From the NCBI GenBank assembly GCA_050304475.1, contig JBNLDQ010000009.1, positions 236,360 through 300,359 of the forward strand: 64,000 nt of DNA, written 5' to 3'. The DNA comes from Turneriellaceae bacterium. GTDB taxonomy: Bacteria; Spirochaetota; Leptospiria; Turneriellales; JAOUFE01. The notes below the pieces were generated by a model. The model was not told the origin of the DNA. It saw nothing but the letters and a program-made list of their open reading frames with translations, and did not search any database. Shown one piece after another: positions 1 through 64,000 of the stretch. The translations under genes were made by a program, and so were the position numbers. The first letter of the stretch is position 1, and every line of letters starts with the position of its first letter.

Positions 1-732
1 TTTGCTTTTGAAACGGTTTCCGTCATTGGCCAAAGAGGAAAAACGCCCTGCCTGGCTCCGATGAGCCAAATTGCCGGCAGACTCGCCGTCATCAACGGGG
101 GTCGTTTTTTACAATCTTGTTATTCAGGCAGGGGTATTTTACTGGGCGGACTCACGGAAGAATACCCCCAAAAACCTTCGCCTCAAAACGGCTGCGTCAC
201 AATTATAGGAGCCGGCGTGGCCGGGTCATCGGCAGCGCACCTTGCCGCCCGCATGGGTTGCCGGGTCAGGGTTCTGGACATCTCAACCGATCGCCTGGAT
301 GCGCTTCAAGAACATCTGCCTGTCATTGAGACAATACCCAGCAATGAAAACTCCATTGCCGAAACTTTACCCGATACGGATCTTCTCATTGGCGCCGTCT
401 ACCTTTTCGGGAAAACAGCCCCTCATCTGGTCAGCGAAACAATGATGAAATCATTACCGGCAGGCGCCGTTGCTGTCGACATTGCCATTGACCAGGGCGG
501 TTGTTTTGAGGTCTCTCGCCCTTGCACTCATTCGCAGCCGGTTTTCGATCATGAGGGGCGTATCATATCAGCCATTACAAATCTACCGGCGGCTGTGCCG
601 CGCACCGCTTCGGAAGCTTTGTCGAAAGCGATTAGCCCTTATGTCGTTCAACTTGCCCTTTCCAAGCCGGACGCCGGGTTAATGACCGGCTTGAATGTTT
701 CCGGGGGAAAACTGAAAATTGCCCTGGCATAA
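1..732 (+). CDS. ald: Alanine dehydrogenase (5'-partial, runs off window start)
   Basis: The frame is open from base 1 (FAFETV...LAPMSQIAGRLA). It has the GxGxxG motif IIGAGVAG, DLLIGAV, VDIAIDQGGCFE and NLPAAVPRTAS, typical of AlaDH. Confidence 0.85.
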   Translation, partial: FAFETVSVIGQRGKTPCLAPMSQIAGRLAVINGGRFLQSCYSGRGILLGGLTEEYPQKPSPQNGCVTIIGAGVAGSSAAHLAARMGCRVRVLDISTDRLDALQEHLPVIETIPSNENSIAETLPDTDLLIGAVYLFGKTAPHLVSETMMKSLPAGAVAVDIAIDQGGCFEVSRPCTHSQPVFDHEGRIISAITNLPAAVPRTASEALSKAISPYVVQLALSKPDAGLMTGLNVSGGKLKIALA

Positions 733-866
733 AGTCCGGTGTGGAATTCCAAAACGGGCAAGATGCCGCCAAAAAAAACCGATAAATAAATATACGGAAA
801 ATAGCTGTTCCGCCGGTTTCAGGTTAAGTTAAAGCAGGTAAAAAGCAGCAATAACGAACGTAAAAA

Positions 867-1556
867 ATGAACGCAAATGAAATTCACCGAAAAGTTCTCG
901 GACTTTCCAAACAAGCCAAATCGTTTGAGATTAAAAATGCTTACAGGAAACTGGTTCGCAAATACCACCCCGATTTAAATCCGCCCGAACAAGCGAAAAA
1001 AAATAATGCAATCATGATCCGGCTCAACCTGGCGTATCACGCTTTAATGAAAGAGTTTAAAAAAACGAAACATTTGCCCGCCGAGCAAAATACAAACAAA
1101 GCTCAAGAAAAACAGGACGAACCAATGAAAAAAAATCCGGCAGGCGAGACCCTCCCGGCTTTGCCAAAAGATCCGGCTTATTCATACTACAAACTGGCGC
1201 ATCAATACTTCCACCGCGGTTTTTATAAATTTTATCGCCGAAAGTCCAAGTTGCCGATGAAACTGGCGGCTGCAATGGAGATTCTCAATAATTTTCAAAA
1301 AGCGTGCGTATATTACGGCAGGGTGATCGAAGAATTTCCCGACTCGGTATGGCGGCATGATGCGGCGATGAAGCTGGACAAAATCAAACAGCTAACGCCC
1401 ATTTACAGTCTCATCTCGGCAAGATTGCAGGAGCTAAACAAAGAAGAGGAAATCAAACTGAAAACTTGGCAAGAGCTCGATAAAAAACGGGGAATTTACA
1501 GCTATAAAGACATTGAACGCTTGTCATTGCAAATCTGGGAAGTAAACAAAATCTAA
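867..1556 (+). CDS. J-domain (DnaJ family) protein with C-terminal TPR-like helix pair
   Basis: VLGL...IKNAYRKLVRKYHPDLN J-domain with HPD motif. YYGRVIEEFPDSVW resembles a TPR/BamD-like repeat. Confidence 0.8.
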   Translation: MNANEIHRKVLGLSKQAKSFEIKNAYRKLVRKYHPDLNPPEQAKKNNAIMIRLNLAYHALMKEFKKTKHLPAEQNTNKAQEKQDEPMKKNPAGETLPALPKDPAYSYYKLAHQYFHRGFYKFYRRKSKLPMKLAAAMEILNNFQKACVYYGRVIEEFPDSVWRHDAAMKLDKIKQLTPIYSLISARLQELNKEEEIKLKTWQELDKKRGIYSYKDIERLSLQIWEVNKI

Positions 1557-2899
1557 TACCGGGCTTTTTGCACTTTTTTCTTTTTAAACAAAACAGCCTT
1601 GTTTCGCCCTGTTTTTTTCGCTTCATACAAAGCTACATCTGCATTTTCAAGCAACTCTTTGGAAGTTTTGCCGTCTCTCGGAAAAAATGCAACGCCTATG
1701 CTAATGGTCACATTACCATCCGGCAATTTTGTTTCGCCTTTAAAGTCTACATCAATCACAGCTTTTCGAATCCGGTTGGCAAACTCAAACGCGTCGCTCG
1801 AGGGCAATTCAGGCGCAATGACACTAAATTCTTCGCCGCCGTACCGGGCTACCGTATCGCCCTTCCGGCATTGATTTTTTATCACATTCGCCACGCCCTT
1901 GAGAACCTTGTCCCCGGCCAAATGACCGAATTTATCGTTGTACACTTTAAAGTAATCGATATCAGCCATTAAAACGACAACCTCGCGTTGATAGCGGGCG
2001 GCCCGAGCCAGCTCTTCTTCCAGTTTATCGTAAAAGTAACGGTGGTTGTACAACTCGGTTAAGCCATCCGTAATCGCTTGTTTTTTTAATTTGCGATTTA
2101 AAGCGTCCAACATTTTTGTACGCTCTTCTACCTTCATTTCCAGCTCTTCGTAGTTTTCGCTAACCTGGTCCACCATTTTGTTAAATTCATACGCCAGTTC
2201 GGTCAGTTCCCCGTGTTCGCCTATCTCCACCTGATTCCACCGGCCGTGAGAAACGCCGCGAACCCCTGTGGTTAATTTTTCAACGGGAGCGCGGATAGAG
2301 CGGTCAAAGAAAAAAATCAAAGCCAGACCGGTAAACAAGACTCCCAAACCGAAAATTACCGGAAGAGTCGCCATTTTATGACGCGTCCGATCGCTTTCTC
2401 GCATGATTTCAGCCAAAATAATACGATCCTCTTCGGCATGCTTAACCAAAATCATGATCCCTTCGCGGCCAACTTTATCCATGGCATACATTAAGCCCAC
2501 GCCGGAATGATCCCGGCTTTGGATTTTCTCGGGAGAAATTGAAAAAATACTGTGGGCGTATTTATCGATTTCGACAAGAATCAATTTCAGATCTTTTTTT
2601 ATCTCTTTATGATTGTCATTGTCATAGATCTCAAGCATCGATAAAAGTTGTTCCAAAAACTCGTTGTATCGATCGCGTTCCTGGAGATCGGCAGAGATCA
2701 AATAATCGTTAGGCGGCATGAGTAGCTTTTCAAAAGCCAACCCGATATCTTGCGTCTCGTCAATTTCTGACGCGATGGCGCCTAACCGGTCAATATTTTT
2801 CCCCAATGTCGCCTGGGAATAATGGGCAAAGCCTATCAAAACGCAAAATAAAATGAATAATAAAGAATAACCGTATAATAATTTGGTTCTGATTTTCAT
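1553..2899 (-). CDS. Membrane diguanylate cyclase (periplasmic sensor, HAMP, GGDEF)
   Basis: Two TM segments, HAMP (GELTELAYEFNKM), DGLTELYN, DIDYFKVYND, RKGD I-site and intact GGEEF. Confidence 0.92.
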   Translation of the reverse strand: MKIRTKLLYGYSLLFILFCVLIGFAHYSQATLGKNIDRLGAIASEIDETQDIGLAFEKLLMPPNDYLISADLQERDRYNEFLEQLLSMLEIYDNDNHKEIKKDLKLILVEIDKYAHSIFSISPEKIQSRDHSGVGLMYAMDKVGREGIMILVKHAEEDRIILAEIMRESDRTRHKMATLPVIFGLGVLFTGLALIFFFDRSIRAPVEKLTTGVRGVSHGRWNQVEIGEHGELTELAYEFNKMVDQVSENYEELEMKVEERTKMLDALNRKLKKQAITDGLTELYNHRYFYDKLEEELARAARYQREVVVLMADIDYFKVYNDKFGHLAGDKVLKGVANVIKNQCRKGDTVARYGGEEFSVIAPELPSSDAFEFANRIRKAVIDVDFKGETKLPDGNVTISIGVAFFPRDGKTSKELLENADVALYEAKKTGRNKAVLFKKKKVQKARY

Positions 2900-3019
2900 G
2901 ATCGCTTCTCGTCTTTACCCAAACTATTTGCCGGGAATAAATGTAAAAGGAAAAAAGCGTTTCCTGATCGGCGCCCATGAATCTCTAAAACAAGATTTTC
3001 CACGTACATCCGATATTTT

Positions 3020-3805
3020 TTAAAGGGGTTGGTCAAAATATTTCCAGTATAAAAAAGCGCCTAAATACCCCAGCGCACCGGCAATAAAAGGAATCGCCAT
3101 ACTTATGCCGTTCAATGTCACCTGGGTTCCAAGAATCTTGCTGTAAATCGCCGGGATAGCCCAGGGGAAATACGCTCCATACCCCAAGGCTCCGACAATC
3201 TGAGCCAGAACAACAGTCAACACAACAAAGGATAAAGAGGCAAGGTAACCCCGGCCCAGACAAGCGACGAAACCCGGTAAAGTAGTAAGCGATATCACCA
3301 TCAAGGATGTTTTGATAATCATCCCCCCGCTGGCATATAAAACCGTCAAAGACCACCCGGGCAAAGAGAGAAGGTTCCCCAGCAAAATAGTTTCTAAAAA
3401 AAGAATTGCGCACAAAGAGGCGCTCCAGAAAAAAATAACAACCATTTTTGACAGTAAAATCTTGGCTCTGGAAATCGGCAACACAAACAAATCTTTAACA
3501 GTATGATTTGCATATTCGCGCCCAAAAACCCAAGCCGCGACAAAACCAAAAACAATCACCCCCCCCACGCCAATTGCCTGGGCGTTTAAATTTAAAAAAG
3601 AGGGCCAATCGGGGCTAAACCCGCTCATCGAAGCTTTCGACTTCAATAGAGTATTCCCCGCGCTCAAGGCAGAGTTCCGAAGGACAATCACGAAAAGAGA
3701 ACCCATGACCGGGGCCAGAGACATGGCGAGAATCGTGCCGGCAAACACATTGGAACGCCGGAGCTTAAGCAACTCAATTTGAATGGCATCGCTTAATGAC
3801 CTCAA
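3020..3805 (-). CDS. ABC transporter permease (BcrB/lantibiotic-immunity-like)
   Basis: IELLKLRRS N-terminus, FGREY...TVKDLFVLPISRAKILLSK motif, about six TM segments; overlaps the ATPase stop. Confidence 0.85.
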   Translation of the reverse strand: MRSLSDAIQIELLKLRRSNVFAGTILAMSLAPVMGSLFVIVLRNSALSAGNTLLKSKASMSGFSPDWPSFLNLNAQAIGVGGVIVFGFVAAWVFGREYANHTVKDLFVLPISRAKILLSKMVVIFFWSASLCAILFLETILLGNLLSLPGWSLTVLYASGGMIIKTSLMVISLTTLPGFVACLGRGYLASLSFVVLTVVLAQIVGALGYGAYFPWAIPAIYSKILGTQVTLNGISMAIPFIAGALGYLGAFLYWKYFDQPL

Positions 3806-4728
3806 CTGTTTTCTCCTTCGCGGTGAATGATACGGCGAAAATATGATTCGAGATCTTCTTCATCAATAAAAAATGTCTTGGGGGGAGCGCCGCTTTTGAC
3901 CAATTGCACATTGATATTTTCCGGCGATTGCATCGCCTTCTCATCTTTTACGATAATTTGTTCCAAACTGTTTTCTTCCGGATGAAGACCCAATTCGGAC
4001 AGCACTTTTGCCGCCCGGCGGTTGTCGCCGGTTTGGATAATCAGTTGCCGGTGACGCTCTTTTTTCAACTGGGTATTATCCATTTCCTGGATCAATTTCC
4101 CCTGGTGAATGATGCCAAACCTGTCGGCAATTCTCGATATTTCAGTCAAGATATGGCTTGAAATAAAAATGGCGACCCCTTTGTTTTTTGCCAAGTCCAA
4201 AAGAAGATTTCGGATCTCAACAATGCCGTCAGGGTCAAGTCCGTTGACCGGTTCATCCAGTATCAATAGAGTTGGCTCGTGAATCAGCGCCTTGGCAAGG
4301 CCAAGCCTTTGTGAATTGCCCAGAGAGAGATGGCCGGCTTTACGATCCGCATAAGACGTTAGTTTCAACTTTTCCAAAATTTCAGAGACGCATTGGGGCG
4401 ATTTCAGGTTCCGCAGCTTGCGATGGATTTCCAGGTTTTCGCGCACTGTCAATTCAGGGTACGAATAAGGAATCTCGACCAAAGCGCCAACCGATTCCCA
4501 GGGGCCTTCTCCGCCTCTGCGTATTTCTTTCCCAAGAACCCTGGCGCTTCCTTTCGTAGCATTGATCATGCCCAGCAAAAGGCGAATCGTTGTGGTTTTC
4601 CCAGCTCCGTTTAATCCTAGAAATCCATAGATTTCCCCCTTTTTTACCGTCAGTGAAACGTCTTGCACCGCCTGCACATTGCCGTAGCTTTTTGTCAGTT
4701 GAGATGTCTCTATCACATATTCTTGCAT
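3802..4728 (-). CDS. ABC transporter ATP-binding protein (BcrA-like)
   Basis: Walker A GLNGAGKTT, signature LSLGNSQRLGLA, Walker B LILDEPVNGLDP, ISSH. Confidence 0.92.
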   Translation of the reverse strand: MQEYVIETSQLTKSYGNVQAVQDVSLTVKKGEIYGFLGLNGAGKTTTIRLLLGMINATKGSARVLGKEIRRGGEGPWESVGALVEIPYSYPELTVRENLEIHRKLRNLKSPQCVSEILEKLKLTSYADRKAGHLSLGNSQRLGLAKALIHEPTLLILDEPVNGLDPDGIVEIRNLLLDLAKNKGVAIFISSHILTEISRIADRFGIIHQGKLIQEMDNTQLKKERHRQLIIQTGDNRRAAKVLSELGLHPEENSLEQIIVKDEKAMQSPENINVQLVKSGAPPKTFFIDEEDLESYFRRIIHREGENS

Positions 4729-4895
4729 GATTATCCCATGAACTCTACCGGATTTTTACATTGGGGATCCGGAAGATGATATGAAACGGATTTCATTTGT
4801 ATATTCAATTTTCTTTTTTGGTTTGTTCTCAACTTCCGAAAAATTCGGATTTTATCACTTTTTTTCTTTTGCGTTAGTAAAAACCCGAAGAAACG

Positions 4896-4969
4896 GCGAT
4901 TCATTTTGTAGAACCGAAAAAATGACGCCTTTCCGGCCCCACCCTACAGGGCGGGGGTGGTTAGTGGAA
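4896..4969 (-). repeat. Dispersed intergenic hairpin repeat, copy 1
   Basis: Minus strand reads TTCCACTAACCACCCCCGCCC-tgta-GGGTGGGGCCGG...ATTTTTTCGGTTCT...AATCGC, matching the copies at 9545, 16293, 16446, 38390 and 41001. Confidence 0.7.
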
Positions 4970-5044
4970 CAAACCGCAAATCTCTCCCCAACCAAAGCGA
5001 TTCACCTTGACGAAGCGTCTTTATCCTGCATTTCTACCTATATT

Positions 5045-7837
5045 ATGGGCCAAAATGAAAAAGAAAAAAACCCCTGGTCGAATACGATCCGGTTACCAAA
5101 CACAGAGTTTGCCATGCGCGCACAACTCCCCGTGAGAGAGCCCCAAATTATTGAGTACTGGAAAAGTAAAAAAGTTTACCAACGTATTTTGGAAAAACGC
5201 CGCCAGGAAGGCGCGCCGCACTTTATTCTGCATGACGGACCGCCCTACGCAAACGGAAATTTTCACGTCGGCCACGCACTAAATAAAATACTAAAAGACG
5301 TAATCAACAAATACGAGATCCTCCAAGGGAAATACGCCCCCTATGTTCCCGGCTGGGATTGCCACGGACTGCCCATTGAACTGGCCGCCCTGAAAAAACT
5401 GGCAAACCGGAAAAAAGGCGAAGACAAAGACCCGCAAAAAGTACGCGAAGCATGCCGGAAATATGCGGCCGATTTTATTCAAATCCAGGCGGCAGACCAA
5501 ACCCGGTTCGGAGTGCTCTGGAATGACGAAGAGATCGAAGCGGTCACGCGCCCCGAGCAAGAAGCCAAACCCAACTTCTATTATACAATGAGCGCAGATT
5601 ACGAAGCGGGCATCTTAACCGCCTTCCGCGACCTTTTTGCCAAAGGCTACATCTACAAAGGCTTAAAACCCGTCTATTGGGACACCAAAGCCCAAACGGC
5701 AATGGCCGAAGCCGAGATTGAATACGAAAACCATACCTCGCCTTCGATCTATGTAAAGTTTCCGGTAAAAAACAAGATTGGCGAAAGCCGTTCCCTGCAA
5801 CCTGAATTTGTCGCCATCTGGACGACCACCCCATGGACCCTGCCGGCAAACCTGGCCGTTTGTTTTCACCCGGAATTTAGCTATCAGGTTTATAAAACAA
5901 ACCAGGGGAACATTGTCATTGCCGAAGGGCTCGAAGAGAGCTTTTTTGAAAACGCCGGGTTAACGTTTACGGAAAAAGAGAAAATCACGGCAGAAGAGGT
6001 GCAAAACCTTGAAGTTTCTCACCCGTTTCTTGACCAACCCAGTACGGTTGTTTTCGGCCGGCACGTTACCCTCGAAGCGGGTACAGGCGTTGTCCATACC
6101 GCGCCGGGGCATGGTCTTGATGACTACAATGTCGGTTTAGAGTACGATTTAGACCCCTATTCGCCGGTCGACCACCGGGGCCGTTACACTGCCGACTTTG
6201 CGCAAATGGAAGGCGAGTATGTCTTCGATGCCAATCCTAAAATCATTGAACTTTTAAAAGAAAAAAATGCCTTAATCCATGTTTCGCAAATTGAGCACTC
6301 GTACCCGCACTCCTGGAGAAGTCATTCTCCCTTGATTTTTCGCGCGACCCCCCAGTGGTTTTTGCAAATCGAACCCTTACGAAAAGAAGCCCTGAATGCG
6401 TCAGGCAAAGTAGAGTGGATCCCGGCATGGGGCCAAAACCGGTTTGAATCGATGGTTGAAAACCGGCCTGACTGGTGTCTTTCAAGACAAAGACATTGGG
6501 GCGTGCCTATCCCGGCCTTTTCCTGTACCAAATGCGGCCACACCCACATGGACACGCGCACCCTCGATCATATCATTCAATTGGTCCGCAAAGAGGGCAT
6601 TGAAATCTGGTTCAACAAAGAAGCCAAAGAGCTTTTGCCCGAAAACATCTCTTGTGAAAAATGCCAAGAGAGTTCTTTTTCAAAAGAAAACGATATTTTA
6701 GACGTCTGGTTCGACAGCGGCGTGAGCTGGTATTGCGTCACCAAAAACAACGAAGCTCTTTCTTACCCTGCCGACATGTACCTGGAGGGTTCCGACCAGC
6801 ACCGGGGCTGGTTCCAAAGCAGCCTTTGGCCCTCAATCGGCCTCGAAGGAAAGGCGCCCTACAAGAAAGTACTGACCCATGGCTACGTGTTAGACGACAA
6901 AGGGCGGGCCATGAGCAAAAGCCTGGGGAACGTCATCTCCCCGGTGACTGATATCATTCCCAAGTACGGGGCCGATATCTTACGTTTGTGGGTATCTTCC
7001 GAAGATTACCGCACCGACAACCGGATCGGCTTTGATATGTTAGAGCAACTTTCTGACAGCTACCGTAAAATTAGAAATACCTTTCGCTATATTTTAGGCA
7101 ACCTCAACGATGGCGCCGAGGCAAAAGAGCTAAACGAAGATCAAATTACCGAAGAAATTGACCTCTGGGTGCTTCATGAGCTTTCGCTTCTCGACGAGAA
7201 ATTGCGAAACGCATATGAGAAAAGCGAGTACCACCAGGTCTACCAGCGGACCCTCACCTTTTGCACCGTCACGCTTTCAAACACCTACTTTGACATTGTC
7301 CGCGATCGCCTTTACTGCGACGCTTCTGCCGGCGCAACGACCCCAGTAGAGCAAAGCCCCAAAAGAGCGTCTACGCTGGCAACATTGAAACTATTGCTTG
7401 AACATTTGGCGATTTGGCTTTCTCCGGTCTTAAGTTTTACGGCTGAAGAGATCCACCAGATTTACGCCCCCGGAACAAGCGTTTTTGAAAACCTTTGGCC
7501 AAACGCCGGCAAATGGAAAAATGAGACGCTCGCTGAAAAGTTTAAACCGCTTTGGGAACTCAAAGACAAGGTCAATATTCAACTGGAAGAGGCGCGCAAC
7601 AGCAAAACAATCAAAGCCTCTCTTGAAGCGGCAATCTCGCTACCCGAAGAAGAAAAGCGGAATCTGCCTTTTTCAAACGAAGAGCTGGCGTTTTATTTTG
7701 TCGTCTCCGATGTTCAAGACGGTTCAACTCTGAAAGTTGAAAAATCATCAAAAGAAAAGTGCCCGCGCTGCTGGATTTACCGCGACCTAAAAGACTCCGG
7801 GCTCTGCCCGCGGTGTTCCGAAGTTCTTCAGAAGTAA
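5045..7837 (+). CDS. ileS: Isoleucine--tRNA ligase (type 1)
   Basis: LHDGPPYANG...HVGH (HIGH-like), GWDCHGLPIE, WTTTPWT, WCLSRQR, AMSKS (KMSKS-like) and a C-terminal Zn finger CPRCW...CPRC. Start moved to ATG 5045. Confidence 0.97.
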   Translation: MGQNEKEKNPWSNTIRLPNTEFAMRAQLPVREPQIIEYWKSKKVYQRILEKRRQEGAPHFILHDGPPYANGNFHVGHALNKILKDVINKYEILQGKYAPYVPGWDCHGLPIELAALKKLANRKKGEDKDPQKVREACRKYAADFIQIQAADQTRFGVLWNDEEIEAVTRPEQEAKPNFYYTMSADYEAGILTAFRDLFAKGYIYKGLKPVYWDTKAQTAMAEAEIEYENHTSPSIYVKFPVKNKIGESRSLQPEFVAIWTTTPWTLPANLAVCFHPEFSYQVYKTNQGNIVIAEGLEESFFENAGLTFTEKEKITAEEVQNLEVSHPFLDQPSTVVFGRHVTLEAGTGVVHTAPGHGLDDYNVGLEYDLDPYSPVDHRGRYTADFAQMEGEYVFDANPKIIELLKEKNALIHVSQIEHSYPHSWRSHSPLIFRATPQWFLQIEPLRKEALNASGKVEWIPAWGQNRFESMVENRPDWCLSRQRHWGVPIPAFSCTKCGHTHMDTRTLDHIIQLVRKEGIEIWFNKEAKELLPENISCEKCQESSFSKENDILDVWFDSGVSWYCVTKNNEALSYPADMYLEGSDQHRGWFQSSLWPSIGLEGKAPYKKVLTHGYVLDDKGRAMSKSLGNVISPVTDIIPKYGADILRLWVSSEDYRTDNRIGFDMLEQLSDSYRKIRNTFRYILGNLNDGAEAKELNEDQITEEIDLWVLHELSLLDEKLRNAYEKSEYHQVYQRTLTFCTVTLSNTYFDIVRDRLYCDASAGATTPVEQSPKRASTLATLKLLLEHLAIWLSPVLSFTAEEIHQIYAPGTSVFENLWPNAGKWKNETLAEKFKPLWELKDKVNIQLEEARNSKTIKASLEAAISLPEEEKRNLPFSNEELAFYFVVSDVQDGSTLKVEKSSKEKCPRCWIYRDLKDSGLCPRCSEVLQK

Positions 7838-7876
7838 AAAGCGATAAAGAAGCTTTTTTAGAAGAGGGTTAAAGCG

Positions 7877-8521
7877 TTACTTGGCGACCCAGGTACCGTC
7901 ATCTTTTTGAATGTATTCGCCCTTCAGCGCCGAAGCGTGGTACTTCTCTTTTTGCGTTCGCAACAGTTCTTCGCGGTTCGGCTTGTAGTCCGGCTCATTT
8001 CGTTGCCGGTTTATAATGTAACCCTCGACCAAATGTTTCCGGGCAATGTTCACTTGCTTGACCGTCTCTTCCAGCATGCGGTAATCTTTCCCTCCAACGG
8101 GATCTTTTTTTAATTTCGGATCATATTTTTCCCGGCTCTCTTCCGGTAACTCCAGCCCCGGCACCAGAACCAAGTTAGCGATCAGCCCGTTTTTATCTTC
8201 GCCAACCACCCTGTCTTGTTTTAATTGAGCCAGGTCATCGCCAAAAGCATTGAGAATGGCAAAAGCCCGGTAGGTGTACGAGTTTTCTTCGTCAATTTTC
8301 GCTTGTTCATCTTCGCTGGCTTCGCCCAAATCCACTTCGCTGGTCACCCTGGCCGAAGAGATCATCCAAACATCTTCTTCGAGTTCATTCTCTTCGCCAA
8401 TGATTTGCTTTTCAACGGCAGTTTTAGTGCCTGTCAATGTAATGGGCGGGATCATGACCGAAAGACATGAATTGATAGAAATGGCAAAAAGGGGCAGAAG
8501 CGCCCTGAAAAGACGAACCAT
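7877..8521 (-). CDS. Lipoprotein, DUF1318/YdbL-like
   Basis: Lipobox-like AISINSC, T-A-V-E-K-Q-I-I-G motif, VVGEDKNGLI and C-terminal GEYIQKDDGTWVAK, as in DUF1318 proteins. Confidence 0.65.
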   Translation of the reverse strand: MVRLFRALLPLFAISINSCLSVMIPPITLTGTKTAVEKQIIGEENELEEDVWMISSARVTSEVDLGEASEDEQAKIDEENSYTYRAFAILNAFGDDLAQLKQDRVVGEDKNGLIANLVLVPGLELPEESREKYDPKLKKDPVGGKDYRMLEETVKQVNIARKHLVEGYIINRQRNEPDYKPNREELLRTQKEKYHASALKGEYIQKDDGTWVAK

Positions 8522-8643
8522 GATAGAAACAACCTCTGGATAAATGGCAAAACGTAAAGCATTTCTTTGCCTTCTCTTTTTTAATATTTTCTGCCGGTAA
8601 AAAATATTTGTCGAGTCAGGTTAGCGTTTTAGAGAGGCAGAAT

Positions 8644-9342
8644 ATGGACCAATACACAGATAATAAAATCGCCCGGATCACCGGCATCATCGGCTTGCTC
8701 TCTTTGGCATTTTTCATGCTTGCCATAGGAATTGCCCAGTACGTACCGGTTCCGGTGAAAGAACTATCGCTTGTGCGAATTGCCGAAACCAAAGACGATT
8801 GGGCATTGATTGCAGCTATCGCTATTTCCATCTATGCGTCGCCCGGGATGTTGTTGCTAGGTTATCATTACTACCTGGGGTTACGTCCGGCGGGTAATAT
8901 CTTTTCTCTTACAGCTACCTTCCTTTTCACTTTTGCAATGTTAATGGCATTGGCAACGCATGTCGCCCAAGTGTACTCAATATTGGCAATTAAATATGGC
9001 GCCGAAGCGGAAAAAATCCCGCTGGTTTACGAAAACCTTTTGGCGACCCTCTCGGGCAACCTGCAGTGGTCATTGATCATCTCGGCATTGATTGCCTGGA
9101 TCGCCATCTGGTGGAAAAAAACCAACTACCCCTACTGGGTATCGCGCACAAACCCTCTTTTCTTGATTTTCCTGTTTGCTTTTATCTCCCGCGCCATGCC
9201 CCCGGAAGTGGCCGGTTTCTACCACCCCACCCGGTTTTATATGGGCATGTTCATTTTTTTCGCCATCTCCGTGGGTGTCCTCTGGAACAATACGAAAATT
9301 GACGATCGCGCCTACCAGAAAGAGGCAAATGCCGCTAAATAG
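8644..9342 (+). CDS. Integral membrane protein (DUF6796-like)
   Basis: About six hydrophobic segments; LGYHYYLGLRP and TNYPYW...NP motifs; ATG 8644 follows GAGAGG. Confidence 0.55.
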   Translation: MDQYTDNKIARITGIIGLLSLAFFMLAIGIAQYVPVPVKELSLVRIAETKDDWALIAAIAISIYASPGMLLLGYHYYLGLRPAGNIFSLTATFLFTFAMLMALATHVAQVYSILAIKYGAEAEKIPLVYENLLATLSGNLQWSLIISALIAWIAIWWKKTNYPYWVSRTNPLFLIFLFAFISRAMPPEVAGFYHPTRFYMGMFIFFAISVGVLWNNTKIDDRAYQKEANAAK

Positions 9343-9361
9343 CGGCGCCACATAAATCGCA

Positions 9362-9483
9362 ATGAAAATGTAAAAGGGGCAAGTGGCCCTGACGTGCATG
9401 GAGGCACTAATGCCGTCGGATGGATGGCGAGAGACGGCCTGACATGCAGGCCGGCGATCCACCGCCACCCCGGCGATTTATCC
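9362..9483 (+). repeat. Distal modules of the intergenic repeat family (GGGGCAAG / ATGGA / AGGCCGGCGA / GCCACCCCGGCG)
   Basis: 9378-9417 aligns ungapped with 38521-38560 at 26/40 identities, mostly transitions. GCCACCCCGGCG..TTATCC recurs on the minus strand at about 16210-16230. Confidence 0.55.
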
Positions 9484-9544
9484 TTGCGCTTTTCGTTTGT
9501 TGTAAATTCCGCTTCGCTTTATGTTACTTTCGTTGTTAGTGTTA

Positions 9545-9636
9545 TTGCCCACAAACCCACCACCCCACCCATATATGGGTGGGGGCAAAAATACCGAAAA
9601 TTTTTCGGTTTCAGTGATTCAATAGCCGCTTTTTCG
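9545..9636 (+). repeat. Dispersed intergenic hairpin repeat, copy 2
   Basis: CCCACAAACCCACCA-CCCCACCCAT-AT-ATGGGTGGGG-GC...AAATTTTTCGG. Confidence 0.7.
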
Positions 9637-9884
9637 TTTTTTTTTCTTAAAAAAGAGTATTTTTAAAATTTTTATTCGGTCTGATCAGCCAAACTGCAGA
9701 AAATACCCGGACCGGAACATTTAATATTTTAATAAAACGCCCCGGAAAAAACAATGCAGTATCTCATCATAAAATTAAAATAATATAAAAAGTAGTTGTA
9801 GTAAGGATAAAAAATAATATTTTGCAATTACTTATTCTGCCATTGTTCCAGCGGAAGAAATAAAAGGGTCACGGGGAATAGTCC

Positions 9885-12800
9885 ATGAAAGAATACATGT
9901 ACCGCGGTGCGGTCAAACAAGCGGTTAAAATTTTATGCGCCGCCTCGTTCATTATTGCCATTGGCACGACCTTTTATATCATCGGAAAAACCACACGCAT
10001 CAATCAAACAAATAGCGCTCACATGATAGAGATGGGCCGCATAACGGCAGCAAAACTTTCGTTAAAATTAAGCGTACTGAAAACAGCGGCTTTTGAGATG
10101 AGCCGTAAAATGGAACAATTTTCATACAACGCAAAAACAAGTGAAATTTATCTGGCTCTTGAAGATGTCGTAACGCAAGTTGAAAAAAATATGGAACAAT
10201 ATGTTACCGGACTTTGCCAAAGCGAATCGACGGAATACCAGGTCTATTCGGGAATTTGCGACAATCTTACACCCGGCGATTTTCAAAGCGATATTTTTCA
10301 AATCGGTCTGGGGATGGTACCGGAGCTCAATGACGGCAAAACGTTTCGCCTCGGTTCAAATATCCGAACCGGCCAACCCCATTTGTTTCTTCCATACATT
10401 AGAAAAAAAGGATTGGAAGAGAGAGTCCCCGAAGATTGTATCGACCCCGGCAAAAACTCAAAATATTACCATTGTACGGGAGTCGATACACCGCTTGAAA
10501 ATGTCCGTGATACAAATCTGGATTACTCCAGCAGGCTCAACCCGTTGGATTGGTACCAAAAGCCGCTCCGGTACGGAAACTCTTGGGTGCCCCCTTACTT
10601 TGACGATTTTACCGACGCATACTTGATCGAATACGGCACAACCTTTCACCGCAAAGGCTTTGCCAAACCCGCCGGGGTGATCTATGTAAATTATGATTTT
10701 CATACAATGGACTCCATTGTTGAAAAACTGGATTTAGGCGAAACCGGATACCTGGTCGGCTTTCATCGCCTTGAAAATTGCCAGCGCCATAAAAAAACGC
10801 TCTTGCCCGAAGAACGAAAATATTTATACGAACCCAATGTTTTTATTCACCCGGTCTGGGAAAACGTTGGCCAGAAAAAAACCATGTATGACGTTTTCAA
10901 TATTTATGAGCCCCAAGAGGCGGAAGATCCGGACAATTTTGAAAATGAAGAGCGGGAGCGCTGCAACAGCGACTATAGCCTTCACCCGCTAACCGATGCC
11001 GGCACCACAAAAGATCTCTACTGGAAAGAATACCGGGAAGAACATGAAAACGACATGCAAAATTCCAACGCCTCAAAATCAATCCATACCATGATGCACC
11101 TCGCCCTGGACGGTTACTCCGGTTTAATTGACTACCGATACGCCGAAGACGACGAGCAAAAGACGATACACCGCAAATTTCAAGAAGGGCAGATGGCATA
11201 CTACGGAGCTTTTAAGCCCGAAATTATTGGCGAGAAGGTTAAAACGAATGACCGTTGGGGGTTTATTTTGTTCCCCGACCAAACCTTGAGCAAAGAGATT
11301 GCCTATGAAAAACGAATACTGATTCCAACGTTTATCGCCTATCTTCTTGCTTTTATTCTGACGTTGTTTTTATCAATCGGTTACCGAAACGAATGGAGCG
11401 TAAGAAGCGTTTGGGCGATTGTTTTATTCTCTTCCGTTTTATTGATCATCGTGATTAACCTGATCTGGAAAATGGACAACATTATCCAGGCTGAAAAAAT
11501 ATTTGAAATGAATCCTGTTTTGCATTCCGGCTCTTATGACGACTATCTATCCGATATTGAAAAAAAACTAATCCGCCGTATCAAAGGCTCGCCCGACTTG
11601 TATCGCAACCTGGAAGAAGATTGGGTAACCGGAAAGCGTAGATTTGGCAAATTGTACTACCGAGTGCCTACGGGCGTTTATATACAATCTCTTAAGTTTG
11701 AAGGCGCTAACGATGTCCATGTTTCAGGCGTCGTCTGGCAAAAATATTCGCTGCCGATGCAAAAAGCGTTAGACGATGAATCTCTGATGAGTGTCTATTT
11801 CCCGGAAGCGGTAGATTACTCCATGGACAAGAAATTTGACATGCAGTATTCATGTTCGCCTGGCGCGCCGTCCGGCTTGGACAACCAGGCAAAAATTGAC
11901 CGTGTAATAGCCGGCTTTTTACAATCTCCGCCGCAAACGCGGCGACCGGTGAATAAAAAGTATACGAAAGCGGAAGTCGCCTACCGTGATAAAGTGGAAT
12001 GGGTAAAACAAAACTGCAAACGGGTGATTGGCTGGTCTTTTGCGGCGACCTTACGCCAGGAATTCAATTACCATAAATATCCGTTAGACCATAAAGATAT
12101 TTGGATTCGCCTGACCGGTCCCTCTATGAAACGCATTGTACTGGTTCCCGACCTGGCTTCATACACCGATATTTACCCTCCCGCCTTGCCAGGCCTTGCC
12201 GACCGGGATATCTTACCGGGGTGGGATATTCAAAATTCTTTCTTTAACTATGAGTCGAATTTGTACAAAACTCCCAACGGACCCGAGACAAAGCGTGGCG
12301 TTCAAGACCGGCAAATTGGGTGGGAAAAACCCGCCATGGGCGTAGATCAGGATTTTTCGCTGGCAAACTCGCCGGAACTCTACTATCATATAACGGCTTC
12401 ACGGGTTTTTATCAACGCCTTTATTAAAAATTTAATTCCCTTGCTGGTTGTCGCTTTTATTCTCTTTGCCACATTGCTCACCATCACGGGCAACGCCGCT
12501 AAACGAGAAGTGCTCGGTTTTAACCATTCCACAATTATCGCCGCCTGTTCCGGGCTGTTCTTTACGGTTCTTTTGGCTCATATCCAATTGCGCAGCGAGT
12601 TTGAAGTTGAACAAGTGCTTTATCTCGAGTATTTTAATTTTATTCTTTATGTAATGATCTTACTGGTGGCTCTCATGTCATTTTTATTCACCAGCAGCTT
12701 AGAGACAAAAATTCTCGATTACCGGGATAATTTAATCTCGAAGGTTTTATTCTGGCCGCTCATCTTTCTCTTTCTATTGCTGATCACACTTTACATTTTT

Positions 12801-12890
12801 TGGCCGACATTTGACATTTCCGAAAACGGAGAAAACAAAACAACGGCAATGATGGCAACGCCGCTCCGGGGCCGGAGTTCCGTGAATTAA
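9885..12890 (+). CDS. Cache-domain-fused prokaryotic pentameric ligand-gated ion channel (Pro-loop receptor)
   Basis: N-terminal TM, dCache-like DWY...WVPPYFD...GVIYVNY...LGETGY, two TMs, pLGIC ECD (VPTGVYIQSL, VSGVVWQKY, Pro-loop FNYHKYPLDHKDIWIRL, LPGWDI), then SR...KNLIP M1 and four TM helices. Confidence 0.85.
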   Translation: MKEYMYRGAVKQAVKILCAASFIIAIGTTFYIIGKTTRINQTNSAHMIEMGRITAAKLSLKLSVLKTAAFEMSRKMEQFSYNAKTSEIYLALEDVVTQVEKNMEQYVTGLCQSESTEYQVYSGICDNLTPGDFQSDIFQIGLGMVPELNDGKTFRLGSNIRTGQPHLFLPYIRKKGLEERVPEDCIDPGKNSKYYHCTGVDTPLENVRDTNLDYSSRLNPLDWYQKPLRYGNSWVPPYFDDFTDAYLIEYGTTFHRKGFAKPAGVIYVNYDFHTMDSIVEKLDLGETGYLVGFHRLENCQRHKKTLLPEERKYLYEPNVFIHPVWENVGQKKTMYDVFNIYEPQEAEDPDNFENEERERCNSDYSLHPLTDAGTTKDLYWKEYREEHENDMQNSNASKSIHTMMHLALDGYSGLIDYRYAEDDEQKTIHRKFQEGQMAYYGAFKPEIIGEKVKTNDRWGFILFPDQTLSKEIAYEKRILIPTFIAYLLAFILTLFLSIGYRNEWSVRSVWAIVLFSSVLLIIVINLIWKMDNIIQAEKIFEMNPVLHSGSYDDYLSDIEKKLIRRIKGSPDLYRNLEEDWVTGKRRFGKLYYRVPTGVYIQSLKFEGANDVHVSGVVWQKYSLPMQKALDDESLMSVYFPEAVDYSMDKKFDMQYSCSPGAPSGLDNQAKIDRVIAGFLQSPPQTRRPVNKKYTKAEVAYRDKVEWVKQNCKRVIGWSFAATLRQEFNYHKYPLDHKDIWIRLTGPSMKRIVLVPDLASYTDIYPPALPGLADRDILPGWDIQNSFFNYESNLYKTPNGPETKRGVQDRQIGWEKPAMGVDQDFSLANSPELYYHITASRVFINAFIKNLIPLLVVAFILFATLLTITGNAAKREVLGFNHSTIIAACSGLFFTVLLAHIQLRSEFEVEQVLYLEYFNFILYVMILLVALMSFLFTSSLETKILDYRDNLISKVLFWPLIFLFLLLITLYIFWPTFDISENGENKTTAMMATPLRGRSSVN

Positions 12891-12891
12891 T

Positions 12892-15237
12892 ATGGAAACA
12901 AAATACGCAATACAGGAACAGCCCAACGATGTCAGTACGGAAACTCAAGTTGTGAGTTTTCTGAAAAACACAAAACTGTTTCAGGGAATTCCCGATACCG
13001 ATATCAAAAAAATAATCCCCCGCATGGAAATGATCAATGCGCCCACCGAAACGCGGATCATTAAAATGGGCGATATCAGCGATAAAATTTATTTAATTGT
13101 CAAAGGCCGGTGCAGCGTTTCTCTCCCGATGCGATACGACATGGGCGAACATAAATTGGCTTACTTAAAAACAGGCGAATGCTTTGGAGAGATGGGAGTC
13201 GTCACCAAAGAAAAACGCAGCTCAAATATTATTGCCGAAGCCGGCTCTCAAATCCTGGCGTTAAATGAAGATGTTTTTTGGCAAATGGCGGATTCGTCGC
13301 CTCTGATCAATAAAAACATTATTTCCATTTTGTGCGAACGCATTATCTTACGGCAAGACGGGCCGGTTTCCGGAGGCAGATCACCCATTAATTTGCAGAC
13401 CGAACAAAAGCAAATTCTAGACGATTTTGGCAATATCATTAAGGCGTATAGCGCCAATGTCTTTCATGAAAAAACACAGCGAAGCGTGCCGGCCGAAAAA
13501 AGAATCGGCCGAATCAAACGGTTCATTATGTTGAGAACCAACAATTTCGTCCGTTTTATTTTATCCATATTCACAAGACCTTACATCGCATCAGTAGAGG
13601 GTTTGGAAAACATACCGGATGAGCCTGTTATTTTTCTCATGAATTATCGCACCATTTTCGATTTTATTTTTTTTCTTACCGTCCATCGCAAGCTTTCGTC
13701 GCGAAGGAACGTTGTTTTCGGCTTGCAGCTTATCCCCCGGTTAAAGCCATTCTTTTTTATATTGCGGTATCTTTTTGCATCGCTGTTGATCGCTCCGCAA
13801 AGACGGGCCGATAACGACCCTTTGCATGGCTCTGAACAAGTGATTCACCTGGCAAAAGCGATGGAAGGCTCTAAACACAAAAAAATTGATATTGCTTTGC
13901 ATCCGTTTCTCGTGCGTTCCATGCGGTATGACAAACATCTGGAAGATGAACACTTTGAGATTTTTTTACATACGGGCGAAAAACGACCCATTGTTCCCGT
14001 TACATTGACCGGCACGGACAAATTCTGGCCCTTTGAACCTTGGGAGAGAAAATTTTTCAGGCTGCGGGCTTTTATTCAAATGAAGTCGGTTTCGGTTAAA
14101 ATTGGCAAGCCCATTGACCTAAGCCGGGAGGGGTACCGGGAAAAATTTGAAAAATGCAATGGCAAGGTTGAAAAAATCATTCGACTGAACAACAAGATGA
14201 ACGCTAAAATCGGATCGCAAATTGCCGGCCTCGAAGGTCTGGAATATAAACCGGACATTGAAAATGATGCGCACGGTTCAGGCGTTATGCGGCTTTATAA
14301 TAAATCATGGAATAAAAAACTAAGCAAAATGCTGGCTTCGGGTCTTGAATTAAGAAAACACTTTGGCAAAGTTTCCATTAAAATACGTCATTTCATATGG
14401 CATGCCGAAATGCTGAATGTCGCTCTCGAGCACCTGGAATCCGAAGGGTACCCGTTCCCGGCATGGGTGAAAGGAAATTTAATCAAAGGGACAAGTCATG
14501 CGGATATGGAGTACCCGTATTGGTCGATGGATCATTCGTATAACCCGTACAACCAAAAAGGCTTAAAGATGTTTTGTATCCAGTTTCCCGACTTAATGAC
14601 TTCGATGAAAAAATCTCTTGATAAATTAATGAAAAAAATCGATCGGGGCGAGTCTTTTGAACTCATATTAAATGACATTGGTAAAATTTATCACCTTATG
14701 GCGGACCTGGCCGTCCCGGCGCATGTGCATAATATCCCGCATATGTTTATCGATGTACCCCGGATTGGCAAATGCGACTTTGAGGAATTCCTGGGTTTGG
14801 ATGAACAACTCGTCGAGTTGAGCCAATACGATATCAAGGACATTTCTTCCATACGGGTATCAAACTTTGACGAATTTTATCATTGCCTCGATTATATCGC
14901 GCGCCATACATTTTTAAATTCATGTTACTCTATGGATGATTTAAATGAAGTGGCGAAAAAAAGAATGATCACCCGATACCATGATAAAAAAGATCTTTTT
15001 CAAAAATTCAAACGGATGGGAATCACCGTTTCTCCTGTCCAGGGTTTCCAGGACAAGGAACTTTACTATGTGCGTAATTTAACGACGGAACAATGCAAAG
15101 AAGTTTCGTCTAACGTCGTCTATTTTGCGGTTCGGCATATTCTTCCCTGTTTTATTTTCCTGTTACAGGCCGTAAATGAACGGATGATGAAACTGGATGG
15201 CTCCAGGCAGCCCCCAACCAAAGTAACTTACAAATGA
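12892..15237 (+). CDS. Fusion protein: cNMP-binding domain + PlsC-like acyltransferase + Zn-dependent phospholipase C/P1-nuclease-like domain
   Basis: GECFGEMGVVTKEKRSSNIIA (phosphate-binding cassette); VEGLENIP..VIFLMNYRTIFD..PIVPVTLTG..VKIGKPI (LPLAT fold); WH...SHAD...DHSYNP...IGKIYHLMADLAVPAHVH...DFE (Zn-PLC ligands). Confidence 0.75.
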   Translation: METKYAIQEQPNDVSTETQVVSFLKNTKLFQGIPDTDIKKIIPRMEMINAPTETRIIKMGDISDKIYLIVKGRCSVSLPMRYDMGEHKLAYLKTGECFGEMGVVTKEKRSSNIIAEAGSQILALNEDVFWQMADSSPLINKNIISILCERIILRQDGPVSGGRSPINLQTEQKQILDDFGNIIKAYSANVFHEKTQRSVPAEKRIGRIKRFIMLRTNNFVRFILSIFTRPYIASVEGLENIPDEPVIFLMNYRTIFDFIFFLTVHRKLSSRRNVVFGLQLIPRLKPFFFILRYLFASLLIAPQRRADNDPLHGSEQVIHLAKAMEGSKHKKIDIALHPFLVRSMRYDKHLEDEHFEIFLHTGEKRPIVPVTLTGTDKFWPFEPWERKFFRLRAFIQMKSVSVKIGKPIDLSREGYREKFEKCNGKVEKIIRLNNKMNAKIGSQIAGLEGLEYKPDIENDAHGSGVMRLYNKSWNKKLSKMLASGLELRKHFGKVSIKIRHFIWHAEMLNVALEHLESEGYPFPAWVKGNLIKGTSHADMEYPYWSMDHSYNPYNQKGLKMFCIQFPDLMTSMKKSLDKLMKKIDRGESFELILNDIGKIYHLMADLAVPAHVHNIPHMFIDVPRIGKCDFEEFLGLDEQLVELSQYDIKDISSIRVSNFDEFYHCLDYIARHTFLNSCYSMDDLNEVAKKRMITRYHDKKDLFQKFKRMGITVSPVQGFQDKELYYVRNLTTEQCKEVSSNVVYFAVRHILPCFIFLLQAVNERMMKLDGSRQPPTKVTYK

Positions 15238-15686
15238 TTTAAGGACCACCCCAGCAAGGCTGTGATCACCCCGGCAATCAAGGCGGTTCGGTCAATGAAA
15301 GGAGAAATCCTGGCTGCCTTTTCCAGAGCCGTCCGGTTGCCTTGTTTGGTCCATTTTTTTTTCAAGGGCCGCAAAATAAAATGACCGGTATACGCGGCCC
15401 CTAGCGAGATAACCGCAAAAGCTATTTTCAATGTCAAATGAAAGTTTTTTACGGCCAACGGCCAGGTGGCAATCACGAGAATCACGCCAGTGATTCCCAC
15501 GATAAGAATCACTGCGTCGACGACCGGGTGCAGGTAATCCTTAATCAAGCTCTTACCGGATTCCTTCCCCGGGCTTTCCGGGATTCTTTTCATGATGTTC
15601 GATACTAGAATTTGCATCATGAGCATGACAAAAACAAAAGCGGAAGCCGTAATGATATGAAAAAAAACAACCCAGGAATACCACAT
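15228..15686 (-). CDS. Four-TM membrane protein (CopD/DUF4149-like)
   Basis: FFHIITAS N-terminal His and four hydrophobic helices. Confidence 0.55.
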   Translation of the reverse strand: MWYSWVVFFHIITASAFVFVMLMMQILVSNIMKRIPESPGKESGKSLIKDYLHPVVDAVILIVGITGVILVIATWPLAVKNFHLTLKIAFAVISLGAAYTGHFILRPLKKKWTKQGNRTALEKAARISPFIDRTALIAGVITALLGWSLNHL

Positions 15687-15779
15687 AGAAAACTAATGTA
15701 TAAAACTTTATGAAATTCGACTATTTTGATCTCTTTTTATTTGTTCTGTACAAATGATTTCCCCGCTTTTCGCTGGGAC

Positions 15780-16172
15780 ATGTTGCATACGCTGGAAATC
15801 AACACAAAGCGGCGCGAAGAGATGATCGATATCACGCGGCAAGTCCGCGAGGCAATCGGCGCCTCCGGAAAACAAGACGGAGTGGCTCTGGTGTTTATTC
15901 CTCATACCACCTGTGCGGTCACAATCAACGAAAATGCGGATCCGGACGTTCAGCATGATATTTTGCGCTATTTAAAGTCGAGGATTCCGAAAGAGGACGG
16001 CTTCAGGCATTTTGAGGGCAATTCGGATGCGCACATTAAGACACTGCTGACCGGCAATTCGGTACAGGTCATTTTTAACGGGGGTGAGCCTGTGCTGGGC
16101 ACCTGGCAGGGGATCTATTTTTGCGAATACGACGGTCCGCGTTCGAGAAAATGCCATGTGAAAATTTTATAG
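15780..16172 (+). CDS. yjbQ: YjbQ/UPF0047 family protein
   Basis: FIPHTTCAVTINENADPDV, HFEGNSDAHIK and LGTWQGIYFCEYDGPR motifs. Confidence 0.92.
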   Translation: MLHTLEINTKRREEMIDITRQVREAIGASGKQDGVALVFIPHTTCAVTINENADPDVQHDILRYLKSRIPKEDGFRHFEGNSDAHIKTLLTGNSVQVIFNGGEPVLGTWQGIYFCEYDGPRSRKCHVKIL

Positions 16173-16292
16173 ATTGCCTGTTGTGGAATTCCACATCACA
16201 TGTATCGCCGGATAAGACGCCGGGGTGGCGCAGGCTCATTTGCCGTATAGAGCAAATTTTGCGAAATATCCTGAAAAAAAGCTTTTGAAAAG

Positions 16293-16369
16293 GCGATTCT
16301 TTATAAAGAACCTGAAAAATTTGCCCTTCTTCCAGCCCCACCCATCAGGGTGGGGGTGGTTAGGGAAAA
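16293..16369 (-). repeat. Dispersed intergenic hairpin repeat, copy 3
   Basis: Minus strand TTTTCCCTAACCACCCCCACCC-tgat-GGGTGGGGCTGG...AAATTTTTCAGGTTCT...AATCGC; closest to the copy at 4896-4969. Confidence 0.75.
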
Positions 16370-16445
16370 AACACAAATAGCCGGAGCCAGGGGCAGGCTT
16401 GCCCCTTTTTTATTTTCATCCATCGAAAAAAATAGCGATTTTGCG

Positions 16446-16528
16446 CGATTACATGCTTAGAGGTGAAAAATATTCGCTTCCGGTGCCCCCTCCCATCTGA
16501 GGGGTGGGGGGAGGGTTAGCGGGAAAAA
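16446..16528 (-). repeat. Dispersed intergenic hairpin repeat, copy 4 (in tandem with copy 3)
   Basis: Minus strand TTTTCCCGCTAACCCTCCCCCCACCC-ctcagat-GGGAGGGGGCA...ATATTTTTC; starts a few nt after the TonB-like gene stop. Confidence 0.75.
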
Positions 16529-16535
16529 ACAAGCG

Positions 16536-19049
16536 CTACTCCCAATAGTAAGAGATCATAGCGCGGTAAGTGCGGCCCCCCCGCGTTTCCACAGAGTCGC
16601 GGAATTGTTCGCCCGCAATGCTGTATTCGTACAGTTCGGATCTTGAGTCAATCAGATTGTAAATATCAAAAAAGCTTTCCAGCCGGCCGCCCGAAACCGG
16701 TTTGTGATATGAAAAGCGCATATCCCAACAAAAATAGTAGGTAAAACGCGGCATGCCATCCGGCGGTTCGGAGCGGTTTTGGTTCTGAACAATCACAGGT
16801 CCTTGGGAAAGGCCCTCCAGCGCCATCATTTGACCAAACGGCTCTCCGTCGCGGTAGCGTATGAGGTTAGACCAAACAAACCCGTCAAAAGGACGCCAAC
16901 CGGCAATCACATGGCCTACATAACTTCGGTCAAAATCAATACGCGCCAATTGGTTGATTTGCTTGTTGGGATCAGCCGAGCTTTCGCTGATTCTCCCCAT
17001 GTCATTATAGTCCGGTCCATTGCCAATGATTGTCTCGGCCTGGCCGTAATACGCACCGGCAATGAAATTCACAAACCAGTGCGACGAAACGGATTCCATT
17101 TTTAAAATTTGAAGCTCTAAATTAGCGTACAGACCCGGCTCGGTGCGATTGGTCAACAGATAAAGTTCATGGCCGGCTGCAGCGGGGTCGCGATTGTAGG
17201 CGTAACCTTCGCGCGTGTCCGGGCGGTTCACGCGGCTGTAGCCCCCGTTTGCATAACCCATTTCGGGATCATAAACGATGGTGTATAAATTCTGAAAATG
17301 TTTTAGGTGAGCAGAAAAAGCGATAGACCATAAATTTGCGATCGGTTTTCCGGTTCCCAGGTAAATTTCATTGCGCCGCGCCGGTTTTAAGTTTTCATCA
17401 ACCCGGTGAAATGCGCCTCCGGTCCGGTTGATGAGACCTCCGGTTTCATTTGCTTCCGGGATCAAATCGCCGTCGTCGTTCCAGAAATAGCGGGTTCCGG
17501 TTGGGGCGGATGCGTTCGCAAAGACGGCGACATCATTCGTTAACGGGATAGCGTCACTTTGCGCTCCTGTGTACAAGTTCCATTTGCCCAGGTTTTTTTC
17601 AAGGCGAACGGAAGCCACAGGAGCCAACAACCCGAACCGGTTCTTTTTCGATTCGGGCGATTCCGGTAAAAAACCTTCATATTGAACGCCGCCCCGGATC
17701 TGCATTGAACCTCCGGAGATGCCGGCGATGTATTCTCCCGTTGGGGATAACCGTACCATATCATGCGCATATGGCGCGCTGTTTTCAAAGACAGTCATAT
17801 CTGCCGGCGAACCCAAGTATGTACGGGCGAGCAAATTGTCCTGGTAAAGACTTTTGGCAGCGACTCTTTCAATCCGTGTATAAATTATGCCGTTGATGGC
17901 GCCTTGCGAAAAAGAAGCGAGGTTGTTTTTTTGATAACGGGCGCCAAAAAAAGTCGCCGTCTGTTCATAGGGACGGTGCGGATTTCGGTACAGTATTTCG
18001 TCATAGAGATCCCATACCATGGGCGAGTCTTTTTTTTGCAGGTAGCGATCAAAACGATACCCTAAATTCAATGACAACTCATGGTCTTGGTTGGCCGCTT
18101 CATACCCGGCAAACAAGGCATGGTAACCGCCTGCGAGCGCCAACGAAGGGTCTTGGCTTGTTTCTATCCCCGCCTGGTCGCGTTCGCTACCTTGGTACAT
18201 AAAGTCAAATTGCCCGCTTGGCAAACTTTGCGAGTACAAAAAGGTTTGCCGGTACGCTTCTTCATAACCGCTCAGCTTCATAAACGTTCGGGTATGTCTG
18301 TCCAGTTCGTACATTGCCATGGCAGGGTTCCCGCCTATCCCCGAAAAGGCATAACCGGCGGAGCCTTCTACGGAAGGGCCGAATTTGCGCCTTTCCGGCG
18401 AGGCGCCCCAGGCTGTCGATGGTTCGCGGTCTGAAAAACCGACCGGGATCCACGAATCGCCCCCTAAATGACCGGGGTTTGCCAAAGCCAAAAAAGTCCG
18501 GCCATCGTTTAGGGGGTGAAAATTCCATTGGTAGCCCTGCTCGTGCAGATAAAGCGACAGAGGCGAATGAATGGAAAACGTGTTCCAAAACCGGACCGGC
18601 AGGTCGATGAAAGGCCGGCCGGGGTGCCCCGGGTCGCTCAAGTCATGGTTATTGTAGCGATAGCGTTGCCAGCGATTAGATTCGCCATGCAAGCTAATGT
18701 CGTGCGGTTCTACCAATGAAAATCCGCCGGTATCCGGGTTTGACAAGATTGCCCCGGAATACCATGATTCCAGAAGAGAAAAGGTATGGCCGCCGTTTGG
18801 CAAGCGTGCAATGTCATTTCCGGTGAAGGCAAGGTTTTGAAAATTCCAGACGGCAACCGGTTCTTCAACTGTTTTTCTACCCGGCGTTTCGGGTATGGTT
18901 TCGGAAAATTTCTCTTGCGATGAGTCTTGCAAAGTTACCGGGTTTTCTTGCGCTGTCATTTGATACAACGGCGCATGGAAACTCCAGAACGCGGCAAAAA
19001 TTACTATGGCGATTTTTCGAGTTTGTATCATTTTTGCGTTCCGATTCAT
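16536..19049 (-). CDS. TonB-dependent-receptor-like outer-membrane beta-barrel protein
   Basis: Signal peptide, plug-like LPNGGHTFSLLE...HGES, beta-strand alternation, FFDIYNLID near the end and an aromatic C-terminus (MISYYWE). Confidence 0.7.
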   Translation of the reverse strand: MNRNAKMIQTRKIAIVIFAAFWSFHAPLYQMTAQENPVTLQDSSQEKFSETIPETPGRKTVEEPVAVWNFQNLAFTGNDIARLPNGGHTFSLLESWYSGAILSNPDTGGFSLVEPHDISLHGESNRWQRYRYNNHDLSDPGHPGRPFIDLPVRFWNTFSIHSPLSLYLHEQGYQWNFHPLNDGRTFLALANPGHLGGDSWIPVGFSDREPSTAWGASPERRKFGPSVEGSAGYAFSGIGGNPAMAMYELDRHTRTFMKLSGYEEAYRQTFLYSQSLPSGQFDFMYQGSERDQAGIETSQDPSLALAGGYHALFAGYEAANQDHELSLNLGYRFDRYLQKKDSPMVWDLYDEILYRNPHRPYEQTATFFGARYQKNNLASFSQGAINGIIYTRIERVAAKSLYQDNLLARTYLGSPADMTVFENSAPYAHDMVRLSPTGEYIAGISGGSMQIRGGVQYEGFLPESPESKKNRFGLLAPVASVRLEKNLGKWNLYTGAQSDAIPLTNDVAVFANASAPTGTRYFWNDDGDLIPEANETGGLINRTGGAFHRVDENLKPARRNEIYLGTGKPIANLWSIAFSAHLKHFQNLYTIVYDPEMGYANGGYSRVNRPDTREGYAYNRDPAAAGHELYLLTNRTEPGLYANLELQILKMESVSSHWFVNFIAGAYYGQAETIIGNGPDYNDMGRISESSADPNKQINQLARIDFDRSYVGHVIAGWRPFDGFVWSNLIRYRDGEPFGQMMALEGLSQGPVIVQNQNRSEPPDGMPRFTYYFCWDMRFSYHKPVSGGRLESFFDIYNLIDSRSELYEYSIAGEQFRDSVETRGGRTYRAMISYYWE

Positions 19050-19762
19050 TATGGTACCGTAACAGGCGCCGGCCCGCTAACGGATTCTCCGGAGGTAAAT
19101 AAGTTATCAAGGTTTGCGTCTTGTATGCAGGTTTCATTATAACTGCCTGAGGGCAAGTAGGCCGGCGCCGTCGCCCCACCTTGTTCAACTTTACCGGTAG
19201 GGAACCAATCGTCTAAAAACAAGGTTTCGGAATCGAAAGCGGGGTATTCCGGCAGATTTTTTCTTTGAGAAACACTCCAGGCGGGCATGGCGGAAGGCGA
19301 ATATATACAAACATTGGTCCCGCTCGGGGGAGCGCCTACTAGAGAAGAATAGGCAAGCAGCGTATTTGCCGAATATGCAACGACGGTTTCGGTAAAATCG
19401 CCGGTTATTGCCAGCGTATTTTGAAAAAAACCATAATCGGCAATATCCCAAACGCCGTTTTTATTTTCATCAACGTACAATAAAAACGAAAGAGTAGTTG
19501 TGCCAAGAGCCGCTGTAATGGAAACGAGCAGCCCGCCTTGCAGGTCCGTAAATAACCGAAATTTTTCCGGGTAAGCAGCGGCGCCCTGGTTGTCCCAATA
19601 ACGAATACGAACCGGGGCGTTTGGCGAAAACCCCGAAAGACGGAGGATGACACGGGGCCGGATATCATTGAGTTCGGAATCAAGCGGCGGCGTGGCATCG
19701 TAATAGCAAGAGACTGCGAAAAGCAACGCTAAAACAGCCGGAACAAGCGTGTTAATTTTCAT
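19049..19762 (-). CDS. Lipoprotein of unknown function
   Basis: LLFAVSC lipobox; DENKNGVWD and DANLDNLF Ca-binding-like loops; TAATG overlap with the receptor gene. Confidence 0.7.
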   Translation of the reverse strand: MKINTLVPAVLALLFAVSCYYDATPPLDSELNDIRPRVILRLSGFSPNAPVRIRYWDNQGAAAYPEKFRLFTDLQGGLLVSITAALGTTTLSFLLYVDENKNGVWDIADYGFFQNTLAITGDFTETVVAYSANTLLAYSSLVGAPPSGTNVCIYSPSAMPAWSVSQRKNLPEYPAFDSETLFLDDWFPTGKVEQGGATAPAYLPSGSYNETCIQDANLDNLFTSGESVSGPAPVTVP

Positions 19763-19774
19763 GAACCTGCGGCG

Positions 19775-20629
19775 TTATTTTCCGATTTTCGGTTGCGTAT
19801 AACTGGCTAGAATAATATCAACCTGACCTAGAATGGGCACCTGGGTCCACATCTTCACCGGGATAAAATCTTCATCATCGGTAATATAAAGATCAATTGT
19901 GCTGGATGTCGTGAAAAACATATCGCCGCCTTCCACTTTTTCGTTGATCCCGCGAAGACCGGTACGCACATGGAAAACCTTTTTCTTGCCGCCTAATGCC
20001 GGGACGTCAATTGTCAGTTTGTCCATAATTTTCATGACCATGATTTTTTTCGTGCCCGCCGGCAATACTTTGATTTCGTTTACGTCGCCCACCTTGGGAA
20101 CCTGCCCGCTGGTGCGCATCCAGTAAAAAACGCCTAGAAGGTCATGATAATCGGTTAGTTTTAAATAGTATTCTTTCGATTCGGTTTTTTGTATCGGCCC
20201 TGAATGAGGATATCCGGCTTCCGAAAATGTTTTTTCCAATTTGCTGACAAAAATTTGATCGCTTTCAAAGCGGTACGCCCGGCGCTGGTAGTCAAGCCCC
20301 TGGAAAACATCTTCATAGGCGACATAGGAACTTCTTGTTTGGTAGTTCCATAGCGCCCCGAAAGTTCCTTTGATATAATAAATGCCTTTAATTGCCTCAA
20401 AAGAGTCGACGCTGGCATTGATCTGCAGCAGGTGATCGTTAGCGACAATGGTTCTCATCAAAACCGAGCCCACCACAAAACCTTTGAGTTCAATATTATA
20501 TTTTACAATTTCGTTAAAAAACCCGGGCAACTCTTTGGGGTAAAGGAAAGTTGGCAGTAAAAGAAAAAGCGAAAGAAACGCAACGCGCAACGATTTCGCT
20601 TTCCGGTTTTGAAAGAATGATTTTTCCAT
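19775..20629 (-). CDS. DUF3108-like secreted protein
   Basis: Signal peptide; DLLGVFYWMR, TIDVPA and LYITDDEDFIPVKM...LG motifs. Confidence 0.65.
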   Translation of the reverse strand: MEKSFFQNRKAKSLRVAFLSLFLLLPTFLYPKELPGFFNEIVKYNIELKGFVVGSVLMRTIVANDHLLQINASVDSFEAIKGIYYIKGTFGALWNYQTRSSYVAYEDVFQGLDYQRRAYRFESDQIFVSKLEKTFSEAGYPHSGPIQKTESKEYYLKLTDYHDLLGVFYWMRTSGQVPKVGDVNEIKVLPAGTKKIMVMKIMDKLTIDVPALGGKKKVFHVRTGLRGINEKVEGGDMFFTTSSTIDLYITDDEDFIPVKMWTQVPILGQVDIILASYTQPKIGK

Positions 20630-20678
20630 AACGTGAGTTTTACAAAAACACTCCGCGCGTCCAGTTTTTTTGATAGCG

Positions 20679-22808
20679 TTATTCGCTCAATATTTCCGTT
20701 TTAAACAAATGTTCTTCAAGCTGCTGCGGTGTGTAGAGGGTCGGAACCTGCGGCAGGTTGGCCGTCAATATTTTCCCGTATGATTTTTCAATGATCCGTG
20801 TATCGAGTATTGCAACCATCCCTTTGTCATTTTCATTTCGGATCAGACGCCCGAAGGCCTGGCGCAACATCATACCGGAGCGAGGTAAAGAAAGTTTAAA
20901 AAACGGTTTTTCGTTTTTGCGTTCCATTGCTCGCGAACGGGCAACCAGAATGGGATCATCCGGGGGCGTAAACATAAGCTTCGTGATAATCAGCAGGCGA
21001 AGAGCCCGCCCCACGACGTCAACGCCCTGCCAGTATGAATTGGTACCCAAAAGCACCGAATCGGGCGTTTGCCGGAACCGCTTGAGAGCCTCGGCAGCGC
21101 CAAGATCGCTTTGCGAAAATACGGGAAAACGAACTTCTTCTTCAATAATATCGCCAATTCGGCGGAGCATGTAGTGTGAGGTAAAAAGTACCAGCGCGCC
21201 GCCGCCCGAGAGTTCAATCAAGTCGACAATTTCGGCAGCCATGTTCTCTTCAAACTCCTGTTGGGCTGCCGGCGGCGCGCCCCATTCGGGTGTCTTCAGA
21301 TGGGTGGGGATATAAATGGCTGAATTCGCGGCATAGTCAAACGGAGAGGCGATAAAGTCGGTTTCAATTTCTGCAATATCGAGATGCGACAAAGCTTCGT
21401 CCAGGAACGGTTGCAAATAGCCGTTTTGAAGAAGGTCTCGTTTGCTTTTGGCGCGATAGGGGTGGGGCCAATATCCGATTGTGGCGCTTGTCCAAACTTG
21501 CGGCTCGGTCAATACTGGCGCCAGCTCTTCCCCAATTTGGAGGTTGCAAGCGTGCAAGTAAAATTTCCCTTGTTTTTTTTCACCCCAATAAACGAATTTT
21601 TCGGTGTCAATAGCGCGAAAGTAACTTAAGAATTTAGCTATTTTTCCCAGCGTTTTATAAACGCCATTAAGCTGGTTGATGATGGCGCTGTCTTCGCTTT
21701 CGCCGGCAATATCCTGCAAGTCCGCTGTCATTTTTTCAATGCCCGCTTCAAGCTCACTTGTATCGACAGGCGGTTCACTTTCGAGGATACGGCTCTTGTC
21801 TTCATCAAAACTAAGGTCAAGTTGAACTTCCCAATTTGAGAAAAAAAGAGTCCAGTTGTGTTCGCACTTTTTCCAATGCTCTTCCCACTCCTCCAAAGCT
21901 TCAGGCGGAAGCGCCGGTTTCAGAGCGCGGTCGTATTTTTTTTTCAGGTCGGCTAGCGTTTCGGGGGTATAGGTAAACGTATAGATAGAATGAGCTGTTG
22001 AAAGAAATCCGTGAGCTTCATCAAAAATAACATAACCGTAGGGAGGCAATGTCCGTTTGTCATTCAATAGATTATAGAGCGCCAAGTGGTGGTTGATCAC
22101 GAGCAGACGGCTTTTTTCCCATTCGCTTTTGGCGCGATAATAGTTGCAATGTGAAAAATAAGAACACCGGTTTGAGGGGCATCCGTCGGGATCCCGGCTT
22201 ACGAGGCTCCAGAAACCGCCCGGAAAGGGATTGGCCAATTCAAAGATATGTCCAAAGTATTTGCCGTCAAAGACATTGGCGGACCAATTGCGGTATTCTT
22301 TTTCACGCTCATTGCTCAAGAGATCGCGATAATTTCCCGTAAGAAACGCTTCATCGTGACGCAGGCGGCAAAGGTAATTTCCGCTTCCCAAGGCTAGTTC
22401 GTAATGCAAGTCGGGAGCCAGCACCTGCTGCAAAGCCGGGAGGTCTTTTTCCATTAATTGAATTTGCAGGTTCTTTGTTTCGGTAGAAATAAGCGCTCGC
22501 TCTCCCCGGATATAAGAAGCGGCGATTGCTGCAATGAGATAAGCGAATGATTTTCCAATCCCGGTTCCGGCTTCAATAACAAGTGTTTTTTCTTTCAGGA
22601 GGCAGTCGAGAATGCGGCAGGCCATACGAATCTGCGATTTTCTTTCCTGGTAAGCGTCATGGTGTTCGCTAATTATGTTGAAAGCCGATTCAATGACTCC
22701 CTGGATCTGAGAGGTCGACGGGGTATACGAATACGGAGCGTCTGTATTATACCATGGCGGCCAGCCCGCTTCAAAGGCAACGGAATCTTTTTCTGAATGG
22801 TGCTCCAT
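20679..22808 (-). CDS. dinG: ATP-dependent DNA helicase, DinG/YoaA family
   Basis: EAGTGIGKS, Fe-S cysteines (YLC...CPSNRC...C), DEAH, TSAT, LVLFTS, WQGVDV, QAFGRLIR. Confidence 0.9.
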   Translation of the reverse strand: MEHHSEKDSVAFEAGWPPWYNTDAPYSYTPSTSQIQGVIESAFNIISEHHDAYQERKSQIRMACRILDCLLKEKTLVIEAGTGIGKSFAYLIAAIAASYIRGERALISTETKNLQIQLMEKDLPALQQVLAPDLHYELALGSGNYLCRLRHDEAFLTGNYRDLLSNEREKEYRNWSANVFDGKYFGHIFELANPFPGGFWSLVSRDPDGCPSNRCSYFSHCNYYRAKSEWEKSRLLVINHHLALYNLLNDKRTLPPYGYVIFDEAHGFLSTAHSIYTFTYTPETLADLKKKYDRALKPALPPEALEEWEEHWKKCEHNWTLFFSNWEVQLDLSFDEDKSRILESEPPVDTSELEAGIEKMTADLQDIAGESEDSAIINQLNGVYKTLGKIAKFLSYFRAIDTEKFVYWGEKKQGKFYLHACNLQIGEELAPVLTEPQVWTSATIGYWPHPYRAKSKRDLLQNGYLQPFLDEALSHLDIAEIETDFIASPFDYAANSAIYIPTHLKTPEWGAPPAAQQEFEENMAAEIVDLIELSGGGALVLFTSHYMLRRIGDIIEEEVRFPVFSQSDLGAAEALKRFRQTPDSVLLGTNSYWQGVDVVGRALRLLIITKLMFTPPDDPILVARSRAMERKNEKPFFKLSLPRSGMMLRQAFGRLIRNENDKGMVAILDTRIIEKSYGKILTANLPQVPTLYTPQQLEEHLFKTEILSE

Positions 22809-22812
22809 TGGT

Positions 22813-23253
22813 TTAATTTCTGTTTGCCAAAGTTAGAGCCTGGTTGGCCAGATAGTCTGCAATTTGGTTGTTTTCACGCCTGACATGGGTAAAACGATAG
22901 CGATTTCCCGAGCAAAGCTCTTTCACTCTCAAATACAAAGGTTTTAACCTTTCGTTTTTCACTTTATATTGCCCATTGACCTGACGAACAACCAATTCCG
23001 AATCCATATATATTTCCGCTTCTTTAATCTCTTCCTGATTTAATTTTTCCAATGACTCAATCAGCGAAAGATACTCAGCTTCATTATTGGTTTTTTGCCC
23101 AATCGCTTTGCTAATTTGAAACAAGGCTTGGGGAGCTTGTTTAAATTCCGTTAAATTTTGCGGCTGCCCTTTGAAGCAGACAGCGCCTATGGATGCCGGG
23201 CCGGGATTTCCTTTGGAAGCTCCGTCGCAATAAACGCAAACAATCGGGTTCAT
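22813..23253 (-). CDS. rnhA: Ribonuclease HI (archaeal/actinobacterial-like subtype)
   Basis: YCDGASKGNPGPA, TNNEAEY, MDSELVVRQVNG, HVRRENNQIADYLAN; ATGA overlap with the upstream gene. Confidence 0.9.
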   Translation of the reverse strand: MNPIVCVYCDGASKGNPGPASIGAVCFKGQPQNLTEFKQAPQALFQISKAIGQKTNNEAEYLSLIESLEKLNQEEIKEAEIYMDSELVVRQVNGQYKVKNERLKPLYLRVKELCSGNRYRFTHVRRENNQIADYLANQALTLANRN

Positions 23254-24260
23254 AAGACGCACCTGTAACCGCGATTTCCGGATGTTTTCATCGGTATTGA
23301 TTCCTCGCAGCCGGTTTTTACATAAGTGCATCGTGTGCGAAAAGCGCAACCTGTCGGAATTTCGTCCAGAGATGGCACGCTCCCCTGGATAGGTTGGAGC
23401 CGCTGTGCAACGCCGGTTGATTTTTTTGATTTGCCGGGCGGTTTTCCGCCGGCGGATTTTGTAAAGGCCATGGAGGGCAGCGAATTTAATAAACCTTGCG
23501 TATAAGGGTGTTTACCCCGGTTTAGAATATCTTCTGTCGGACCATATTCAACAATTTTACCGGCATACATGATTGCCGCCCGATCTGCAAGTTGAGATAC
23601 GGTACCCAGATCATGCGTGATGAGCAAAACCGACATCTTATTTTTAGCGCTCAGCTTTTTGATCAAGGCAAGAATTTGGGCTTGGATCGTTACATCAAGA
23701 GCGGTTGTGGGCTCGTCGGCAATAAGCAACGAAGGGTTGCCGGCCAGAGCCATGGCTATCATGGCGCGTTGCCGCATACCTCCGGAAAGTTCAAACGGGT
23801 ATGCATCAATTCGGCTTTCCGGGTGCGGTATCCCGACGTCAGTTAATAGTTCCTGGGCGCGTTTTCGCGCCGAAGTTTTTGTAAAATCACCATGTGTAAC
23901 CAATACTTCAATAATTTGAGATCCGATGGTAAAAACGGGATTCAGAGCGGTCATCGGTTCCTGGAAGATCATTGCCGCTTTGCTTCCCCGAAATGCATTC
24001 AGAGTTTCTTGGTTAAAATTCAGAATATTTTCGCCATTGAATGTGATTTCTCCATTTGTAATTTGAATGGGCGGTTCAATGAGCCGCAGGATACTCATCG
24101 CTGTCAAGGTTTTACCGCACCCTGATTCTCCAACCAAAGCTACGATTTCACCGGGCAAAATATCAAGGTCAACACCCCGGATAGCCGGCAGACTTTGTTG
24201 TTCTTTCTCTATTGCAATCCGGAGATCCCGAATTTTTAAAAGGGGAGTTGCTGGGCTCAC
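23250..24260 (-). CDS. oppD: Oligopeptide/dipeptide ABC transporter ATP-binding protein
   Basis: GESGCGKT, FQEPMTALNP, LSGGMRQR, IADEPTTALD and C-terminal GCAFRTRC. Confidence 0.88.
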   Translation of the reverse strand: MSPATPLLKIRDLRIAIEKEQQSLPAIRGVDLDILPGEIVALVGESGCGKTLTAMSILRLIEPPIQITNGEITFNGENILNFNQETLNAFRGSKAAMIFQEPMTALNPVFTIGSQIIEVLVTHGDFTKTSARKRAQELLTDVGIPHPESRIDAYPFELSGGMRQRAMIAMALAGNPSLLIADEPTTALDVTIQAQILALIKKLSAKNKMSVLLITHDLGTVSQLADRAAIMYAGKIVEYGPTEDILNRGKHPYTQGLLNSLPSMAFTKSAGGKPPGKSKKSTGVAQRLQPIQGSVPSLDEIPTGCAFRTRCTYVKTGCEESIPMKTSGNRGYRCVL

Positions 24261-24336
24261 ATCTCAAGCTGGCAGGAGGGAAGTCGCCGTAAAGCAAAAA
24301 CTTGTTTGGCAATTTTACCGGAAAATCGGATTGAAG

Positions 24337-24918
24337 TTACTGCCACAAAAGGCGGAATATCTTATTCGCCCACCCCTTCCATTGCAAGTGAGGTCGTTTG
24401 CCTTCGGGTAAGGGCTCAAACGGTATTTTTTTATACAAAGCAGTCTGCGTATACTCTTGGTATAAGTTCGGGTAATATCGCGTTTCCAGGGTAAGGTTTC
24501 CTTTAAATAAAAAGGCAATGGAGTTTAAGACTTTTTTTTCTTCTTTTGAAAAAATTTCTACCGGAGGTTTTACCGTGCTGTGAAAGGACATTCCTTTTAA
24601 GACCATAATTTCTTCGTCGCCATTTTTTTCTTTTTCCAGCTGCGGGATCACTTCAACTTCCCCGTTCATAACCATATCGTGCATAATTTCATTAAAAAGC
24701 AATGGTTGAGGGCTCCCTTCAATATGCAGATAGTCAAACTCGGTAATGGTGCGCGAATACTTTTGAAAGTAGTGACCATCCGCATAGTAAAGGTGTTTGC
24801 ATAACGTAATACGATTGAGTTTGCCGGGAATTTTATGAATAAAAAATAAAATAGCGGCGCGCAATTTTGGCGCGGCGTTTTCTTCATTCAATGATTTCTG
24901 CTTTTCCGTTTCAGCCAT
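24337..24918 (-). CDS. Panacea (DUF4065/SocA-like antitoxin) domain protein
   Basis: KL..AILFF, LNRITLCKHLYYADG.YFQKY.RTIT..DY...GSPQP and FSKEEKKVL pattern. Confidence 0.7.
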   Translation of the reverse strand: MAETEKQKSLNEENAAPKLRAAILFFIHKIPGKLNRITLCKHLYYADGHYFQKYSRTITEFDYLHIEGSPQPLLFNEIMHDMVMNGEVEVIPQLEKEKNGDEEIMVLKGMSFHSTVKPPVEIFSKEEKKVLNSIAFLFKGNLTLETRYYPNLYQEYTQTALYKKIPFEPLPEGKRPHLQWKGWANKIFRLLWQ

Positions 24919-24934
24919 GTGGGGAGTGTGCCAT

Positions 24935-25549
24935 GTGCAATTTAATTATGAATTTCTTGGACTCATTCCATTGGAAATGTCCTTGAAGATAATGGAAGAA
25001 AAGTTGAGCGCCGCTGTACAGCAAAAAAAAGGTTTTATTTTTGGACAAGAACATCCATTGGTGTACACAGCCGGGATCAAAACAAAAAGCGTTCACATTC
25101 TAAAAGAAATTCCGGTTAAAAAATTGCGGCGCGGCGGATCGGTTACTTTACACAACCCCGGGCAACTGGTTTTCTACACTGTTGTACCGTTAGCAGAAAT
25201 GACATGCGGATTAAAAGGTTATATTCGTTTTCTGGAGAATATAGGCATTTTACTATTTAAACGTTTTGGGCTTGAAACGTTAGGCAGTCAACAACACACC
25301 GGCATTTGGACGAAGCATGGAAAAATCGGGTTCATTGGACTAGGCGCGCGGCGCGGCGCAGTTTACCATGGTATGGCTTTAAATATTTACAACGACTTAG
25401 CCGATTATGATCCCATTTTAAGTTGCGGATTGACTGAACCAATAACCCGTCTAATTGATGAAGTCCAATTTTCGCGTAAACCGTTATCAAGCATTTCAGA
25501 TGATTTATTTGAAATTTATCAATTAAATGCCACTCAAATATTTAGCTGA
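24935..25549 (+). CDS. lipB: Lipoyl(octanoyl) transferase
   Basis: EHPLVYTAG, RRGGSVTLHNPGQLVFY, KIGFIG, HGMALN and SCGL; GTG start at 24935 follows GGGGAG. Confidence 0.9.
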   Translation: MQFNYEFLGLIPLEMSLKIMEEKLSAAVQQKKGFIFGQEHPLVYTAGIKTKSVHILKEIPVKKLRRGGSVTLHNPGQLVFYTVVPLAEMTCGLKGYIRFLENIGILLFKRFGLETLGSQQHTGIWTKHGKIGFIGLGARRGAVYHGMALNIYNDLADYDPILSCGLTEPITRLIDEVQFSRKPLSSISDDLFEIYQLNATQIFS

Positions 25550-25610
25550 GAAACGAAAGAAAAGCGCAATAAATCGCTAAAAATCAAACGGCTGGCCCTA
25601 TTCATAAGGC

Positions 25611-26174
25611 ATGGTTAATCGTAACATTTATCTGTTAAAGCATAGCGTTAGTCCAAATTGTATTCTTGAAATTCGAATTTCACAGGCTGTTTGGGACAAA
25701 GTGACTCATATTGCCGCCATGAAAAACACGTCGTACTCTTGGGTGGTTCGGTATTGTCTTTTCCGTTTAATAAAAAGACGTAATCCATTCAGATATATTT
25801 GTTCTCCTGTTTATTATCGAGACCGAAGAATAGTAAAAATGCATCATTACGATATCGCGGAAAAACATGCAAAAGCACATTTAGCTTGTTCAAATTTACA
25901 CCGTCATCGTTTGTGTTTATATGGTAGCGATGAGTTTTACATCCGGTCGGTCGCCAGTTCTTTGGGGTGTACGATTACCCATTTAGTCCGCCTTGCTTTG
26001 GAATGGAATCTTGATCGTTTAATGAATTCAATAAAAGACGGCAGGTCGAGGTTTCACTCTCTATCTTTTTACTGGCTTGGTATCAAGCTGTTTTTTGTTG
26101 TGGAAAACCACACCCATAACGAACATTATTCTACAATACACCTTAAACGATACCAAAAAAACCAATACTGGTAA
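25611..26174 (+). CDS. Hypothetical basic protein with two ribbon-helix-helix-like segments (DUF1564-like)
   Basis: IRISQAVWDKVTHIAAMKNTSYSWVVRYCL and RLCLYGSDEFYIRSVASSLGCTITHLVRLAL both fit an RHH pattern; the DNA is AT-rich. Confidence 0.5.
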   Translation: MVNRNIYLLKHSVSPNCILEIRISQAVWDKVTHIAAMKNTSYSWVVRYCLFRLIKRRNPFRYICSPVYYRDRRIVKMHHYDIAEKHAKAHLACSNLHRHRLCLYGSDEFYIRSVASSLGCTITHLVRLALEWNLDRLMNSIKDGRSRFHSLSFYWLGIKLFFVVENHTHNEHYSTIHLKRYQKNQYW

Positions 26175-26229
26175 CTCGTGCAAAATAAAAAATCATTTTC
26201 AAACTATCAAATAAAATAAAGCTAATGTA

Positions 26230-26928
26230 ATGAACCTGCAAGTTATCCCAACCGGACCGCTAGGTGTAAACACATCAATCATAATAAATCGAAAAACCGG
26301 AGAAGCCTTTTTTATCGACCCCGGCGGGGATACCGACCTCCTCTCTAAAATTTTGGAAAAAGAGAAAGCCAAACTAGTCGGAATTTTACATACACATGCA
26401 CATTTTGACCATATCTGGGGTACGGTAAACCTTACAGAAAAATGGCAAAACTCTTCGCCCAAAATGATGATCGCCTTAGGAGAGGAAGATAGGTTCCTAT
26501 ATGAAAATGTATCGATGCAAGCCGCGAATTTTGGATTTGACCTTGATGTAAAATTACCTGAGATCAACCTGTGGTATGAAGAAGGAAAAAATATCAAACT
26601 AGCCGGTATAGAACTGCAAGTACTTCATACGCCTGGACATTCTCCCGGTTCTTACAGCTTTTACTGGGAGCCGCCAGCATCAAACATCAGCAAGAAAAAA
26701 GAAAATGAAAAAACAAATGGTATTGTGTTTACCGGTGACGCTCTTTTCAAAGGTTCGATCGGAAGAACAGATCTATGGAAAGGAAGCCTTGAAACATTAT
26801 TAGCATCCATTCAAAACAAACTCCTGACACTTCCGGGAAATACCCGAATTATCCCCGGACACGGCCCTGAAAGCACAATTGAAAAAGAGAAAAACGAAAA
26901 CCCTTTCCTTGCCGTGAATGGTATTTGA
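26230..26928 (+). CDS. MBL-fold metallo-hydrolase (glyoxalase II/YcbL-like)
   Basis: THAHFDH, HTPGHSPG, FTGDALFKGSIGRTD and PGHG. Confidence 0.9.
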   Translation: MNLQVIPTGPLGVNTSIIINRKTGEAFFIDPGGDTDLLSKILEKEKAKLVGILHTHAHFDHIWGTVNLTEKWQNSSPKMMIALGEEDRFLYENVSMQAANFGFDLDVKLPEINLWYEEGKNIKLAGIELQVLHTPGHSPGSYSFYWEPPASNISKKKENEKTNGIVFTGDALFKGSIGRTDLWKGSLETLLASIQNKLLTLPGNTRIIPGHGPESTIEKEKNENPFLAVNGI

Positions 26929-26943
26929 TCCATATACATTTTC

Positions 26944-29232
26944 ATGAGTAAAGACCGCGGTATAGTAATTCTTGGGGCGGGGAAGTTGCAACAACCCGCT
27001 ATAGAAGCATGCAAGAAAAGGGGATATTCTACTATTGTCGCTGACCAGAACCCGGCAGCACGATGCACGCACCTGGGCGATTTGTTTGTTCCAATCAAAG
27101 GAAATGATCCTGACCAACTTACTGAAGCGTTGAGCCCTTACCGTGGGAGATTTCATGGCTGTTTCACATTAGGAACGGATATGGCTCTATTTGTAGGAGC
27201 AATCAACGATGAATTTCAATTAAAAGGAATCACCCGTAAACAAGGCGATATAATGACGCATAAAGGAAAAATGCGCCAATTCTTTACGGACCACGGCCTC
27301 TTACAACCTCCCTGGTTATGCTCTTCCAGTAAAATGGAAGTTTCGGACTGGATGATAAATCACCCGTTTGAAGCGTATGTCATTAAACCGGTCCGTAATA
27401 TGGGAGCCCGTGGGATTATGTACCTGCAATCGCCCAGAGATTTGAGTTTCGCTTTTGAGTATGCAATAAATTATTCACGGGAAAATGAAGTTATCATTGA
27501 ACCTTATATTCGGGGACATGAATTTTCAATCGATACCTTGACCTGGGAACAAAAAACCTACTCTACCGGATTTGCCGATCGAATAATTGAAATTAAAGAT
27601 GGAAGGTTTTTCATTGAAACCGGACATACCATGCCATCCGCATATCATGAAGAAGTTCATAAGAGCGTTACATTAGAGATGGCAAAAATAGCAAAAGCTT
27701 TGTCTCAAATCGGCGATACTCCTTTTTTTGGGGCATTAAAGGGCGATGTCAGGTTGAGCGAATCATGTGAAATTGTCGTAGGTGAAGCGGCGGCGCGCCT
27801 TTCGGGCGGTTTTATGAGTACGCATACATACCCATTAGCCACAGGCTGTGACCTGATCGAAGCATCTTTGGATATGCTCGAGGGAAAAACGCCATATATG
27901 TTGCAAAAAGGCAAACACCAAAAATATCATTCTGTTGTCATTGAACGAGCTATTGTGGCCCCCCCGGGTAAATTGTCTGATATCACTTCACCTGAAAAAT
28001 CCGATCCATTGAAAAACGGACTCATTGAGTGGATTGAAAATTTTCGAGAAGGCGATATCATTCCCACCTTACAAAATAATGTTGGCAAACTTGCTAATGC
28101 AATTGTACGAGCCCCTTCACTTGGCGAAGCGGAAAACATATGGCAAAAAGTTCGGGAGAGCGTCCGGTTTTCCGTAACTACTCCGGATATAAGCGATAGC
28201 GATATTCGAACCATCGCTAGAAAAAGATTTCGCAAAGATGTTTGCCGCGCTTGCCTGGTTTGCGATGGCGTCGAATGTTCTTCCGGAGTGCCCGGCATGG
28301 GAGGCACCGGCGACATGAAAGGTTTTTGCGAAAGTGTTCGGTTGTTAAATGATATATCCATCAATACGGTAACCACCCCGGCAGAGCCTTCGGAAAAGAC
28401 GGTAAAACCGGGAATAGATTTTAACTTTCTGGGCCAATCTTTTGCCGCCCCTCTCATGATTGCCCCGGTTACAGGAGCCCGCACAAACCTTGGCGGCGCA
28501 ATCACGGAATATGACTATGTCATGGAAACCGGAGCGGCAGGCGATTTGCTCAACCTGGCCGTTATGTACGGAGATGGCGCCACGCCTGATAAATACCATG
28601 TTGGCCTTGAAGCAATCAGACATTTTGGCGGCGGATTCCTGGTGGTAAAACCGCTTGAAAATCAAGAAGAAATCATAACACGGGTACAAGCCGCCGAAAA
28701 AGCAGGCGCCGGCGGCTGGGGGATGGATATTGACTCCGTAGGGATTGCTACAATGGAAGCTCGCGGCCGGAAAACCGTACACAAGTCGGCCGCCGACCTG
28801 CGGGAGATTGCCTCATCTTCAAAGCTCCCTTTTTTCATCAAAGGCATCTCTGACATTGCGGCGGCCGAACTGGCGATTTCCGCCGGGGCCTCAGCCATCA
28901 TGGTTGGCAATCACGGCGGGCGGGTAGATAGTAATACACCGCCCGCCGTTAAAACAATACCGGACATTGCCGCCCATGTGAAAAAAAACTTCCCTCATAT
29001 TTCCGTCATTGCCGACGGCGGCATCCGTTCCGGGGCGGCAATGTTTAAAATGATCGCTCTAGGCGCCGGCGCGGTTTCCGTAGCGCGCCCGGTAGCTATT
29101 GCTACTGTTGCGTATGGCCGCCTGGGCGCACGCGCCTTACTTGCGCGATACATCACCGGGCTAACAAACCTGATGCAAGAAAGAAACCTTCGGTCCGTAA
29201 AAGAGATTTGCCGCGAACACCTGGCGATGTAA
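26944..29232 (+). CDS. ATP-grasp domain fused to an FMN-dependent alpha-hydroxy-acid dehydrogenase domain
   Basis: N-terminal ILGAG..Q, VIKP..NMGARG, IIEPYIRGHEFS, GEAAARLSGG; then CRACLVCDGVEC, IAPVTG, FIKGI, NHGGR, DGGIRSG and ALGA. Confidence 0.8.
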   Translation: MSKDRGIVILGAGKLQQPAIEACKKRGYSTIVADQNPAARCTHLGDLFVPIKGNDPDQLTEALSPYRGRFHGCFTLGTDMALFVGAINDEFQLKGITRKQGDIMTHKGKMRQFFTDHGLLQPPWLCSSSKMEVSDWMINHPFEAYVIKPVRNMGARGIMYLQSPRDLSFAFEYAINYSRENEVIIEPYIRGHEFSIDTLTWEQKTYSTGFADRIIEIKDGRFFIETGHTMPSAYHEEVHKSVTLEMAKIAKALSQIGDTPFFGALKGDVRLSESCEIVVGEAAARLSGGFMSTHTYPLATGCDLIEASLDMLEGKTPYMLQKGKHQKYHSVVIERAIVAPPGKLSDITSPEKSDPLKNGLIEWIENFREGDIIPTLQNNVGKLANAIVRAPSLGEAENIWQKVRESVRFSVTTPDISDSDIRTIARKRFRKDVCRACLVCDGVECSSGVPGMGGTGDMKGFCESVRLLNDISINTVTTPAEPSEKTVKPGIDFNFLGQSFAAPLMIAPVTGARTNLGGAITEYDYVMETGAAGDLLNLAVMYGDGATPDKYHVGLEAIRHFGGGFLVVKPLENQEEIITRVQAAEKAGAGGWGMDIDSVGIATMEARGRKTVHKSAADLREIASSSKLPFFIKGISDIAAAELAISAGASAIMVGNHGGRVDSNTPPAVKTIPDIAAHVKKNFPHISVIADGGIRSGAAMFKMIALGAGAVSVARPVAIATVAYGRLGARALLARYITGLTNLMQERNLRSVKEICREHLAM

Positions 29233-29348
29233 AGATTGCGGAATCGTTGACGATGCCGCCCCTCTTTTAACTTTGTATTATCGGTTCTCCCTACACGAAT
29301 GTAACGATTGAACCCATTTTAAAATAACATAACAAGAAAGAAGGCATT

Positions 29349-32258
29349 ATGAAACTCGAACCGGGAACAAAATTACATCATTTTACCCTGCAACAATCCT
29401 TTGAAAGTCCGGAGATCAAAGCCACAATTCATGTATTTGAACATGACAAGTTAAAAAACCAGTTGATCGCGATTAAAAACAATGACCCCAACAAATGCTT
29501 CTGCCTGGGCTTTCGCACTATCCCTTCGGATTCTACCGGCGTCCCCCATATCCTGGAGCATTGCGTGTTATCCGGTTCTCAAAAGTATCCGGTAAAAGAT
29601 GTTTTTTCCGAACTTGTAAAAGGCGGGCTGACGACTTTTTTAAATGCCATGACCTATAGCGACAAAACCCTTTACCCTTTTTCAACCCGCAACGAAAAAG
29701 AGTATTTTAATCTCATGGATGTTTACATGGATCTTACGCTCAACCCTCTCATTGAACAAGATACATTTATGCAGGAAGGATGGCACCATCAGAAACTAAC
29801 GAAAAATGATAAAATGGAATTTAATGGGATTGTCCTTAACGAAATGAAAGGCGCCTTTTCCGACCCTATCCGAAAAATGTGGGAGAAGATATCCATGTTC
29901 CTGATCCCCGGCTCTACCTATGCCGTCAGCTCAGGCGGTTACCCTGCGGATATCGTCGACCTGACATACGAACAATTTGTCGACTTTCACACAAAGTTTT
30001 ATCACCCCTCGAATTCCGCTGTGGCCATTTATGGCGACGCCGACCTTGACAAAGAACTTGCTTTTATTGACGGTTTTTTCTCCCGCTTTGAATATTCCGA
30101 AATTGATGGCCGGGTCGTCGAAGGAAAGCCGATCACCGAACCTTGCGTTTTAACGGAAAAGTTTTCAGTGAAAAAAGCCGCAGAAGCCAGACCGTACCAA
30201 GCCTTTGCCGCATATACGGGCAGGCTTGAAAATATTGAAAAAAACATCGCTTTTGAAATTTTAACGAATATTTTATTTAATTCCGAAGCCTCGCCTTTAA
30301 AAAGAGCAATGCTTGAAGCCAACCTTGGAAACGAAGTCGGTTGTATTTACAATGACTTGGTCCAGACTTTTTTATTTTTATATGCCCTGGGGGCCAAGCC
30401 AGACCAAGAGCAAAAGTTTATGGAAGTGTACCGAAACACACTGACAAAAATTGTCAAAGACGGGGTCGATAAAAAACTCATTGAGGCGGAACTAAACACA
30501 TACGAATTTGACCGGCGCGAACAAAACGCCAGCGCGAAACGGGGTATGGAATATGTGATTGAAGCCTTATCCACCCATTTCTACGACCTTGATTTAAAAC
30601 ACACTTTTGAGGCAAACCTTATCATGGATAAGATTCGAAAAGAATCCCTGGAAGGCGATTATTTTGAACAAATGATCCAAAGCCTGCTTCTTGAAAACGA
30701 GTCAACCGTTCTTGTGACCATGCTTCCCGCCGAAAATTATGAAGATGACGATGAACGCCGTTTGCGTGAAAAACTGGAATCTTTTGAAAAAAACCTGACG
30801 GATGATGAAATTGAAAAAATAATCGAAAAAAGCAAAGCCTTAAAAGAAAAGCAAGTGCAACGAAATACGCCTGAACAACTTGCCTTGTTACCTAAATTGC
30901 GCCTTTCGGACATCAAACCAGATGTAAAAGAACATCACCTGAAAATTGGCGAAATCCGGGGAGCGCAAAGCTTAATAACCGAAAACGACACAAATGAAAT
31001 TGCCTATCTCTCGATCGGTTTTGATACGCAATGCCTTGCTATTGAAGATCTGCCTTATCTGACAGTCTTCGGTCAAATCCTTTGCGAGATCGGAACGCAA
31101 CAAAAAGACTATATGGAACTTGCCAAAGAAATTGGCGCTTATACCGGGGGTTTTACATCGCTGTATGAAAACTATTCTCACCTGGAAAGCGACTCGTACC
31201 GGCCTGTTCTCTGGTTTAAGGTAAAGTCTTTGCGCCGCCACCTTGAGAAGATGTTTGAAATTGTAGAAGACGTTTTTAGTTCAACGGTTTTTGACCAGCC
31301 GGATCGCCTGCATGAAATAATCGAACGTCTTTTTTCAGGTATGCAATACAACCTCTCTTCCGAAGGATATTACGTTCCATTGAACAGGCTATCGGCCTAT
31401 TTAGGCGAAAAGGGAGTCTATAACGAATTGGTGCACGGTTATACCCTTTTTGAGACGTTAAGCCATCTCAGTAAAGAAGGCAAACCCGCTTTAACACAAT
31501 TTGTGCAGCGGCTGCAAAATATCTTTGCCCAATTGATTTGCACCGATAACTTGATTTTTCATTTAAATGGAGAATCCCGCGATATCGCCGCCCTAAAAAC
31601 TTTTTGCGACAGGTTTGCTCAAATGTTAACAACAAACGGTAACCGGGAAAGCAAAGCAAATGAATTCCCTTCGTTTCATCCGAACCAGGCTTTTACCACC
31701 TCTGCCGATGTTGTCTACGCCGGGATTGGCGGCAATATACGAAAAGCGGGCGTAGAGTATTCGGGGCGCCTTGAGGTCATGCGAAAATTTCTGGATCGTG
31801 ATTTTTTGTATAATCGAATTCGCGTTCAAGGCGGCGCCTATGGAAACTTCAGCCGCTTGAACCGTCTTACCGGCAACCTGCTGTTTGTCAGCTACCGGGA
31901 TCCGAACGTAGAAAAAACGTATAAGGCATACCGCGATATGCCGGCAGAGTTGGCCGCCTTTAGCTTAAGCGATTCAGAACTCGAACAGTTGAAAATTAGC
32001 GCCTATTCCGCATTTGACCCTTTGCTTAGCGAAGCGCAAAAAGGAGCCAAGGCGCGCGATGACTTCATGCGGGGTATCCGCAAAGAACATACGGAACAAA
32101 CCATTGAAGAAATACTATCCACATCGCGCGATGACATTGTGGCATTTGCCGAACCAATCAAACAATTCTTAGACAACGCATACGTCAGCGCCATCGGGAA
32201 CAGCGCCAAGCTGGAAGCTGCAAAGGCAATATTTTCAGAGTTGATCTCTGTCATTTGA
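29349..32258 (+). CDS. Insulinase-family (M16C, PreP-like) metallopeptidase
   Basis: GVPHILEHCVLSGS (HxxEH), TTFLNAMT, NEMKG, IRVQGGAYG and SYRDP. Confidence 0.93.
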   Translation: MKLEPGTKLHHFTLQQSFESPEIKATIHVFEHDKLKNQLIAIKNNDPNKCFCLGFRTIPSDSTGVPHILEHCVLSGSQKYPVKDVFSELVKGGLTTFLNAMTYSDKTLYPFSTRNEKEYFNLMDVYMDLTLNPLIEQDTFMQEGWHHQKLTKNDKMEFNGIVLNEMKGAFSDPIRKMWEKISMFLIPGSTYAVSSGGYPADIVDLTYEQFVDFHTKFYHPSNSAVAIYGDADLDKELAFIDGFFSRFEYSEIDGRVVEGKPITEPCVLTEKFSVKKAAEARPYQAFAAYTGRLENIEKNIAFEILTNILFNSEASPLKRAMLEANLGNEVGCIYNDLVQTFLFLYALGAKPDQEQKFMEVYRNTLTKIVKDGVDKKLIEAELNTYEFDRREQNASAKRGMEYVIEALSTHFYDLDLKHTFEANLIMDKIRKESLEGDYFEQMIQSLLLENESTVLVTMLPAENYEDDDERRLREKLESFEKNLTDDEIEKIIEKSKALKEKQVQRNTPEQLALLPKLRLSDIKPDVKEHHLKIGEIRGAQSLITENDTNEIAYLSIGFDTQCLAIEDLPYLTVFGQILCEIGTQQKDYMELAKEIGAYTGGFTSLYENYSHLESDSYRPVLWFKVKSLRRHLEKMFEIVEDVFSSTVFDQPDRLHEIIERLFSGMQYNLSSEGYYVPLNRLSAYLGEKGVYNELVHGYTLFETLSHLSKEGKPALTQFVQRLQNIFAQLICTDNLIFHLNGESRDIAALKTFCDRFAQMLTTNGNRESKANEFPSFHPNQAFTTSADVVYAGIGGNIRKAGVEYSGRLEVMRKFLDRDFLYNRIRVQGGAYGNFSRLNRLTGNLLFVSYRDPNVEKTYKAYRDMPAELAAFSLSDSELEQLKISAYSAFDPLLSEAQKGAKARDDFMRGIRKEHTEQTIEEILSTSRDDIVAFAEPIKQFLDNAYVSAIGNSAKLEAAKAIFSELISVI

Positions 32259-33524
32259 CCTGGGCGACAGGGGCAAATACGGACCCCGCCGCAAAGTAAT
32301 CAATGTGATTTCCGAAGGCACTCCAATGCGGATTGGCGGCCCCCAATAGCCCGTTCCCCGGTTCACATTGATCCACATTTTTTCCCGGTGCAAATGAAGG
32401 CCGGTAGCGTAGGGGTAGATAAAATGCACGGCCAACGTCCAGGGGAAAAACTGCCCGCCATGAGTATGACCTGAAAGTTGCAGATCAACTCCGGCCTCGA
32501 GAGATCTTTCCAAAGCGTATGGTTGGTGCGCTAATAAAATTTTTACGTCGCGGGGATCCGCATTTATAAACGTTTTTTCCGGCTCATAACGATGACCGGC
32601 GTTACGTAACCCTTCGCGAATATCCGGAACGCCGCCAATGACCAGATCCCGTTGATTCGGTTTCGCCTGGTCGCCGCCCTTTCGGGAAATTGCAATTCTG
32701 TCATGATTATTCATCAGCACTTTCATTCCCAGACGCTCCGTTTCCTTCATCCATTCGCCAACCCCGGAATAATACTCATGGTTGCCTGTTACAAAATAAG
32801 TGCCATAGGTTGAGTGCAGGTCCGCTAACGGCGCGGTTTCGTTCCGCAGGTTGGCGACACTGCCATCGACCAGATCGCCGGTTATGGCCACCATATCCGG
32901 AACCAGGCGATTTGTCCGATTCACCAGCATTTCGACAGTATCGCGTTTTATGGTTGGGCCGACATGAACGTCAGAGAGTTGAACGATCTTAAACCCGTCA
33001 AATTCCGCCGGCAGATGCGGCAAAAATACATCATGAGAAAAAAGCTGAGGTCCGCGGATGACGGCAGTATGACCGTAGCCCGCCATGGCGATCCCCGCCC
33101 CCAACAAAGCGTGATTCGAGCGCAATAAAAACGCGCGTCTTGAAATAAACTCCCCTTCTTTATCCGAATTCGAAAAATTTTCTGCGCCGCTCTTTCTCTT
33201 TCTTTTTGTTAAAACCCAAGAGAAAAAACGGTATAGGGCCATTGCAATATCGCGGGCAACGGAAAAAGGAAACAAAATAAACACAAAGCCGAAAATAAAA
33301 AAAGCGACCCAGGAAAAAATATCAAGCGCAGCTCCGTTTCTATGCAGTAAAAAAAAAGGGAGCATTGGAAGATAGATAAAGACAAACAAAGCGCGCCGGG
33401 ACCATTTTTTTTGCTTTTCCGTAAGCGTTGAAACCTTCACAAACCGAGCGTTAAAATAGTAGTACACCAAAAAATAAACGATGGCGACAAAAGAGGTAAA
33501 AAACAAAATCGACTTTATATCCAT
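32235..33524 (-). CDS. Membrane-anchored metallophosphoesterase (YkuE/YaeI-like)
   Basis: SDVH, TGDLVD, GNHEYY, LAHQP, SGHTHGGQ and GTGYWGPPIR; three N-terminal TMs. Confidence 0.9.
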   Translation of the reverse strand: MDIKSILFFTSFVAIVYFLVYYYFNARFVKVSTLTEKQKKWSRRALFVFIYLPMLPFFLLHRNGAALDIFSWVAFFIFGFVFILFPFSVARDIAMALYRFFSWVLTKRKRKSGAENFSNSDKEGEFISRRAFLLRSNHALLGAGIAMAGYGHTAVIRGPQLFSHDVFLPHLPAEFDGFKIVQLSDVHVGPTIKRDTVEMLVNRTNRLVPDMVAITGDLVDGSVANLRNETAPLADLHSTYGTYFVTGNHEYYSGVGEWMKETERLGMKVLMNNHDRIAISRKGGDQAKPNQRDLVIGGVPDIREGLRNAGHRYEPEKTFINADPRDVKILLAHQPYALERSLEAGVDLQLSGHTHGGQFFPWTLAVHFIYPYATGLHLHREKMWINVNRGTGYWGPPIRIGVPSEITLITLRRGPYLPLSPRSNDRDQL

Positions 33525-33671
33525 TGATGCATCACTGCAGCGAGTAGCCATAGCATCAATGCCTTTTTTACAGGCCTCTGCCGCATGTTTTAAATTCCGC
33601 AAGGGAACAAATGAGAGACGCCATATAGTTGAAACAAGTTGACAATATGTCTAAAAGCGGGGGTTTAGCCC

Positions 33672-33935
33672 ATGCCAACATACGATTACAAATGCCCCGA
33701 ATGCGGAGAAGTTTTTGAAAAGTTTCACGGCATTAACGAAGAGCCGCAAATAAGCTGCCCGTCATGCAATACAATTGCGACAAAGCAGATCGGAATGGGC
33801 GCCGGAATAGTCTACAAAGGCAGCGGTTTTTATACCACGGATTATAAAAAACCTGCGGCGCAAGCGACAAAACAACAAGAGGCAAAAGCGTCGTCAGCGC
33901 CATGCGCGAACGGCGGTTCATGCGGATGCGCATGA
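33672..33935 (+). CDS. FmdB-family zinc-ribbon protein
   Basis: MPTYDYKCPECG...CPSC...YKGSGFYTTDY. Confidence 0.9.
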   Translation: MPTYDYKCPECGEVFEKFHGINEEPQISCPSCNTIATKQIGMGAGIVYKGSGFYTTDYKKPAAQATKQQEAKASSAPCANGGSCGCA

Positions 33936-34879
33936 TGCCAAAATCCCGCTTTATTCATCAGATTATTACCAACCTGATTTTGTTTCCGGCGATTTTTTAT
34001 GTCGCTTCTTCGGGCTGTTCCCTTGAAAAAATAGTAAACAAGGCTTTTACCGAAAATCTCGGTAAAATGAGGCCTGTGTTTGAAGAAGAGTCCGACCTTG
34101 AAATCGCCCAGGTTGCCATGACAAGCAATCTAAAAAACCTGGAAGCTCTCAGCCGAACCTACCCTGACTCGCGCGAAATCAACCTTTTTCTGGCAGAATC
34201 TTACGCGGTTTATACATTAGCCTTTGTCGAAGATCTTGCGCAAGAACTTGAAACGATCGACCCGGAAAAAAGCGCCTACCACCGGGAAAGAGCCATTGCC
34301 CTTTATCTGCGGGCGCGCGATTATGCGGCAAGAGAATTTTTACCGCTACTTCAGGGAAAAAACCCTGAAAAAATGAGCAGCCGGGATTTGCGGGCCGCTT
34401 TGCAGGAACTTGGCCCTGAGCATGTCGCCGAGCTTTTCTGGTACGCTTTTTCGTGGGGTTCCGCAATTAACTTAAACAGGGACTCTCTTGCGTCTCTTTC
34501 AAACCTGGCAACCGTAGCAGAGATGATGAAGCGGGCCAAAGAACTGGATGAAAATTTTTATTTTGCCGGCCCCCTGCTTTTTGAGGGGATCTATTACGGC
34601 AGCCGCTCCGTAATGCTAGGGGGCAACCCTCAAAAATCCATTGAAGCATTTGAAAAAGCCTTAAAAATGACAGATCATAAAGTATTGATGGTACACTATT
34701 ACTATGCCTCTACTTATTGCGTTCAGTACCAGGATTTAACAAGATTTCGCCGTCTGGCAGCACAAGTACATGAAGCGCCGGTGGATATCTACCCGGAACA
34801 AGTCTTAGCCAACCAGGTTGCCCGAAGAAAAATGGAACGAATGAACGCAAGAGCCGCCGATCTTTTTCTTGAGTTTTAA
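33932..34879 (+). CDS. TRAP transporter TatT-family lipoprotein
   Basis: Lipobox SSGC; EESDLEIA, LFWYAFSWG, LDENFYFAG, MLGGNP..S...FEKAL and N..A.RK pattern. Confidence 0.8.
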   Translation: MMPKSRFIHQIITNLILFPAIFYVASSGCSLEKIVNKAFTENLGKMRPVFEEESDLEIAQVAMTSNLKNLEALSRTYPDSREINLFLAESYAVYTLAFVEDLAQELETIDPEKSAYHRERAIALYLRARDYAAREFLPLLQGKNPEKMSSRDLRAALQELGPEHVAELFWYAFSWGSAINLNRDSLASLSNLATVAEMMKRAKELDENFYFAGPLLFEGIYYGSRSVMLGGNPQKSIEAFEKALKMTDHKVLMVHYYYASTYCVQYQDLTRFRRLAAQVHEAPVDIYPEQVLANQVARRKMERMNARAADLFLEF

Positions 34880-34896
34880 TTTCCGGCAGGCTTGGT

Positions 34897-35799
34897 TTGA
34901 AACTTTTCAATCATAAACAGCGTATTGGACCTGTCATCCTGGCTTCGGCTTTTCTTTTTTATTTTGCCACGGTTTTTGTTCGGTTAGGCCACGACGCGAC
35001 CAATGCGCACCCTCTTTACTTTTTAGCAGCCCGTTTCTGGCTGGGGTATCTGGTCATTTTACTCTGGAAACACCGCAATTTACACCGAAGCGAAATGGCC
35101 TTTGAGGCAATCAACAAAAAGTGGTTGAGACGCCGGGCGCTCTGGAATGTCATTGCCGTTTTTTGTTTTTACCTCGGCGTAATTTACGGCAGCGTAACGG
35201 GCTCCAATATTTTAAATATGACCCACCCTGCTTTTGTCGCTATTTTCTCAAGCTGGCTTTTGCATGAAATGATCGGCGGCCGGGGGTGGTTAGGCGTGGC
35301 TTTGGCTATATCGGGGGCTTTCCTCATTATCGGCGGCGGCGGAGCGGTACACTTTATGCCCGGCGACCTCTTCGGGTTGCTTTCGGCCATTACCGCCGGA
35401 CTGGCCCTTACGGCCCTGCGAAAAACAAGACTCACCGATTCGACAAATGTAATTATTTGGTATGTTTTCCGCATGGGCTTTTGGTTGACTGTCTTTCCCA
35501 TTGCTTACCTTTACCTTTTTACGCAAGAGCGTTTAAACCTTGAAGCCTCCGTTTATGTCTTGCTCTCGGCAATATGCGGAATCCTGGGCCAGCTTGCACT
35601 AACATACGGTTTTAAATATGTTTCGGCAGTCCGCGGTTCGATCTTGTCATCTTCGCGCCTGGTAATCGCTCTTGTCTTTGGCTGGCTCTTCTGGCAAAAT
35701 GAAATGAATGCAGCGAAGATATGGGGCGCGCTGAGCGTGCTTGCCGCCAATATCCTTTTGGCGCAAGAGAAACAAAACCAGGCGAAAAAGAGGGCTTAA
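34897..35799 (+). CDS. DMT/EamA family transporter
   Basis: About ten TM helices in two EamA repeats (ARF, T.PAFVAIFS..LLHE, GDLFGLLSA). Confidence 0.85.
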   Translation: MKLFNHKQRIGPVILASAFLFYFATVFVRLGHDATNAHPLYFLAARFWLGYLVILLWKHRNLHRSEMAFEAINKKWLRRRALWNVIAVFCFYLGVIYGSVTGSNILNMTHPAFVAIFSSWLLHEMIGGRGWLGVALAISGAFLIIGGGGAVHFMPGDLFGLLSAITAGLALTALRKTRLTDSTNVIIWYVFRMGFWLTVFPIAYLYLFTQERLNLEASVYVLLSAICGILGQLALTYGFKYVSAVRGSILSSSRLVIALVFGWLFWQNEMNAAKIWGALSVLAANILLAQEKQNQAKKRA

Positions 35800-36914
35800 A
35801 AAAAGGTCATGTCGGAATCATCGGTTGCGCCTTCGTCTTCCAATAAACCATCCACCGTATAAATTTTCACCTCTTCCGATTTACCCCGGATACTGGATAC
35901 TTTGACAGGCCTGCTTTTTACTTTTGAATATACCGCGTCATAGGTTTTTCCGTCGATTAATATATCGGTGTCTATTTTTTTCGTGAGATTTTGCAGCCGA
36001 CTGGACGTATTGACGACATCTCCAATGACCGTGTACTCCATCCTGCGGTACGACCCGATATTCCCGGCAAAAACTTCGCCGGTGGCAATTCCGATGCCAA
36101 CTTTTAAACTTTCATCAAGATACTTGGGTTTGACCTGGTTAAAAAACTTAATGGTATTGGTAATTGCCAGGGCGCATTTCACTGAGTTATACGCATCGTT
36201 TTCAGTGTTAAACGGAGCGCCAAAGGTGGCTAAAATGGCATCGCCAATGAGCTTGTTCACGGAACCGTCATGGCTTAAAATTAAATCCATGACATCGGTA
36301 AAAATCAGGTTTAAAAGATCGGCAACCAAATCCGGTTTTAAACTTTCGCTGATCTTGGTAAAGTTGCGAATATCGAAAAACAAAATAGAAGCGGTTAAAT
36401 TTTCGCCGGAAAGTTTGGAGCGGTCATCCGAGGCGACAATTTTCGAGACAACGTCATCGGAAAAATAGTGCGATAAAATTTCTTTTTCGGCGACCAGTTT
36501 CATGTTCAGGGCGTCCAAAGCTTCGCGGTAAGCTCTCCGGTCCATGAGCTTCCGAAGCTTCAGGGCAAGTTCATGGGTTCGCACCGGTTTATAAATAAAA
36601 TCATCGGCTTGCTTCATCAGCCCCAAAATCGTAGTATCTTCGGATGTGTCGGCAGACATCATGACAATCACGGAATCTTCCAGGCGTTTGTCCGAACGGA
36701 TTTCATCGAGAATATCAATGCCGTTTTTCCCCGGCAAATAAACATCGAGCAAAATAATATCGGGAACCCATTCGAATGCCGCAGTAAGTCCGTCATCGCC
36801 GGTTTTTTCTTCGCGGACATCATACCCAAGACCTTCAAAGAACTTGATGAGAATTGCACTTTGCACTTCATCATCTTCAACGATCAGCATTTTTTCAGGC
36901 GCTTTTTTATCCAT
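35796..36914 (-). CDS. Response regulator with class III adenylate cyclase output
   Basis: REC (VEDD, LLDVYLP, KP) and cyclase (FFDIRNFT, NKLIGDA, EYTVIGDVVNTSSRLQ). The K/T specificity residues point to ATP as substrate. Confidence 0.9.
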   Translation of the reverse strand: MDKKAPEKMLIVEDDEVQSAILIKFFEGLGYDVREEKTGDDGLTAAFEWVPDIILLDVYLPGKNGIDILDEIRSDKRLEDSVIVMMSADTSEDTTILGLMKQADDFIYKPVRTHELALKLRKLMDRRAYREALDALNMKLVAEKEILSHYFSDDVVSKIVASDDRSKLSGENLTASILFFDIRNFTKISESLKPDLVADLLNLIFTDVMDLILSHDGSVNKLIGDAILATFGAPFNTENDAYNSVKCALAITNTIKFFNQVKPKYLDESLKVGIGIATGEVFAGNIGSYRRMEYTVIGDVVNTSSRLQNLTKKIDTDILIDGKTYDAVYSKVKSRPVKVSSIRGKSEEVKIYTVDGLLEDEGATDDSDMTFF

Positions 36915-37030
36915 AATTACAATCGCAGAGAAGAGTTGAAAGTTCTTGACGACACGAAGTCGCAAAAATCACTTCGACGATACTCTCCTTCAATTTTTAT
37001 GAAGGGTTAAGAAATGGAAAGGATGCGTCA

Positions 37031-37606
37031 ATGATTTTCAGAAATTATCCGGTTTTACATCCATGGCACTCGCAGGAAATCGGGGAAAACCCCCCGGAGT
37101 TCCTGAATGCCGTTATTGAAATACCAAAAGATTCAAAAGTAAAGTATGAGCTCGATAAAAGAAGCGGGTTTATCAAGGTGGATCGTGTGCTATACGGTCC
37201 CTACGTTTACCCGGCAAATTACGGTTTTATCCCGCAAACCTATTGCGACGACGGCGACCCGTTGGACATCATGGTATACTGCCAGCAACCTATTTACCCC
37301 AGGACCATTGCCCCGGCCCGCGTGATCGGCGGTTTAAAAATGTTTGACCAGGGGCAAGGCGACGACAAGATTTTCGCCGTAATGGAAGGCGACCCGGCCT
37401 ATAAAGGTATCCGGGATATTTCGCAAATGCCTGACTACCTTTTGCAAGAGCTCAAAGAGTTTTTTACAAACTACAAGAACCTGGAAAAAAAAGAAGTCGA
37501 AGTCATTGATTTCTACGGCCGGGAACAAGCGCTAGAAGCGGTAAGCAGCGCCCTTGCTCTTTATCGTGAAAAAGCAGAAGAACTGCAAAAAAAAGACAGC
37601 ACCTGA
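37031..37606 (+). CDS. ppa: Inorganic pyrophosphatase (family I)
   Basis: IEIP, KYE, YPANYGFIPQT, DDGDPLD, DDK and FFTNYK. Confidence 0.95.
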   Translation: MIFRNYPVLHPWHSQEIGENPPEFLNAVIEIPKDSKVKYELDKRSGFIKVDRVLYGPYVYPANYGFIPQTYCDDGDPLDIMVYCQQPIYPRTIAPARVIGGLKMFDQGQGDDKIFAVMEGDPAYKGIRDISQMPDYLLQELKEFFTNYKNLEKKEVEVIDFYGREQALEAVSSALALYREKAEELQKKDST

Positions 37607-38385
37607 TGAAAGTCGTCTCATGGAACGTCAACGGTATTCGCGCGGTTGAGCGCAAAGGGGCTATCCAGGAGCTGCTAAAAAAGCAATCGCCTGATATTTT
37701 GTTTCTGCAAGAAACAAAAGCCCGAAAAGAACAGCTCTCGAAATATCTTACACAAAATGAGCAATACCGCCAGCATTACCATTCCGCCGACCGGGCCGGT
37801 TACTCCGGGGTTTCTTTATGGATCGGCCCCAATATCAAAGCGCCGGTCGAGGTTTTCACAGGGATGCAAGGTTGGAACGACCATGAAGGGCGCGTCATCG
37901 GATTTACCTGCGGCGATTTTCTTTTTGCCGGCGTTTATTTCCCCAATGGAGGCAAAAGCGAAGAGGCCTGGCAAGAAAAGCTCCACTTTTACGATCACTT
38001 TTTAGAGCAGGTCAACGGATTTCGCAAAGACGGAAAAAAAGTAATCTGGTGCGGAGACTTAAATGTCGCCCATAACGAAATTGACCTGGCCAGGCCCAAA
38101 GAAAATGAAGGTAACATCGGCTTTCGCCCCGAAGAACGAAGCTGGGTAGACCGTGTGATTGGCGCCGGCTGGAAAGACATCTACCGCGCTCACCATCCCG
38201 ACAAGGTCAGCTACACATGGTGGAGCATGCAAACAAAAGCCAGAGAGCGAAACATTGGCTGGCGCATCGATTATTTTTTTCTTGATTCCGCCAATTTTGA
38301 TTTGGTCCAAAAGAGCGATCATTTAAACGACCAGATGGGGTCCGACCACTGCCCGGTTTTTCTTGATCTCGATTTGACGCTTTAA
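37606..38385 (+). CDS. xth: Exodeoxyribonuclease III
   Basis: SWNVNGIRA, LQETK, GYSGV, YFPNG, GDLNVAH, WRIDY and SDHCP. Confidence 0.95.
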   Translation: MKVVSWNVNGIRAVERKGAIQELLKKQSPDILFLQETKARKEQLSKYLTQNEQYRQHYHSADRAGYSGVSLWIGPNIKAPVEVFTGMQGWNDHEGRVIGFTCGDFLFAGVYFPNGGKSEEAWQEKLHFYDHFLEQVNGFRKDGKKVIWCGDLNVAHNEIDLARPKENEGNIGFRPEERSWVDRVIGAGWKDIYRAHHPDKVSYTWWSMQTKARERNIGWRIDYFFLDSANFDLVQKSDHLNDQMGSDHCPVFLDLDLTL

Positions 38386-38389
38386 ATCA

Positions 38390-38454
38390 TTCCCGCAAAC
38401 CCACCCCCCACCCAAAAGGGAGGGTGGCACAAGTGCCGCAAATTTTTCGCTCCC
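38390..38454 (+). repeat. Dispersed intergenic hairpin repeat, copy 5
   Basis: TTCCCGCAAACCCACCCCCCACCC-aaaa-GGGAGGGTGGCA...AATTTTTCGCTCCC, 4 nt after the xth stop. Confidence 0.75.
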
Positions 38455-38596
38455 TGTGAAATAAGTCGGTAATATGCGTAATTTTTTGCGCAATGAATTG
38501 AATTTAAACAAAAAAACATTGGCAAACAACCCTACCTTGTATGAATATACGAATGCTGTCAAAGCCACGGATAGCGGAAGCAGCCTGGCTTCAGCT

Positions 38597-38625
38597 GCCG
38601 GCCTTTTGGCAAACAAAAGGCCGGC
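38597..38625. other. Perfect 12-bp inverted repeat (hairpin) between convergent xth and hsp20
   Basis: GCCGGCCTTTTG-gcaaa-CAAAAGGCCGGC; positionally equivalent to CGGCCTG-acatg-CAGGCCG at 9435-9453. Confidence 0.7.
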
Positions 38626-38667
38626 GAATCTCCGCACACTGACGTGTGGTCCAATGCCCGGTATATG

Positions 38668-39111
38668 CTATTTAATTTTCACTTCAATTTGCTTGGGTTT
38701 TTCCTCTTCTGATTTCGGAACAACAAGGCTCAAAATGCCGTCTTTATAAGTGGCTTCGATTTTATCAGCCTTCACTCCTGTGGGCATCGTAAAGCTACGG
38801 ATAAAGGAACCATAGCTGCATTCGACCAAGTGGTGTTTTTTATCCTTTTCTTCTTTCTCAAATTTTTTTTCGCCTTTGATTGTCAGGACGCCGTTTTCAA
38901 TAGAGACTGCCACATCTTCTTTTTGAACCCCCGGAAGTTCGGCGCGAATTACAAATTCTTCTTTTTTTTCATCGATATCAACGGTAGGCATCCAGTCACC
39001 GGACAGTATGCCTCCATCGCCCTTTTTTGCCAATGAACGCCGGCTGGAACGGGCATACCGGTCAAGTAAATCTTCCATTTCACGGAATGGATCCCAAACA
39101 GTTAAGTTCAT
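38668..39111 (-). CDS. Small heat-shock protein Hsp20/alpha-crystallin
   Basis: WDPFREM, PTVDI.E, AELPGV, LTIKGEK, YGSFIRSFTMP, YKDGIL...PK and IEVK; GGAGG RBS. Confidence 0.93.
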   Translation of the reverse strand: MNLTVWDPFREMEDLLDRYARSSRRSLAKKGDGGILSGDWMPTVDIDEKKEEFVIRAELPGVQKEDVAVSIENGVLTIKGEKKFEKEEKDKKHHLVECSYGSFIRSFTMPTGVKADKIEATYKDGILSLVVPKSEEEKPKQIEVKIK

Positions 39112-39162
39112 ATTTTTCCCTCCATGCTGTACAAAGATAAACAAACATCGAAAAAGAACTTA

Positions 39163-39189
39163 TTAGCACTCTCTTTGGATATTTGCTAA
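39163..39189. promoter_or_regulatory. CIRCE (HrcA operator) upstream of hsp20
   Basis: TTAGCACTC-N9-ATTTGCTAA against the consensus TTAGCACTC-N9-GAGTGCTAA (9/9 and 6/9 matches), about 50 nt upstream of a heat-shock gene. Confidence 0.8.
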
Positions 39190-39215
39190 TATTTAGATAT
39201 AAAATATCAATAAAA

Positions 39216-39243
39216 TTGACAATATTTTTTTACGAAGTATCAT
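39216..39243 (+). promoter_or_regulatory. Putative sigma70 promoter for crcB-dsbD
   Basis: TTGACA-N16-TATCAT. Confidence 0.45.
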
Positions 39244-39308
39244 AAATTATCCCGATTCAAAAGAAGGAAAAACCCTTTACAGCAAATCTTCCGGAGTAAA
39301 ATTCTTTT

Positions 39309-39698
39309 ATGCACACAATTGTCTGGATTATGCTGGGCGGAGCAATGGGAGCTTCAATGCGGTATATGGTCATCCGCCAGATTGCCATGCGCATTGAGCA
39401 TGTATTCCCTTGGCCAACCTTAATTGTCAACTTAACCGGCTCATTGATCATTGGCTTGCTTTGGGGAATATTTGAGGCGCATGAAATTTCGCATAATGTC
39501 CGTAATTTAATTTTTATCGGTATTTTAGGCTCTTTTACCACATTTTCCAGCTACTCCAACGAGATCTTGCTCTTGCTGCGAGAACACTTATACGGCCCTG
39601 CCTTTTTGAATATTCTGTTGCACAATATCGGCGGCATTTCTCTTGCATACCTGGGTTACCTCACCGGCAAATGGGGGACCGAGAATTTGTTTGGATAA
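39309..39698 (+). CDS. crcB: Fluoride efflux channel FluC/CrcB
   Basis: GGAMGASMRY, FPWPTLIVNLTG and GILGSFTTFSS. Confidence 0.93.
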   Translation: MHTIVWIMLGGAMGASMRYMVIRQIAMRIEHVFPWPTLIVNLTGSLIIGLLWGIFEAHEISHNVRNLIFIGILGSFTTFSSYSNEILLLLREHLYGPAFLNILLHNIGGISLAYLGYLTGKWGTENLFG

Positions 39699-39736
39699 TA
39701 CTGGACATCCTGACCCCGCCTTTTGAGGTTTCCGGT

Positions 39737-40996
39737 ATGACATTCCAAGCACTCGGTATTGCGTTTTCTCAGGGTTTGATTTCTTCGCTCAGCGCCTGCG
39801 TTTATCCCTTGATTCCGATTACAACGGCCATATTCGGAGCGGGGCGAGTAGGTCATTGGATGGAGGGCTTTTTACTATCCAGTGTTTACGTCGCCGGGAT
39901 GTCCATAACATATGTTTCTCTTGGACTCATTGCCGCACTCGGAGGCTCTGTCTTTGGAGCTTATATGGGATCGTCTGAAGCGATTGTCATTTTTGCCGTC
40001 TTGTTCATACTTTTAGGACTTGGATTCCTGGGCGTCATTCCTTTGCCATTGCCCAACCTGGGCGATAAACTTCATGTTGAAAAAAAAGAGTCAATTCTTT
40101 ATCCCTTGATCTTGGGAATTTTTTCCGGGTTCATTGCGGCGCCTTGCACAGCGCCGTTGTTTGGAGCCTTAATGATCGATATCGCGCAAAACGCCGCTAA
40201 CGAAGCATCTTTATTGCCGGGAATCACCCAGGCACTTGCCTTTAGCCTGGGAATGGGGCTCCCTTTTTTATTTATTGGCGGCTTTGCTTTAAAATTGCCA
40301 AAACCAGGAAAGTGGCTGCAAGCGGTAAAATATGTCGGAGCGACCGTTCTTTTTGCTTCGGCTTTTCATTATCTTGAAGACCTTGTCGCCCCGTACCCGG
40401 CCGAATCATATCTTTTTCGGTACGCTTTTCTTGGCGCCGCAATTTTCTTTGTCTTCCTGGCGCTAAGCGAACCGCTTTCCGACGAACCCGTTACCGGTTT
40501 GCGGAGTAAATTTTCGCTGACTCTTTCTCTTTTTGTCGCCGCCTTTGGGCTTTTTCTGGCAACCTCTCCTTTGCGCACAACGAACGTTTCGTTCAGTTCG
40601 CAAGATATTTCCAATCAATCCGATTTTAAACCGGGCGAGCATGGCTGGTATAGCGACTACCAGGAAGGCCTTCGCGCTGCCGAAGAGAAGCAAACATTGG
40701 CGTTGATTGACTTCTGGGCGGAATGGTGCGCGGCTTGTTTTAAAATGGAAAAAGATCTTTTTACGTCGGACGAGTTCCGTGATTTTGTCGCTGCAAATAA
40801 TATTGTTCTTATCCGTCTTGACTTTACCGATACGGATACGCAGGAAAAAGAAGACATTGCCCAAAAATATGAAATTCACGGTTTACCTACGCTTGTGATT
40901 GCCGATGAAGACGGAGAGATGGTTGGCAAGATGCTTGGCTTTCGCAACAAAGAGCTCGCTTTGGAACGCCTTTCCGAAATTCTGGAAGAGCAATGA
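39737..40996 (+). CDS. DsbD/CcdA-like thiol:disulfide interchange protein with C-terminal thioredoxin
   Basis: SLSACVYPLIP and AAPCTAP TM cysteines, LPKPGKWL, and thioredoxin DFWAEWCAAC; the start may lie slightly upstream. Confidence 0.88.
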   Translation: MTFQALGIAFSQGLISSLSACVYPLIPITTAIFGAGRVGHWMEGFLLSSVYVAGMSITYVSLGLIAALGGSVFGAYMGSSEAIVIFAVLFILLGLGFLGVIPLPLPNLGDKLHVEKKESILYPLILGIFSGFIAAPCTAPLFGALMIDIAQNAANEASLLPGITQALAFSLGMGLPFLFIGGFALKLPKPGKWLQAVKYVGATVLFASAFHYLEDLVAPYPAESYLFRYAFLGAAIFFVFLALSEPLSDEPVTGLRSKFSLTLSLFVAAFGLFLATSPLRTTNVSFSSQDISNQSDFKPGEHGWYSDYQEGLRAAEEKQTLALIDFWAEWCAACFKMEKDLFTSDEFRDFVAANNIVLIRLDFTDTDTQEKEDIAQKYEIHGLPTLVIADEDGEMVGKMLGFRNKELALERLSEILEEQ

Positions 40997-41000
40997 TTAT

Positions 41001-41066
41001 TTCCCGCAAGCCCACCCCCCGCCCAAAAAAGGGAGGGCGGTAAAAAAGCCTGAATTTTTCGCTCCC
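41001..41066 (+). repeat. Dispersed intergenic hairpin repeat, copy 6
   Basis: TTCCCGCAAGCCCACCCCCCGCCC-aaaaaa-GGGAGGGCGG...AATTTTTCGCTCCC, 4 nt after the dsbD-like stop; closest to copy 5. Confidence 0.75.
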
Positions 41067-41228
41067 ATAATAATACTGAAGTATTTTCGTTTTTTACGAT
41101 AATATTATTGTTTTCGGTTTATCCATAAGGTATATTGGTGGTTCTAATTACGGGACAAAAATATAAATAATAGTAAATGTTCAAAGTACCGATAGAGTTA
41201 AAATCCATAACGTGCAAAGAGTTTAATC

Positions 41229-42107
41229 ATGAGTTTTTTTAGTAAAATTGAAATTCCTCCCATGCCCCAGGTGGTAAATAAAATCCTGGAAATCGATGAA
41301 AACAATATTGAATTATCTTTTGATGAGCTCCGCACTTTAATTTCAGCCGACCCGGGGCTGGTAACGAAAATCCTGAAATTGGCCAATAGTCCGTTTTATT
41401 CGCGAATGAATAACATTACAGATCTTCAGCAAGCAATTTCCCTTTTGGGTTTTAAAAGTATCAAGAGCCTTACCCTGCTTGTTTCCATTTCTCGCCTCAT
41501 CCCCGATCAGGCTCGCAATCTGGAAATACAACGCGAGCTCTGGATGCGCTCCATCATGCGCGGTCTAATTACAAAAACAGCGGCGCAAAAAATGGGAATG
41601 CGTTCCGAACAAGAATCCGCCTTTATGATGGCGCTTCTACGCAATATTGGTCAATTCATTATGCAAAGCCGCTTTCCAGGGATATATGATCAAATGTTCG
41701 GTAAATCGCATATGGGAATGGATAAGCAGGCTTTGTCGGCGTTAGAAGATGAAAATTTCGGTATCTCTTCAGACAGGATGTCCAAGTTAATTATGCAGCG
41801 TTGGAACTTCCCCGATGAATTTATTTGCATTGCGACAGTGTCCCCGGACGACCCCGAGGCGGCCCAATCCGGTTGCGGCAGCAAAGCGGCCCTTGTCTGT
41901 TTTGCCGAAGTCATTTTGTTTCTCAAACGCTTTACAAAGCATATTCCCGATAACCGGCAATACCGGGACTACTACGCCGACCTTTATGAAAAGTATGTTA
42001 CCTTTTACAAGCTTGATGATAAGAATCGCGATTTCTTTCTCAACAAACTCGAAAGCACTTTTCAATCGGATGATTTGTTTGCTTTTTGCGAAGAACTCTT
42101 TGCCTGA
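41229..42107 (+). CDS. HDOD domain protein
   Basis: IPPMPQV, DPGLVTKILKLANSPFY, AISLLG, LLRNIG and RWNFP. Confidence 0.9.
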   Translation: MSFFSKIEIPPMPQVVNKILEIDENNIELSFDELRTLISADPGLVTKILKLANSPFYSRMNNITDLQQAISLLGFKSIKSLTLLVSISRLIPDQARNLEIQRELWMRSIMRGLITKTAAQKMGMRSEQESAFMMALLRNIGQFIMQSRFPGIYDQMFGKSHMGMDKQALSALEDENFGISSDRMSKLIMQRWNFPDEFICIATVSPDDPEAAQSGCGSKAALVCFAEVILFLKRFTKHIPDNRQYRDYYADLYEKYVTFYKLDDKNRDFFLNKLESTFQSDDLFAFCEELFA

Positions 42108-42159
42108 TAACCCGGTCATGATGGCGCACAACGCGCCCTTGCGCCGCCTGACTTGCCAA

Positions 42160-43341
42160 TTAATTATGAAGACTGTTTGCACCCATATAACGATCATACG
42201 CCTGTATGCTCAATAAACCCAGATATTCGTGAATATCGGCAATGATTTGGTTCCCGTTGGCGATTTCGGCAATTTGGGCATACTGATGATATTTGCTCTT
42301 TTTATATTCATCAAACTCGCTGTGGCTTAGCCGCACCGATTCACCGGCATGCCCCTCGGGGAGACATCCGTCAATGACATGCCCCGGCTCTTTCGGAATC
42401 GCCCGTTCTCGCTCTTCATCATTCATTGATAAAATAATCTGCGTATAATCGATTTTCAAACGCTTTAAAACCGCAGCTCTCTCCAATGTTTCACCTAAAT
42501 CGCCGGGCGCACCGTCGGTGATTAAAATCATTTTATTTTGCATATCCGGCTGCCGGTTTGCCAACGCCTTTTTAAAAAAACTGTCATAACAAGTCTCTTT
42601 TTTTTCCAGCTCTTTACCTGAAATCGGATAGCCTATTTCTCTGCACTCGCTTGAAAAAGCATACACATGGATCTTTGTTCTTTGAAAAATTTGTTGTATC
42701 ATGGCGCACAAATCATTGACCGCTTTTACCATGTACCTTCGGCGAAGATCGCTGATACTGAACGAATAATCAACCCCCAGGTGTAAGACAACCGGCCTGT
42801 CATCCGGAATATGAAATTTACTTTGCAACTGTTTCGCCAGAATATCGGAAAACAAAATCTTCAAATCAAGGTTGTGAAACAGCGACGGGAACGCCTTGTT
42901 AGCCGCTGTATCCTGAAAGGGAACCACCAAATCAAATGAGTTGTACCGGTCCAACTTCAGGTATGATTTTTCAATGGCGGGGTGAAAGGGCAAAGAGCCG
43001 CTCGTATCAATTTGATATTTTTGATCCAGCTCCGATTTTTGCTTTTGAAAATGATTGCGGCACTCGTTTAAATAGACAATTTTTTCTTTTGCCTCGCGCA
43101 GTTCTTTGCCCAGCCTGGTTGCATACGCCCCGGAAGCTTCAGCCACCAAAACTTGTTTTCTTTGTAAAAAATGGTACTTTTGATTTAAATCTCGAATCAA
43201 GCCCTGCGTCAAAGGCGGGAAACCGGTTAGCTCGGGCGGCAAACCCCCGTTGACCGAGATTCCCCCCAGGACAATCTGCCCCGGCTGCAGCCGGTCCCAA
43301 GGGACCTTTAGCAACGATTGCAACCCCTCGAGACTAATCAT
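42160..43341 (-). CDS. Hypothetical protein with vWA-like domain
   Basis: MIDAS-like VDYSFS (DxSxS), HVYAFS and MILITDGAP. Confidence 0.6.
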   Translation of the reverse strand: MISLEGLQSLLKVPWDRLQPGQIVLGGISVNGGLPPELTGFPPLTQGLIRDLNQKYHFLQRKQVLVAEASGAYATRLGKELREAKEKIVYLNECRNHFQKQKSELDQKYQIDTSGSLPFHPAIEKSYLKLDRYNSFDLVVPFQDTAANKAFPSLFHNLDLKILFSDILAKQLQSKFHIPDDRPVVLHLGVDYSFSISDLRRRYMVKAVNDLCAMIQQIFQRTKIHVYAFSSECREIGYPISGKELEKKETCYDSFFKKALANRQPDMQNKMILITDGAPGDLGETLERAAVLKRLKIDYTQIILSMNDEERERAIPKEPGHVIDGCLPEGHAGESVRLSHSEFDEYKKSKYHQYAQIAEIANGNQIIADIHEYLGLLSIQAYDRYMGANSLHN

Positions 43342-43342
43342 T

Positions 43343-46285
43343 TTAATATTCGTACCCGACCGAAAAATTGCCCTCCCATTTTCGTATTGGCAAATAACTC
43401 ACCAAGTCCCAGGGAGTGGCCCAATCGATTTTCAATAAAAAACCGGGCACTAAAATAATGCGCATGCCAAGACCGTACGACATTTTCAAATCGTCCAGTC
43501 GCCCGGTATCGGGGTCATAGGTTCTCCAGCGGGAAGGTTCGTCAATGGCTCCCCCCAGGTCGACAAAAGCGACCCCGGAAAACCCGCGGGTGGCCCATTG
43601 AACAGGCAACCCAAAGATAATATAATCCACCAGTGGAAACCGCAATTCAAGTTTGCTCATTAATGCATACTTGCCCTGGATACTCAGAAACGGATGACCG
43701 CGCAAGGTATTGTAGCCGCCCAACAACCAGGGGAAATACTCTCCCTGCGGCCCGCCTGAAATTCCGCCAAAAATGCGGCTAACGAAAACGGAGCGGTTCC
43801 CTAGCAGCAAATACCCGCGAAAATCGGTTTCAAACCTGTTGTAAACATAATCTTCTCCGAATAAATTCATTGTCTGGTTATCATTGACGCGTACGCTCAA
43901 ACCCTTCAAGGGACCGGCATAAGAGTATAAAACATTGTTATATTGCAACCCCGCATTGATCCCGTAAATATTGGTTTTAATATCTTGCCGTTCATACTCT
44001 TTTGGCAAATCTTCATAAAAAATTTCTTCATATCTTGAGACTTCCAGCCCCAGGGCTAAAATGAAAAAAGAGTTGATCGGGTAAGCGGCCGATGCCACCG
44101 CCCCTTCGCGATAGATAGAACGGGTCACAAAATTCGGATTATAGATAAAATCATTGATTGTTCTCAAATCGGTGAAATTTAAAATACTATAGAAGTTCGA
44201 CGCGCGAAAACCCGTAAAATACCAGTCGATTCTGTTTTTCAAATAGGCATACTTAATTTGATAATTTTCGCTTTGGCTGGCCGCGTCAACAAACGCCTCA
44301 AACATATGGTTGCCCATATACTCATCAATCGTCAGATAAATAAAACCGCCCGGGCCATAATAGTTGGAATACTGGAAACCGAGAAAAAAGCGGTCAATGG
44401 AAAAACGCGGGAAATACTCTTTTTCAACGACAGCCGAAAGGTCGTCCGGGGCGGCAGGAAATTCACGATGAGAAAAGTCGGGCCGTTTTTCGCCACCCTG
44501 GGGCGCCGCCGGCAATTTGTTTTTTTCAATCACGCCAATATCGTACCGTTGCTTTCGGTAAAACGAGAAAAGATACACACTTTCATCTTGATCGCTTTGC
44601 GCCTGCAAGATGGCGCCGGCTGCATCCGTTAGTTGCCGGCTTTCCCCGGATTCGGTATCCATAGAAAAAGCGTTTAAAATACCGGTTTGGTCGGAAATAT
44701 ATAAAAGTGTACTGTCGCCGACAGCGAACGGGTTGAGCTGGTTTCCTTCGTTAAAAGTAAGTTGCCGGTTTTCTCCGGTCTCTATATTGTAAGCGAATAA
44801 ATGATAAACCGCCGATTCAATATTTTGTTCTGCGTTTCGGTTTGATGAGTAATAGATTGTTTTACCGTCACTGGAAAAAGTGGCGTGCTTTTCATTAAAA
44901 TAGTCGTCGGTAATGTTGCGTAATTTTCCGGTTTCCAGGTTTAAAACATATAGGTCGGCGCGTCCTTTTGCCAGACCGGTAAAAACAGCTTGTTTGCCGT
45001 CAGCCGCCAAATCGGGAAATTGAACGGTATCAACCCCCGGAGACCAGCTCTCTACAACTTTCCGTTTTTCAATATCAAACAAATAGAGAACGTCTTTGCC
45101 CCGCCCCTGGGCGCAAAAAAATATTTTTTGGGAATCGGGAGTAAACGAGATGCGGTTGTCAAGAAAATGAAGCGCTTTAAATCGCGAGTTGTTCCCGCCC
45201 GTTAACAACACCTTTTCTTTGCTCTCTTTGTTCGGCTCATCTTTCTCAGGCTTGAGCGTGTAATCGGGTTTATCGCTATTGAGATCCATCTCTTTTAACA
45301 CAAGCACGGGTTGGTATTTGCGCGAAGTTAAATAGACCATAGTCTTTCCATCGGGTGAAATGGACGGATGAATATTAAAACCGGCGGAATACTCTTCTCC
45401 GTCGGTTAAAATATGAGCCTGCTCTCGATCTACCTTACGCTCGATTTCTTTATAATAATTGCGTTTGAGCCAAAGATGCCATTCGTCATTTAGACGGGAA
45501 GTCGAGATGCCAAGGTTGGTTTTTATCGCATCATTAAAACGTTGCTGGTCGCGCGCGTCTTTTAAAAGTTCGCCGATTTTTTTCAGACCATACGTTTCAT
45601 CAATATAGTACATGAGAGATTGCCCGGCCTTATAGAGCATGTAAGTATTGGAAACCTGCATGTAGGTCATTTGATCGACTGTTGGCATGGTATCGCTCAA
45701 AACCGCATCGCGGATTGTCATTTCGCCCGACTGGTCCCAACCGATTGAAAGATATTCGGCCATCCCCTCCATCAACCACAAAGGAGCCGAAAAAGACGCA
45801 GCCATAGATATGGAGTTATCGGCCATTAAAATATCGTATTGAAACACATGAACCAACTCATGGCTCAACACATGCCGAAATTGATCGTAGCCTCCCATAA
45901 AGGGGATCACCACTCTCTTTTTTCTGGATTCCGTAAACCCGCCGGTTGATTCGTCGATGAACCCCATCGTAATATTTGTCATTTGAAAATGACGATGCGA
46001 AGGGTAAATGTAGATTGAAATGGCCTCGGAAAGTTTGTGCTGTAGCGTTTCGCTAAGATAAATATTCGCTTCTTCCGCATAACGAAGCGCATGACGCCCC
46101 AGCTCTTCGTAGCCTTCCGGGTAGTGTATATCGAAAAAACGGCTGCTCAAAACCTGCCATTGAAAATTTTCCCAGTTTACTTTGACCCCCTGCCCGTACC
46201 CCGGCAAAACCGGAAACGACAATAAAAGGGTCAAAAAAGGAATGTAAAACACCCCTCGCCGAAAATTTAAATACCGATTTTTCAT
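43343..46285 (-). CDS. Omp85-family outer-membrane protein with N-terminal gluzincin peptidase-like domain and TolB/WD40-like propeller
   Basis: HELVH...PLWLMEGMAEY, repeated PSISPDG/FSSDGK propeller motifs, LGGYNTLRGH (Omp85 RGY/F-like), ELRFP, SYGLGMR and C-terminal FSVGYEY. Confidence 0.85.
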   Translation of the reverse strand: MKNRYLNFRRGVFYIPFLTLLLSFPVLPGYGQGVKVNWENFQWQVLSSRFFDIHYPEGYEELGRHALRYAEEANIYLSETLQHKLSEAISIYIYPSHRHFQMTNITMGFIDESTGGFTESRKKRVVIPFMGGYDQFRHVLSHELVHVFQYDILMADNSISMAASFSAPLWLMEGMAEYLSIGWDQSGEMTIRDAVLSDTMPTVDQMTYMQVSNTYMLYKAGQSLMYYIDETYGLKKIGELLKDARDQQRFNDAIKTNLGISTSRLNDEWHLWLKRNYYKEIERKVDREQAHILTDGEEYSAGFNIHPSISPDGKTMVYLTSRKYQPVLVLKEMDLNSDKPDYTLKPEKDEPNKESKEKVLLTGGNNSRFKALHFLDNRISFTPDSQKIFFCAQGRGKDVLYLFDIEKRKVVESWSPGVDTVQFPDLAADGKQAVFTGLAKGRADLYVLNLETGKLRNITDDYFNEKHATFSSDGKTIYYSSNRNAEQNIESAVYHLFAYNIETGENRQLTFNEGNQLNPFAVGDSTLLYISDQTGILNAFSMDTESGESRQLTDAAGAILQAQSDQDESVYLFSFYRKQRYDIGVIEKNKLPAAPQGGEKRPDFSHREFPAAPDDLSAVVEKEYFPRFSIDRFFLGFQYSNYYGPGGFIYLTIDEYMGNHMFEAFVDAASQSENYQIKYAYLKNRIDWYFTGFRASNFYSILNFTDLRTINDFIYNPNFVTRSIYREGAVASAAYPINSFFILALGLEVSRYEEIFYEDLPKEYERQDIKTNIYGINAGLQYNNVLYSYAGPLKGLSVRVNDNQTMNLFGEDYVYNRFETDFRGYLLLGNRSVFVSRIFGGISGGPQGEYFPWLLGGYNTLRGHPFLSIQGKYALMSKLELRFPLVDYIIFGLPVQWATRGFSGVAFVDLGGAIDEPSRWRTYDPDTGRLDDLKMSYGLGMRIILVPGFLLKIDWATPWDLVSYLPIRKWEGNFSVGYEY

Positions 46286-46420
46286 GCATTCATTTCCGAA
46301 AAGCCGGCATGGCTTAACGGTCGCTTATTTTATGCAGGGCCGGCAAAATCTTTTGAACTTATATACCACCGCCTCGAACCGGAAACATATGATCCATTGG
46401 AGCGCCAACCCCTGTGCCAT

Positions 46421-46855
46421 TTATTTAAATATTTCAAGAAGTTCAATCTCAAAAATCAAAGTTGAATTGGGCGGAATCAGTCTCCCGATTTGCTGAGAAC
46501 CATACCCGAGGTGGGGAGGAATCGTCAGTTTGCGAACGCCGCCGGGTTTCATTCCGATCAATCCCTGGTCCCAACCTTTGATTACCTGGCCAATGCCTAC
46601 GGTGAAAATCAACGGGTTCCCGCGTTCGCGAGAGTTATCAAACTGGGTTCCATCGGCAAGAGTGCCGATGTAATGAACAGACACTCTCATGTCTTTTTGA
46701 ACGGCCATGCCTGCGCCTTCTTTGAGATCTTCGATAATCAGCTCGCCGCTTGGCTCGGCGCCTTCGGCAAACGGCCGGATCTCCGGCTTTTTCTTTTCTC
46801 CACAGGCTCCAACGGTTATAATCATTGCAATTAGTGCGATAGCTGCTTTTTTCAT
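46421..46855 (-). CDS. FKBP-type peptidyl-prolyl isomerase lipoprotein
   Basis: VHYIGTL.DG.QFDNS, GQVIKGWDQG, IPPHLGYG and IPPNSTLIFEIEL; lipobox VGAC. Confidence 0.93.
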   Translation of the reverse strand: MKKAAIALIAMIITVGACGEKKKPEIRPFAEGAEPSGELIIEDLKEGAGMAVQKDMRVSVHYIGTLADGTQFDNSRERGNPLIFTVGIGQVIKGWDQGLIGMKPGGVRKLTIPPHLGYGSQQIGRLIPPNSTLIFEIELLEIFK

Positions 46856-46961
46856 ATTCCCTCCGGAAGTGTTATTCATTTTCTTCGATAAACTGTTTAA
46901 CAAGCGCGCAAACAGTCTGTAAACACATTTGACGAATTCCCGTCAAAATGAAATTGGCGCA

Positions 46962-47513
46962 TTACCAGTCTAGGCCTTTTTGGGCGCCTAAACCGCGATC
47001 TTCAAAAGGATGTTTTCGATTGACTATTTCGCTGACTAAATCCGCCGCTTCAATCATTGCGGGTGACGCGCTTCTTCCGGTCAGGACCAAGTGGCATTGG
47101 CGGTTCATGTTTTTTAAATAAGAAAGAACGCTCTCTTCGGCGATCAACCCGGCGTCAATTGCATACAATATTTCATCGAGTATTACCAGGTCGTAAGACG
47201 CGCTTTCCAGACACTCTATGGATTTTTCCCAGGCTTGCCGGGCCGCCTCTTGATCGAGGTGAATGTCTTCCGATTTCCAGGTAAAACCGCGCCCCATGGT
47301 AAAAAGAGTAAACTTTTCAAAAATCCCCGGCATTTTTGAAACAGCAGTCCGTTGGGTTTTATCGCTCTTGATAAATTGAACCATCGCCACTTGCCCGCCA
47401 TGCGCCAATGTCCGTAGAGCGGTTCCGATTGCGGCGCTTGTTTTTCCTTTGCCATTGCCGGTATAAATCAGAATTAAAAACTCTTTGCTTTTCAATGGTT
47501 TACTTTGTTTCAT
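46962..47513 (-). CDS. cobO: Cob(I)yrinic acid a,c-diamide adenosyltransferase (CobO/BtuR)
   Basis: YTGNGKGKTSAA.G, VQFIK, GRGFTW, LVILDE, LTGR, ADLVSE and KHPF. Confidence 0.9.
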   Translation of the reverse strand: MKQSKPLKSKEFLILIYTGNGKGKTSAAIGTALRTLAHGGQVAMVQFIKSDKTQRTAVSKMPGIFEKFTLFTMGRGFTWKSEDIHLDQEAARQAWEKSIECLESASYDLVILDEILYAIDAGLIAEESVLSYLKNMNRQCHLVLTGRSASPAMIEAADLVSEIVNRKHPFEDRGLGAQKGLDW

Positions 47514-47534
47514 TTTTAACCGATTGGCGTATCT

Positions 47535-50500
47535 TTATTTATGGCTTTTCCCGGTTAGACCAAGCACTTGTTCTTCAAATTCAGAGGCGGGCATAGGCTC
47601 TGCATAGAAAAAACCCTGGCAAAACCGGCACCCAAGTTTTTGCAAAATTTCAACCTGCTCTTTTTTCTCAACGCCCTCGGCGATAACCGAATATTGCAAG
47701 CTTTCCGCAATGCGGGCAATGGTTCTAACGATTGCCACATCGTTTTCATCGGTCGCTAAATCCTGTACGAACGACTGGTCGATCTTTAAACCGTTGAGAG
47801 GAAGTTTTTTTAAATAATACAGCGACGAATACCCGATGCCGAAATCGTCAATGCTAATGCTAAACCCCATCTCTTTCAGGTTATTCAGCTTTTTCGTAAC
47901 TTCGGTAATATTATGAATAATCACCCCTTCCGTAATTTCCAGATCAATAAAATGGGGGTCAGCGCCGGATACCGTTACCAGCTTTTCAACGCTTTTGACA
48001 AAACCCCGCTGTTGAAACTGGCGCGGGCTGACGTTCACGGCGACCCGAAAGCTCTCCGTTGGCCGATAGCTTTGCCATGCCTTGACCTGATAAAAAACAT
48101 TTTCCATGGCCCACTCCCCCAGCGCTAGGATTTGTCCGGTTTGTTCGGCCAGTTCAATAAAATAAGCGGTAGGTATGTAGCGTTTATCCTGGTCCTGCCA
48201 GCGCAATAGCGCCTCGGCCCCGATAGGCGACCCGTCTTTCATATCAACCTGAGGCTGGTAAAACATTTCAAATTGATTGTCATTCAAGGCCTGACTGATT
48301 TTATTTTTCATATCCAGTCGTTCCATGGCGCGCTGGTTCATTTTAGGCGTGAAAAACTGGTAGTTGTTTCTACCGTGATCTTTAGCCTGGTACATGGCGA
48401 TATCAGCGTGTTTGATCAGCTCTTCGGCTGTCTTACCGTCTCCGGGGTAAAGGGTAATTCCGATGCTCGGCGTTACCGTTAGCTGATACTCGCGTATTTT
48501 AAACGGCATATTGATTTCGCGCCGGATATTATTGGCAACCACCGCGGCGTCCTGTGCGGCGATATTATTATCGCTGGCAAGATCCGTTAGTAGAACGACA
48601 AACTCGTCTCCGCCCAAACGCGCTACAGTGTCTCCTTTGCGGACTATATCAACCAGGCGCCTGGCCGCCATTTCCAGAAGCAGGTCGCCGGTGGCATGCC
48701 CCAGAGAATCATTGACTGTTTTAAAACCGTCAATGTCCATGAACAAAACGGCCAGAGTCTCGTTTTTGCGCGATATTTGCGCAATGGTATTTTTTAAACG
48801 ATCAATCAATAGCTCTCGATTTGGAAGCCCTGTCAGCGCGTCATAATAAGCAAGGTGATGTATCCTTTCTTCCGCTTTTTTTCTCTCGGTAATATCAACA
48901 AAATTTGCAATATAATGCGTAAGCCGGCCGGTTTCATCTTTCACTGAATTGATGACAAGCCATTCCGGGTAAATTTCGCCGCTTTTATGCCTGTTGATGA
49001 TTTCGCCTTCCCAAAATCCTTTTTTAAGGAGTGACGACCACATATTCTCATAATACAATTTATCATGTTTTCCTGATTGCAGCATCCTGGGATTTTGGCC
49101 AATCGCTTCGTCTGCTTCGTACCCGGTAATTCTGGTAAAGGCCGAATTGACCTGCAAAATGGTGCCGGTATTATCGGTAATGAGCATGCCTTCCGTGCTG
49201 TGTTCAAACACCGAAGCGATGAGCTTCTGCTCTTCTTCGGCGATTTTCTTTGCGGTAATATCCTGCTTCAGCGCTATATAGTTTGTAATCTCGCCGGTAT
49301 ACGGTTCTTTCACGGGTGAAATGGTAACCTCTTCCACATAAACCGAACCGTCTTTTCGTTTGTTTAACAGCTCACCCCGCCACTCTCTGCCGGCCTTGAT
49401 AGTATTCCATAAATGTTCATATACATCCGGGGGAGTTAGTCCCGATTTTTGAATGGCGGGTTTATTGCCGATGGCCTCTCTTGGCGTATAACCGGTGACT
49501 TGAGTAAATTTCGGATTTACATATTCGATAATACCGTCTTCATTTGTAATCAATATGGATATGGGACTATTTTCAATGGCAATGTTTTGCTTTCGCATCT
49601 CAAAAAGAAGCTTTTGCTTCTCGTTAATTTCATGCGATAACTCGCTGGTTCTCTCTTTTACCCGTTTTTCCAAATCGCCATGAGATTGTTTTAAGGCAGA
49701 TTCGGCCGTTTTCCGTTTTACATAGCCAATGGAAAACCTCCATCCGCCGATTAAAACAATAAGGTATAACGGCGCAAGAATCAGCGTTATTTTGGCAGCC
49801 GACTCCCCGGAAATATTCGACCACTCAGAGTGCGGTAAAAGGGCTATGCTTTTCCAGTAATAGTCTTTCCCGACTTTCACAGAGCCGGAGCCTTTCAGCC
49901 CTTCCCATGGATGGATCGTTACAAAACTAAATAATCCGTTTCTTGTTTGAAACTGCCCCTTCTCTTCAGCCTGGATCCGGGCCCATTCTCCTGGGTAATA
50001 GTTTTGCATATTTTCATCGGAACGCTCCAACTCTTCCATAAAGCCCCACTCCCGGGTTTCATCCGGGTGATGGAGCCAATACCCGTTTTGGTTTACCAAC
50101 ATGGCATGATCGCGTACTTGAGAAAGCGCCAGGAAATATTCCTGGTGAATGAGTTTGACGCCCATGTAATTAAGAACCGCAATACCCCATTTTTTATTTT
50201 GTACATAGAGAGGCATCGACAGTCGAATCATCGATTTAAAAGGTCTTTCAATCTTTCCGTTTTCAATGTTCAAATCCAACGGAGATATATAAATTTCCCC
50301 TTTTTTTAAAGCGACGGATTCTTTGAAATAATAACGTCTGTTTTTGTTTTGAAGATTTTGCGGTTCGACTGCATACGCTCCGTCTTTATCATAGTTAATC
50401 CGAATACGTTCATTGCCGCGGATATCGATTGCTCTAATTTGATCGAACATCGCCTTTGTATCGGATATATTTTTTAGCATTTCTGTGAGTTGCGGGCTTT

Positions 50501-50771
50501 CCGGTTTTCCGCTCAATGCAATGCTTTGTTCCATGATATTGGCAATGTTTTGTAAGTCGCTTATCAGCGAAAGGCTAAGACAGGTAAGAATATTTTCACT
50601 GAACAAAATATTTGACATTTCACTGGCTCTGATTTGTTCCGTACGATTCGCCAGATCTTTTTGGTATGAATAATAACCCGAAAAAACGGTCAGTACCGTT
50701 ATAACGGCGATGATCTGGACAAACATACGCCGCGCTTCCATTCGCGAGTTTAAATCAAATTCGTTTTTCAT
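47535..50771 (-). CDS. Cache-PAS-PAS-GGDEF-EAL c-di-GMP signalling protein
   Basis: Periplasmic Cache (RYYF..ISPLDLNIENG), two PAS domains (ITN..G.IEYVNP, QSGKH), RLGGDEF, EALLRW and DDFGIGYSSL. Confidence 0.92.
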   Translation of the reverse strand: MKNEFDLNSRMEARRMFVQIIAVITVLTVFSGYYSYQKDLANRTEQIRASEMSNILFSENILTCLSLSLISDLQNIANIMEQSIALSGKPESPQLTEMLKNISDTKAMFDQIRAIDIRGNERIRINYDKDGAYAVEPQNLQNKNRRYYFKESVALKKGEIYISPLDLNIENGKIERPFKSMIRLSMPLYVQNKKWGIAVLNYMGVKLIHQEYFLALSQVRDHAMLVNQNGYWLHHPDETREWGFMEELERSDENMQNYYPGEWARIQAEEKGQFQTRNGLFSFVTIHPWEGLKGSGSVKVGKDYYWKSIALLPHSEWSNISGESAAKITLILAPLYLIVLIGGWRFSIGYVKRKTAESALKQSHGDLEKRVKERTSELSHEINEKQKLLFEMRKQNIAIENSPISILITNEDGIIEYVNPKFTQVTGYTPREAIGNKPAIQKSGLTPPDVYEHLWNTIKAGREWRGELLNKRKDGSVYVEEVTISPVKEPYTGEITNYIALKQDITAKKIAEEEQKLIASVFEHSTEGMLITDNTGTILQVNSAFTRITGYEADEAIGQNPRMLQSGKHDKLYYENMWSSLLKKGFWEGEIINRHKSGEIYPEWLVINSVKDETGRLTHYIANFVDITERKKAEERIHHLAYYDALTGLPNRELLIDRLKNTIAQISRKNETLAVLFMDIDGFKTVNDSLGHATGDLLLEMAARRLVDIVRKGDTVARLGGDEFVVLLTDLASDNNIAAQDAAVVANNIRREINMPFKIREYQLTVTPSIGITLYPGDGKTAEELIKHADIAMYQAKDHGRNNYQFFTPKMNQRAMERLDMKNKISQALNDNQFEMFYQPQVDMKDGSPIGAEALLRWQDQDKRYIPTAYFIELAEQTGQILALGEWAMENVFYQVKAWQSYRPTESFRVAVNVSPRQFQQRGFVKSVEKLVTVSGADPHFIDLEITEGVIIHNITEVTKKLNNLKEMGFSISIDDFGIGYSSLYYLKKLPLNGLKIDQSFVQDLATDENDVAIVRTIARIAESLQYSVIAEGVEKKEQVEILQKLGCRFCQGFFYAEPMPASEFEEQVLGLTGKSHK

Positions 50772-50872
50772 TTAGCTCATGCAGATATAGCGTATTTTTC
50801 CGTCAGGTCAAGATAAATTCATGAGAACCAAGATTCGTCTTGACCTTGAAAAAAAAACTCGAATCTTGACCC

Positions 50873-52444
50873 ATGAAATTGGTGCGTTGGCCGATCTATG
50901 TCTTTATTCTTGCGTCAATCATTTTGCACTGCAAAGAAACGTCGCAAGAGATGGAACCCCAAAACAATTCACCCGATACGGCTCCGTCGCTTTTGCCGGG
51001 TGAATCGTTAAAAGGGAGTTACTACTCTGAAGTCGGCCACGATATTGATTTCATTTTTTTACCGGTTGAATCGCCGCAAGCGGTAACAGTAAAGCTATCG
51101 CCCGTCAAAGGAATTAACTCGTACATTATGCTTTACCGCGAAGCGGGCAAAGCCCCTCAAAAAATTGTCGACGACAATCTCGCTTCGCTACCCGAATCGT
51201 TTGGCCCGTTCTACCTGGAACCGCCGGGGGCGTGGATCGCTATCGCGGCAAAACAAAAAGTAAACAACCCCGATTATCTAAACGATTATCAATACAAGCT
51301 GGAATACGAAGCAATGGAAACTCCGGGGATCATGGAGATTGAACCCAACGACGATGCCCCCAGCGCAAATCCGGTTACCGGCGGTATCTATTACGGATTT
51401 TTTAACAACGCCCGCGCAGGCGACGCCCTGGAAAAAGATTTTTTTGCCATGGAGATCAACGGCGATCAAAAATACCGGATTTCCGTAACGCTTGAATCAC
51501 CTGAAAAAATTGACGCCGTGTTGAAACTTTTTGACGAAAAGATGAACCTCTTGTTGACCATCGATCAAAACGGCCCCGGTAAAAACGAAAACATATTATC
51601 GTACGGGGTGCGGGGGCCGGGCATCCATTATTTCAGCGTTCATGCAAAAAACGAAGAAACGGACCCGGAGCCTTACCGCTTGACCGTAGAAAGCGAACCC
51701 TATGACGATCAGTATGAGTTTGAACCGAATGAAGATTTGGAGCATGCGTCGCCTTTACGGAGGGAAACGACCCTGGGCGATTTTTCCACGGGCAACGATA
51801 TCGACTATTATTATTACTATAACTTAAGCACGCAAACGCAACAGCTCTCCGTTGAGTTGGTTCCCGGAGATGAGTTTGATATTCGCCTGGAACTCCTCAA
51901 TGCTCCCGGCGCCAAACCGGTTATTTTTGATTCGGGAGAAGAAGGCGAACCGGAGGCGATTTCAAACTGGGCGCTAAAACCCCTGGGGAGCGTCTATTTT
52001 AAAGTGATGGCGGCTAAGTCAATCGGCGAAGCGCTGGCTACGTATCGCCTGGTTCAACATACCGAACCGCTCACCGACCGGATGGAACGCGAACCCAACA
52101 ATGATAAATCAGCCGCTTTTAAAATCATACCCGGCGAAACTCTCACCGGTTATATCAACCCGGCGGACGATATTGATTTTTTTACCAACCCCGGCGCCGA
52201 AGGACGTTACCGGATTCATTGGGTCGCCCCGAAAGACTGTGAGGCAAATTTACGCATTTTAAACGCCAGCGGTTATGTAACGGATTCCGTTTCGGCAAAA
52301 ACCATGGGCGAAGAAATTGATTTTCCAGCTTTTTTAGATACGGGAGGGCTGGTCGAGATCTCATGCGCCAAAACCCAAAAAAATCTTTACAATCAGAAAT
52401 ATGAACTCACCGTTACGCCAAGTTCGTTATCGGATCAGTTCTAG
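50873..52444 (+). CDS. Lipoprotein with tandem PPC-like (E-x-EPN-D) beta-sandwich repeats
   Basis: Spirochaete-type lipobox IILHC; repeats MEIEPNDD, YEFEPNED and MEREPNND, each followed by D.D[FY][FY]. Confidence 0.7.
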   Translation: MKLVRWPIYVFILASIILHCKETSQEMEPQNNSPDTAPSLLPGESLKGSYYSEVGHDIDFIFLPVESPQAVTVKLSPVKGINSYIMLYREAGKAPQKIVDDNLASLPESFGPFYLEPPGAWIAIAAKQKVNNPDYLNDYQYKLEYEAMETPGIMEIEPNDDAPSANPVTGGIYYGFFNNARAGDALEKDFFAMEINGDQKYRISVTLESPEKIDAVLKLFDEKMNLLLTIDQNGPGKNENILSYGVRGPGIHYFSVHAKNEETDPEPYRLTVESEPYDDQYEFEPNEDLEHASPLRRETTLGDFSTGNDIDYYYYYNLSTQTQQLSVELVPGDEFDIRLELLNAPGAKPVIFDSGEEGEPEAISNWALKPLGSVYFKVMAAKSIGEALATYRLVQHTEPLTDRMEREPNNDKSAAFKIIPGETLTGYINPADDIDFFTNPGAEGRYRIHWVAPKDCEANLRILNASGYVTDSVSAKTMGEEIDFPAFLDTGGLVEISCAKTQKNLYNQKYELTVTPSSLSDQF

Positions 52445-52447
52445 CCA

Positions 52448-52933
52448 ATGGCAAAACCCAAAAACAGCATAAACCAAATTAAACGAAAACAAATCACGTT
52501 GGTTGTTTTCTTTTTTTTCCTGTCTGTTTTGACCGGTTTGGGAATATCCGGGTGCGCCGAAATCCGAAACCGTCCGCCTGAAAATGTCTATATTGTAGCT
52601 GTTGACCTCGGCGAAAACGATTCTGCCGCAACGTCCGTTTTTTATAAAATTTATTTGAACAATGAACTTGCCGCCCGCACCGGTACAGGCGGCCCTTTCG
52701 CCGAAAAATCCGCCGCCCTGGTTTTACCGCCGGGGGAGTATGCCTTGCTGGCTGAACGTTGGGAACTCAATACCGTGGCTGGCGGCGAGAGAAAAAGCTA
52801 CTTGCGCGCCAATAATATTATTCAAATGAAAAAACCAGTCTCTCTTACCATAACGGAAAAAACGAACCGTATGGAGTTTCGTTTAGGGGTGGATCACTCG
52901 AGCAGGTCTTTTTATCTGGAAGAAGTCAAATAG
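52448..52933 (+). CDS. Hypothetical lipoprotein
   Basis: Hydrophobic N-terminus ending GISGC; LPPGEY motif; starts 3 nt after the upstream gene. Confidence 0.6.
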   Translation: MAKPKNSINQIKRKQITLVVFFFFLSVLTGLGISGCAEIRNRPPENVYIVAVDLGENDSAATSVFYKIYLNNELAARTGTGGPFAEKSAALVLPPGEYALLAERWELNTVAGGERKSYLRANNIIQMKKPVSLTITEKTNRMEFRLGVDHSSRSFYLEEVK

Positions 52934-52946
52934 AGGCAGGTTCGCC

Positions 52947-54479
52947 TTATTTCCACAAGAGACGATCTTCGCGTTTTTCTTTTTCAATCAAACGCTCTTG
53001 CTGGCGGTGCATGATAATCGAGTTAATCATGGAACGCGCTCTGACTTTGTCGGATACACCGTCTTCGCTGGTATATTGATACAGATATGGGTATAACTTG
53101 ATTAACGTGTTTTTATTTAAGAAAGGATTTTTTTCTTTTTCCAATTCTTCGTTTGACACCATTGGCGTATTGATATCGATATTGGCGGCGGCGGCTAACT
53201 TAATCCACTCTTTCACCGCTGCGAGCATTTCCTCTTCCAAACCAAGTTCATTGGCCTTTTCCCATTGAATTCGGGCGCGCTCAAAAAGCCCGTCGTTCAT
53301 CCGGTACCCTTGCGGGGTGTTTTGAATTAAAAAGTCCATGATCTCTAAACGGCGCTGGGCATATTTTTCAACCACCGCGGGAACAGATGTCATTTCAAGT
53401 TCCTGGGCCATCGGTTGGTACCGCTCATAAATTCGCCGCAGGGTTTCTACGCGAAGTTGCTGTTTTTTTTCTTCAGGCAGGCTGTTATACATATTGCCAA
53501 AATTCAAATAGTAGGTCCAGGCTCTTTGCTGGATTTCATAGATATTTTCAATGGTAAACAAAAGCTCTGTCATGGTTTTCGTACCTTTCAGACGTTTAAC
53601 CTGGTAGAGCGAATTTTTTAAAAAATCTTCTTTATTTAGATTTTCTTCAAAATAATCGAGATAAAAGTAGGTGGGATCGGAACTAAAACTATACGCCAGC
53701 CTTTGCAGGTTATCGTAATAAAGTTCGCGAACAGCGGCCGGTAAATCGCCTTTGTCCGGGTCGTACGAAAAAAAGCGGTCGATAAATTCGTTGAGTTGGT
53801 CTTCTTTGCTTTGCTTTAATGTGCGGTCGAAATACTTTTCACGCTCTTCTTTCGGAAAGTAAAGCGGAGCTGTCGATTGCGATGCTCCGTTATCAATGAT
53901 TCTTGTCTGCAATCGCTTTTCAAAAAGCTCGCCATTTTTCCAGTCGCGGTACTTGCTGATGATTTCATTTCTCTTTTGATATGTTTGCAGATCTCCCGGA
54001 GAACGATCCACCACTTGATCGAAAGGCAGCTCTAACGTTTCCATCGTAGGGAAAACCTCTTTGACGATCAAATCTTCATGGTGCCTTTTGCGGTAGATAT
54101 AAGACGGTTCGGCATTGCCGTTCGCAATAAGATCTTCGTATTTATCCGTGAACGATTTTTCAAGCCCGGTGTTATCTTGAAGACGTTTGAGCAGGTTTCC
54201 CCATTTTTTCCCGTCAAGTTCCATCATCTCGGCAAACGCCTCATCTGAGCCCTCTTCTTGTTTGCCTTTGTCTTCTTGTTTTTCGCTCTCACCCTCAATG
54301 GGAGATTCCAGCTCTATGGCCAGTTCCGAATCTCCGCTATGTTCGACTTGTATCCGGGGCGGCTCAAGAATCTCAATCCGGATAAAAAAAACGATAAACA
54401 AAATCAGGTGAACCCAAACGGCGCCCAGAAAGGAGACGCTCATTCTAAGTTGCGATGTGATTCTTTCAATCATAATCAT
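52947..54479 (-). CDS. Hypothetical single-pass membrane protein
   Basis: 510-aa ORF with an N-terminal TM (S...H motif), an acidic linker and a helical body; in a tight run with kdsC. Confidence 0.65.
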   Translation of the reverse strand: MIMIERITSQLRMSVSFLGAVWVHLILFIVFFIRIEILEPPRIQVEHSGDSELAIELESPIEGESEKQEDKGKQEEGSDEAFAEMMELDGKKWGNLLKRLQDNTGLEKSFTDKYEDLIANGNAEPSYIYRKRHHEDLIVKEVFPTMETLELPFDQVVDRSPGDLQTYQKRNEIISKYRDWKNGELFEKRLQTRIIDNGASQSTAPLYFPKEEREKYFDRTLKQSKEDQLNEFIDRFFSYDPDKGDLPAAVRELYYDNLQRLAYSFSSDPTYFYLDYFEENLNKEDFLKNSLYQVKRLKGTKTMTELLFTIENIYEIQQRAWTYYLNFGNMYNSLPEEKKQQLRVETLRRIYERYQPMAQELEMTSVPAVVEKYAQRRLEIMDFLIQNTPQGYRMNDGLFERARIQWEKANELGLEEEMLAAVKEWIKLAAAANIDINTPMVSNEELEKEKNPFLNKNTLIKLYPYLYQYTSEDGVSDKVRARSMINSIIMHRQQERLIEKEKREDRLLWK

Positions 54480-54482
54480 TTC

Positions 54483-54959
54483 TTACCGGTTTTTTAATAA
54501 GTAATCAATCCATTCTCGTACGGCGCCTGTGCCGCCATTGCGATGGCATCTGTAATCGACGGCATTTAACACTTCATTGGCCGCATCGTGGGGCGCCGCC
54601 GACAAGCCGCATTTTTCAATGACAGGCATGTCGTTGAGATCGTCGCCGATATAAGCCAATGATTCCCAGCTTTGTCCGTTAGCCGATAGCCACTCTTCTA
54701 AAAAGCTCACTTTGTCGCCCCGGTTTAAGGCGACATGCTCTACGCCCAGCTCTTTCATTCGCACTTCAATGATCTTCGACTGACGCGCGCTGGTTACGCC
54801 AAATATTAGACCGTGGTTCATCCAGCGTTTGATGCCTTCGCCGTCTTTGACGTGAAAGACCTTGAGTTCTTCGCCGTTCTTTCCGTAATAGAGGCGGCCG
54901 TCGGTCAATGTTCCGTCAATGTCTGAAAACAAAACTTCAATTTTCTGAGCGGGTCTCAT
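54483..54959 (-). CDS. kdsC: KDO 8-phosphate phosphatase (HAD family)
   Basis: SDIDGTLTDG, FHVKDG.G, YIGDDLND and GGTGAVRE. Confidence 0.88.
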   Translation of the reverse strand: MRPAQKIEVLFSDIDGTLTDGRLYYGKNGEELKVFHVKDGEGIKRWMNHGLIFGVTSARQSKIIEVRMKELGVEHVALNRGDKVSFLEEWLSANGQSWESLAYIGDDLNDMPVIEKCGLSAAPHDAANEVLNAVDYRCHRNGGTGAVREWIDYLLKNR

Positions 54960-55000
54960 GGTATCTTTAGACTTTTCAATTGAAACCAAGCAAAGCCGAA

Positions 55001-56800
55001 TTAGCGTGGTGATGTCAAACGGTCCACTTCGCGGCGCGCCAGTTCGGGATCTAACCCGAGACGTTCCGCTTCGCGATACGCCAGGATCGCTTGGTCAATT
55101 TGATGCATCTTCTCATTCTGGCGGGCCATTGTAAAATAAATTTTCTTGAAGTTTGCAGAATTTCGCGCCTGGTAAAGTTCTTCGAGCAAAAGCTTTGTTT
55201 GTTCGTAGTTCCCCTGGACCCGGTAAAGCTCTTGAACGGAACCTCGGTCATATCTGCCGGCCATGCGGCGATTGAGAGTCACGAGTTCTTCTTTTTGCGC
55301 CGCCAGCAGCTTTTCTTGCGTATCGATCAGGCTTTCCAGTTTGCGGTGAAGGGCCTGGCAAACATCCAGGTTTTGGATCAGCTCGTTAGCCAGCTCGGGG
55401 CTTTTCACCTGCGCATCAACCATCAGCAAGCGAATGGCCAGTTGGTAGCGGATATTTTTTGCCAATGCCGAAACTTCGATATCGTCGTTTACCGGCGGGG
55501 CGTCTTTCAGCAAGGCTTCAAACATCTTTAAAGAACGCGGGTAGTTGCCGGTATGCAATGCATGCAACCGGGCCGTCTGAAACAAGAGGTTCCGGTCTAG
55601 GTTACCCGTTTGGCGGTCAAGTGCGAGAGCCTTTTCGTAAAAGTAAGCCGAGTCGACATAGCGGCGCATTGTATGGTACAGGCCGCCCAGAGAGAGATAA
55701 ACATCTCTGGTTTGCTCATCTTCGAGAGATTGGCCGGAAGATTTTACGGACTCCAGAGTTTGTTCGTAGGCGCCAATGGCGCGCAACGTGTCGCCCTGAT
55801 TTTCATAGCTGCGGGCCAGCAACAGCGGGATACGGGGATTGTTCGGGTCGAGCGATGTGGCTGCTGCTAAAAGATTGCTGTAGTCGGTTTGATTTTCAGG
55901 GGCGCCCCAGTTTTGCTTGCCGGTTTGGTTGTAGGCATTTTGGTAATAGTAGGACGAGTTTTTCACAGCCTGGTCTTCTCTGGTTTTTTCGCCCAGCTCT
56001 TGCAACACCAAAGCCATCTCTAACAAAAAGTTTGCCGAAGTTCGATTGTATTGAGTCTCTTCCTTACGGTAGTTGTTTAACTCTCGTTCCATGTTGCTGC
56101 GCAACGACTCAAGTCGTTTGCGCTCTTCTTGCAGTTTTTGATCGTTTTCTGCGCGGAGCCTGGCCGTCGTTTCAATAGAATTCGTTTTGGCGAATTTGTC
56201 TTCTTCGAGAAAAAGTTCGGTTTTTAATTTCTCGTAGGCCTGCCCGGCTTGGCGCAATGAGGTTTGGGTCTCTCGGTATTGATCGGCGTTTGCCCGTACG
56301 CTTTCGGAACCAAGCAGGTTTAAACGATCTTCGTTTGCCCACACTTCGGGCGTCAATTTCATGCTTCGGAATCGCTGCGCTTGTTCATAGTGATACAGGG
56401 CGCTTGGCAAATCTCTCAATTTGGCATAGGCTCTTGCCAGTTCGAGGTGGAGCTGAAAGATATTGGGGGCTTCTCGAATTAAAAACGAGGCTTGTTCTTC
56501 GAGAAGATTTTGGCGAAGGTATAACCGGCGTGCATTGGTATCCCATTGGTATTTTTCGCGATAATCGGGCGGGGCCAGCGGGTCGATTAAAACAGGCTCT
56601 TCGGTAACCTTGGCGTTCTCGTAGTAAAAACTTTTTAAAACGGGCGTCAGACGCTGCACAACGGTTTGCGCGTCAGCCGATGTTTCAACCGCCTGCAAAA
56701 TCATATCGAATTTGTAATTTTCGTAGAGGTCTTGAGCGTATAAAGAGACGCTCATAAACAAAGCGGCCGTAAAAACAAATATTGTCTTTTTCTGTTTCAT
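55001..56800 (-). CDS. Secreted TPR/coiled-coil protein
   Basis: Signal peptide (SLYA/QD) and several TPR motifs (LARAY, LARSYE..G...AI..Y, LGGLY....Y.DSA..YEKAL); alternative start at 56827. Confidence 0.75.
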   Translation of the reverse strand: MKQKKTIFVFTAALFMSVSLYAQDLYENYKFDMILQAVETSADAQTVVQRLTPVLKSFYYENAKVTEEPVLIDPLAPPDYREKYQWDTNARRLYLRQNLLEEQASFLIREAPNIFQLHLELARAYAKLRDLPSALYHYEQAQRFRSMKLTPEVWANEDRLNLLGSESVRANADQYRETQTSLRQAGQAYEKLKTELFLEEDKFAKTNSIETTARLRAENDQKLQEERKRLESLRSNMERELNNYRKEETQYNRTSANFLLEMALVLQELGEKTREDQAVKNSSYYYQNAYNQTGKQNWGAPENQTDYSNLLAAATSLDPNNPRIPLLLARSYENQGDTLRAIGAYEQTLESVKSSGQSLEDEQTRDVYLSLGGLYHTMRRYVDSAYFYEKALALDRQTGNLDRNLLFQTARLHALHTGNYPRSLKMFEALLKDAPPVNDDIEVSALAKNIRYQLAIRLLMVDAQVKSPELANELIQNLDVCQALHRKLESLIDTQEKLLAAQKEELVTLNRRMAGRYDRGSVQELYRVQGNYEQTKLLLEELYQARNSANFKKIYFTMARQNEKMHQIDQAILAYREAERLGLDPELARREVDRLTSPR

Positions 56801-56931
56801 TACCTTACCTTTCTTATTATCGGACATTTCTTGATCGCGGTCAACGTTAATTTGTAAACAACATGAAAAGGCGTTTCCGGGACCCGTTAAAAATAAACGC
56901 CCCGAAGGTATGTGCGTTGAAAAATATAGAT

Positions 56932-57017
56932 GGGGGTGGCCCGAGACGTTGGCTCGGGCCAGGGGGCAGACTTGCCCCCTAATGCGCTTTTCTTTGAGAA
57001 AGCGTCATGGCACCCCC
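56932..57017. other. Four-way-junction palindromic structure (REP-like or structured RNA)
   Basis: Outer GGGGGTG/CACCCCC encloses three hairpins: GCCCGAG/CTCGGGC, AGGGGGCA/TGCCCCCT and CGCTTTTC/GAGAAAGCG. Confidence 0.6.
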
Positions 57018-57300
57018 GCGCTTGCGGGTTCGTTTACGTTGAGCGTGATTACCGGAAACCGGAGAATTACAAGTGAAAAGTTCGCTAATCACATAGTAAT
57101 AATTCACAGTGTTCTTTGTAAAAATAACGTACCCGTTGTTTACGCCGGGCGATACGGAAAAGCTGAGTGTGGCGAACGCCGGCATTGCAATTAAGTTCGC
57201 CGGCTTTCAAAAGATATAATTTGTATTGCCATATTATTTCACATTCATAAAATAAATATATATTGTTGACAGACGCTATAAACATTTTACTGTGATTATT

Positions 57301-58827
57301 ATGGGTCTACAATCGCGCGCTTCAAAGACGGGCAAAAATAACGTTTCCGCAAAAAATACGGTTTCAGGCAAGACAGCTCATGCAAAGCCGGCAAGCGAAA
57401 GTCCGGCAATGGGTTATATGCCGGATCTCCAGCGGACCATTGGCAACCAAGCCATGGGGCGCTTGTTGCAATCGGGCGTTTTGCAAACGAAATTGAAGAT
57501 AGGACCGGCCAATGACAAATATGAACAAGAAGCGGATCGCATTGCCGATCGTGTGGTTTCAATAAGCGATTCGGCAATTGGCCCGGAGCCCCGGGCAGGC
57601 AAACCTTCGATAGGCAACCCGGCGAGCCAAATCGCCCGTACCCCTTTGGTTCATTCAATAATGTCTTTGCAACGCACCTGCGCCAGTTGTCAAAAAGAAT
57701 ACAATCAAGCAAGCCTTCAAAGAAGACCTGTAGTTGCCGGGAACCTCTGCCCAACCTGCCGTTCTACCGGCTCGCAATTCATACAGCAAAAACAAAATAA
57801 TCTACAAAGAAAAGAAAACCCGGTTGCGCCATCGATTGAAACATCCATAGATTCGGCCAGAGGCCAAGGCCGCCCGCTTTCTGCCGGCGAGCGCTCTTAT
57901 TTTGAACCCCGTTTCGGAGCGGATTTTGGCGGCGTAAAAGTTCACACCGACTCTCGCGCCGAACACTTATCGCGCTCTGTAAACGCCAGGGCTTTTACGG
58001 TAGGCAGCGATATCTTTTTTGGCGCCGGCCAATATTCGCCCCACACCGGCGATGGCAAAAGGCTCATGGCGCATGAGCTGACTCATACCGTGCAACAGGG
58101 GGGCGCCCCGGCAATCGCGCGCAAACCGGCGGGTAAAGTAAGGCCCGGCAAGATCAGCCAACTGCTGCAATTGTCCCGCCTGCGCGATTACCGATCAAGG
58201 CCTCAAGCGACGCTATCTGATAATGTATTCGTTGATACCAATGAGTACAAAGCCTATAGAAATACAAACCTGGTCTGGCAAACCAGTTTAGGGGTGTCCG
58301 AGAATGAAGCGCTATACGCCACAAGATTAATACTGCATCATTTAAACCAGGGACGCAAAGTAAACTGGAGAATGCGCGCCCGATATTATGCTCTAAAAGC
58401 AAGAGAGGTTTTAAGCCAGCCCAGACCCGAATGTCCGGTGGGAACGGCCGGAGCGCCGCAATTGAGAAACCCCCACATCGCCAGCGGCTCGCTTTGCCGG
58501 GGGGCGTGCGGAGCCGACTGCGAACCCAACAATTGCGCCGAAGAAAGCGATATCACGGTAAACCACCCGAGCGATACAGGAGAACACTATTACGTTTGCA
58601 ACTACCCAAATGTAGTAAACTGCGGGTCTCACCAGGGCTGTCGAGAACATGATGCCTGTTACGACAGGGTTACCAGCGCATGGGGACGCAGAGGATGCGA
58701 TATGGACTGCATATCGGACTACAGCTTGAGCGAATGCAATAGCTGGCGTACTGGCGGCGGACCTTTTGACTCGCACATTAAATTTTCCGATCCGGGTGTG
58801 ATTATCAGAGGCCCGATTCCAAAATAA
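57301..58827 (+). CDS. DUF4157 (eCIS core) domain protein with Cys-rich, sPLA2-like C-terminal domain
   Basis: LQRTIGNQA, LQTKLKIG..ND.YEQEAD, FEPRFGADF..V.VHT, ARAFTVG and LMAHELTHTVQQ; C-terminal GCREHDACYD. Confidence 0.85.
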   Translation: MGLQSRASKTGKNNVSAKNTVSGKTAHAKPASESPAMGYMPDLQRTIGNQAMGRLLQSGVLQTKLKIGPANDKYEQEADRIADRVVSISDSAIGPEPRAGKPSIGNPASQIARTPLVHSIMSLQRTCASCQKEYNQASLQRRPVVAGNLCPTCRSTGSQFIQQKQNNLQRKENPVAPSIETSIDSARGQGRPLSAGERSYFEPRFGADFGGVKVHTDSRAEHLSRSVNARAFTVGSDIFFGAGQYSPHTGDGKRLMAHELTHTVQQGGAPAIARKPAGKVRPGKISQLLQLSRLRDYRSRPQATLSDNVFVDTNEYKAYRNTNLVWQTSLGVSENEALYATRLILHHLNQGRKVNWRMRARYYALKAREVLSQPRPECPVGTAGAPQLRNPHIASGSLCRGACGADCEPNNCAEESDITVNHPSDTGEHYYVCNYPNVVNCGSHQGCREHDACYDRVTSAWGRRGCDMDCISDYSLSECNSWRTGGGPFDSHIKFSDPGVIIRGPIPK

Positions 58828-58840
58828 GGCTCGAAAACGC

Positions 58841-58872
58841 AAAAAAGCAAACTAACGTCAGTTTGTTTTTTT
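58841..58872 (+). terminator. Putative intrinsic terminator after the DUF4157 gene
   Basis: AAAAAAGCAAACT-aacgtc-AGTTTGTTTTTTT hairpin with a T tract. Confidence 0.5.
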
Positions 58873-58938
58873 ATTGCAGCCGAAGAAATGGAATCATCCT
58901 AAAAATATAACATTCACGAAATAAAAACTTTGTTATTG

Positions 58939-58966
58939 TTGCCTGGCGACGCTCGGTTGTTATACT
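58939..58966 (+). promoter_or_regulatory. Putative sigma70 promoter of mdh
   Basis: TTGCCT-N16-TATACT with a TG extension; AAGGAGG RBS at 58977-58983. Confidence 0.45.
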
Positions 58967-58988
58967 ATATATTCGTAAGGAGGATGGT

Positions 58989-59909
58989 ATGAAAATTTCA
59001 ATAGTCGGAGCGGGCAATGTCGGAGCCACCGTCGCCAACATATGCGCGTCTCAAAAACTGGGCGAAGTCGTTTTAATCGATGTGGTGGAAGGTCTTGCCG
59101 AAGGCAAAGCTCTCGATATTGCGGAATCTTCGCCCCTGCAACATTTCGATCTCAACATCAAGGGCGGTACCGACTATCAAATTACCGAGAACTCGGACAT
59201 TGTCGTTCTCTGTTCCGGCATGCCGCGCACACCGGGAATGACCAGAGAAGACCTGCGCGATACCAATGCCGAAATTATTAAAGAAGTATCCGAAAAAATG
59301 ATTCAACGCTCCCCCGGCATGTTTTTAATTGTAGTGACCAACCCGTTAGACACAATGACCTGGGTCGCTAAAAAATACACCGGGCTGCCCAAACAGAAAA
59401 TTGTCGGCATGGCAGGGGTTCTGGACTCTACCCGCCTTCGAACCTTTGTCGCGATGGAGCTCAACGTAAGCCCTGTCGATGTCAGTGCCATGGTGCTTGG
59501 CCTTCATGGCCCGCATATGGTTCCGTTGCCGCGTTACACTACCGTATCGGGAATCCCCATCACGCAACTTCTGGATGAAGAGGCCATTGAACGCCTGTCA
59601 AACCGAACCAGAAAGGGCGGAACCGAAATTGTAGAACTTCTAAAAAGAGGGAGCGCGTTTTATGCGCCGGGCGCGTCTATTGCCTATATGGTCGAAGCGA
59701 TTGTCAAAAACAGCCGTAGAATCGTTCCGGCGGCGGCATGGCTTGAAGGAGAGTATGGGCTCCAGGATATTTTCATGGGCGTACCGGTTTTAATCGGTTC
59801 GCAGGGAGTTGAAAAAATCATTGAACTTGAATTGAAAGAAAGCGAACTGGAATCGCTTCGCGCCAGCGCAACCGAAATAAAAAACTCGGTCGCCATGCTG
59901 AAAGTGTAG
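58989..59909 (+). CDS. mdh: Malate dehydrogenase (LDH-like)
   Basis: GAGNVG, PRTPGMTREDL (Arg for malate), VTNPLD, AGVLDS.R and GSAFYAP. Confidence 0.93.
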   Translation: MKISIVGAGNVGATVANICASQKLGEVVLIDVVEGLAEGKALDIAESSPLQHFDLNIKGGTDYQITENSDIVVLCSGMPRTPGMTREDLRDTNAEIIKEVSEKMIQRSPGMFLIVVTNPLDTMTWVAKKYTGLPKQKIVGMAGVLDSTRLRTFVAMELNVSPVDVSAMVLGLHGPHMVPLPRYTTVSGIPITQLLDEEAIERLSNRTRKGGTEIVELLKRGSAFYAPGASIAYMVEAIVKNSRRIVPAAAWLEGEYGLQDIFMGVPVLIGSQGVEKIIELELKESELESLRASATEIKNSVAMLKV

Positions 59910-60305
59910 ACAATTTTATACGCTATGCATTGACAGGTCAAGCCTGTTCGTACCACTGCGGCGTAGCCTCCTTCTAAAAAAGTCAAGCCGGATAAAAGTC
60001 GCCGGCCAAATTTAAAAAAATTCCGTTTTTGAAAAGCGCCGGTTTTTTTAATGATTGCGCGCAAAAAAACCGAAAACAAGTCTATTGCATTTAAAAAACT
60101 CTTTTGTCTTGTTTTGTCGTTTGAAATATGTCACCGGAGGCGGAGGCGGTAGCGGGCGGGTATATAGGGCCCTGTTATATACCTGAATAAAAGACATTTC
60201 CGACCAAGGGGTATAATTTCCTTGCCAAAGCATACAAAAAAAAATCGTTGGTTTGAACAATTGGTTTGCGAACTACGCAAATAAACAGTTCTAAGGAAGG
60301 ACATA

Positions 60306-61649
60306 ATGAAAGTTGGTGTTCCAAAGGAAAGATTCAAAAATGAAACGAAAGTAGCTCTGATCCCCGAGTCGGTAAAAAAACTGACTGAAAAGGGCTTTAC
60401 AGTATTCGTAGAGAAGGGGGCAGGCGAAGCGGCGTTTTATCCCGATGAAGAATATAAAAAGGCCGGCGCGAAAATCACTGATTATAAGAAAATGGCGGCA
60501 AGCGTCGATATCCTGGTTAAGGTACGCCCGCCGGTTCAGTTCGGCAGCAAAAACGAAGCCGCTTATTTGAAAAAAGGCGCTTTTCTTTTTTGCATGCAAG
60601 ACCCGATCAATAACAAAAGCAATCTAAGTCTATATCAAAAACTCGGCCTTACTACATACGCCCTTGAGTTTATCCCCCGTTCGTCGCTTGCTCAATCGAT
60701 GGACGTTCTTAGCTCTCTGGGTTCACTCGCCGGGTATAAGTCCGTTCTTCTGGCCGCCAATGAGCTGACCAAAATTTTACCTATGATGATGACGGCTGCC
60801 GGGACAATCACCGCAGCCAAGGTTCTTATCATTGGCGCAGGCGTTGCCGGCTTACAAGCCATTGCAACCGCAAAACGAATGGGAGCTGTGGTCGAAGCGT
60901 TTGACCTTCGTCCTGCCGTAAAAGAAGAAGTTCAAAGTCTGGGAGGTAAGTTTATCGATATGCCGCTTACCGAAGAGATGCAAGACGAGCAGGGATACGC
61001 GAAAATGGCGAGTAAAGAATTCATTAAAATGGAAATGGAGCTGATCAACAAACATATCAGCAAATCGGATATCTGTATCACGACCGCCCAGGTATTCGGA
61101 CGCAAAGCTCCGATCCTGGTCAAAGACTACATGGTAAAAAACATGAGACCGGGCTCAGTCGTTATTGACCTTGCCGCCGAGCAGGGAGGAAACTGCGAGC
61201 TGACAAAATCCGGTAAAACCGTGGATGTAAACGGCGTGAAAGTAATTGGCGTTGAAAATATCACAGCCTTGATCCCGCAGGTTGCCAGCCGCAGCTTCAG
61301 TAAAAATGTTGAAAATTTACTCTTGTATATGGTACAAGACGGCAAGATTGAAGTGGAAAAAGAAGACGATATTTTTCAGCGTACCTTGCTGACCAAAGAT
61401 GGCGAAATGGTTTCCGAAATTATGAAAAATTTCAGCAAACCGGCGGCATCGGAAAAACCCACCGCTGCCAAACCCGCTAAAAAGGCGGGGGCGCCCAAGG
61501 CTGGAAAAACTGCCGGGAAAAAGGCAACGGCAAAAGCTGCAAAGCCAAAAGCCGCGAAACCTAAAGCTGCGAAAAGCGCGGCAGCGCCTAAAAAAGCGGG
61601 CGCAAAAACAGCGGGACGAGCGAAAAAGCCGTCTACCGGTAAGAAGTAA
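60306..61649 (+). CDS. pntA: NAD(P) transhydrogenase subunit alpha part 1, with Lys/Ala/Pro-rich C-terminal tail
   Basis: GVPKE, AQSMDVLSS, PMMMTAAGT, GAGVAGLQAIATAKRMGA, GYAK and DLAAEQGGNC. Confidence 0.93.
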   Translation: MKVGVPKERFKNETKVALIPESVKKLTEKGFTVFVEKGAGEAAFYPDEEYKKAGAKITDYKKMAASVDILVKVRPPVQFGSKNEAAYLKKGAFLFCMQDPINNKSNLSLYQKLGLTTYALEFIPRSSLAQSMDVLSSLGSLAGYKSVLLAANELTKILPMMMTAAGTITAAKVLIIGAGVAGLQAIATAKRMGAVVEAFDLRPAVKEEVQSLGGKFIDMPLTEEMQDEQGYAKMASKEFIKMEMELINKHISKSDICITTAQVFGRKAPILVKDYMVKNMRPGSVVIDLAAEQGGNCELTKSGKTVDVNGVKVIGVENITALIPQVASRSFSKNVENLLLYMVQDGKIEVEKEDDIFQRTLLTKDGEMVSEIMKNFSKPAASEKPTAAKPAKKAGAPKAGKTAGKKATAKAAKPKAAKPKAAKSAAAPKKAGAKTAGRAKKPSTGKK

Positions 61650-61664
61650 TTCGGAGGGATTCAA

Positions 61665-61961
61665 ATGGAAGCATCTTCAATAATGATGGTAATGTATGTT
61701 TTTATACTCGCAATTTTTGTCGGGTTCGAGCTCATCTCCAAGGTTCCCCCTACTTTGCATACCCCCCTCATGTCGGGTTCAAATGCAATTTCGGGAATCA
61801 CGGTTTTGGGAGCGCTGGTTGTCGCTGGAAAGCATGACAACTGGGGCGAATTAACGGCAATCATCGGCTTTCTGGCCGTTTTGTTTGCAACAATCAACGT
61901 ATTCGGGGGTTATTTTGTAACCGACCGTATGCTTGAGATGTTCAAATCGAAAAAGAAGTAG
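61665..61961 (+). CDS. pntAB: NAD(P) transhydrogenase subunit alpha part 2
   Basis: VPPTLHTPLMSGSNAISG and INVFGGYFVTDRML. Confidence 0.93.
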   Translation: MEASSIMMVMYVFILAIFVGFELISKVPPTLHTPLMSGSNAISGITVLGALVVAGKHDNWGELTAIIGFLAVLFATINVFGGYFVTDRMLEMFKSKKK

Positions 61962-61983
61962 TACGGGTTCAGGTAGGTAAATC

Positions 61984-63447
61984 ATGAATATAGGTGAAAT
62001 ATTATCCTCTGACTGGTTCCGAGATGTTATTTATCTCATATCGGTTATCTTTTTTATTTTAGGGTTAAAGCGGCTTAGTTCGCCCAGAACGGCCCGCAGC
62101 GGGAACATCATGTCGTCTTTTGGCATGTTCCTTGCTATTCTCATTACTTTGGGCGCGAAAGAAATTATCAGCTACGAGATCATTGCTATCGGCATTATCA
62201 TAGGCGCTATCATTGGCGTGGTTATGGCAAAAAAGGTGGAAATGACCTCAATGCCGGAGATGGTTGCTCTTTTTAACGGCTTCGGCGGGATCGCTTCCGC
62301 CCTGGTCGCTTTTGCGGAATACTACGATCAAACCGAGCCCTTGAAAGAGACGCTATTATCGACAATGGAATTTTCCGGGAACGCCGCATCGGCCGGTTTT
62401 GAAGGGAACCTGGTTGTCTATATCACTCTCATTCTTTCGGTACTGGTGGGCTTGGTGACCTTCACGGGCAGTTTCATTGCCTTCGCTAAACTGGCGGAGT
62501 TGATGAACACGAAACCGATTTTATTCCCCGGGCAGCAAATTCTCAATGCGGCATTCTTTATCGGAACGGTTGTACTGAGCGTAATGCTTTACCAGGATCC
62601 CGCGCATGAAACTTACTTCTGGGGAGTAGCCGGAATTTCTTTTATTTTGGGCATCACGCTAACTATTCCCATCGGCGGGGCGGATATGCCGGTTGTTGTT
62701 TCGCTATTGAACTCTTACTCCGGAATTGCCGTGTCAATGACAGGCTTTGTCCTGGGAAATAACGCTCTGGTTATTGTCGGTTCGCTTGTTGGCGCCTCCG
62801 GTATTATTCTAACCATGATCATGTGTAAAGCGATGAACCGCTCTCTGGCCAATGTAATTTTTGGCGGGTTTGGGGCCGAAGCTTCGGGCGGCGATGAAAG
62901 CGGACCGCAAGGTACGGTAAGAAGCATGTCTCCGGAAGAAGCCGGCATGATGCTAGACATGGCCGAATCGGTCATCATCGTTCCCGGTTACGGGATGGCT
63001 GTTTCGCAAGCGCAACACGCGGTGAAAGAGTTAACCGACCTGTTGGATCGCCGCGGGATCGACGTTAAGTTTGCCATTCACCCGGTAGCGGGACGTATGC
63101 CCGGCCATATGAACGTATTGCTTGCCGAAGCGGGTATTGATTATGAAAAACTGTACGACATGGAAATCAACAACCACTTTCCCCATGCCGATGTGGCTAT
63201 TGTCATTGGGGCAAACGATGTGGTTAACCCTGCGGCAAAAACAAACAAAAGCAGCCCGATTTACGGGATGCCGGTTTTAAATGTCGAAGAAGCGCGGCAA
63301 GTTTTTGTATTGAAAAGATCAATGAAACCCGGTTTTGCCGGCATTGAAAACGAACTTTTCTTCAAAGAAAATACCACCATGGTATTTGGCGACGCCAAAA
63401 AGACCATTGAAGGTTTTACCATAGCTCTCGAAGAGTTAGGTGAGTAA
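61984..63447 (+). CDS. pntB: NAD(P) transhydrogenase subunit beta
   Basis: MTSMPEMVALFNGFGG, IGGADMPVV, LNSYSG, PGYGMAV, IHPVAGRMPGHMNVLLAEA and GANDVVNPAA. Confidence 0.96.
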   Translation: MNIGEILSSDWFRDVIYLISVIFFILGLKRLSSPRTARSGNIMSSFGMFLAILITLGAKEIISYEIIAIGIIIGAIIGVVMAKKVEMTSMPEMVALFNGFGGIASALVAFAEYYDQTEPLKETLLSTMEFSGNAASAGFEGNLVVYITLILSVLVGLVTFTGSFIAFAKLAELMNTKPILFPGQQILNAAFFIGTVVLSVMLYQDPAHETYFWGVAGISFILGITLTIPIGGADMPVVVSLLNSYSGIAVSMTGFVLGNNALVIVGSLVGASGIILTMIMCKAMNRSLANVIFGGFGAEASGGDESGPQGTVRSMSPEEAGMMLDMAESVIIVPGYGMAVSQAQHAVKELTDLLDRRGIDVKFAIHPVAGRMPGHMNVLLAEAGIDYEKLYDMEINNHFPHADVAIVIGANDVVNPAAKTNKSSPIYGMPVLNVEEARQVFVLKRSMKPGFAGIENELFFKENTTMVFGDAKKTIEGFTIALEELGE

Positions 63448-63453
63448 AACCGT

Positions 63454-64000
63454 TTAATATACCGGGGCTCCGTGATCGACGAGATATTTCAAGGTTTCTT
63501 GAAGTATCTTTTGGCTGCGGGGTCCCTGGTATACCCCTGAATACACCAATCCGTTAAAAGCTACGCCCACCAATAAATGACCGTCCGTGGTCTGGAGTAC
63601 ATGCGTAACCATTGCATGAAATCGCAAACCAGCCTGGTATCGAAACAGCAAATCAAAAGTAAACTCGCGGCGTTGCATGATATACTCTTTTAATTCTTCA
63701 TTGGTAACCTTCATCAATACGCCATGCTCCGAAATGTTCCAAATTTCTTCTTTCTCGTTAATCAGCACGGTATTTGCATCCATAATCCTTTCAATGATCT
63801 TTGTCTCCCATTCACCTAAAGATTCATACAAGGACTCGTTTAAGATCTCGCTGTTCGATCGTATGCTGAAGTAACCCACCGGGAACCGTTCACCCGAAAG
63901 GTTCAGATAAAAGATGGGACGTACCAACCAACTTTGCGCCCCGTCGGCCCTAAGTTCATCTAAAACAGTGTCATATTCTGACCCAAGACCTTCGTTGAGA
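63454..64000 (-). CDS. DUF1577-like / PilZ-like protein (5'-partial, runs off window end)
   Basis: The frame is open to the window end; PIFYLN...FPVGYFSIRS and the NISxxG PilZ-like motif resemble leptospiral DUF1577. Confidence 0.6.
   Translation of the reverse strand, partial: LNEGLGSEYDTVLDELRADGAQSWLVRPIFYLNLSGERFPVGYFSIRSNSEILNESLYESLGEWETKIIERIMDANTVLINEKEEIWNISEHGVLMKVTNEELKEYIMQRREFTFDLLFRYQAGLRFHAMVTHVLQTTDGHLLVGVAFNGLVYSGVYQGPRSQKILQETLKYLVDHGAPVY

Follow-up and report, generated by a model that had tools for sequence, protein, structure and literature searches.

Two adjoining genes on the forward strand of the 64-kb stretch of DNA analysed here (the window) encode a predicted dCache-fused pLGIC subunit (gene 1) and a protein in which a cyclic-nucleotide-binding (CNB) domain is followed by two lipid-enzyme-like folds (gene 2). 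Because these two rare families also adjoin in an unrelated genome, in differing order and with channels that are not sisters, we propose, with about equal confidence for and against, a facultative partnership in which the dCache-pLGIC and a cNMP-controlled phospholipase C (PLC)-type protein would act jointly at the inner membrane.

Gene layout and the channel subunit

The locus comprises the following features.

9343..9884, no strand: AT-rich upstream spacer of gene 1, 542 nt, presumed promoter region
9885..12890, + strand: gene 1, 1001 aa, predicted dCache-fused pLGIC (Pro-loop receptor) subunit (ORF list, Pfam, Foldseek, hydropathy)
12888..12894, + strand: gene 1/gene 2 junction TAA-T-ATG, with GGAG 14 nt 5' of the gene 2 ATG
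12892..15237, + strand: gene 2, 781 aa, cNMP-binding, His-less PlsC-fold and Zn-phospholipase-C-fold domains (ORF list, Pfam, Foldseek)
15228..15686, - strand: convergent membrane-protein gene, 152 aa, overlapping the gene 2 end by 10 nt and closing the two-gene unit

The 1-nt spacer between the gene 1 stop and the gene 2 start (GTGAAT TAA T ATG GAA), the AT-rich upstream spacer and the head-on convergent gene had all been claimed in an earlier note on this DNA, and all were confirmed. The preceding + strand ORF ends at 9342. In 400-nt windows the GC content of the spacer region falls to 0.35-0.41, compared with 0.46 over the entire 64 kb; a GC-rich palindromic hairpin at 9565-9582, close to the end of the preceding gene, is followed by ~270 nt at 35-40% GC. 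No Rfam family was found at E ≤ 1 in 9300-9950. Neither promoter-like sites (14, versus 11.8 ± 4.0 after shuffling) nor terminator-like sites (15, versus 8.9 ± 3.0) exceeded expectation in 9300-15900, and the transcription unit is therefore deduced from spacing alone: at 1 nt, the two genes probably form a two-gene unit on one transcript, and their translational coupling is suggested. The convergent ORF is a real gene: homologs are kept in all three same-family genomes, and none was found in 17 further relatives.

Gene 1 is divided as follows.

9930..9986, + strand: TM1, N-terminal membrane anchor, residues 16-34 (hydropathy scan)
9987..11315, + strand: periplasmic dCache-type sensor region, residues 35-477, unusually long and with an acidic insertion
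11316..11465, + strand: TM2-TM3 hairpin returning the chain to the periplasm, residues 478-527 (hydropathy)
11466..12431, + strand: pLGIC ligand-binding (extracellular) domain, residues 528-849 (beta-rich model, Foldseek)
12078-12089, + strand: Pro-loop motif YPLD, residues 732-735, within the ligand-binding domain
12432..12800, + strand: channel transmembrane domain M1-M4, residues 850-972 (model, Foldseek, hydropathy)

At the level of fold and family profile, gene 1 is supported as a ligand-gated ion channel subunit of the pLGIC superfamily. A Foldseek search with its model yielded at least 500 matches at E ≤ 1e-3 (E about 1e-10; ~400-447 columns aligned), and all among the matches listed were pLGIC chains (GLIC, GABA-A, DeCLIC, sTeLIC, GluCl, GlyR), which bears out the fold assumed earlier. 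Searched against the PDB, a channel-only profile gave 48 matches at E ≤ 1, every one of them GLIC or a GLIC chimera. The YP(L/F)D motif of the family aligns to the GLIC Pro-loop, the pre-M1 Arg is aligned too, and Pro-loop positions Y193, P194 and D196 are invariant or nearly so in profiles A1 and A3.

The earlier assignment of a Cache sensor and a pLGIC extracellular domain with YPLD was upheld by profiles and Foldseek; its count of four TM segments was not, as the hydropathy scan gives seven. Their order is anchor, periplasmic dCache, TM hairpin, ligand-binding domain and M1-M4, with the dCache and ligand-binding domains both extracytoplasmic by hydropathy. The dCache region of the window matches Pfam dCache_1 with E 5e-4 and 20 bits, under the 45-bit cut-off; dCache_1 is matched in 25 of 28 gene 1 family members, and the family profile reaches E 4.7e-27 against solved dCache sensors. 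The hairpin is kept in the family consensus and aligns with that of the homolog in genome G435.

The fusion of Cache and pLGIC is not new. Bacterial pLGICs fused to MCP-N/Cache sensors (ART-LGICs) were described in 2004 by Tasneem, Iyer, Jakobsson and Aravind, and a chemoreceptor-like role is proposed in the accessible text (PMC549065). As in that text, a periplasmic sensor of Cache type precedes, on the N-terminal side, the ligand-binding domain and four-TM core of gene 1, and stand-alone Cache or PBP genes lie nearby, here for the G479 and Vibrio channels. Unlike the ART-LGICs as presented there, the gene 1 clade is invisible to the Pfam Neur_chan models, which matched 0 of 42 members, and a TM hairpin separates Cache from the ligand-binding domain. 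The accessible text makes no mention of a cNMP-binding or lipid-enzyme neighbour. The sensor region of the window is much longer than in its relatives (1001 aa versus ~700 for the protein). Gene 1 shares its subunit fold with GLIC and DeCLIC over the extracellular and transmembrane domains, with the Pro-loop (YPFD/YPLD) aligned, but identity is 10-18%. DeCLIC likewise has an extra N-terminal periplasmic domain, according to the accessible parts of its descriptions (PMC9897478, PMC12664993), whereas the extra domain of gene 1 is a dCache connected via the hairpin and not the DeCLIC NTD.

Distribution of the two families and a second adjacency

Both genes are accessory, because both are missing from the relatives of the window. 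Among 401 genomes (that of the window and 400 sampled from its phylum), one has the channel part of gene 1 and one has gene 2; two marginal TM-only matches and one marginal match, respectively, come in addition. The gene 2 family is very rare: a search of 1.84 billion cluster representatives with its non-cNMP part gave six matches at E ≤ 1e-30. P0030, the nearest relative of gene 2 at 73%, has no similarly near counterpart for gene 1, whose best match in the database searched reaches 40%.

The second adjacency was found in G435, a genome of another phylum. In that phylum, 4 of 256 genomes have the channel family; gene 2 is present in 2 of 401, with one weak partial match besides. Contig C153 of G435 begins within a gene 2 homolog, of which it carries just the last 117 residues (52% identity, E 4.8e-36); 395 nt further on, on the same strand, comes a gene 1 homolog, so that gene 2 lies upstream of the channel, the reverse of the window. 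This gene 1 homolog has 706 aa (A1 profile E 4.7e-202, BLASTP 8e-40). The 395-nt gap permits separate transcription. The two linked channels belong to different supported clades and are not sisters; forcing them together costs 132 lnL (AU test, p-AU 4e-134). The gene 2 tree (117 columns, without support values) places both linked copies in one sub-clade and the unlinked copy of locus L015 in another. The window and G435 are the two instances of linkage seen, and gene 2 is the sole recurring neighbour of channel genes.

At most other loci inspected, each family stands apart from the other. In L015, a complete gene 2 homolog sits between a divergent metallophosphoesterase gene and convergent 2-oxoacid dehydrogenase genes, and 16.6 kb around it held no channel-profile match at E ≤ 10. 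In G430, a MazE/MazF-like pair lies upstream of the gene 2 homolog and the downstream side ends at the contig edge; the sole match to profile A1 in this assembly is a Cache histidine kinase, with no channel. Judged by eye from translations, the ORFs next downstream in L018 are gmk-like and rpoZ-like. Direct inspection of eight channel-family genes revealed no nearby gene 2 homolog for six, namely those of Acaryochloris, Vibrio, G431 and G643 and two in G479. Neighbours of the unlinked channels include SIR2_2, RDD, a stand-alone dCache_2 protein, a PAS/GAF kinase, TerC and a PBP-like gene. The channel pair of G479, which is without gene 2, is 74-76% identical to the G435 channel and includes the nearest relative of that channel (76%), yet the similarity between the two genomes ends exactly at the channel gene start. 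The link between gene 1 and gene 2 is facultative and not general. Conservation of the pair as neighbours thus extends to G435 and is absent from L015, the G430 assembly and six of eight channel genes; the recurrence partly supports, and does not refute, the two-gene module suggested in the earlier note.

These data bear on a rival reading, which we regard as possible but doubtful: that the two are incidental neighbours, rare and horizontally moving accessory genes that tend to land in the same variable, insertion-tolerant spots. Each protein would then act independently of the other, the channel in chemoreceptor-type sensing and the gene 2 product in lipid enzymology under cNMP control. Most members of either family occur without the other, the neighbourhoods of unlinked channels are heterogeneous, and both genes are accessory; G435 and G479 diverge at the 5' edge of the channel, a pattern that a variable insertion point would produce, and G435 has the reversed order and the wide gap. 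Against this, two independent adjacencies in ~3-Mb genomes would be very improbable at random because both families are rare (by our own estimate, <1e-3 each), gene 2 alone recurs as a neighbour, and the 1-nt spacer in the window hints that the two genes are coupled in translation.

Domains of the gene 2 product

The following features were assigned to gene 2.

12949..13356, + strand: cyclic-nucleotide-binding domain, ~residues 20-155 (Pfam cNMP_binding)
13594..14241, + strand: PlsC/GPAT-fold domain, ~residues 235-450 (Foldseek 5kym, E 1.2e-4)
13642-13662, + strand: PlsC block I N-Y-R-T-I-F-D, residues 251-257, with Tyr at the catalytic His position of HX4D and the Asp kept
14371..15201, + strand: Zn-dependent phospholipase C/P1-nuclease-fold domain, ~residues 494-770 (Foldseek, invariant columns)

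The CNB domain scores 50.9 bits against the 27.5-bit Pfam cut-off, and alignment to PKA/PKG CNB domains shows that FGE and the phosphate-binding Arg are both retained. The intact cNMP cassette and both lipid-type folds named earlier stand; the acyltransferase-like domain turned out to be devoid of its catalytic His. All five domain calls for the two genes are supported by the tools at fold or family-profile level, with the window's own pLGIC, acyltransferase and PLC regions falling under the Pfam thresholds.

The PlsC-like region has the fold of the PlsC/GPAT/tafazzin enzymes (PF01553), Foldseek matching GPAT1, PatA and LpxM in addition to 5kym, and its language-model neighbours in the Atlas were Acyltransferase in 30 of 30 matches. 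PF01553 is matched in 11 of 20 family members; for P0031 the score is 23.9 bits versus a 23-bit cut-off, and the profile begins at position 3. The GLENIP...block I register is shared with the acyltransferases, as are the Asp of HX4D and a block IV-like IVPVxxxGT, both of them conserved in the family. Unlike in these enzymes, all 19 members have Y, F or L in place of the HX4D His, because of which the domain is probably not an acyltransferase. Nor is gene 2 the housekeeping PlsC, canonical PF01553 enzymes being encoded elsewhere in the host genome.

The PLC-fold region resembles Bacillus cereus PC-PLC, Listeria PlcB and the N-domain of Clostridium perfringens alpha-toxin (PF00882) in its helical fold (TM 0.55-0.58 on target; for PC-PLC 2huc/1ah7, E 2-3e-3 and TM 0.57). 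Atlas neighbours were Zn_dep_PLPC in 23 of 30 matches, and P0034 matches that model with E 0.0096. The PLC-type His/Asp motifs are invariant across the family, within RHFxWHAEM, DHSYNP, YH601-x3-D605-x5-H611-V-H613-x3-H617 and GKCDFEE. We take these His and Asp residues to fall on the PC-PLC zinc ligands, whose H-x3-D-x5-H spacing is presumably the same; both points assume our numbering of the known enzyme. PC-PLC, PlcB and alpha-toxin are secreted toxins or enzymes with a free N-terminal Trp as zinc ligand, unlike the gene 2 domain, which is internal, predicted to be cytoplasmic, fused to regulators and missed by the Pfam model. The C-terminus contains a long hydrophobic helix (~732-768, hydropathy).

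With its CNB domain placed N-terminal to a module that could damage membranes, gene 2 is reminiscent of Pycsar effectors (CNB plus TIR or TM killing modules), and it might be a Pycsar/CBASS-like, cyclic-nucleotide-activated lipid-degrading defence effector, with the channel unrelated or a co-opted partner. Two PADLOC models, PycTIR and 'Effector TIR', recognise gene 2 as well as P0030 and the L015 homolog (E 1e-8 to 1e-12), and the distribution is patchy. Some contexts would also fit: L014 with its MazE/MazF-like pair, G479 with SIR2_2 close to a channel, and L038 with a Macro-domain gene. We judge this improbable: the PADLOC matches are confined to the generic CNB domain (residues ~15-155), the models match neither the effector part nor either channel, a nucleotide cyclase gene is adjacent in none of the window, L014, L015 and L038, and the neighbour is a ligand-gated channel. 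The genome has 14 class III cyclase matches in 13-14 genes, which points to ordinary cNMP signalling; cNMP input should therefore be available to gene 2.

We give similarly little credence to a P1/S1-type nuclease or other phosphodiesterase at the C-terminus, or to acyl transfer by another catalytic residue: in favour, PLC and P1-nuclease families have one common fold, plant bifunctional nucleases are present among the weaker Foldseek matches (4cxv E 0.16, 3w52 E 0.23), and the kept Asp and block IV could serve acyl transfer. Against this, the three phospholipases outscore the nucleases, Atlas neighbours are Zn_dep_PLPC clusters, the His is replaced throughout, and a lipid is the likelier substrate for a domain fused to the fold of a membrane-lipid enzyme.

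Possible joint action at the membrane

In the proposed partnership, gene 1 would combine a channel core with a second periplasmic sensor, the dCache, tethered via the N-terminal anchor and the TM hairpin. Given a ligand-gated core and a periplasmic dCache, extracellular small molecules should gate ion flux across the inner membrane. The gene 2 product would be a cytoplasmic, membrane-peripheral, three-part protein, in which a cAMP- or cGMP-binding domain at the N-terminus most likely regulates a metal-dependent, phospholipase C-type phosphodiesterase at the C-terminus. Because the catalytic His is lost, the PlsC-like domain most likely binds acyl chains or docks on the membrane. Ion flux across the membrane and the state of its lipids could thus come under the joint influence of a ligand outside the cell, acting by way of the channel, and a cyclic nucleotide inside it, acting by way of gene 2. 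The two might be coupled by altered lipid surroundings of the channel.

The combination of CNB domain and membrane-lipid-hydrolase fold in gene 2 is reminiscent of the patatin phospholipases NTE/PNPLA6, PNPLA7 and bacterial relatives, in which, according to the accessible parts of the published accounts, one or more CNB domains are fused to a hydrolase of membrane lipids (PMC5704489, PMC6852622). Unlike in these proteins, the fold in gene 2 is Zn-PLC-like and not patatin, an extra His-less PlsC-like domain is present, and the family is a different one.

The two-gene unit

The locus consists of two open reading frames (ORFs) on the forward strand that end against a convergent ORF:

9885-12890, + strand: gene 1, encoding a predicted dCache-pLGIC fusion of 1001 aa
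12892-15237, + strand: gene 2, encoding a protein of 781 aa with a cNMP-binding domain, a PlsC fold and a Zn-PLC fold
15228-15686, - strand: convergent ORF of 152 aa, overlapping the end of gene 2 by 10 nt

The ORF listing and the junction, which reads TAA-T-ATG, confirmed the layout described in the earlier note, namely a 1-nt gap, an AT-rich spacer upstream and a convergent gene downstream. The spacer 5' of gene 1 is 542 nt long (the previous + strand ORF stops at 9342), and its GC content falls to 0.35-0.41 compared with 0.46 window-wide. The convergent ORF is a real gene because homologs are found in 3/3 same-family genomes; none of 17 further relatives contains one. Promoter and terminator scans of the locus yielded hits at chance level only, and an Rfam search of the upstream spacer matched no family. 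Judged from their spacing, gene 1 and gene 2 are probably co-transcribed.

Domain identities of the two proteins

Whole-genome scans with Pfam family models missed both proteins, and single-sequence PDB searches with three divergent domains of gene 1 and gene 2 returned nothing relevant. Their domain identities are secure at the fold level. A Foldseek search with an AlphaFold model of gene 1 residues 540-1001 (pLDDT 70, pTM 0.67) yielded at least 500 matches at E≤1e-3, with pLGIC chains throughout among the matches listed; the alignments to pLGICs extend over about 400-447 columns and cover both the extracellular and the transmembrane domain (TM 0.5-0.6 on target). Residues 528-972 display the pLGIC subunit fold, in which a beta-sandwich extracellular domain is followed by a four-helix bundle, M1-M4. 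The Pro-loop motif (F/Y)-P-x-D, located between beta6 and beta7, is present as YPLD at residues 732-735, and its Y, P and D are invariant or nearly so in the 28-row and 42-row family alignments. The family YP(L/F)D aligns with the Pro-loop of GLIC (YPFD/FPMD), and the pre-M1 Arg is aligned too. All 48 matches at E≤1 of a channel-only profile to PDB sequences were GLIC or GLIC chimeras; the family profile reached GLIC only at E 0.006, and a single-sequence search of PDB sequences with gene 1 gave nothing useful. Hydropathy analysis yielded seven transmembrane segments (16-34, 478-496, 509-527 and M1-M4 at 850-972), a topology that places the Cache domain and the ligand-binding domain (LBD) both in the periplasm. 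The earlier view of gene 1 as a pLGIC is upheld by the fold, the Pro-loop and M1-M4, with seven rather than four transmembrane segments and no match to the Neur_chan models of Pfam: neither Neur_chan_LBD nor Neur_chan_memb matched the protein at E≤0.1, and PF02931 matched nothing in the whole genome at E≤10, although the control also remained without any match.

For the sensor, the match of gene 1 to Pfam dCache_1 scored 20 bits, below the 45-bit cut-off; 25 of the 28 family members matched this model at E≤1, and the family profile reached solved dCache sensors at E 4.7e-27. The sensor region of gene 1 (9987-11315, residues 35-477) exceeds that of most family members by about 160 residues and has an insertion, acidic and of low complexity, at around residues 340-400; similarly extended sensors are seen only in the homologs P0002-P0004 (795-945 aa). 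A database search with residues 540-1001 retrieved 27 relatives of 28-40% identity, most of them about 700 aa long and dCache-bearing, a count that rests on the best 7999 word-sharing candidates. Another 46 relatives, from Acaryochloris, Ruegeria, Halobeggiatoa and Psychromonas, are shorter and Cache-less. The clade spans Cache-bearing and Cache-less pLGICs from cyanobacteria, Ruegeria, Vibrio, Nitrospirota and Acidobacteriota, and its members can be recognised only through their fold or through weak matches of profiles. The Neur_chan models match 0/42 of them at E≤1 (window 11502-12887 plus 41 homologs), so Pfam-based surveys probably under-count the clade. Bacterial pLGICs fused to Cache/MCP-N domains were described in 2004 by Tasneem et al. 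(PMC549065), and gene 1 is therefore another member of an already described kind.

Gene 2 begins with a cNMP_binding domain (residues 20-155; 50.9 bits compared with a cut-off of 27.5). In an alignment to PKA CNB domains, its FGE falls on FGE and the Arg of its 'KRSS' on 'PRAA', so the Gly-Glu and the phosphate-binding Arg are in place and the cassette is intact, as had been proposed. In Foldseek, the AlphaFold model of gene 2 (pLDDT 77) matched T. maritima PlsC (5kym, E 1.2e-4) and also GPATs, PatA and LpxM. Similarity to PF01553 in fold and profile covers residues 235-450; the PF01553 model does not match the window's own protein, but matches 11 of 20 family members, and all 30 ESM-Atlas neighbours of this region are annotated Acyltransferase. 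The homolog P0031 exceeds the cut-off (23.9 compared with 23 bits), and its match starts at profile position 3, which fixes the motif register. At the His position of the HX4D motif the window has Y, and all 19 members that contain the region have Y, F or L; the Asp is kept in 19/19. Of the acyltransferase claimed in the earlier note, the PlsC fold therefore stands, and the catalytic motif does not, which is why we do not class gene 2 as an acyltransferase. Canonical PF01553 enzymes are present elsewhere in the window's genome.

The C-terminal region was likewise assigned by fold. The gene 2 model matched B. cereus PC-PLC, Listeria PlcB and alpha-toxin N-domains at E 2e-3 and weaker; residues 494-770 adopt the all-helical PLC/P1-nuclease fold (2huc, 1ah7, 2ffz and 8cqm; E 2e-3 to 7e-3, probability 1.00, TM 0.55-0.58 on target), and 23 of 30 ESM-Atlas neighbours are Zn_dep_PLPC clusters. 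PF00882 matched neither the gene 2 protein nor, at E≤10, anything in the whole genome. It matched 2 of 20 family members (best E 0.0096; 16.3 bits compared with a 26.8-bit cut-off), so the phospholipase C assignment holds for the fold and falls short of the Pfam cut-off. The motifs RHFxWHAEM, DHSYNP, YHxxxDLxxPxHVHNxPH and GKCDFEE are invariant, with the residues H500/W503/H504/E506, D538, H548, H601/D605/H611/H613/H617 and D629/E631/E632. Zinc ligands of Zn-dependent PLCs are His, Asp and Glu, with the N-terminal Trp in addition in secreted enzymes, and we take the H-x3-D-x5-H spacing of gene 2 to equal that of the PC-PLC zinc site; a sequence search of the PLC region against solved PLCs gave no residue alignment. 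Because the HX4D His is absent while the C-terminal motifs are invariant, we take the PLC fold to be the putative catalytic domain; the PlsC fold would be a non-catalytic module for lipid binding or membrane docking.

The remaining 620 residues of gene 2 retrieved 19 relatives of 43-73% identity, nearly all about 750-790 aa long and with the same N-terminal CNB domain. Exhaustive HMMER over 1.84 billion cluster representatives gave 11 matches at E≤1e-3; the six at E≤1e-30 comprise two full-length proteins and four fragments. Judged from these sequences, the predicted combination of a CNB domain, a catalytically degenerate PlsC fold and a Zn-PLC fold is a very rare, strongly conserved architecture, and literature searches of limited coverage found no account of it or of its pairing with a channel. 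The homologs L014:1308-3184 and L017:3-2160 are each split into two overlapping frames (overlaps around 2690-2910 in L014 and, at a short stretch of repetitive sequence, around 1460-1545 in L017), being either assembly errors or decaying genes; no channel was seen near either copy. A 739-aa ORF at L027:928-3144 (contig C57 of genome G732), a locus with a masked N run, has a match to gene 2 only where the PLC-type motifs are best conserved (query residues 419-477, E 1e-6); it may be a distant relative that carries the PLC fold within a different architecture.

Recurrence and independence of the pair

No full-length relatives of gene 1 or gene 2 were found in 40 related genomes, and 400 sampled genomes of the window's phylum contained neither gene, bar marginal transmembrane or partial matches. 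A second adjacency, which answers whether the two genes recur as neighbours, is present on contig C153 of genome G435. There, the final 117 residues of a gene 2 homolog lie 395 nt upstream of the gene for a 706-aa Cache-pLGIC on the same strand, the gene order being reversed relative to the window. This channel matches the 28-row family profile at E 4.7e-202, and BLASTP aligned it over the hairpin, LBD and transmembrane domain (8e-40). Both the channel (28% identical) and the gene 2 fragment are missing from the database homolog lists. From the disjoint genome samples we infer that G435 shares its phylum with the Deltaproteobacteria MAG that carries the gene 2 locus L014, not with the window. 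In G435's phylum the channel family occurs in 4/256 genomes and gene 2 in 2/401, plus one weak partial match, and gene 2 is absent from the other three channel-bearing genomes. The order and class of G435 comprise five genomes only.

In an IQ-TREE phylogeny of 41 channel parts, the G435 channel is sister to an unlinked channel of genome G479 (76% identity, support 100), and both group with the channels of G431 and G643 (support 98), whereas the window channel groups with P0002-P0005 (support 94). Constraining the two linked channels together cost 132 log-likelihood units (p-AU 4e-134); the constrained group was defined by an external trait, yet named after the first FastTree had been viewed. 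DNA similarity between G435 and G479 starts exactly at the channel gene start, which implies that gene 2 was gained or lost right there. For gene 2, a FastTree of the shared 117 columns, which carries no support values, weakly placed the linked copies with P0030, P0031 and P0095, and the unlinked clade of L015 and P0041 separately.

Six of the eight channel genes inspected directly lack a gene 2 homolog nearby, and the neighbours of unlinked channel genes are heterogeneous:

Acaryochloris plasmid: channel, no gene 2 homolog nearby
Vibrio replicon: channel, no gene 2 homolog nearby
Genome G431: channel, no gene 2 homolog nearby
Genome G643: channel, no gene 2 homolog nearby
Genome G479: two channels, no gene 2 homolog near either

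Conversely, the gene 2 homolog at L015 is complete and unlinked, with divergent and convergent unrelated genes on either side, and that at L014 has a divergent MazE/MazF-like pair upstream on a contig that ends inside the gene. A channel-profile scan of L014-L018 gave no match, a channel search of the L014 assembly (G430) matched only a Cache histidine kinase, and gene 2 occurs in G430 itself only among 401 genomes of its class. Scans of viral contigs found no further contexts, and scans of plasmids no gene 2 homolog. Linked cases number two only, and the gene 2 of G435 is a fragment. The association is beyond chance expectation, but facultative. These unlinked copies speak against a general link, and the pair may instead be an incidental co-location of two accessory genes; a real functional partnership has, in our judgement, about an even chance.

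In both G435 and G479, the Cache-pLGIC gene is followed, 25-31 nt further downstream, by a short second pLGIC-like gene (L038:2897-3997 and L048:10516-11610; 364-366 aa). It has the Pro-loop VRYPLDDH and matches Neur_chan_LBD at E 0.02, which suggests a two-subunit or paired-channel operon in these genomes; the window contains no such second gene. At L047:7595-9127 (G479, contig C104), an unlinked channel gene is followed after 22 nt by the gene of a stand-alone dCache_2 protein, and at L040:2391-3998 on the Vibrio replicon a periplasmic-binding-protein-like ORF, read from translation, precedes the channel gene. Both neighbours recall operon types of the 2004 report (PMC549065).

Possible function and surroundings of the locus

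To our knowledge, next to nothing has been established about what prokaryotic pLGICs do physiologically or which partners they have in the cell, although the field's structural work leans on GLIC, ELIC and DeCLIC. In the proposed bacterial receptor-channel/cyclic-nucleotide/phospholipase-C circuit, a ligand-gated pLGIC and a lipid phosphodiesterase of the PLC type, itself gated by cNMP, would form a single signalling unit in the membrane: either the gene 2 enzyme would remodel those lipids of the inner leaflet by which the channel is gated, or the ion flux of the channel would feed the enzyme. We consider this circuit unlikely, and tuning of the channel by the enzyme via lipids is equally doubtful. 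If true, it would provide the first known cytoplasmic partner of prokaryotic pLGICs and a prokaryotic counterpart to receptor-coupled PLC signalling. Lipids strongly modulate pLGICs, according to a review (PMC9221113), and a linked cNMP-controlled lipid enzyme would offer a concrete hypothesis testable by heterologous expression. Even with its channel neighbour set aside, gene 2 would be a candidate for a bacterial phospholipase C that works inside the cell under cNMP regulation. That gene 2 is instead a Pycsar-like defence effector is hinted at by PADLOC PycTIR-type models, which match its CNB part only, but no dedicated cyclase gene, as expected beside such an effector, adjoins it in the window or at L014, L015 or L038 (the G435 locus), and the nearest PF00211 match within the window is about 20 kb off.

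The window's genome has a cNMP-rich signalling repertoire. It contains 14 PF00211 class III nucleotide cyclase matches, one of them at about 35853-36392 (-), about 20 kb downstream of gene 2, and several further cNMP-binding proteins.

A synteny test for insertion at the locus failed as the relatives are too distant: among same-family genomes, homologs of the upstream flank gene occur in G002 and G003 only, and those of the downstream UPF0047 gene in G001 only. Inverted repeats at 9362-9612 and 16210-16419 reduce to a short GC-rich palindrome with three copies in 64 kb, and were rejected as a mobile-element boundary because the bracket holds two vertically conserved genes. The palindrome, CCACCC-loop-GGGTGG, lies at 9565-9582, 16338-16353 and 38408-38427, with a variant near 16480; shuffling predicts 0.01 copies, all three are intergenic, and two flank the stretch from 9.6 to 16.3 kb. 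We take it for a probable hairpin of the terminator-like or REP-like kind. Finally, an 837-aa ORF at 16536-19049 (-), which has no Pfam match at E≤0.1 and a signal-peptide-like start, may encode an uncharacterised outer-membrane protein.
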